DNA of 28,548 nucleotides. It comes from Dehalococcoidales bacterium. Its GTDB lineage: Bacteria; Chloroflexota; Dehalococcoidia; Dehalococcoidales; ARS1013. A program made the position numbers and the translations under genes. The notes under the pieces were generated by a model. That model was not told where the DNA came from. It did no database searches and saw only the letters and a program-made list of their open reading frames with translations. Location of the stretch: NCBI GenBank assembly GCA_030641585.1, contig DAOWHE010000066.1, forward strand, positions 1 to 28,548, written 5' to 3'. Shown here piece by piece: positions 1 to 28,548 of this stretch (positions are counted from its first letter, which is position 1; every line of letters begins with the position of its first letter).

Positions 1-558
1 CTTTAGCTGACGGGCAAGAATTGCATCCCCGGTTAACGTCGTCAGTGAGACCAGGTGCACATGCTCAGCAATTTTGATCATATCCAGCACTGCCTCAAGT
101 GCTGAGTTACCACCGCCGACTACTGCCACCCTCTGGCCAGTAAAAAGGGGACCATCACAGATGGCACAGTAACTAACCCCTTTGCCGATAAACTTAGCCT
201 CTCCCGATACATTCAGTTTCCTGGGTTTCTTGCCGGTGGCCAGGATAGCTACCCTTGCTTTATATTTATCGCCGCTTTCAGCGGTGGCTTCAAATCCACC
301 GTCAATCTTGGTCAGACGAGAAACCTTTTCACCGATTTTTTGGTCAATAGGAAACTGGCTCACCTGGTCCTGGAACTTGCCGATGAGTTCCGGCCCCTCA
401 ATAAACTGATAGCCCAGGTAGTTCTCAATGCCCAAGGTCATAGTCATCTGGCCACCGATGTTTTCGCTGATAAGCAGGGTTTTGAGCTGCTTGCGCGCCG
501 CATAGACGCTGGCCGCCAGTCCGGCAGGACCACCACCTAGTATCATCAAGTCATACAC
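1..558 (-). CDS. trxB: Thioredoxin reductase / AhpF-C-terminal-like FAD-dependent disulfide oxidoreductase, partial (runs off the left edge)
   Basis: Absent from the ORF track; translated by hand from GTG at 558: MYDLMILGGGPAGLAASVYAARK...ENYLG...ATG...GVSYCAICDGPLF...VVGGGNSALE. It has a GxGxxG FAD motif, a redox CxxC (CAIC) and the NAD(P)H motif GGGNSA. An AGAGG RBS lies upstream and there is no stop before position 1. Confidence 0.88.
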   Translation of the reverse strand, partial: MYDLMILGGGPAGLAASVYAARKQLKTLLISENIGGQMTMTLGIENYLGYQFIEGPELIGKFQDQVSQFPIDQKIGEKVSRLTKIDGGFEATAESGDKYKARVAILATGKKPRKLNVSGEAKFIGKGVSYCAICDGPLFTGQRVAVVGGGNSALEAVLDMIKIAEHVHLVSLTTLTGDAILARQLK

Positions 559-628
559 GGCGCTACCTCTTTAGACAAATTAGTCACCGCCAAGCACACT
601 GGTTATCACTAGACCATTAAGTAGGGAC

Positions 629-657
629 ATCTTATTACCACGCGTGGCAGATGTCAA
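629..657 (-). promoter_or_regulatory. Sigma70-type promoter for trxB
   Basis: Minus strand TTGACA (657-652), 17-nt spacer, TAAGAT (634-629). The spacer contains the perfect palindrome CCACGCGTGG (638-647). Confidence 0.6.
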
Positions 658-747
658 GATTTCTTGTTAGCAGATGGGCTAACCTTTGTTTTACTTTCTG
701 ACCGGTAGTGTGCCCTATCATTCGCTTTTTAGACAGCCCGGAGAGTG

Positions 748-776
748 TTGACAGGGAAAGAGTTTGGGGCTATTAT
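748..776 (+). promoter_or_regulatory. Sigma70-type promoter for the ferritin-fprA-ferritin-sod operon
   Basis: TTGACA (748-753), 17 nt, TATTAT (771-776). Confidence 0.65.
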
Positions 777-889
777 TTATTACACTCCACCGGGTTCAAT
801 TGATGAGAGTATGCTAAAGGCCACGGTCTCGGCTAAGAAGAAGGAGAAAGCCAGTAAGTAGCCTATCAAGACTCTCGAGGAGATTGACA

Positions 890-1420
890 ATGGAAAGTGA
901 GAAGGACAAAGCCCTACAAGCACTTCAAATTGCTATCCAGATGGAAATCGATGGCAAGGAATATTACCAGAAGGTAAGCCGGAGTAGTAATAACCAACTG
1001 GGCAGGGAACTCTTTAAGTCTTTATCCGCTGAAGAAGACTTTCACCGGCAGAAGTTTGAGGAAATATATGAGGCTATCAGGAGTAAAAAAGCCTGGCCCG
1101 AGACTGACTTTCAGCCTGATGGGGGCAAAAGACTGAGAACCATATTTGCTGGAGCGATAGAGAGGATAGGCTCAGATATAAAAGCTCCCGCTTCTGAGCT
1201 TGAGGCCATAGAAACAGCAATGGATATGGAAAATAAAACCTATGATTTCTATACAAGCCAAGGCAAAATTGCTACCTATGATGCTGAGAGAGGCTTCTAC
1301 GATGCTCTGGCTGTCCAAGAGAGGGGGCACCATCTGGTCCTGCTTGACTGCTATGAGTATCTTAAAGACCCGGCCGGGTGGTTTGTCTCCAAAGAGCATC
1401 CCTCCCTGGATGGTGGCTGA
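890..1420 (+). CDS. Ferritin-like / rubrerythrin-family diiron protein without a rubredoxin domain
   Basis: Two-fold diiron pattern: E(ME) ... EEDFH ... E(MEN) ... QERGH. ATG 890 is preferred over the track's TTG 884 because of the GAGGAG RBS spacing. Confidence 0.85.
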   Translation: MESEKDKALQALQIAIQMEIDGKEYYQKVSRSSNNQLGRELFKSLSAEEDFHRQKFEEIYEAIRSKKAWPETDFQPDGGKRLRTIFAGAIERIGSDIKAPASELEAIETAMDMENKTYDFYTSQGKIATYDAERGFYDALAVQERGHHLVLLDCYEYLKDPAGWFVSKEHPSLDGG

Positions 1421-1463
1421 GCAGGCAATAAACATATTGAAGCCAGTGAAAGGATAGAGTAGG

Positions 1464-2648
1464 ATGAGACCCAGAGAGATAAGACCTAGGGTCTACTGTG
1501 TAGGAGCTATTGACTGGGACAGGCGGTTATTTGATGCCCTTATACCACTTCCCGACGGCACCAGTTATAACTCATATCTAATCAAGGGCAGTGAAAAAAC
1601 GGCTCTTATTGATTCGGTTGACCCCACTACGCAGGATGTGCTGATAAATCATCTGAATCAACTTGGGATTAAGAATATAGATTATGTGATTGCCAATCAT
1701 GCGGAGCAGGACCACTCCGGCGCTATCCCCCGAGCCCTTGAGAAATACCCTCAGGCAAAGGTCATCGCTACACCCAAATGTAAAGGGGTGCTCGCAGACC
1801 TGCTCATGATTCCAGAGGATAAGATTATAACGGTCAGCGACAAAGAGACCCTGTCGCTGGGAGATAAAACCCTGGAATTTATTTATGCCTCCTGGGTTCA
1901 TTGGCCAGAGACAATGCTTACCTACTTGAGGGAAGACAAAATACTTTTCCCCTGTGATCTCTTTGGTTCCCATCTAGCCACCACTGACTTGTATGTTACT
2001 GATGAAGGGCAGGTCTACGAGGCATCTAAGAGGTACTATGCGGAAATCATGATGCCCTTCCGAACAAGCATCCAGAAGCACTTAGAGAAGATAGAGGACT
2101 ACGCAATTGACATCATCGCTCCCAGCCACGGTCCCGTGTATGACAAACCAGAGTTCATCCTGAAAGCGTATCATAACTGGGTCTTTGATGAACCCAAAAA
2201 CATTGTAGTTTTACCCTATATCTCGATGCATGGCAGCACCCGTAAGATGGTTGAATATCTTGTCGAAGCCCTAACCCAGAGGGGCGTGACGGTGAAGCAA
2301 TTCGACCTAGCAGTAACTGACATCGGAAAACTAGCGATGGCATTAGTGGATGCGGCGACAATGATTATCGGGACGCCCACAGTTCTAACTGGTCCGCACC
2401 CGAATGTTGCCTATGCTGCCTTCTTAGCAAACGTTCTGCGGCCGAAGCTGAAATTCGTCTCTATCATTGGCTCCTATGGCTGGGGAGGCAGGACTGTTGA
2501 ACAACTCGCCGGGATGCTCTCCAACCTAAAGGTAGAATTATTGGAGCCTGTGCTTAGCAAGGGGTTCCCCAGAGAAGCCGATTTTAAGGCTCTGGATAAT
2601 CTGGCTGAAACTATTGCTAAAAAACATAAAGAGCTCAACTTCGTTTAA
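1464..2648 (+). CDS. fprA: Flavodiiron protein (A-type flavoprotein, O2/NO reductase family): metallo-beta-lactamase domain plus flavodoxin domain
   Basis: Motifs G(T)SYNSYLI, HAEQDHSG, HWPE, CDLFG, PSHG, flavodoxin loop SMHGST, and GSYGWGG. Confidence 0.93.
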   Translation: MRPREIRPRVYCVGAIDWDRRLFDALIPLPDGTSYNSYLIKGSEKTALIDSVDPTTQDVLINHLNQLGIKNIDYVIANHAEQDHSGAIPRALEKYPQAKVIATPKCKGVLADLLMIPEDKIITVSDKETLSLGDKTLEFIYASWVHWPETMLTYLREDKILFPCDLFGSHLATTDLYVTDEGQVYEASKRYYAEIMMPFRTSIQKHLEKIEDYAIDIIAPSHGPVYDKPEFILKAYHNWVFDEPKNIVVLPYISMHGSTRKMVEYLVEALTQRGVTVKQFDLAVTDIGKLAMALVDAATMIIGTPTVLTGPHPNVAYAAFLANVLRPKLKFVSIIGSYGWGGRTVEQLAGMLSNLKVELLEPVLSKGFPREADFKALDNLAETIAKKHKELNFV

Positions 2649-2669
2649 GTTTAATTAAGGAAGAAACCA

Positions 2670-3515
2670 ATGGACAAAGATAAAATCATCACTTTACTAA
2701 ATAAGGACCTTGAGGATGAGCACGGCGCCATCATTCAATACCTGAGCCACGCCTACGCTATCGGTGAGGGGGAGATGGCCTGCGAGATTGAGGCCATCGC
2801 CCGTGAGGAGATGCGCCACCTGGACTGGCTGGCTGAAGCTATAGTTGAGCTTGGTGGCACTCCTAGCCTGGGGAGGGGAAAGATGCTTATGGAAGGCAAG
2901 TCTGTGGCTGAGTGGATGGAAAACGGTGTTTCCTTAGAAGAAGGAGCCGTAGCCCAGTATAAGGAGCATATTAAGCTTACCCAAGACCCCAAAATAAAAC
3001 GCTTGTTACGTCGTATCCTGTCTGATGAAGAAGCGCACCACGGTCAATTTGAACACTTTGTAGAGAAGGTGCGACAGGAAGGGACCAAAGACCTTAGGGG
3101 TACTCGTCAGGACAGAATGGCCCAGATTCTTAATTGGGGCATTGAGCATGAGTACACCGTTATTCTCCAATATTTGCTCCAATCGTATATGACAACCGAT
3201 GAAGAGGCTAAGAAGCAACTGCAAGACCAGGCTATTAACGAGATGCAGCACCTTGGCTGGCTTGCCGAGAAGATGGTTGATGGTGGTGGCAGCCCAAGGA
3301 TTGAGCACACTGAGGTTGATAGGTCAACCACAACCGGGGATATGCTCCGAGTCGACATCAAGACTGAGCAGGAGGCGACGGTTGCCTATGACCGTGCCGC
3401 CAGGGAGACCGAAGACTCTGACCTGAAAAAGCTTCTCCTTCGGATAAGAGACCATGAGATATACCATGCTGAGGTATTTAGTGACCTGCTGAAGGATGAG
3501 GAACCGCCAGACTAG
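2670..3515 (+). CDS. Tandem ferritin-like (bacterioferritin-like) diiron protein with two fused domains
   Basis: Domain 1: DEHGAIIQY / EEMRH / EEGAVAQY / DEEAH. Domain 2: HEYTVILQY / NEMQH / EQEATVAY / HEIYH. Confidence 0.82.
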   Translation: MDKDKIITLLNKDLEDEHGAIIQYLSHAYAIGEGEMACEIEAIAREEMRHLDWLAEAIVELGGTPSLGRGKMLMEGKSVAEWMENGVSLEEGAVAQYKEHIKLTQDPKIKRLLRRILSDEEAHHGQFEHFVEKVRQEGTKDLRGTRQDRMAQILNWGIEHEYTVILQYLLQSYMTTDEEAKKQLQDQAINEMQHLGWLAEKMVDGGGSPRIEHTEVDRSTTTGDMLRVDIKTEQEATVAYDRAARETEDSDLKKLLLRIRDHEIYHAEVFSDLLKDEEPPD

Positions 3516-3532
3516 AGAAGGGGGAAAAACCA

Positions 3533-4135
3533 ATGGCTTACACGGCAAAAGACTTTAGTAATCTCATTGATATGGAGGGTTTTAGTAAGACCCTGCTCAA
3601 GAACCACTTTACTCTCTACCAGGGCTATGTGACCAATACCAATAAGCTTATGGACTTGCTGACCGCCATGTTGAAAGAGGGCAAGGTGGGCACTCCACAA
3701 TATGCCGAACTAAAGCGACGGATGGGCTTTGAGTTTAATGGCATGCGCTTGCACGAGTATTACTTCGGGAACCTTGGTGGCACAAGGGCTCTGGACAGAG
3801 CGAGTAGGCTGGGCAAAAGGCTGGCTGAGGACTTTGATAGCTATGAGGATTGGGAGAGGGATTTTAAGGGTACGGCAATGATGCGCGGCATTGGCTGGGC
3901 CATTCTGTATCAGGACAATGTAACGGGAAACCTCTTCAACCAGTGGATTAATGAGCATGAGACCGGCCATCCGGCTGGTTGTATCCCCGTTTTAGTAATG
4001 GATGTCTTTGAACATGCCTTTATTACTGATTATGGGTTAAAGCGAGCTGACTATATAGAAGCCTTCTTCAAGAACATAAACTGGGGAGTGGTTGAGGGGC
4101 GGCTGAAACAGGCGGCATACGCCAGCAGTTCTTGA
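3533..4135 (+). CDS. sod: Fe/Mn superoxide dismutase
   Basis: Metal-ligand motifs NHFTLYQGYV, LHEYYF and MDVFEHAF, plus GIGWAIL; 200 aa. Confidence 0.9.
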   Translation: MAYTAKDFSNLIDMEGFSKTLLKNHFTLYQGYVTNTNKLMDLLTAMLKEGKVGTPQYAELKRRMGFEFNGMRLHEYYFGNLGGTRALDRASRLGKRLAEDFDSYEDWERDFKGTAMMRGIGWAILYQDNVTGNLFNQWINEHETGHPAGCIPVLVMDVFEHAFITDYGLKRADYIEAFFKNINWGVVEGRLKQAAYASSS

Positions 4136-4183
4136 GTTGCTTGATAAGCAGGGTTGAGAGATGCTCGTCTTTGCCCACAACTA

Positions 4184-4213
4184 TTGACATTACAAGCGGA
4201 AATGGGTTATCCT
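4184..4213 (+). promoter_or_regulatory. Sigma70-type promoter for the microprotein gene
   Basis: TTGACA (4184-4189), 18 nt, TATCCT (4208-4213). Confidence 0.45.
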
Positions 4214-4241
4214 GACAGCCAAAAAAGAGGGGGGTAAAGTG

Positions 4242-4382
4242 ATGCAAGCATATTGTGTTAAATGTCGCGCTAAGAGGGAAATGAGGGACGCCAGAGCGAT
4301 AACTATGAAAAATGGTCGGCCGGCAACACAGGGCGTTTGTCCCGATTGTGGCACCAAGATGTTTAGAATAGGCAAGGGTTAA
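4242..4382 (+). CDS. 46-aa basic zinc-ribbon microprotein (DUF5679-like)
   Basis: Below the track's length cutoff. Translation: MQAYCVKCRAKREMRDARAITMKNGRPATQGVCPDCGTKMFRIGKG. It has two CxxC pairs and a G-rich RBS (GAGGGGGG) upstream. Confidence 0.85.
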   Translation: MQAYCVKCRAKREMRDARAITMKNGRPATQGVCPDCGTKMFRIGKG

Positions 4383-4698
4383 AATTTTATTACTGCCCTA
4401 GAAAAATAGTAAACAGGTAGATAGGCCGCATAGCATTAGACAAGCAGCGAGTTCTTCTGTTGCTGGTTACTTTACATAAGGATATTCAGTGGCCAGTGTG
4501 TTAATATGTGTATTTTGCACATTACCTCTATTTTGGACGCCAGCCGTAGTTAGCTATAGACATGCATCATTAAGACCGTGGTACAGGGTTTTTGCCTGCC
4601 TATAAGAGCATTTCCCTTTTTCTGTAATTACTTCGCCTTGTCTCTGGTTGTTCATATCCTATGATTAGTGTGACCAAGCGACCGGTTCCGGTGAGGTT

Positions 4699-5340
4699 TT
4701 GGCGTTGAATAGAAAAGTAGAAGCCATCGAGGTTATCAGGAGGCTTGAGCAAGAGTATCCCGGTGCCAAGATAGCACTTGAATTTTCAGACCCGCTGGAG
4801 CTTCTGGTAGCCACTGTCCTTTCCGCTCAGTGCACCGATGAAATGGTCAATAAGGTAACCGCTAGCCTGTTTAGGAAGTATCGCACTGCTGATGACTATG
4901 CTAATGCTGACCTTGAGCAATTTGAGCGGGAGATAAGGTCAACCGGTTTTTATCGCAGTAAAGCAAGGAATATTATTGGTGCTGCCAGGTTAATGGTAGC
5001 CGATTTTGGTGCTCAGGTGCCAGCGACGATGGCTGAACTTATCACCCTGCCCGGGGTTGCCCGCAAGACAGCCAATATAGTGCTTTACAACGGCTATGGC
5101 GTTACTCACGGTATAGCTGTGGACACTCATGTTAGGCGCCTTTCAAGGCGCCTTGGCTTAAGCCAAAACAATGACCCGAATAAGATTGAGCAGGACCTGA
5201 TGAAGCAAGTCCCAAAAGCTAAGTGGGGTCACTTCTCCTATCTTCTGATTGAGCACGGTCGTGCTGTTTGTCAGGCAAGGAAGCCCAAGTGTGATGTTTG
5301 TCTTCTCAGCGATATCTGCCCCTCGGCTTTTAAGGTGTAG
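4699..5340 (+). CDS. nth: Endonuclease III (HhH-GPD glycosylase/AP lyase with a [4Fe-4S] cluster)
   Basis: LLVATVLSAQCTD, HhH motif LPGVARKTAN, VDTH, and the C-terminal C-x6-C-x2-C-x5-C motif (CQARKPKCDVCLLSDIC). Confidence 0.95.
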   Translation: MALNRKVEAIEVIRRLEQEYPGAKIALEFSDPLELLVATVLSAQCTDEMVNKVTASLFRKYRTADDYANADLEQFEREIRSTGFYRSKARNIIGAARLMVADFGAQVPATMAELITLPGVARKTANIVLYNGYGVTHGIAVDTHVRRLSRRLGLSQNNDPNKIEQDLMKQVPKAKWGHFSYLLIEHGRAVCQARKPKCDVCLLSDICPSAFKV

Positions 5341-5450
5341 TTGGTGTACTTTCGTGCTTGAGAAAAGAGGTACTTGGTAATTGGCTAAGGAATATCGCTT
5401 CATTATCCCAGGCAGAGCTTACTCATGATGGGAAAAGAAGCTGTTTAGCA

Positions 5451-5620
5451 GGGGTGTCTAAGAGGGGCGAAGCCCCTCTTTTTAATATTCTTACCTCTCT
5501 CCTTGGAAGGAGAGGGGGACTAAGCGGGTCCCCAGGAAAATCTTCGATTTTCCTGGGTGCTTTAAAGGGGTGAGGCTTCGCCCTAGAGGGCTCAAGCCCG
5601 AAGGGTTGATAAATAACCTA
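5451..5620. repeat. REP/MITE-like composite hairpin element between convergent nth and nuoN
   Basis: Inverted repeats: AAGAGGGGC-GAA-GCCCCTCTT (5460-5480), CTCTCCTT-GG-AAGGAGAG (5497-5514), CCCAGGAAAATC-TTC-GATTTTCCTGGG (5531-5557), GGC-TTC-GCC (5574-5582), GGGC-TCAA-GCCC (5588-5599) and CCC-GAA-GGG (5597-5605). Confidence 0.6.
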
Positions 5621-5623
5621 CAG

Positions 5624-7084
5624 CTAAAAGCCGAACATGCTGGTTGCCATTTCAGCCAGCTTTATTATAAAGTCAGGAGCGATGCCCAAAAGTAAGATGC
5701 CGAGGCAGGAAATAGCCAGAGCCAGCCTTAGAGTAAAAGAGGAAGGCACCTTCCCCTCACCAACTGGCTCATTAAGCCACATTACTTTTACTACTCTGAG
5801 ATAGTAGTAGGCTGATATGGTGCTATTTAGGACAGCAATAATCACCAGCCATAATAGGCCGTTAGAAACGGCGTCGCTGAAGATGTAGAACTTGGCTATA
5901 AAGCCGGCGGTTGGTGGCAGACCGATAAGGGAGATGAGGCCCAGACTCAGAGCTAAGGCTAGTATCGGCGCCTGCTTTCCCATGCCGGCATAGTCCGAAA
6001 TTTGGTCACTACCGAGCTTACCCGAAACAGCGATGACAGTGATAAAGGCGGCTAGGTCGGCCAGGGTAAAGGCAACTACATAGAAGAGGATACTGCTCTG
6101 GGCTAGAGTATCCGTAGTTGGTGATAGCCCGATGGCGGCCAGTCCTATCATTATATAACCGGCGTGGGCGATGCTGGAGTAAGCCAGCATACGCTTAATG
6201 TTAGCCTGCTGAATGGCGACCACATTGCCCAGTGTCATACCGATGGCACCAAGTATGGCAAATATCATCCCCCAGTCCAGGCTCAGCGGCTCTGGCAGTG
6301 CGAAAGCAGAGTAGAAAACCCGCAGGATGACGGCAAAGCCAGCGACTTTACTGCCTACCGAGAGATAGAGGGTTATTGGTGTTGGTGCCCCCTCATAAAC
6401 ATCGGGCACCCACATGTGAAAGGGTACGGCGGCAATCTTAAAGCCGAAGCCGGCTATCATCAGTACTAAGCCCAGTATAAGCCCCGGGTTAGCTAGAAGG
6501 CTTTGTGTGCTCATCCCTTTGATGACTTGAGCAATTTCTGGGAGTTGGGTGGTGCCGGTAAAACCAAAGGTGAGCGCCATGCCAAAGAGCAATACTGCCG
6601 AGGCAACCCCACCCAGCAAAACGAATTTTAAAGAGGCTTCGGTTGATTTTTTGTCTTTTAGGAAACCGACCAGAACATAGAAGGAGATTGCAGCCAGCTC
6701 CAGAGCTACGAAGATGGAGATTAGGTCAGTGGCCGCCGTCATCAGCATCATGCCTAGCGTGGCCAGAAGCACCAGGGCATGGTATTCTCCATGAAAGCGG
6801 GCAAACTTGGAGACATAATCTACCGAGACCAGGATAACGAGGACGGCAATACCTAAAAACAACAGCTTGAAGAAAAGGGCATAGTTATCCACCGCCAGCA
6901 TATTGTTGAAGATAGCCTGAGGAGCCGTGCCCCACATGGTTATGGCAAAGCCAGCGGCTATGGCTAAACCAGCTATGCTGACCACTGTCAGCAGTCCCTT
7001 GCGCTCAGTAAAAAGGTCAAGCATGATTACCGCTATAGCGGTAATCAGAAGGCTTAGCTCTGGCAGAAGTAGCTCAAGATTCAA
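5624..7084 (-). CDS. nuoN: NADH-quinone oxidoreductase subunit N
   Basis: Antiporter-like membrane protein with ALELAAISFY, EASLKF, FKIAAVPFHMWVPDVYEG and KRMLAYSSIAHAGY; last gene of the operon. Confidence 0.93.
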   Translation of the reverse strand: MNLELLLPELSLLITAIAVIMLDLFTERKGLLTVVSIAGLAIAAGFAITMWGTAPQAIFNNMLAVDNYALFFKLLFLGIAVLVILVSVDYVSKFARFHGEYHALVLLATLGMMLMTAATDLISIFVALELAAISFYVLVGFLKDKKSTEASLKFVLLGGVASAVLLFGMALTFGFTGTTQLPEIAQVIKGMSTQSLLANPGLILGLVLMIAGFGFKIAAVPFHMWVPDVYEGAPTPITLYLSVGSKVAGFAVILRVFYSAFALPEPLSLDWGMIFAILGAIGMTLGNVVAIQQANIKRMLAYSSIAHAGYIMIGLAAIGLSPTTDTLAQSSILFYVVAFTLADLAAFITVIAVSGKLGSDQISDYAGMGKQAPILALALSLGLISLIGLPPTAGFIAKFYIFSDAVSNGLLWLVIIAVLNSTISAYYYLRVVKVMWLNEPVGEGKVPSSFTLRLALAISCLGILLLGIAPDFIIKLAEMATSMFGF

Positions 7085-7136
7085 AACCTGCTCCTTTACC
7101 TCTCATGTTACTACTAAGTTAAAACTATCAAGTCCC

Positions 7137-8630
7137 TTATCCGCCAAATAAGGCGGCTATGGGAGCGATACCGGTTCTAAAGACATCGGTCAAAATCATC
7201 GGGTAAAGACCAACCAAAAAGATAAGAGCAATAAAGATAGCGCAATATATCTTCTCTAGGTTGTCGGCGTCCCTAACCTGGTTAAATTTCTCCAGCACTG
7301 GACCGAAGAATACCCGCTGCAAGAGCCACAGTGTGTAGGCTGCCGCCAGTAGAATACCCAGCAGGGAGATGATGGTGTAGATTTGAACACCACTAACGAC
7401 GTTGCTGGCAAAAGCACCCAGAAAGATGGTAACCTCGGCGATAAAGCCGCTGGTGGTGGGCACGCCCATAGCACCCAGTCCAGCGATGGTAAATATGACG
7501 GCTATAGCTGGCATCTGCCGGGCCAGGCCACCTAGCTTGGAGATGTCGCGCTCCCCGGTATTGTGCATAACTATGCCGGCGACGGCAAACAGGAGTCCGG
7601 TAATGATGCCGTGGCTGAACATCTGCAAACCGGCGCCAACCAGGCTTGCCTCGCCCAAAGCAAAAATGCCGAGCAGGACAAAGCCCATATGACTGATGCT
7701 GCTATAGGCGATTAGCCTCTTAATGTCGGTCTGCTTTAGTGTTACTGCTGCTCCATAGACCACGTTGACTGCTGCTAGACCAAGGAGCAGAGGAGCATAA
7801 TCCTGGGCGGCCTGAGGGAAGATACCGATGGAAATGCGAATCATGGCGTAGCCACCCATCTTAATCAGTGTCCCGGCCAGTATCACGCTGACTGCGGTTG
7901 GGGCATCGGTATGAGCATCAGGCAGCCAGGTATGCAAGGGAATGATAGGCAATTTTACGGCAAAGCCAGCTAGTAGCAGGAAGAAGATAGCCGCCAGTGG
8001 GATGCTGGTAACTAGCGGGGCGAGGTCGGTCTGGGCTATCTCTACCATATTGAGGGAGCCGGTAGTGAAGTAGAGACTCAGGATGCCAGCCAGCATCAGG
8101 GCACCACCAAACAGGGTATAGAGAACATACTTCATGGCTGAGTATTCTTTTCTGCCGGCTCCCCAGATGGAGATTAGGAAGTACATGGGGATAATCTCTA
8201 TCTCCCAGAAGATAAAGAACAGTAGCAGGTCAAGAGAAGTAAATACGCCGAGGATGCTTGTCTCAAGCAGCAGCAGCCAGGCAAAATACTCCCGCACTCT
8301 TAAGTTCATCTTCCAGGAAAGAAGGACTGCCAGAAAACCAAGCAGGCTCATTAGCACTACCAGCGGTAGGCTTAGGCCATCGACACCCAGATGGTAGTTG
8401 GCGTTAATCAGCGGAATCCATGATGCGAATTCCTCAAACTGCATTTGCCCAGCCATTGCCGCTGACCTGTCGAAAGCGGCGAATAGCCCCAGGGAGATGG
8501 CCAGTGGGATAAGAGTAAAAAGGGCGGCGATGTACTTGATTTGCCTTGAGGAGAGACGTGGCACCAGAGCAATAATAATTGCTCCTGCTACTGGCAGAAA
8601 GATAATGGTTGAAAGATAGTTAAAGCTCAA
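7137..8630 (-). CDS. nuoM: NADH-quinone oxidoreductase subunit M
   Basis: LGVDGLS, FFIFWEIEIIPMY, FAVKLPIIPLHTWLPDAH, LIKMGGY and KRLIAYSSISHMG. Confidence 0.94.
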   Translation of the reverse strand: MSFNYLSTIIFLPVAGAIIIALVPRLSSRQIKYIAALFTLIPLAISLGLFAAFDRSAAMAGQMQFEEFASWIPLINANYHLGVDGLSLPLVVLMSLLGFLAVLLSWKMNLRVREYFAWLLLLETSILGVFTSLDLLLFFIFWEIEIIPMYFLISIWGAGRKEYSAMKYVLYTLFGGALMLAGILSLYFTTGSLNMVEIAQTDLAPLVTSIPLAAIFFLLLAGFAVKLPIIPLHTWLPDAHTDAPTAVSVILAGTLIKMGGYAMIRISIGIFPQAAQDYAPLLLGLAAVNVVYGAAVTLKQTDIKRLIAYSSISHMGFVLLGIFALGEASLVGAGLQMFSHGIITGLLFAVAGIVMHNTGERDISKLGGLARQMPAIAVIFTIAGLGAMGVPTTSGFIAEVTIFLGAFASNVVSGVQIYTIISLLGILLAAAYTLWLLQRVFFGPVLEKFNQVRDADNLEKIYCAIFIALIFLVGLYPMILTDVFRTGIAPIAALFGG

Positions 8631-8654
8631 TTATCCCACCTCCTTTGTCAACGC

Positions 8655-10646
8655 TTAGCTAAAGAAAATAAGGGCGAGACTGATGGCCAGTATGCCTAAG
8701 ATAATAAACATACCGTAAAGCTGGAGCTGCCCGGTCTGTGCTATCCTTAGAACTCTGCCGGTGGCTACTGTAGTGTCAGCTACTCCATTTACTGCGCCAT
8801 CAATTCCCCTGTTGTCAAATGATTTCAGGCCAGAAAAGAACCTGCGGACAACCAAGTTCTCAATAAAAAAGGCATTTATTCCCCTATCAATAAACCGGCT
8901 GTCAAATAGCTTGATGCCGGCAAAAAGGCCTTTTAGTAATACTATCCTGGCGATGATATTTTCATAAAGTTCATCAAACCAGTACTTATTGGAAAATACA
9001 ACATAAAATGGTTCAAACAGCCGGCCAATTCGCTCGGCTGACAGCCATCTGGCGCTGTAGATAGCATAGGCCAGAAGAATGCCGGCGCCAGCTAAAATTA
9101 AGGATACCCAGGGCAGCGGATGGGCTAAGATACCAAAGAAGCCCTGGAAGACGTGTGTTTCACTGGGCTCCAGAAATCGGCTGAACCCACCGGTGACATT
9201 AAACCAGCCGGAGCCAACCGCCAGAACAGCCAGAACCACCATTGGCGTAATCATTACCGACGGTGATTCATGTGGTCTTGGGCTGTGGTTTGCTGGACTG
9301 CCACCCCGGTACTGACCGCCAAAGGTAAGAAAGACTACGCGGAACATGTAGAATGCGGTCATAAAGACGGTGACCATGGCTAGGTAAAACAAGATGGGTT
9401 GGTTATTAATTGAGCTGGCCAGTATTTCATCCTTACTCCAGAACCCGGCAAGTGGCCAGATGCCAGCAATACTCAGCGAAGCAATAAGAAAGGTAGCATA
9501 AGTCCAAGGCATCACCTTGCGCAGTCCGCCCATCTGGCGCATATCAAATGTGCCGGTGGCGTGACTGACACTACCGGCTCCAAGAAATAGTAGTGCCTTA
9601 AAGAAGGCATGGTTAAACAGGTGGAAGATACCAATGGCTATGCCACCAACCCCCAGCCCCAGCATCATATAGCCAAGCTGGCTGATGGTAGAATAGGCCA
9701 GGACCCGCTTGATATCGGTCATCACCAGGCCCATAGTGGCGGCAAAAATGGCGGTTAAGCCTCCGATGATGGCTACAGTAAGCAAGGCGACTTCAGAGTG
9801 CTCAAAGAGAGGAAACATTCGGGCAACCAGAAAGACGCCGGCGGCGACCATGGTCGCCGCATGAATCAGAGCGCTGACCGGGGTTGGACCTTCCATGGCA
9901 TCTGGCAGCCATACATGGAGTGGAAATTGGGCTGATTTGCCTATCGCTCCGAGAAAGATACCTATGGCTGCCCAGGTGAGGACTGTGCCGGTTAGAACTC
10001 CGGCTAAGGCCAAGCTGTGGAGCTGAGCAATATCAAGGGTGCCCGTCTGGGATAAAAGGAGCAGTATTGCTCCAAGGAAGCCAAAGTCACCGATGCGGGT
10101 GACAATAAAAGCCTTTTTGGCTGCATTGGCTGCCGCCGGACGATGGAACCAGAAGCCAATAAGGAGATAGGAGCATAAGCCCACCATCTCCCAGAAGACA
10201 AACATTAAGAGCAGATTATCAACCATAACCAGCCCCAGCATTGAGGCGGTAAATAGTGATAAAAGGGCATAGTAGCGGTGGTAACCAGGGTCACCCTTCA
10301 TATAGCCTTGTGAGTAGAGCTGCACCATAAGGCTGACCAAGGTGACGACGATAAGCATCACCGCTGTCAGTGAGTCTATCATTAGACCGAGATGAATGTT
10401 AATGGCACTATCAATAACAAGCCAGTTAAAGTCGGGTATCACTAGCTCGTGGCCCGGTGCTGAGAGGAGGCTTATAAGTACCCAAGTTGACAGGATAAAG
10501 GAGCCGAAGATGGCGCTAATGGAGATATAACCGCTGAGCCTGGGATTATTCAAGAATGGTCTTACAAATAAAGCGATTACCGCAAATGAAAGTATCGGCA
10601 GTAAGAAGATAAGCCAGACCAGTTCATTTGGTATTACAGTTTCCAT
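8655..10646 (-). CDS. nuoL: NADH-quinone oxidoreductase subunit L, with a duplicated segment in the lateral helix
   Basis: YSQGYMKGD, FVFWEMVGLCSYLLIGFW, GKSAQFPLHVWLPDAMEGPTPVSALIHAATMV, HAFFKALLFL, and C-terminal FDELY...QTG. Confidence 0.95.
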   Translation of the reverse strand: METVIPNELVWLIFLLPILSFAVIALFVRPFLNNPRLSGYISISAIFGSFILSTWVLISLLSAPGHELVIPDFNWLVIDSAINIHLGLMIDSLTAVMLIVVTLVSLMVQLYSQGYMKGDPGYHRYYALLSLFTASMLGLVMVDNLLLMFVFWEMVGLCSYLLIGFWFHRPAAANAAKKAFIVTRIGDFGFLGAILLLLSQTGTLDIAQLHSLALAGVLTGTVLTWAAIGIFLGAIGKSAQFPLHVWLPDAMEGPTPVSALIHAATMVAAGVFLVARMFPLFEHSEVALLTVAIIGGLTAIFAATMGLVMTDIKRVLAYSTISQLGYMMLGLGVGGIAIGIFHLFNHAFFKALLFLGAGSVSHATGTFDMRQMGGLRKVMPWTYATFLIASLSIAGIWPLAGFWSKDEILASSINNQPILFYLAMVTVFMTAFYMFRVVFLTFGGQYRGGSPANHSPRPHESPSVMITPMVVLAVLAVGSGWFNVTGGFSRFLEPSETHVFQGFFGILAHPLPWVSLILAGAGILLAYAIYSARWLSAERIGRLFEPFYVVFSNKYWFDELYENIIARIVLLKGLFAGIKLFDSRFIDRGINAFFIENLVVRRFFSGLKSFDNRGIDGAVNGVADTTVATGRVLRIAQTGQLQLYGMFIILGILAISLALIFFS

Positions 10647-10676
10647 AAGCCCTTTTAGTCTATTCTCCCTTTACTA

Positions 10677-10988
10677 TTACCATTTCATCAAATCTATTTT
10701 GGTGGTATCTATGGTCTCACGGCTGCGGTAGATAGCCATTATTATAGCCAAGCCCACGGTAGCTTCAGCGGCGGCTACCACGATAGAGAAGATGGTGAAA
10801 ACCTGCCCGGTCAAAAGAGCTGGCACAATATAGCGTGAGAAGGCGACCAGAGCGATGTTGGCTGCATTGAGCATAAGCTCAATGGACATCAGGATGACTA
10901 CGGCGCTTCTTTTGGTCAGCGCTCCGTATAAGCCGATAGAAAATAGTGCTGCTGATAGGACTAGATAATGCTCCAGACCTAAAGACAT
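10677..10988 (-). CDS. nuoK: NADH-quinone oxidoreductase subunit K
   Basis: LFSIGLYG, MSIELMLNAAN and AAAEATVGLAI; three TM helices, 103 aa. Confidence 0.95.
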   Translation of the reverse strand: MSLGLEHYLVLSAALFSIGLYGALTKRSAVVILMSIELMLNAANIALVAFSRYIVPALLTGQVFTIFSIVVAAAEATVGLAIIMAIYRSRETIDTTKIDLMKW

Positions 10989-11010
10989 ATAGTTCCCTCT
11001 CTAAAGACTT

Positions 11011-11499
11011 TCATTTCTCTCTCACTATAGTAATGGCTCCTATAATGGTAGCCAGTAGTAGAATGGCAGCAATCTCTACCGTTAAGATAAAGCCGTCTTC
11101 ACCAAAAAGTTTACTAGCTAAGGCGACCGTTGTAGCCTCGGCAGGGGGTAAGCTGACTAGTGACCACGATGTTTTGAGCATGGCAAAGGTGACTGTCCCG
11201 AAAAACAATACGGCACTGATAAGAACCGGAACCACTAGCTTATTAGAAAGGCTGCCTCGCTCGACCTCTCTGGTTAGCATGATAGCCAGGATAATCAGCA
11301 CTGAGATGGCACCGACGTAAATGAGAATCTGAACCGCTGCCAGGAAGTCGGCACTGAGGATGATAAAGATGCCAGCCACCGCCAGGAAGCATAAAATCAG
11401 CGACAGCGCCGCCCGGAAAACATTGCGCAGCGTAACTACAGCTAGGGCAGCCGCTATAGCCACTATGGCTAGCACCCAAAAGGCAATTTCTAATGCCAT
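11011..11499 (-). CDS. nuoJ: NADH-quinone oxidoreductase subunit J
   Basis: ADFLAAVQILIYVGAISVLII and EIAAILLLATIIGA. Start taken as ATG 11499 (MALEIAFW), 5 nt after the nuoI stop, rather than the track's 11565. Confidence 0.92.
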   Translation of the reverse strand: MALEIAFWVLAIVAIAAALAVVTLRNVFRAALSLILCFLAVAGIFIILSADFLAAVQILIYVGAISVLIILAIMLTREVERGSLSNKLVVPVLISAVLFFGTVTFAMLKTSWSLVSLPPAEATTVALASKLFGEDGFILTVEIAAILLLATIIGAITIVREK

Positions 11500-11503
11500 T
11501 CTT

Positions 11504-13399
11504 CTACCTTGTAAAGTACTCCCTTCGGTCAATAAGTAAAGTCTGTTTGGGTAAGGTCTCCTCAACTTCGGGGTGGGCGTAACCGCTAGCTTGCCTCTTG
11601 TCCGGAAGCAGAAGCTCTTCTTTGCTTAGGAGTTGTTCATGGAGCCGATACGAAGCCCGCTCATAGCTATAACCCATAAACAGGGCATCAAAGGGACAGG
11701 CCTCAACGCATAAGCCACAATAGATGCATTGCCCACCACGGAGTTGGTACTTCTCTACTTCATAGGTAATATCACAGCGAAGGCACCGCTGCGTCTCTTC
11801 GCTTGCCGACTGTTTGCTCCAGCCAAGCTCTGTCTCTGAAAAGCTGCTAAGCCGCTTTTCATGTGGGATGGCGTCTATCTTGGGGCGCCATCCTTCTATA
11901 GGTCCGCCAAGGCGGTCTAAAATTTGCTCAGGCGGCGTTAGTGTTTCATCAATAATGCCGCTGCCGCCCAGGTATTTGTCTATGGAAATGGCCGCCTGTC
12001 TGCCGGCGGCAATGGCCTCAATAACTGTTGCCGGTCCGCTTATGGCATCACCGCCGGCAAATATCGCCTTATTGTTGGTGACCAGCGTATCGGGGGCAAC
12101 TTGGATCTTATCACCTTGTCCGGTAGCTAAATTAAACGAGGCTGGTACCAGTGGACGCTGACCGATAGCGGATATAATGTTGTCCAGGCTTATGGTAAAC
12201 TCACTGCCCGCAATTGGCTCGGGCCGACGCCGACCGCTTAAATCTTCGGCACCTAGCTTCATGCGAAGACACTCTAGCTCCAGTTCCCTATCCGAACTAG
12301 TTATTTGTGACGGGGCTGTCAGAAAGAGGAACTTTACTCCCTCCTCAGTTGCCGCCTCAATTTCTTCTGAACTAGCTGGCATTTCTGCCCGAGTCCGCCG
12401 GTAGACAATGGTTACCTCTTTAGCCCCAAGGCGGAGTGCGGTTCTTGCCGAGTCCATGGCAGTATTACCGCCACCGATAACGGCCACCCTATTTCCGAGT
12501 TCTATCTTTTTACCCAGATTGACCTCTCTCAAGAAGTCGGTACCACCCAATACCCTGGGATCATCCTCGCCAGCAACGCCTATTTCAGTAGTCTGATGGG
12601 CTCCAGTGGCTACGAAAACAGCGCTAAATCCCTGCCCAAGGAGGCTTTGGGGTGAATCCACCTTGGTATTTATCTCTATCTTGACGCCAACATTTTCTAT
12701 CTCTTTAATCTCGGCTTTAAGTATATCCCTGGGCAGCCGATAGCTAGGAATACCAACCCGCATCATACCTCCTGGCTCAGGTAAGGCCTCAAAGACGGTT
12801 ACCAAATGACCGCTAAGCTTAGTCAGGTAATAGGCGGCGGTGAGTCCTGCTGGTCCCGAGCCAATAATGGCCACCCGCTTACCGCTGGGTGAAGCAATCT
12901 TTGACCTCTTCCTCCATAGGCCGCTATCATTATCAACGGCAAACCGCTTGAGCATGCGGATAGCGATTGGCTCATCTATCTGCCCCCGGCTACAGGCAGC
13001 CTCGCAGGGATGGGCACAGATGTAGGCGCAGACCGAGGGGAAGGGGATCTTCTCTCGGTTTACGGCTACTGCCTCGGACGGCTTACCCGCGGTAATTAAT
13101 CTAATATAACGGGGTACATCCACATGAGCCGGGCAGGACTGGCTACACGGTGCCGGAACCAATCCCTTAGTCCCCTTCTCAGAAGTCATAATATCAATAC
13201 AGCCATGAGGGCAGCTCTGGGCACAGGTATAACAACCGATACACTTTTCCTGGGACCAGGCAAGCACATTACCCCGAATTCGGCGAGAAACAGTCAGTTT
13301 CTCTTCTGGGTATTGCGTGGTAATCGGCTTTCTAAACAGGTGCTTTAGGGTTAAAGCCATTCCCTTGGCTATGCCATTACCGTAGTGCTCAAACCTCAA
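11504..13399 (-). CDS. nuoI: NuoI fusion: complex I 2x[4Fe-4S] subunit containing an inserted GltD/NfnB-like FAD- and NAD(P)H-binding oxidoreductase module
   Basis: It sits in the nuoI position between nuoH and nuoJ. NuoI N-terminus: GMALTLKHLF..ITTQYPEE..RIRG, then CIGCYTCAQSCP (C53-C63). Insert: APCSQSCP, CAYICAHPCEAAC, GSGPAG, GGGNTAMDSAR, YRR, AGGDA, RCLRC. NuoI resumes with CIYCGLCVEACP (C558-C568). Confidence 0.92.
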   Translation of the reverse strand: MRFEHYGNGIAKGMALTLKHLFRKPITTQYPEEKLTVSRRIRGNVLAWSQEKCIGCYTCAQSCPHGCIDIMTSEKGTKGLVPAPCSQSCPAHVDVPRYIRLITAGKPSEAVAVNREKIPFPSVCAYICAHPCEAACSRGQIDEPIAIRMLKRFAVDNDSGLWRKRSKIASPSGKRVAIIGSGPAGLTAAYYLTKLSGHLVTVFEALPEPGGMMRVGIPSYRLPRDILKAEIKEIENVGVKIEINTKVDSPQSLLGQGFSAVFVATGAHQTTEIGVAGEDDPRVLGGTDFLREVNLGKKIELGNRVAVIGGGNTAMDSARTALRLGAKEVTIVYRRTRAEMPASSEEIEAATEEGVKFLFLTAPSQITSSDRELELECLRMKLGAEDLSGRRRPEPIAGSEFTISLDNIISAIGQRPLVPASFNLATGQGDKIQVAPDTLVTNNKAIFAGGDAISGPATVIEAIAAGRQAAISIDKYLGGSGIIDETLTPPEQILDRLGGPIEGWRPKIDAIPHEKRLSSFSETELGWSKQSASEETQRCLRCDITYEVEKYQLRGGQCIYCGLCVEACPFDALFMGYSYERASYRLHEQLLSKEELLLPDKRQASGYAHPEVEETLPKQTLLIDRREYFTR

Positions 13400-14513
13400 T
13401 TCTTTCCCCTCCTAGCCTGAAAAACCTTGACCATGAAAGTACTAAAACCACCATCGCTACTAAATTCAAAAACACTATTAGCCAGGGAGAAGCCTCGGGC
13501 CAGAATACGACCTGGAGGCTGGTGATAAGCAAATTTATTAGTGCCAGAGGCAGCAGGAACTTCCAGGCAAAGGCCATTACCTGGTCTATCCTCATGCGTG
13601 GTATCGTGCTCCGTATCCACACGATGAACAAGAAAACGGCGAATACTTTAATCAAAAACCAGATGATAGGCGGCAGTAGAGGCCCCTGCCAGCCGCCTAG
13701 GAAAAGGGTGGTCATTAGCGCTGACATAGCTATGACCTCGGCGTATTCGGCGAGGAAAAGTGTGGCGAACTTCATCCCTGAGTATTCAATATGATAACCG
13801 GCTACAAGCTCTGAATCAGCTTCCACCAGGTCAAATGGAGTACGATTACTCTCAGCCAGAGAGCCGATGAAGAAGATGAGGAACCCCAGTGGCTGAAGTA
13901 AAATAAAGGGGATATCACGTTGTGCCCCGACAATTTCAGTCAGTGACAGAGAACCGGTAATTAAGACGACACCAACAATAGAGAGCACTATTGGAATTTC
14001 ATAGCTGATTAGCATGGCTACATCTCGCATTGCCCCGATAAGGGAGTACTTATTATTGGAAGCCCAGCCGGCCATAAATACCCCCACTGCTGCCACTGAG
14101 CTGATGGCCACCACATAGAGGATGCCAATATTGAGGTCAGCCAGCAGCGCCCCACTCTGAAATGGAATCACGGCAAAAATCATCAGCACCGGAACAAAGG
14201 CAACCAGCGGTGCCAGCCAAAAAACCAGTTTATCCCCTTTAGCTGGGATCATGTCTTCTTTGGTTAGTAGCTTGAGGACATCGGCTATTGGCTGGAGAAG
14301 ACCGAAGGGTCCAACGCGGTTGGGGCCAAGGCGAACCTGGAAACGACCTAAAGCTCGTCGCTCAAGCCAGATAAATATAAGGGCGGTATTTAAGACAAAA
14401 GCCAGTATAATGACAGTAAAGACCACCCAGTGAAGCCAGAAGTTTCCCGGCCAGTCAGGGGGAAGCACCGCAAGTTGGCTAAATGAGTTAGGATTGGTAC
14501 TGAGTATAGCCAC
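13389..14513 (-). CDS. nuoH: NADH-quinone oxidoreductase subunit H
   Basis: WLERR, RLGPNRVGPFGLLQPIADVLKLLTKE, SNNKYSLIG, ESNRTPFDLVEADSEL and R(M)RIDQ. Confidence 0.96.
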   Translation of the reverse strand: MAILSTNPNSFSQLAVLPPDWPGNFWLHWVVFTVIILAFVLNTALIFIWLERRALGRFQVRLGPNRVGPFGLLQPIADVLKLLTKEDMIPAKGDKLVFWLAPLVAFVPVLMIFAVIPFQSGALLADLNIGILYVVAISSVAAVGVFMAGWASNNKYSLIGAMRDVAMLISYEIPIVLSIVGVVLITGSLSLTEIVGAQRDIPFILLQPLGFLIFFIGSLAESNRTPFDLVEADSELVAGYHIEYSGMKFATLFLAEYAEVIAMSALMTTLFLGGWQGPLLPPIIWFLIKVFAVFLFIVWIRSTIPRMRIDQVMAFAWKFLLPLALINLLITSLQVVFWPEASPWLIVFLNLVAMVVLVLSWSRFFRLGGERIEV

Positions 14514-15616
14514 TATCTATCCACCTCGCCTAGGCAAATATCAATGCTACCAAAGACGATTATGGCATCAGCCAGTTTCCAGCCAATGAGCATCTGCCGA
14601 AGAGCCGTCAGGTTAATTAAGGACGGTGCCCTAACATGGAAGCGATAGGGTTTATCTGAATTGTCTGACACCAGATAAAAGCCGAGCTCGCCCTTGGGAG
14701 CTTCAATATGGGCGTAGACTTCACCAGCTGGCGGCCGCAACTTGAGTGGCACCTCAGTTAGCACTTTGCCCTTGGGCAATTGCTCCATGGCCTGTCTTAG
14801 GATGCGTACACACTGCCTCATTTCCTCAATTCTTACGCGGTAGCGGTCATAGGCATCGCTGATACTGCCGGTCGGAATGTCAAACTCAAAGCGGTCATAT
14901 ACAGAGTAGGGGTCTGCCTTGCGAATATCCCACTTAACCCCGCTGGCACGGAGCACTGGGCCGCTGGCCGAGATATTTATGGCTAAATCCTTGGGTAGAA
15001 TGCCAACACCCTTAGTCCGAGCCAAAAGTATCTCATTCTCAGCCAGAAGCTGGTCATACTCATCAATAAAGCCGGGCATTCTGTCAACGAACTTAGCCAG
15101 GGCAGGTAAGAACTCATCAGGAATGTCGTGGCTAACACCGCCAAAACGCATGTAGTTATAGGTAAGCCGCTGGCCACAGACCATCTCAAACAGGTCGAGA
15201 ATCTTCTCCCTTTCCCGAAACATGTACAGTAAAGGAGTCCCAAAGGCGCCTAAATCCTGGACAAAGGTACCCACCGCTATTATGTGGCTGACGATGCGCT
15301 GCAGTTCCACCATAATGACCCGCAGGTACTCCGCTCGCTCGGGCACATTTATTTCAGCTAGCTTCTCTACTGCCATAACATAAGGCAAATTATTGCTCAT
15401 GGAGGCAAGGTAGTCTAGCCTATCGGTAAAGGGGATATTCTGCTTGTAGGTACACCCCTCAGCCAGTTTTTCAATGCCACGGTGGAGGTAGCCAATGACT
15501 GGCTCAATATCAACAATGACCTCACCATCAAGGGTGGCTCTTAAGCGAAACACTCCGTGTGTGCTGGGATGAAGCGGACCTAGATTGAGAACAAAGTGCT
15601 CGGTTTTAAGTGTCAT
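14513..15616 (-). CDS. nuoD: NADH-quinone oxidoreductase subunit D
   Basis: LNLGPLHPSTHG, GYLHRGIEK, DRLDY, EAPKGELG, and C-terminal GEVDR. There are no NiFe-binding CxxC pairs. Confidence 0.96.
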   Translation of the reverse strand: MTLKTEHFVLNLGPLHPSTHGVFRLRATLDGEVIVDIEPVIGYLHRGIEKLAEGCTYKQNIPFTDRLDYLASMSNNLPYVMAVEKLAEINVPERAEYLRVIMVELQRIVSHIIAVGTFVQDLGAFGTPLLYMFREREKILDLFEMVCGQRLTYNYMRFGGVSHDIPDEFLPALAKFVDRMPGFIDEYDQLLAENEILLARTKGVGILPKDLAINISASGPVLRASGVKWDIRKADPYSVYDRFEFDIPTGSISDAYDRYRVRIEEMRQCVRILRQAMEQLPKGKVLTEVPLKLRPPAGEVYAHIEAPKGELGFYLVSDNSDKPYRFHVRAPSLINLTALRQMLIGWKLADAIIVFGSIDICLGEVDR

Positions 15617-16055
15617 CAGAGTAATCCTTACGCAGTGGATGCCCTTGGAAACCGTCCCAGAGAAAGATGCGCTTCATATTTGGGTGAGCGTCAAATCTGA
15701 TGCCCATGAGGTCGTAAATCTCGCGCTCCTGATAATCGGCGCCCTGCCATAAGCTAAATAATGATGGGACTACCGGCTCATCTCGCTCATAGCACCGAGT
15801 TTTTAGCACCAGGCTGTGGTTATGCTCTAGTGACACCAGATGATAGACCAGCTCAAAGTAGTTGCCGTAATCAACGGCGGTAATACTGGAAAGATAATCA
15901 AAGTCAAATCCCGGCGTGGCCTTAAGATAGCGGGCTATCCGTAATAAAAACTCACTCTTGACGATTAGACTGGCGGGACTGGACTCGACAATACTTGTCG
16001 GAAATTGCGCCTCTAATTTACCAGCCAGCTCTTTTCCAGGAAGGGCTACTGTCAT
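15606..16055 (-). CDS. nuoC: NADH-quinone oxidoreductase subunit C
   Basis: FDYLSSITAVD, FELVYHL, WQGADYQEREIYDLMGIRF, and GHPLRKD. Confidence 0.95.
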   Translation of the reverse strand: MTVALPGKELAGKLEAQFPTSIVESSPASLIVKSEFLLRIARYLKATPGFDFDYLSSITAVDYGNYFELVYHLVSLEHNHSLVLKTRCYERDEPVVPSLFSLWQGADYQEREIYDLMGIRFDAHPNMKRIFLWDGFQGHPLRKDYSDDT

Positions 16056-16058
16056 CGG

Positions 16059-16655
16059 TTACTTGCCTTCCTGCATCGAGCTTCTTTTGGCTATCTTCTT
16101 ATGCAGCGTCATTATCCCATGAAGCAGGGTTTCCGGGCGCGGTGGACAGCCGGGTATATAGACGTCAACCGGGACTATGCGGTTATAGCCGGGCACAACC
16201 GAGTAAGAACCTTTAAAAAGTCCGCCGCTGATGCCGCATGCCCCCATAGCTATTACCCACTTCGGCTCTGCCATCTGGTCATAGATTCGCTTTACCTGGG
16301 GCGCCATCTTCCAGGTAAGCGTGCCGGCGGTAATCATCAGGTCAGCCTGGCGCGGTGAGGCACGCACGACTTCCATACCAAAGCGGGAAAAATCCCAACG
16401 AGAGGCGGCGATGGCAATAAATTCAAAGGCACAGCAGGCTGGGAAACAGACCACTGGCCAGAGTGCAGACCGCCGTGCCCAGTTCAAGACGGCATCTACG
16501 GTGGTGAGTAATATATTTTGGCTCAGTTCTTCATCCAGCCACTCATCCGGGTCAGGGATAGCCTCCCCGCTTGTTGCTTTTAGTGCCTCTATTACCCCAC
16601 CCTCATATCTATCAAGTTCGGTATCAGAGTAACTGTAGCTTTTGTCTATTTCCAT
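16059..16655 (-). CDS. nuoB: NADH-quinone oxidoreductase subunit B (N2 cluster)
   Basis: [31 protein letters not shown], and [13 protein letters not shown]. Start taken as ATG 16655, overlapping the nuoA stop region; the track's TTG 16676 is an alternative. Confidence 0.95.
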
Positions 16656-17017
16656 TCGAGAACCTTCTTCCGCCAAGCATAGATATAGCCGACAACAATA
16701 ATGGCAATAAAGATAAGTGCCGCAATAAGACCAAAGACCCCCAGCTGACGGAGGTCAACTGCCCAGGGATAGAGAAAGGCAACCATAACATCAAGGGCAA
16801 TGAGAATGAGGGCATAAAAGTAATAGCGGAAGTTAAATTGAACCCATGATCTACCTATGGTCTCCATACCACATTCAAAGGTGGAGGCCTTAACAGGGTT
16901 GGGCTTTTGGGGCACAATCTTTAATAGTTTAAGAACAACAGGAATGAGAATTAGTGAGCAGGCAAAGAAGATAGCAACTACTAGCAATAGGGCGATATAG
17001 CCATAGTTTGTTAGCAA
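16646..17017 (-). CDS. nuoA: NADH-quinone oxidoreductase subunit A
   Basis: [30 protein letters not shown], and [10 protein letters not shown]; TTG start with an AGGAG RBS. Confidence 0.95.
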
Positions 17018-17054
17018 CTGTTCGCTCCTGTGTTAAATCGAAAAATGAAAGCAT

Positions 17055-17084
17055 AGGATACCACTTTTATAACTTCTTTGTCAA
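17055..17084 (-). promoter_or_regulatory. Sigma70-type promoter of the nuo operon
   Basis: Minus strand TTGACA (17084-17079), 18 nt ending in TGG, TATCCT (17060-17055). Confidence 0.55.
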
Positions 17085-17105
17085 TACCCTCCAAGGTGGC
17101 TTTTG

Positions 17106-17134
17106 TTGACAAGGAGCTTAATTGGGGCTAGACT
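17106..17134 (+). promoter_or_regulatory. Sigma70-type promoter of the tubulin/FtsZ-like gene
   Basis: TTGACA (17106-17111), 17 nt, TAGACT (17129-17134). Confidence 0.6.
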
Positions 17135-17161
17135 TCAAATCCTGGCATAAGGAGGTGAGAT

Positions 17162-18334
17162 GTGAAACTGGTAGTTGCTGGTTTCGGGCAGTGTGGCGGC
17201 AGGATTGCCGAAGAATTTGCCCGACTGAATAAAAGGGCACGTAGACACCGTGGCATTGAAATAGTTATTGACGCCTTTGCCGTTAATACAGATTCGGCTG
17301 ACCTGGCCGGGCTACGCGCTATAAAGACCGACTACCAGCACAGAATACTTATTGGCGCTGGCAGCACCCACGGTCATGGTGTGGCTAAGATAAGTGAGGC
17401 TGGTGCCGAGATAGCCAAAGAGGACGCTGATAAGGTTATTGATGCCATGAGAACCACTAAACAGTTCTTTGAAGCCGATGCTTTCCTATTGGTAGCTGGG
17501 ACTGCTGGCGGCACCGGTTCAGGGGTAACACCGGTCATGGCCCAGGTGCTCAAGCAGCGCTTTGATAAACCGGTTTATGCCCTGGCAGTCCTTCCTTTTG
17601 AGCATGAAGAGGAGACGGAGGAAAGGGCACTCTATAACACGGCGGTATTTCTCAAATCTACCTATTCAGTGGCTGATGCTGTCATCCTTGTTGACAATCA
17701 GAGATATGTCAGGAAGGACTTCTCACTGAAAAACAACCTAGACAAAATCAATGCCTTGATAGTTGAACCTTTCTATAATCTGCTTTGCGCAGGTGAAGAG
17801 AAAAAGGTGAAGCACATCGGTGCCAGAATGCTTGATACCGGAGATATAGTAAACACCCTAGCTGGTTGGACGGCGATTGGCTATGGTAAAGCGCCGTTAC
17901 CATTTAGGACGCTACTTTCAAGGTGGACAGGTAACTTCATGCAGAAGAGTGCCCAGACCCATCTGGGCGTCCAGGCAATGGATGAGGCTATTAGTGAGCT
18001 ATCAATCGGGTGTAGCTCCCAAGACGCTTGCCGTGCCCTGTATCTGGTTTCGGCAGCGGCCAGGATGATAAATGTCGACTTGGTCAAGGAACTTGGCAAT
18101 CATCTTAAGAATTTGGTGCCAAAGGCTGTTATCAGGAACGGGGACTACCCCAGGGGGAAGGGTGTGCTTGATATAACCTTAGTCCTGTCGGAGCTCAGTG
18201 ATGTTGAAAAGGTGAGAAACTACTATAGCAAGTCAGTCGACTTGGCTAAGGAAATCAGCAAAAGACAAAAGGTGAAAGCGAGCAAGGTTGAGCTGACGGA
18301 AGAGGCAGGCAAGGATATTCCGACACTGCTCTAG
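17162..18334 (+). CDS. Tubulin/FtsZ-superfamily GTPase, CetZ-like rather than canonical FtsZ
   Basis: T1 GFGQCGGRI, T2 AVNTD, T3 GHGVAK, signature AGTAGGTGSG, T6 DNQ. The T7 region reads MLDTGDIVNTL and lacks the FtsZ GxxNxD motif. GTG start with a GGAGGTGA RBS. Confidence 0.85.
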   Translation: MKLVVAGFGQCGGRIAEEFARLNKRARRHRGIEIVIDAFAVNTDSADLAGLRAIKTDYQHRILIGAGSTHGHGVAKISEAGAEIAKEDADKVIDAMRTTKQFFEADAFLLVAGTAGGTGSGVTPVMAQVLKQRFDKPVYALAVLPFEHEEETEERALYNTAVFLKSTYSVADAVILVDNQRYVRKDFSLKNNLDKINALIVEPFYNLLCAGEEKKVKHIGARMLDTGDIVNTLAGWTAIGYGKAPLPFRTLLSRWTGNFMQKSAQTHLGVQAMDEAISELSIGCSSQDACRALYLVSAAARMINVDLVKELGNHLKNLVPKAVIRNGDYPRGKGVLDITLVLSELSDVEKVRNYYSKSVDLAKEISKRQKVKASKVELTEEAGKDIPTLL

Positions 18335-18384
18335 ATAGTTAGTTTGGCTTTTTACTTTTAAAGATAAAGGTTGTTGCCTAAATT

Positions 18385-18403
18385 GGGGGGATGGGGGGGG
18401 GGG
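18385..18403 (+). repeat. G6-AT-G11 homopolymer tract over the RBS of the surface-protein gene
   Basis: GGGGGG AT GGGGGGGGGGG TGATAA ATG(18410). Confidence 0.8.
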
Positions 18404-18409
18404 TGATAA

Positions 18410-19675
18410 ATGAAAAAGTTTGCTGTTGGTTGTGCTGCGGCGATAGGTGTGTTTGCAGTGGTGATAGTAGGCATCGCCCTTGCCACCACAATCTTTGATT
18501 TTAATGGTACAACTGATACAACTCCCACTGATACAACTCCCACCCAGACTACCCCGGCTGAAACAGGGCCTGTGGAGACTACTGAGCCGGCTACTCCGAT
18601 TGAAGTGGAGTTTGTAGACGCGCAGAGCCGAGGCCTGATTGAATACAGTGCTTATGGCCGAGCTTCACTTGAGCAGTTTCAACTGAACATCACATCAGAG
18701 AGTGACGACACTCTGGAAATTGTTATCTTGCCTGGGACGATATTTGATCCGCAGGCGGCCTACTATATACAAAGCTTGGTAGTTATAACAGAGAAACTGG
18801 TATTGTTGGACCCGCATGAGGCAGTCGAGTCGCTCAACATTGATGCCGGTACTATCAACATGCAGTTAGATACACCCGGTGAGGATGATAGTCTGGTGTT
18901 GAGCATGACCCCTGCCAGCGGGGACCTGATGCTGTTACTAAATCTACCCGATTTTCAGGACTTTGATTTTCGCATCCAGCAGTTTGCCATTTGGACACTC
19001 ACGGATAATCCTGGGCTTAACGAATACCCTGATACTGGCCCCAGTGACGAGGAGATAGATAATATCCGCTCTCTCTTTGAAATAGCAGGAATCCCGACTG
19101 AAGAATATCGGGTGCTACAGCCGCCGGTTTACGTAGAGCTAATAGAGGCACAGAGCATGGGGCTTATTGGGGTTAGTGCCCGTGGTACAGGCTCCATTAA
19201 CCGCATCCAGATGAGCCTGACATCGAACAGCGATGATGTTCTAGAGGTTGCCATCTTGCCTGGGACGATATTTATCTCATCGGCAGCCGGTGTTCAGAGC
19301 ATGGTAGTTGTAGCAGAGAAACTGGTATTGCTGGACCCATATGAGGCAGTCGAGTCGGTCAACATTGACGCCGCCTGTGCCAATATGGAGCTGGATGCGC
19401 CTGAAGAGAGTAACAGCCTGGTGTTGAGCACGACCCCGGCCAGCGGGGATCTAGTGCTATTACTAAATCTACCCGAGTTTCACGATGAGACTCTTCGCGT
19501 CCAGCAGTTTGCTGTCTGGACTATTACTGATAATCCTGGGCGTGGTGGATATATGGGTATTGCTACCGGCTTTGCTATATTTGGAACCGGCCCCCGTGAT
19601 GAAGAGATAGAGAGAATACGGGTCCTCTTTGGAAAGGCAGGGATCTCAACTGATAAATATCAGGCACTGCTCTAG
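18410..19675 (+). CDS. Membrane-anchored or secreted acidic protein: N-terminal TM or signal, Thr/Pro linker, two tandem ~175-185 aa homologous domains (possible thioester domains)
   Basis: Hydrophobic N-terminus MKKFAVGCAAAIGVFAVVIVGIALA and linker TTDTTPTDTTPTQTTP. Duplicated blocks ILPGTIF, EKLVLLDP.EAVES.NIDA, PASGDL.LLLNLP and QQFA.W..TDNPG; DNA offset 525-528 nt. Confidence 0.8.
   Translation: MKKFAVGCAAAIGVFAVVIVGIALATTIFDFNGTTDTTPTDTTPTQTTPAETGPVETTEPATPIEVEFVDAQSRGLIEYSAYGRASLEQFQLNITSESDDTLEIVILPGTIFDPQAAYYIQSLVVITEKLVLLDPHEAVESLNIDAGTINMQLDTPGEDDSLVLSMTPASGDLMLLLNLPDFQDFDFRIQQFAIWTLTDNPGLNEYPDTGPSDEEIDNIRSLFEIAGIPTEEYRVLQPPVYVELIEAQSMGLIGVSARGTGSINRIQMSLTSNSDDVLEVAILPGTIFISSAAGVQSMVVVAEKLVLLDPYEAVESVNIDAACANMELDAPEESNSLVLSTTPASGDLVLLLNLPEFHDETLRVQQFAVWTITDNPGRGGYMGIATGFAIFGTGPRDEEIERIRVLFGKAGISTDKYQALL
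18512..18541 (+). repeat. Perfect 15-nt tandem repeat (2 copies) encoding TDTTP
   Basis: ACTGATACAACTCCC at 18512-18526 and 18527-18541, followed by the degenerate copy ACCCAGACTACCCC. Confidence 0.85.
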
Positions 19676-19724
19676 GCATTACTCATTAGGTAGTGAATAG
19701 AAGGCAAGCCCCATAAAAAGCTTA

Positions 19725-19753
19725 TTGACATGGCTGGGCTGGTATGGTAACAT
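19725..19753 (+). promoter_or_regulatory. Sigma70-type promoter of the riboswitch-wtp operon
   Basis: TTGACA (19725-19730), 17 nt with an extended -10 TG, TAACAT (19748-19753). Confidence 0.7.
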
Positions 19754-19804
19754 TGGCTTTAGCCAGATAGGCTATTGTACCTTAACTTATAGAGCTTTAA
19801 TATA

Positions 19805-19906
19805 ACCTTCCGAGTTGCTTTTGCCTAAGGGCATGAGGCTTACGGCGAGCAACCGGTTAAGGTGTAGCGGGAAACTGCTGCGCCGCCCGTGTTTGGAAAG
19901 GAGGGT
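19805..19906 (+). ncRNA. Moco RNA motif riboswitch aptamer, P3-less (tungsten-cofactor-associated) variant
   Basis: P1 ACCTTC/GAGGGT; conserved CCGAG; P2 GTTGCT/AGCAAC enclosing CCTAAG; P4 GGTGTAGCGG-GAAA-CTGCTGCGCC; 3' signature CCCGT...TTGGAAAGGAG. It lies directly upstream of Mo/W transporter genes. Confidence 0.85.
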
Positions 19907-19941
19907 GTATAGAGGGTGATTTATACTTTCTATACAGTAGT

Positions 19942-19970
19942 GTGCCTCCTTTTGGAGGCACTTTTGTTTT
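19942..19970 (+). terminator. Intrinsic terminator (riboswitch expression platform)
   Basis: GTGCCTCC-TTTT-GGAGGCAC followed by TTTTGTTTT. Confidence 0.85.
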
Positions 19971-20001
19971 ATCTGGCATTTACCACATGGCGAGGTGTTC
20001 T

Positions 20002-20805
20002 ATGAGGTCTTTAACTGGTATGCATCTTAGTATGAGTCCCATGAAGCTTGTGTTTATTTTATTGGGCTCATTGATTGTGTTGTTCATTTTTGTACCATTG
20101 TTCAAGATGATGTTCTCATCCAGCCCGGCTAGTTTACTTGATACGCTTGGAGAAGGGGAAGTAGCCGCCTCCATCTTGCTCACCCTTTATGCCGCCCTTC
20201 TGGCTACTGTTATTGGCTTCTTGCTGGGCATTCCTCTGGCTTATCTTCTGGCGCGCCATGAATTTCCCGGTAAGCGGCTCGTTGAAGGGCTCATTGATTT
20301 GCCGATAGTGGTGCCTCACAGCGCTGTGGGTATAGCCCTTCTCTTCGTCTTTGGCCAACGCTTCTTTTTTGGCAAGGTATTTCACGCCATGGGCATTGAT
20401 TTCGTTGGTGAGGTTGCCGGTATTGTCATCGCCATGCTTTTTGTCAGCGTTCCTTTTCTGATAAATGCAGCCAAAGAGGGCTTCAAGAAGGTGGATGTCA
20501 GACTGGAAAAGGTGGCTCGTTCCCTCGGCGCCTCTCCGTGGCAGTCCTTTCGCCGGGTAACCCTGCCACTGGCTCGGGGGAGCATTCTATCCGGTACAGT
20601 GATGATGTGGGCCAGGGGTATAAGTGAATTCGGTGCCGTCCTTATTCTGACCTATAATCCCATGATAGCCCCAATTCTGGTCTACGAAAGGTTTGAGACA
20701 TTCGGTCTGGATTATGCTCTGCCGGTAGCGGCAGTGCTTGTCCTGGTATGCCTGGTCATATTTGTCACCTTAAGAGCTATTGCCCATCGCTGGGAGGCAA
20801 AATGA
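20002..20805 (+). CDS. wtpB: Tungstate/molybdate ABC transporter permease (WtpB/ModB family)
   Basis: LIDLPIVVPHSAVGIALL, the EAA-like loop LEKVARSLGASPWQSFRRVTLPL, and WARGISEFGA. The start is moved downstream of the terminator (ATG 20002, GAGG RBS); later ATGs are possible. Confidence 0.85.
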   Translation: MRSLTGMHLSMSPMKLVFILLGSLIVLFIFVPLFKMMFSSSPASLLDTLGEGEVAASILLTLYAALLATVIGFLLGIPLAYLLARHEFPGKRLVEGLIDLPIVVPHSAVGIALLFVFGQRFFFGKVFHAMGIDFVGEVAGIVIAMLFVSVPFLINAAKEGFKKVDVRLEKVARSLGASPWQSFRRVTLPLARGSILSGTVMMWARGISEFGAVLILTYNPMIAPILVYERFETFGLDYALPVAAVLVLVCLVIFVTLRAIAHRWEAK

Positions 20806-21848
20806 TAGAGATAAAAAACCTAAGTCTTTCTCTGGGCGGCTTCTTTCTTGAGGATATTAACTTAGAAGTCAAGGACGGTGAGTATTTCATACTCTTGGGG
20901 CCAACCGGTGCCGGTAAAACAGTGCTCTTAGAGGCTATTGCTGGACTTTGTCCGATAAAAAGTGGCCAGATAAAGGTCAATAACCGGGATGTAACCTTAC
21001 TCGGTCCAGAGAAAAGAAACATTGGGTTTGCCTACCAGGACCATATGCTCTTCCCCCATTTGACAGTGGCTATGAATATATGCTTCGGATTAAGGCATAG
21101 GGATGAGTCAAAGCGGGAAATAGAAGCCACTGCCAGTCGGCTGGCTGAGCTTCTTGGTATTTCTCATCTTATGAACAGGAAGCCTGATACCTTAAGTGGT
21201 GGCGAAAGCCAGAAAGTGGCTCTGGCTCGAGCCCTGGCCATAGAACCGGAGCTCCTTCTCCTTGATGAGCCACTTAGCGCCCTTGACCCGGAGACGAGGG
21301 AGGCGACTCAGCGAGAGCTGAGACAACTGCATGACCAACTGAAGGTAACCACCATACACGTTACCCACGATTTTGAGGAGGCGGTTGCCCTGGGTGACCG
21401 GATAGCGGTTTTAGGTAACAGTCACATAATCCAGACGGGAACCCCGGAACAGATATTTCGCAGCCCAAATTCAGAGTTTGTCGCCCGTTTTGCCCTGGCT
21501 CGTAATATCTTTGAAGGCGATGTCCAGGATGGCCGAAGCGGGCAGGCTACTTTTAGTGTCGGTGGGACGAAGCTGGCAGTAGTCACTGACCTGCGCGGTC
21601 AGCTACATGCCACTATTCGCCCCGAGGACATTCTGATTTCCAGGAAGCCTCTGGCCTCCAGTGCCCTCAATTCTCTTTCCGGCACCATCACTCATATGGC
21701 TGATAAGGGTTCAATTATCTATCTGACGGTAAGTGTGCCGCCGGATTTTAGCTGTCTTATCACTCGCCGCTCATATGAGGAGATGGGTTTGAGAGAAGGA
21801 ATGACGGTTTACATAACGTTTAAGGCGTCCGCAGTTCATATATTTTAA
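20802..21848 (+). CDS. wtpC: Tungstate/molybdate ABC transporter ATPase with C-terminal TOBE domains
   Basis: Walker A GPTGAGKT, signature LSGGE, Walker B LLLDEP, and HVTHD. ATG 20802 overlaps the permease stop, with a GGAGG RBS. Confidence 0.9.
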   Translation: MIEIKNLSLSLGGFFLEDINLEVKDGEYFILLGPTGAGKTVLLEAIAGLCPIKSGQIKVNNRDVTLLGPEKRNIGFAYQDHMLFPHLTVAMNICFGLRHRDESKREIEATASRLAELLGISHLMNRKPDTLSGGESQKVALARALAIEPELLLLDEPLSALDPETREATQRELRQLHDQLKVTTIHVTHDFEEAVALGDRIAVLGNSHIIQTGTPEQIFRSPNSEFVARFALARNIFEGDVQDGRSGQATFSVGGTKLAVVTDLRGQLHATIRPEDILISRKPLASSALNSLSGTITHMADKGSIIYLTVSVPPDFSCLITRRSYEEMGLREGMTVYITFKASAVHIF

Positions 21849-21854
21849 GAGGGG

Positions 21855-22823
21855 GTGTTTTTGAAGAAACTAGTTGGCGTTATATTTGGCTTACTGCTGG
21901 TTATGCTGATGGCGGCCAGTTGCCAAACTGGCACTAAGGATACGGTTACCATATTTCATGCCGGCAGTCTCAGTGTTCCCTTTGCGGCGGTAGCAGACGC
22001 CTTTGAGGAAATTCACCCGGATATCAAGATTGAGACGGAGTCAGCCGGCAGCCGTACCACGGTACGCAAAGTAACCGAGCTGGGCAAACTGGCTGATATT
22101 ATCGGCTCGGCAGACTATGTGGCTATAGAGCAGCTGATGTTCCCCGAGTTTGCTAGCTGGTACATCATTTTTGCCAGTAATCAAATGGTAATTGCCTATA
22201 CTGATGGGTCTCAGTATAGTGACGAGATTAACGGGGACAACTGGTACCAGATACTGAGACGGGAGGGGGTGGCATATGGGCGTGCTAACCCGGATGCTGA
22301 CCCGTGTGGCTACCGGACGGTGATGCTCTGGCAGCTGGCTGAGAAGTATTATGATGTCCCCGGTCTGTATGATAGGCTGTTGGCAGGGTGTCCTGATGGG
22401 AGCAAGAATATGAGGTCAAAGGAGACTGAGTTGATTGCTCCACTTCAGAGCGGTGACCTGGACTATGCCTTTTTCTACCGTTCTATTGCCGAGCAGCATG
22501 GCTTAAAATTTGTTGAGTTGCCGCCCCAGATTGACCTGTCAGATGTTGAGTACACGGATTTTTATGCCCAGGCCAGTGTTGAGGTGGCGGGCAGGGAGCC
22601 TGGCACCACCCAGACACAGATAGGTCAGCCTATTCTCTATGCTGTTACCATCCCGGAAAATGCTCCCCGAGTTGACTTGGCCGTAGAGTTTTTGCAGTTT
22701 TTGCTTGGGTTGGAGGGGCAGGCCATCATGGAGGAGAATGGGCACAAACTTATAGTGCCGGCGATTGCCAATGACTTACCAAAAGTGCCTGCTGCACTCA
22801 GGGGTTATATTGTTGAAAAATGA
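21855..22823 (+). CDS. wtpA: Tungstate/molybdate-binding lipoprotein, WtpA type
   Basis: Lipobox-like MAASC; IFHAGSL, AGSR, DIIGSADY, NPDADPCGYR, and I.YAVTIP. These match WtpA rather than ModA or TupA from family knowledge. Confidence 0.82.
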   Translation: MFLKKLVGVIFGLLLVMLMAASCQTGTKDTVTIFHAGSLSVPFAAVADAFEEIHPDIKIETESAGSRTTVRKVTELGKLADIIGSADYVAIEQLMFPEFASWYIIFASNQMVIAYTDGSQYSDEINGDNWYQILRREGVAYGRANPDADPCGYRTVMLWQLAEKYYDVPGLYDRLLAGCPDGSKNMRSKETELIAPLQSGDLDYAFFYRSIAEQHGLKFVELPPQIDLSDVEYTDFYAQASVEVAGREPGTTQTQIGQPILYAVTIPENAPRVDLAVEFLQFLLGLEGQAIMEENGHKLIVPAIANDLPKVPAALRGYIVEK

Positions 22824-22865
22824 GTAGCTTGACCATAATGTCTATGGTAGAATAAGGAGAGAAAA

Positions 22866-23849
22866 ATGACAGACCTTTTTGACTCTTTTCGTCGGCGAAT
22901 TGAATATATACGAGTCTCGGTTACTGACCGCTGTAACCTGCGTTGTGCCTATTGCACAGCAGAGTCGGTGCCCCATCTACCGCATGATGAAATTCTCTCC
23001 TATGAGGAAATCCGAAGGGTAGTCCGGGCAGCGGTCGAGTTAGGTCTAAGGCACGTCCGCCTTACTGGGGGGGAGCCGCTGGTGAGACCAAATTTGAGCA
23101 CATTGGTAAGGTTGCTTTCTCAGATAGAGGGCGTTGATGATATCACTCTTACGACTAATGCAATTCTGCTTGGTAAGTATGCTGCTGAACTTAAGGCGGC
23201 TGGGCTTAGACGGGTTAATATCAGCCTGGATACATTTAAGGCGGATAAGTTCCAGCAGATTACCGGCGGTTATAAGCTGAAGGATGTGCTTGGTGGCATT
23301 GAGACAGCCAGGCAGGTTGGGCTGAATCCGGTAAAGATAAACATGGTGGTTCTAAAGGGTACTAATGATGATGAACTCCTTGACTTTGCTCAAATGAGTG
23401 TTAGCCAGGGCTGGCATGTAAGATTTATTGAGCATATGCCTCTGGTGACAGCCGGGGTTGAAAATGGTCAGCTGGTGGCTGTTGGGGACATGATGGCCAT
23501 CATCCAGAGGTCTCTCGGTGTGCTAGAGCCTTGCTGGCCGGCGTCGGGTAGTGGTCCGGCCAAGTATTACCAGTTGCCGGGAGCCAAGGGGACTATAGGT
23601 TTTATCGGGCCGGTAACCGATTGTTTTTGCTCGGAGTGTAATCGCTTTCGGCTTACTGCGGATGGTCGGTTGCGGCCTTGCTTGCTGGAGGACAGCGAGG
23701 TTGACTTAAAGGGGCCGCTGCGCATGGGTGCCAGTACCCAGGAGCTAAAGAAGTTGATGCACCAGGCGGCTGCCTTGAAGAAAAGGCAGCACTGCCTGAG
23801 CGAAGAGGTTGTCCCTAGTAAGCGGCAGATGTGGCAGATAGGAGGCTGA
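22866..23849 (+). CDS. moaA: GTP 3',8-cyclase (radical SAM)
   Basis: YIRVSVTDRCNLRCAYC, LTGGEP, RVNISLDT, RFIE, FCSECNRFRLTADGRLRPCL, and C-terminal IGG. Confidence 0.96.
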   Translation: MTDLFDSFRRRIEYIRVSVTDRCNLRCAYCTAESVPHLPHDEILSYEEIRRVVRAAVELGLRHVRLTGGEPLVRPNLSTLVRLLSQIEGVDDITLTTNAILLGKYAAELKAAGLRRVNISLDTFKADKFQQITGGYKLKDVLGGIETARQVGLNPVKINMVVLKGTNDDELLDFAQMSVSQGWHVRFIEHMPLVTAGVENGQLVAVGDMMAIIQRSLGVLEPCWPASGSGPAKYYQLPGAKGTIGFIGPVTDCFCSECNRFRLTADGRLRPCLLEDSEVDLKGPLRMGASTQELKKLMHQAAALKKRQHCLSEEVVPSKRQMWQIGG

Positions 23850-23885
23850 GGTGTTCGTTTGGAATGAGAGGAGAGGGGGGTAGAG

Positions 23886-24380
23886 ATGACAGAATTAACC
23901 CATGTAGACGCAAAGGGAAAGGCGCGGATGGTTGATGTTACCGGCAAGAGTGATACGGTACGTGAAGCGGTGGCGGTAGCTGGTGTCAGGATGAAGCCGG
24001 AGACTCTAGATAAAATCAGGCAGCAGGGGCTTAAAAAGGGTGATGTCCTGGCGGTAGCCAGGGTGGCTGGGATTATGGCGGCCAAGGAGACACCTCATCT
24101 AATCCCTCTGTGTCATCCGATATTGGTTAGCAATAGTGCAGTTGAGTTTGAGCTTGTTGGTGATGACTACATAAGAATAACGGCTACGGTAAAGAGCAGT
24201 GGTAAGACCGGTGTGGAGATGGAGGCTCTGGTTGCCGCCTCGGTCAGTGCCCTGACCATCTATGATATGTGCAAGGCAATTGACCGTGGCATGACTATTG
24301 AACAGATATATCTTGAAACTAAGAGGGGCGGCAAGAGCGGAACCTACATAAGAGGAGAGGGTGCAAAATCAGATGGCTAG
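23886..24380 (+). CDS. moaC: Cyclic pyranopterin monophosphate synthase
   Basis: LTH...[31 protein letters not shown], and K.GGKSG. Confidence 0.96.
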
Positions 24381-24807
24381 AATAGTAGCGGTTTGCTCAA
24401 GTGAGAAAAAGGGGCAGAGGAAAAAGGCTATCGAGGAAGGGATTCTTAGGAAAGAATATGGCCTTGTCGGTGATGCCCATGCCGACTCAAGCTGGCACCG
24501 TCAGGTAAGCATGCTGGCGCTAGCCAGCATTGAGAAGATACGAGCCCTTGGCGCTGATGTAGGCCCCGGGGATTTCGCTGAGAATCTGACCATCGAAGGC
24601 TTGGAGCTTTTTACCCTGCCCATTGGCACACGCTTTAGTGTTGGGCAGGATATTATCCTGGAAATGACTCAAATCGGCAAGGAGTGCCACGACCGCTGTG
24701 CCATATTCAAACAGGTGGGCACCTGCGTAATGCCTATTGAGGGGATATTTACCAGGGTGATTAAGGGGGGTAGGGTAAGGTCGGGGGATGAGCTTAAGGT
24801 GATTTAG
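24373..24807 (+). CDS. MOSC domain protein (YiiM-like)
   Basis: [34 protein letters not shown] and CVMP.EGIF. ATG 24373 is preferred over the track's GTG 24361. Confidence 0.88.
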
Positions 24808-26009
24808 AAGAGCGTTACCGTGACCGGCTCCCCCTTCTCCAGTATGTCGGTATTCTCGGCTACCACAATATAGCCGTCAGCTTGGGCAGTGCCTGTTATT
24901 GTCCCCGATTCTTTGAATATAGGTATGGCAGTGTCGGCCTCAATCCTAACCGGCAGAAACAGTCTCCGGCCAACGCTGCCAGTGACTCTTTCACCAAGTT
25001 TGGCATCAACAGTTATCTCTCTTTTTGGCGGTAAGTGGGCCATCTTTCTTAGTGCCGGTTTAAGGAACAGGTAGGCGTTCATCAGGCAGGAAGTGGGATA
25101 GCCAGGCATTCCCAGGACTGGTTTGCCTCTCACCATGGCAAACATGGTTGGCTTGCCCGGCTTTATCTGAATTCCGTGAAAGAGAACTTGTCCCCATTCC
25201 TGAAGAATACCGAACAGAAGGTCTCTCTCGCCCACAGAGGAGCCGCCAGTGATAATTACTAGGTCGCTCTTTAGTGCCTCGCTGATGGCGGCTTTGATAT
25301 GTTGGATGTCGTCGCTTGTAATATTGGACTTGATGGGTAAGCATCCAGCTTCTTTTACCAGGGCACTCAGGGTGTAAGAATTAATATCATAGACCTGTCC
25401 TCGGCTTAACCTTTTACCCAGCTTGCCTATCTCTTCACCGGTGGGAATTACGGCTATGCTTGGTTTTTCATATACCTTGATCCGACTCATCCCTTGAGAG
25501 GCAAGCACCCCTATCTTGGCCGGTCCTAAAATGACGCCCTGCTTTAGAACCAGTTCCCCCTTTTTGATATCTTCCCCTTTTAAGGCGATATTGGCTTTGG
25601 GGTAGAGTGGCTTGAATATCTTTACCTGGCCGTTTTCTTTGATAACATCTTCAATCATCACCACGGCGTCGGCACCCGGGGGCAGTATAGCTCCGGTAGC
25701 AATCTGGATACACTCTCCGGCGGCTATTTTTTTTCTGGGCACTGAGCCGGCGTATAGAACATCAACTATATTAAGCAGCTTGGGATTCTGCCGGGAGGCA
25801 CCAAAGGTGTCTTTTGCCTTGACGGCATAACCGTCCATAGCTGCTCTATTGAAGGGAGGTGTACTTCTGGTGGCGATTATATCCTCTGCCAGCACCCTAC
25901 TTGAGCAGTCATTAATACTGACCGTCTGAATTCTGGTGATAGGCTCTATATTGGTGTTAATTATCCTTCGGGCTTCTTCAAAAGGAATTAGTGTTCCAAA
26001 TGGTCTCAT
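24804..26009 (-). CDS. moeA: Molybdopterin molybdo/tungsto-transferase
   Basis: PPFNRAAMDGYAV, IATGAILPPGADAVVMIE, TGEE, DINS, TGGSSVGERD, IKPGKP and GMPGYP. Confidence 0.93.
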   Translation of the reverse strand: MRPFGTLIPFEEARRIINTNIEPITRIQTVSINDCSSRVLAEDIIATRSTPPFNRAAMDGYAVKAKDTFGASRQNPKLLNIVDVLYAGSVPRKKIAAGECIQIATGAILPPGADAVVMIEDVIKENGQVKIFKPLYPKANIALKGEDIKKGELVLKQGVILGPAKIGVLASQGMSRIKVYEKPSIAVIPTGEEIGKLGKRLSRGQVYDINSYTLSALVKEAGCLPIKSNITSDDIQHIKAAISEALKSDLVIITGGSSVGERDLLFGILQEWGQVLFHGIQIKPGKPTMFAMVRGKPVLGMPGYPTSCLMNAYLFLKPALRKMAHLPPKREITVDAKLGERVTGSVGRRLFLPVRIEADTAIPIFKESGTITGTAQADGYIVVAENTDILEKGEPVTVTLF

Positions 26010-26509
26010 CTCGTTGCTTCCCTGACTAGATGCCCGATTTCAGGTAAGATAATTTGCTCCATCGCCAGGCTTACTGCTCCAACCGAGCCCGGAAGGCAGA
26101 GGATAACCTTTCCCCTGGCGACTCCGGCTATTGCCCGGCTCATGATACTGCCGCTGCCTAGCTCCTGGTGGGTCAAAAACCGAAAGAGCTCACCGAAGCC
26201 ATCCAGTTTTTTCTCTAAAGCTGGGGATATTGTCTCCACAGTAACATCAAGGTGGCTTATTCCAGTGCCGCCGCTGGTAATAATGACTTGCAGGCTTTCT
26301 TCCGCCAACAGCTCACTTAGCTTCTTCTGGATTGAGTCGGCATCGTTTTTCAAAATACAGTAGGAGACTAGGCGATGGCCGTTTCTATTGAGTGCCTGCT
26401 TAATGAGTTTGCCAGATTCATCACTTTGTTCGGTTCTGGTATTGGAGATGATGAGCACGGCACAGTTTACGCTTTTAGGTGCCTCGTGTTTGTGTTCTTG
26501 GTATCCCAT
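26006..26509 (-). CDS. moaB: Molybdopterin adenylyltransferase (MoaB/MogA family)
   Basis: DESG, SGGTG, DVTVE, LDGFGE, SRAIAG and LPGS. Start taken as ATG 26509 (MGYQEHK) rather than the track's 26587. Confidence 0.85.
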   Translation of the reverse strand: MGYQEHKHEAPKSVNCAVLIISNTRTEQSDESGKLIKQALNRNGHRLVSYCILKNDADSIQKKLSELLAEESLQVIITSGGTGISHLDVTVETISPALEKKLDGFGELFRFLTHQELGSGSIMSRAIAGVARGKVILCLPGSVGAVSLAMEQIILPEIGHLVREATR

Positions 26510-26659
26510 TTTATCTAGCTTATCATTCGGATATGGTGCCGTCTGCTGACAGAGTTTATTATACCTTATACTTTTAAGGCGGCGCAATATTCACCAGTTA
26601 GCAGGTTGAGTTTTTCTTAAATGTAGTATATCATTAGATTGATGACAGGAGGTGTGAAA

Positions 26660-27565
26660 GTGTATAAGAGGATGTTACTTCCCTTGGATGGCTCGGAGCT
26701 GGCTGAAGTGGTTTTTGCCTATGCCAAGGAGCTTGTTGGCAGGCTAGGGGTAGAGGTAATTCTGCTAAATGTGCATAGTCCTTCGGAACAAAAGTTGGCA
26801 CCTATGCATCGCACCTATGTTGAGCGGGCGGCTGAGATTATCAGACAGCAGACAGAAAGAGTTCGACCGAAAGGTAGAGCGGTAGAGGTGAGAGGTGAAC
26901 TAGCCATGGGCTACCCGCCGGAAGAAATCCTTCGTTTTGCCGATGAGAATGACATTGATATTATCCTTATGGCTACCCATGGCCGCTCTGGAATCAGCCG
27001 CTGGGCAATGGGCAGTGTGGCTGATAAGGTGCTACGGGCATCAAAAGTACCTGTCTGGCTGGTTCGAGCCGGGATTCCTGATGAGATTGTTTATGACAAG
27101 TGGCCAAGGAAAACGATACTGGTTACCCTGGATGGCTCGGAGCTAGCTGAACTAGTGCTTCCCCATGTTGTAGCGTTGACGAAACAGATTGGTGCTGAGC
27201 TAGTGGATGTGGTTCTACTCAGAGTTTCTGAACTACCAGTTATCCCGTCAGACTACTCTCCTGATATGCCGCTGAGCTGGGAAGAGCATGTAGAACAAGA
27301 AATGGTTAAGTGCAAGCTGGTAGCGGGGTCATATCTGACAGAAGTAGAGAAACGGTTTAAGGACGCCGGCCTTAGGGTGTGCTCAGAAGTGCTGATAGGC
27401 AGGCCGGCTGATGAGATTATTTCCTATGCTCGTAGAAATCCTATTAATCTTATTGTAATGGCAACCCATGGCCACGCTGGGATGAGGCGCTGGGCAATGG
27501 GCAGTATCGCTGGGAAGGTTCTGCTGGGTGTCTCTATCCCCATCTTTCTGGTAAGGCCGCAGTAG
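26660..27565 (+). CDS. Universal stress protein with two tandem UspA domains
   Basis: Two copies of L(D)GSELAE...G.P..EI...MATHG..G..RWAMGS.A.KVL. GTG 26660 has an AGGAGG RBS. Confidence 0.92.
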   Translation: MYKRMLLPLDGSELAEVVFAYAKELVGRLGVEVILLNVHSPSEQKLAPMHRTYVERAAEIIRQQTERVRPKGRAVEVRGELAMGYPPEEILRFADENDIDIILMATHGRSGISRWAMGSVADKVLRASKVPVWLVRAGIPDEIVYDKWPRKTILVTLDGSELAELVLPHVVALTKQIGAELVDVVLLRVSELPVIPSDYSPDMPLSWEEHVEQEMVKCKLVAGSYLTEVEKRFKDAGLRVCSEVLIGRPADEIISYARRNPINLIVMATHGHAGMRRWAMGSIAGKVLLGVSIPIFLVRPQ

Positions 27566-27589
27566 CCTGGTTCGGGTTAAGTTCCACTC

Positions 27590-27618
27590 TTTACAGCTAT
27601 CATTCTTTGGGCTAAAAT
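27590..27618 (+). promoter_or_regulatory. Sigma70-type promoter of the tRNA-Gly locus
   Basis: TTTACA (27590-27595), 17 nt, TAAAAT (27613-27618), 13 nt before tRNA position 1. Confidence 0.65.
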
Positions 27619-27631
27619 AGCTATGATTTTG

Positions 27632-27670
27632 GCGGGTGTAACTCAGCGGTAGAGTGCTTGCTTCCCAAGC
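27632..27670 (+). pseudogene. 5' half of tRNA-Gly(CCC); the 3' half is absent from the window
   Basis: GCGGGTG TA ACTC AGCGGTA GAGT G CTTGC TT CCC AA GC covers the acceptor 5' strand, a perfect D-stem and the anticodon loop. The sequence then diverges: no complete 3' anticodon stem, T-loop (GGTTCGA) or acceptor 3' strand. Confidence 0.82.
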
Positions 27671-27759
27671 CAATCTTAGCTTCACTTTCTTCCTCTGTTA
27701 ACAACCCCAGTGAACACAATTTATCCCTCAAATCAGTGTTTGGATTCCTTTTATGTGTA

Positions 27760-27788
27760 TTGATATATTGTTTCCCCTGATATATACT
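27760..27788 (+). promoter_or_regulatory. Sigma70-type promoter implying a leaderless transcript
   Basis: TTGATA (27760-27765), 17 nt, TATACT (27783-27788); ATG at 27795. Confidence 0.5.
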
Positions 27789-27794
27789 AACCCC

Positions 27795-28013
27795 ATGAAC
27801 GGGACTAAGGTATTGTTTATCATTGGTCTATTGATATTAGCTGGTGGTATAGGTACTCTAGTATATGGTATAAGTGGCCTAGCTGGAACTGAGTATTACC
27901 AAAGGGCATTTATGGAAAAGGATTACGAATCTTTTATTGGCATCGGTGCTGGATTATCGGTGCTTGGAGTGGGTATGATAATTGGCTCCATTGTATGGAA
28001 GCGTAAACAATAA
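27795..28013 (+). CDS. Small hypothetical membrane protein with two TM helices (72 aa)
   Basis: MNGTKVLFIIGLLILAGGIGTLVYGI...FIGIGAGLSVLGVGMIIGSIVWKRKQ: two Gly-rich hydrophobic segments and a basic tail. Confidence 0.6.
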   Translation: MNGTKVLFIIGLLILAGGIGTLVYGISGLAGTEYYQRAFMEKDYESFIGIGAGLSVLGVGMIIGSIVWKRKQ

Positions 28014-28348
28014 ATCTAGCCTTATTTATCACCAGAAATAGTCATCCTCAACTATCTTTCAAATTAACCCCCTACCAGATTCTAACTCTAACTGGATATT
28101 TTCTACGAGCCGAACTTCAGCGGATTGACTTCAGGTCAAACCAGTGCCCCAGGGGATACCCCCGCATCAATAGCGGATAAGACTAACAAGGGGAGCTATT
28201 GGCTATGAAAACCTCGGACTCACCTTGTTTTATTGTGAACAACTAGCCTTACCTTGTGAACAATCTAGCTTTGACTACTTGCTTTGAGAGCAAGCTATGA
28301 TAAAGCACATATAAAGCCGAGTCTTGTTGATAATCTCGGTAAACTCCA

Positions 28349-28377
28349 TTGACAACACCCCTGTCGGGGAGTAGATT
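28349..28377 (+). promoter_or_regulatory. Sigma70-type promoter implying a leaderless transcript
   Basis: TTGACA (28349-28354), 17 nt, TAGATT (28372-28377); ATG at 28385. Confidence 0.55.
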
Positions 28378-28384
28378 TGGCATA

Positions 28385-28548
28385 ATGAACCAAGAATTGA
28401 TTGCCCCGTGTGGAATGAATTGTAGTATATGCATTGGCTTTTTCGGCTATACCATGACTGGTACAAAAAGAAAAAAGCAATGTATCGGATGCATACCAAG
28501 CGGCAAAAGTTGTGCCCACTTAAAGAAATACTGTGAGAAGCTAAGGAA
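28385..28548 (+). CDS. Cys-rich DUF3795-family protein, partial (runs off the right edge)
   Basis: Absent from the track. Translation: MNQELIAPCGMNCSICIGFFGYTMTGTKRKKQCIGCIPSGKSCAHLKKYCEKLR..., with the CGxxCxxC ... CxGC pattern typical of DUF3795. Confidence 0.75.
   Translation, partial: MNQELIAPCGMNCSICIGFFGYTMTGTKRKKQCIGCIPSGKSCAHLKKYCEKLR

Follow-up and report, generated by a model that had tools for sequence, protein, structure and literature searches.

A duplicated, predicted surface-exposed domain with a co-varying cysteine and glutamine in a Dehalococcoidales bacterium: a candidate internal thioester and a relationship to ARPP-1

The locus and its genomic setting

The window, by which we mean the whole stretch of 28,548 nucleotides analysed here (contig DAOWHE010000066.1 of a Dehalococcoidales bacterium, assembly GCA_030641585.1), contains at positions 18410..19675 of the forward strand, stop codon included, an ORF for a two-repeat surface protein of 421 aa, P0001. 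On the same strand, the gene located upstream (17162-18334, +) belongs to the tubulin family and encodes a CetZ-type C-terminal domain (Pfam Tubulin 1e-29, CetZ_C 7e-16). CetZ proteins are best known from archaea. Relatives of this CetZ-like gene are present in 29/31 genomes of Dehalococcoidales, with one to five copies each and three in the host genome.

The synteny between the CetZ-like gene and the surface-protein ORF is restricted to close Dehalococcoidales relatives. Furthermore, the profile of the domain family carried by P0001 matches 2/31 genomes of the same order and 0/2 other genomes of the same genus. From this distribution, the surface-protein gene is accessory. The CetZ-like gene and the surface-protein ORF both finish with an 11-bp direct repeat, CACTGCTCTAG (copy 1, 18324..18334, +, and copy 2, 19665..19675, +, respectively). 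In a genome of the same genus (L078, 4870-4945), where the flanks are 90-94% identical, the stop of the CetZ-like gene is joined straight to the DNA found downstream of the ORF; the junction holds exactly one copy of CACTGCTCTAG, and the DNA lying between the two copies of the window is absent. The single copy, together with the missing intervening DNA, therefore indicates a clean deletion of the surface-protein gene in that genome, in which a convergent DegV-like gene fills the vacated slot.

No terminator-like site was found between the CetZ-like gene and the surface-protein ORF. A run of 11 G (18393-18403), with a shorter one of 6 G ahead of it (18385-18390), ends 6 nt before the ATG at 18410. 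The 11-G run may serve as a ribosome-binding site, and homopolymer tracts before surface-protein genes can change length and switch expression. Downstream of the ORF, a Molybdenum/Tungsten cofactor riboswitch (19796-19919, +; Rfam RF01055, 69.1 bits, E 7e-16) precedes ABC transporter genes (19942-21848), with a terminator-like hairpin at 19942-19961. Across 42 loci of the domain family, no recurrent neighbour gene was retrieved.

Anatomy and distribution of the repeated domain

P0001 starts with a hydrophobic membrane anchor (residues 4-29; 18419..18496, +) preceded by Lys-Lys, and continues with a Thr/Pro-rich linker, or stalk (residues 34-63; 18509..18598, +), repeat 1 (residues 60-240; 18587..19129, +) and repeat 2 (residues 236-421; 19115..19672, +). 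The domain is about 185 residues long, and in it a small helical part comes after a beta-sandwich. The two repeats share 58% identity (E 7e-74), confirming the domain duplication that an earlier note on this DNA had described; the anchor and the linker likewise agree with its view of a protein displayed outside the cell on a transmembrane segment and a Thr/Pro stalk, and the motifs that it had quoted are all found at the residues it gave.

These motifs are, in repeat 2, CANMELDAP (residues 323-331), which belongs to the wider motif AACANMxLDxP and contains Cys323 (codon 19376..19378, +), QQFAVW (residues 365-370; 19502..19519, +) and the terminal YQALL (residues 417-421), containing Gln418 (codon 19661..19663, +). 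In repeat 1, the cysteine position is occupied by Thr148 (codon 18851..18853, +) and the Gln418 position by Arg234, and QQFAIW is found at residues 190-195. A second glutamine motif, VQSMV, had been missed by the earlier note. It contains Gln296 (codon 19295..19297, +), retained in repeat 1 as Gln121 (codon 18770..18772, +), and is far better conserved than Gln418. Besides Cys323, P0001 contains a single cysteine, C8, within the anchor.

Scans of P0001, of each of its repeats and of 150 aligned family domains against Pfam and NCBIfam gave chance-level matches only (e.g., Vault_3 and Transposase_21), no model of either library covering the domain, and a profile search of PDB sequences with the domain returned nothing meaningful. 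The family is nevertheless large. A word-indexed search retrieved 131 relatives, and an exhaustive profile search retrieved 2,647 clusters (50% identity) at E <= 1e-3, and 1,140 at E <= 1e-10. Among named genome records, the carriers are all metagenome-assembled. The closest are Dehalococcoidales and Dehalococcoidia (74% identity), and the others are Anaerolineae, Chloroflexia, Caldilineaceae, Limnocylindrales, Bathyarchaeia, Gemmataceae, Prosthecobacter, Acidobacteria, Fimbriimonadaceae, Actinomycetes and Clostridia.

An N-terminal hydrophobic segment is present in 172 of the 197 family proteins whose N-terminus is complete, and in 169 of these 197 the domain ends at most 12 residues from the C-terminus, while the linkers of the family are composed of 24% Thr and 17% Pro. 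Together, the N-terminal segments, the Thr/Pro linkers and the C-terminal position argue that the repeat family is an exported module, usually located at the tip of a stalk.

A conserved cysteine and glutamine, and their loss in one repeat

Conservation was counted in 270 near-full domain copies aligned to the family profile. Cys323 and Gln296 are both kept in 178/183 single-domain copies, 42/44 second repeats and 7/42 first repeats, counts that overstate the number of independent events because the decay comes mostly from one large clade. When all columns were ordered by how much less conserved they are in first repeats than in intact domains, Cys323 dropped from 0.97 to 0.24 and Gln296 from 0.99 to 0.50; no other column with a conservation of at least 95% in intact domains decays. 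In contrast, Gln366, Trp370, Asp374, Asn375, Tyr381, Glu399, Tyr417, Met298 and Met326 are still conserved in first repeats, Gln366 being present in 269/270 copies and Trp370 in 268/270. Ala324, the neighbour of the cysteine, is replaced by the bulkier Ile, Met or Leu in first repeats. Two observations that the earlier note had made on this protein are supported: the cysteine, which is near-invariant in the family (97% of intact domains), is lost in repeat 1, and a helix motif resembling TQxxPhiW is kept in both repeats.

In a maximum-likelihood tree, P0001 falls within one large two-repeat clade in which first and second repeats separate, and much of the decay therefore follows a single duplication. 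Nevertheless, different replacements occur within this clade (Ser, Cys or Lys for Gln; Ser, Gly or Thr for Cys), and there are separate tandem lineages. The first repeat is disarmed in P0038/P0123 and in P0014; P0127 and P0133 have an armed first repeat and a disarmed second one; and both repeats are armed in P0122 and P0125. All of these proteins are anchored at their N-terminus. The idea that the armed copy is always membrane-distal was rejected, as P0127 and P0133 are armed in their first repeat despite the N-terminal anchor. The rule is therefore one armed and one disarmed copy, in either position. Judging from the sequences, this combination recurs in separate duplication lineages.

Seven copies present a cysteine at the glutamine position and a serine at the cysteine position (e.g., ...CCDMVV with ...ASMNM), namely those of P0012, P0019, P0022, P0025, P0032, P0038 (first repeats) and P0148. 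In these swapped copies, the thiol has apparently shifted to the partner strand.

In 144/183 single domains and 29/44 second repeats, the domain has no cysteine other than the conserved one, and a search for a conserved histidine across the domain columns found none (maximum 19% His). A lone cysteine and the lack of a conserved histidine argue against both a structural disulfide and a Cys/His active site. We consider it quite likely that Cys323 and Gln296 constitute the functional centre of the domain and that repeat 1 has been inactivated.

Other roles of these residues have to be weighed against this pattern. The domain could be a purely non-covalent binding or structural module, in which the cysteine and the glutamine merely stabilise the fold, and the matches obtained by fold comparison with the PDB, which are weak and mostly generic beta-sandwiches, would be in line with it. 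However, first repeats drop both residues yet keep the other conserved ones, with 58% identity between the repeats of P0001, indicating that the fold can do without them; residues with a purely structural role would not be lost selectively from one member of each tandem pair. This explanation is therefore improbable. Likewise, the glutamine and the cysteine are flanked by the almost invariant Met298 and Met326, respectively, and the lone extracytoplasmic cysteine is conserved, as could be expected of a ligand or redox residue, either in a Cu(I)-type site formed by Cys323, Met298 and Met326 and capped by Trp370, or as a thiol engaged in an intermolecular disulfide or in redox sensing. Nevertheless, both methionines are kept in Cys-less first repeats (31/36 and 33/36), which suits core packing rather than a metal site; moreover, no histidine is conserved, and the coupled loss of Gln296 would be left unexplained. 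We find a ligand or redox role quite improbable.

AlphaFold2, run on repeat 2 with the 150 aligned domains, gave a model with a mean pLDDT of 95.2 and a pTM of 0.89 (model numbering is protein numbering minus 235). The strands of the beta-sandwich extend to residue 104 of the model, and the helices occupy residues 112-175. Cys323 (model 88) is placed at the end of a long strand (78-88), Gln296 (model 61) at the start of a short strand (60-65), Gln366 and Trp370 (model 131 and 135) on a helix (127-139), and Gln418 (model 183) in a short C-terminal helix.

The proximity of residues was judged by mean-field DCA on the 270 copies, and again without the first repeats (228 copies). The top pairs correspond to sensible helix-helix and hairpin contacts. 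The pair 61-88 (Gln296-Cys323) ranks 5 of about 16,000, and 21 when the first repeats are excluded. Around it, in the analysis without first repeats, the pairs 62-90 (14th), 66-86 (23rd), 64-86 (32nd) and 63-88 (34th) form a ladder, to which 66-83, 59-92 and 65-84 also belong. The residue sums along this ladder, 149-152, are the signature of antiparallel pairing, and the top 400 pairs include 9 from the ladder box vs 3.2 expected by chance. In addition, the pair 66-130, which ranks 2nd, ties the glutamine strand to the QQFAVW helix, while 87-137 and 89-139 connect the cysteine strand with the same helix. The ladder and the helix pairs thus suggest that Gln296 and Cys323 lie opposite one another on neighbouring strands, to within about one rung. 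As judged from covariation, the glutamine and cysteine strands would run next to each other in antiparallel orientation, beneath the invariant QQFA(I/V)W helix.

The earlier note had instead proposed Gln418 as the bonded partner of Cys323, as in a canonical Gram-positive thioester domain (TED). The sequence YQALL does resemble the PhiQzetaPhiPhi motif of these domains, and the C-terminal tail shows some coupling with the cysteine strand (pairs 88-184 and 86-176). However, the pair 88-183 (Cys323-Gln418) ranks 3734, that is, without coupling, and position 418 is occupied by Q in only 67 (25%) of the 270 copies, by R in 86 (32%) and by K in 38 (14%); among 35 Cys-bearing second repeats of the first sequence set, 21 have K there and 8 have Q. 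Unconserved and located in a helix, Gln418 is therefore not the partner of Cys323, and a canonical domain with a Cys323-Gln418 thioester is extremely improbable. The joint change of both positions in repeat 1 (Thr148 and Arg234), which had been taken as the covariation of a bonded pair, is not meaningful at a position as unconserved as that of Gln418. Similarly, the co-conservation that the earlier note had suggested looking for in homologues is recovered as far as the near-invariant Cys323 is concerned, whereas the residue covarying with it throughout the family is Gln296 instead of Gln418. In repeat 1 of P0001, the counterpart of Gln296, Gln121, is still there despite Thr148.

The reading that we favour, with a probability of roughly 45%, is an internal thioester between Cys323 and Gln296 in repeat 2, through which the protein would attach covalently to a target, repeat 1 being a disarmed spacer. 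The N-terminal anchor would hold the protein in the membrane, and the Thr/Pro linker would extend the two domain copies outward. In repeat 2, Cys323, at the end of the long strand, and Gln296, on the neighbouring antiparallel strand, would lie with the QQFAVW helix packed over both. On folding, Cys323 and Gln296 would form the internal thioester with loss of ammonia (NH3), and an amine or hydroxyl of a target could then attack it, leaving the target fixed to Gln296, as in Gram-positive TEDs. Repeat 1, with Thr148 in place of the cysteine, would most likely act as an inert spacer or as a non-covalent binding module. What was computed is how the protein is built, how its residues are conserved and how the strands pair; the bond and its reactivity we infer.

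Relationships with ARPP-1 and with Gram-positive thioester domains

In profile comparisons, the closest relative of the family is ARPP-1 (PF20208), represented here by 32 sequences from 31 Planctomycetota genomes. The alignment of the two profiles with hhalign has a probability of 70% and an E-value of 4.1e-5 over 119 columns, and a separate script hhalign run scored 34.8, vs <=22 for the reversed control and <=17 for 20 column-shuffled controls. Gln296, Cys323 and Gln366/Trp370 align with the ARPP-1 invariants Q100, C122 and Q168/W172. The order of secondary structures is shared, as is the succession of Gln, 22-27 residues, Cys, 43-46 residues and Q..PhiW, and a fold search of the ESM Atlas retrieved ARPP-1 clusters at TM 0.65 and 0.54.

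In contrast, the ARPP-1 invariants R102, E124, R127 and H315 have no counterpart in the family domain, which stops after the helix equivalent to ARPP-1 ~168-182 and thus lacks the C-terminal half of ARPP-1. The PF20208 model matched neither the 150 family domains nor any protein of the whole host genome. The contexts also differ: ARPP-1 is mostly tied to ADP-ribose, HIRAN or WYL conflict systems, whereas the family is exported on Thr/Pro stalks, and its 42 loci displayed no recurrent neighbour linking it to ARG, HIRAN, WYL or deacetylase genes.

Planctomycetota frequently carry ARPP-1, which was found in 81/251 of their genomes searched, often in several copies (loci L047-L077). The invariants of our sample, in the numbering of the L048 protein, are G97, Q100, R102, C122, E124, R127, Q168, W172, G217 and H315.

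According to Iyer, Burroughs, Anantharaman and Aravind (2022; PMC9503650), ARPP is unrelated to known domains and its Cys and Gln are absolutely conserved; these authors proposed that it acts as an enzyme or as an SRAP-like cross-linker to sugars. By analogy, Cys323 could be a catalytic or substrate-capturing nucleophile, with Gln296 as a helper forming the oxyanion hole or contacting the substrate and with no pre-formed thioester, and the domain could work on sugars or on polymers of the cell envelope, either as an enzyme or as a covalent trap. The profile alignment, which exceeds its controls with the key residues in register, and the ESM Atlas matches support this possibility, as does the published proposal itself. 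However, four ARPP-1 invariants (R102, E124, R127 and H315) are missing, and the family has neither a conserved histidine nor a general base decaying together with the cysteine. In addition, just two residues relax in the inactivated copies, fewer than an enzyme pocket would predict, and no conserved neighbour gene hints at a substrate. We regard such a nucleophile as unlikely, but as the strongest competitor of the thioester.

The relationship with ARPP-1 could also be reconciled with the Cys323-Gln296 thioester. We tentatively raise the possibility that the family represents a third, motif-permuted class of thioester domains, in which the Gln strand precedes the Cys, that shares ancestry with ARPP-1 and has members in Chloroflexota, Bathyarchaeia, Planctomycetota, Verrucomicrobiota, Acidobacteriota and other groups, ARPP-1 being likewise thioester-based. 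If so, ARPP-1 would capture nucleophiles covalently through an internal Cys-Gln thioester within ADP-ribose-centred conflict systems, providing a concrete mechanism for this domain.

To our knowledge, Cys-Gln thioesters of bacterial surface proteins used for covalent attachment have been demonstrated only in Gram-positive adhesins. If the Cys323-Gln296 bond is real, this chemistry would also exist in wall-less Chloroflexota from the environment and in archaea, the bond-forming glutamine could come from a strand on either side of the cysteine, and a large unnamed family (the 2,647 clusters above) would gain a testable function. Compact, self-activating covalent binding modules would also be useful tools for protein ligation.

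In Gram-positives, to which TEDs are exclusive according to Walden 2015, the cysteine lies in the motif [YFL]C-Phi-zeta on strand C, a TQxxPhiW helix provides a Gln and a Trp that contact the backbone of the cysteine, and the bond-forming glutamine lies in the weak motif PhiQzetaPhiPhi on strand Q, after the helices; the cysteine and this glutamine are the sole universally conserved residues (Walden 2015; Miller 2018). The likeness to TEDs claimed by the earlier note stands only in part, as a weak resemblance at the fold level. Membership of a TED family by sequence was not recovered: the TED models PF08341, PF20610, PF26764 and TIGR03934 matched neither P0001 nor the 150 family domains, the sole trace being TQXA_dom with E 0.21 over 10 residues. 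Against an alignment of class II TEDs (the pLS20 TIE family), hhalign scored 14, below its reversed control of 16 and therefore at noise level; its best local alignment puts Cys323 on the thioester cysteine but, being noise-level, is not counted as evidence. Foldseek, one of the comparisons that the earlier note had recommended, retrieved no TED, and a fold search with a predicted ARPP-1 model did not retrieve TEDs either. Nevertheless, six TED structures were the sole two-subdomain matches in the PDB fold comparison. The host genome has no PF08341 genes, an absence that is little informative since the control genomes also lack them.

The negative scans with TED models, the noise-level class II comparison and the Foldseek and ARPP-1 model searches that gave no TED weigh against the Cys323-Gln296 thioester, as do the ARPP-1 relationship, given the enzyme or sugar cross-linker proposed for that domain, and two differences from the TEDs compared here (class I and II, Cpa, SfbI, CpTIE, FNE, BaTIE, SaTIE and EfmTIE86). 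First, VQSMV fits the PhiQzetaPhiPhi motif but lies 27 residues before the cysteine, whereas the Gln strand of TEDs comes after the helices; in having the Gln before the Cys, the family domain is unlike every described TED. A conserved glutamine after the helices, as TEDs have, was sought and not found, Gln418 (25% conserved, helical) being the sole candidate. Second, the cysteine is preceded by Ala (A-A-C-A-N) instead of Tyr, Phe or Leu.

Nevertheless, several features of the family domain are, or may be, like those of TEDs. Its predicted beta-sandwich and helical part may correspond to the beta-sandwich or barrel and the helical subdomain of TEDs, and in the model the cysteine is situated at the end of a strand, right before the helices, perhaps as in TEDs. 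The helix motif of the family, [QRK]QFA[IV]W, fits TQxxPhiW and sits on a helix as in TEDs, although its first position is Q, R or K and not T; in line with a Q..PhiW helix that adjoins the cysteine, the QQFAVW helix is coupled by DCA to both the Cys strand and the Gln strand. As in TEDs, a PhiQzetaPhiPhi motif is carried on a strand, a cysteine and a glutamine are the key conserved residues, and the domain is predicted to be displayed at the far end of the stalk of a surface protein.
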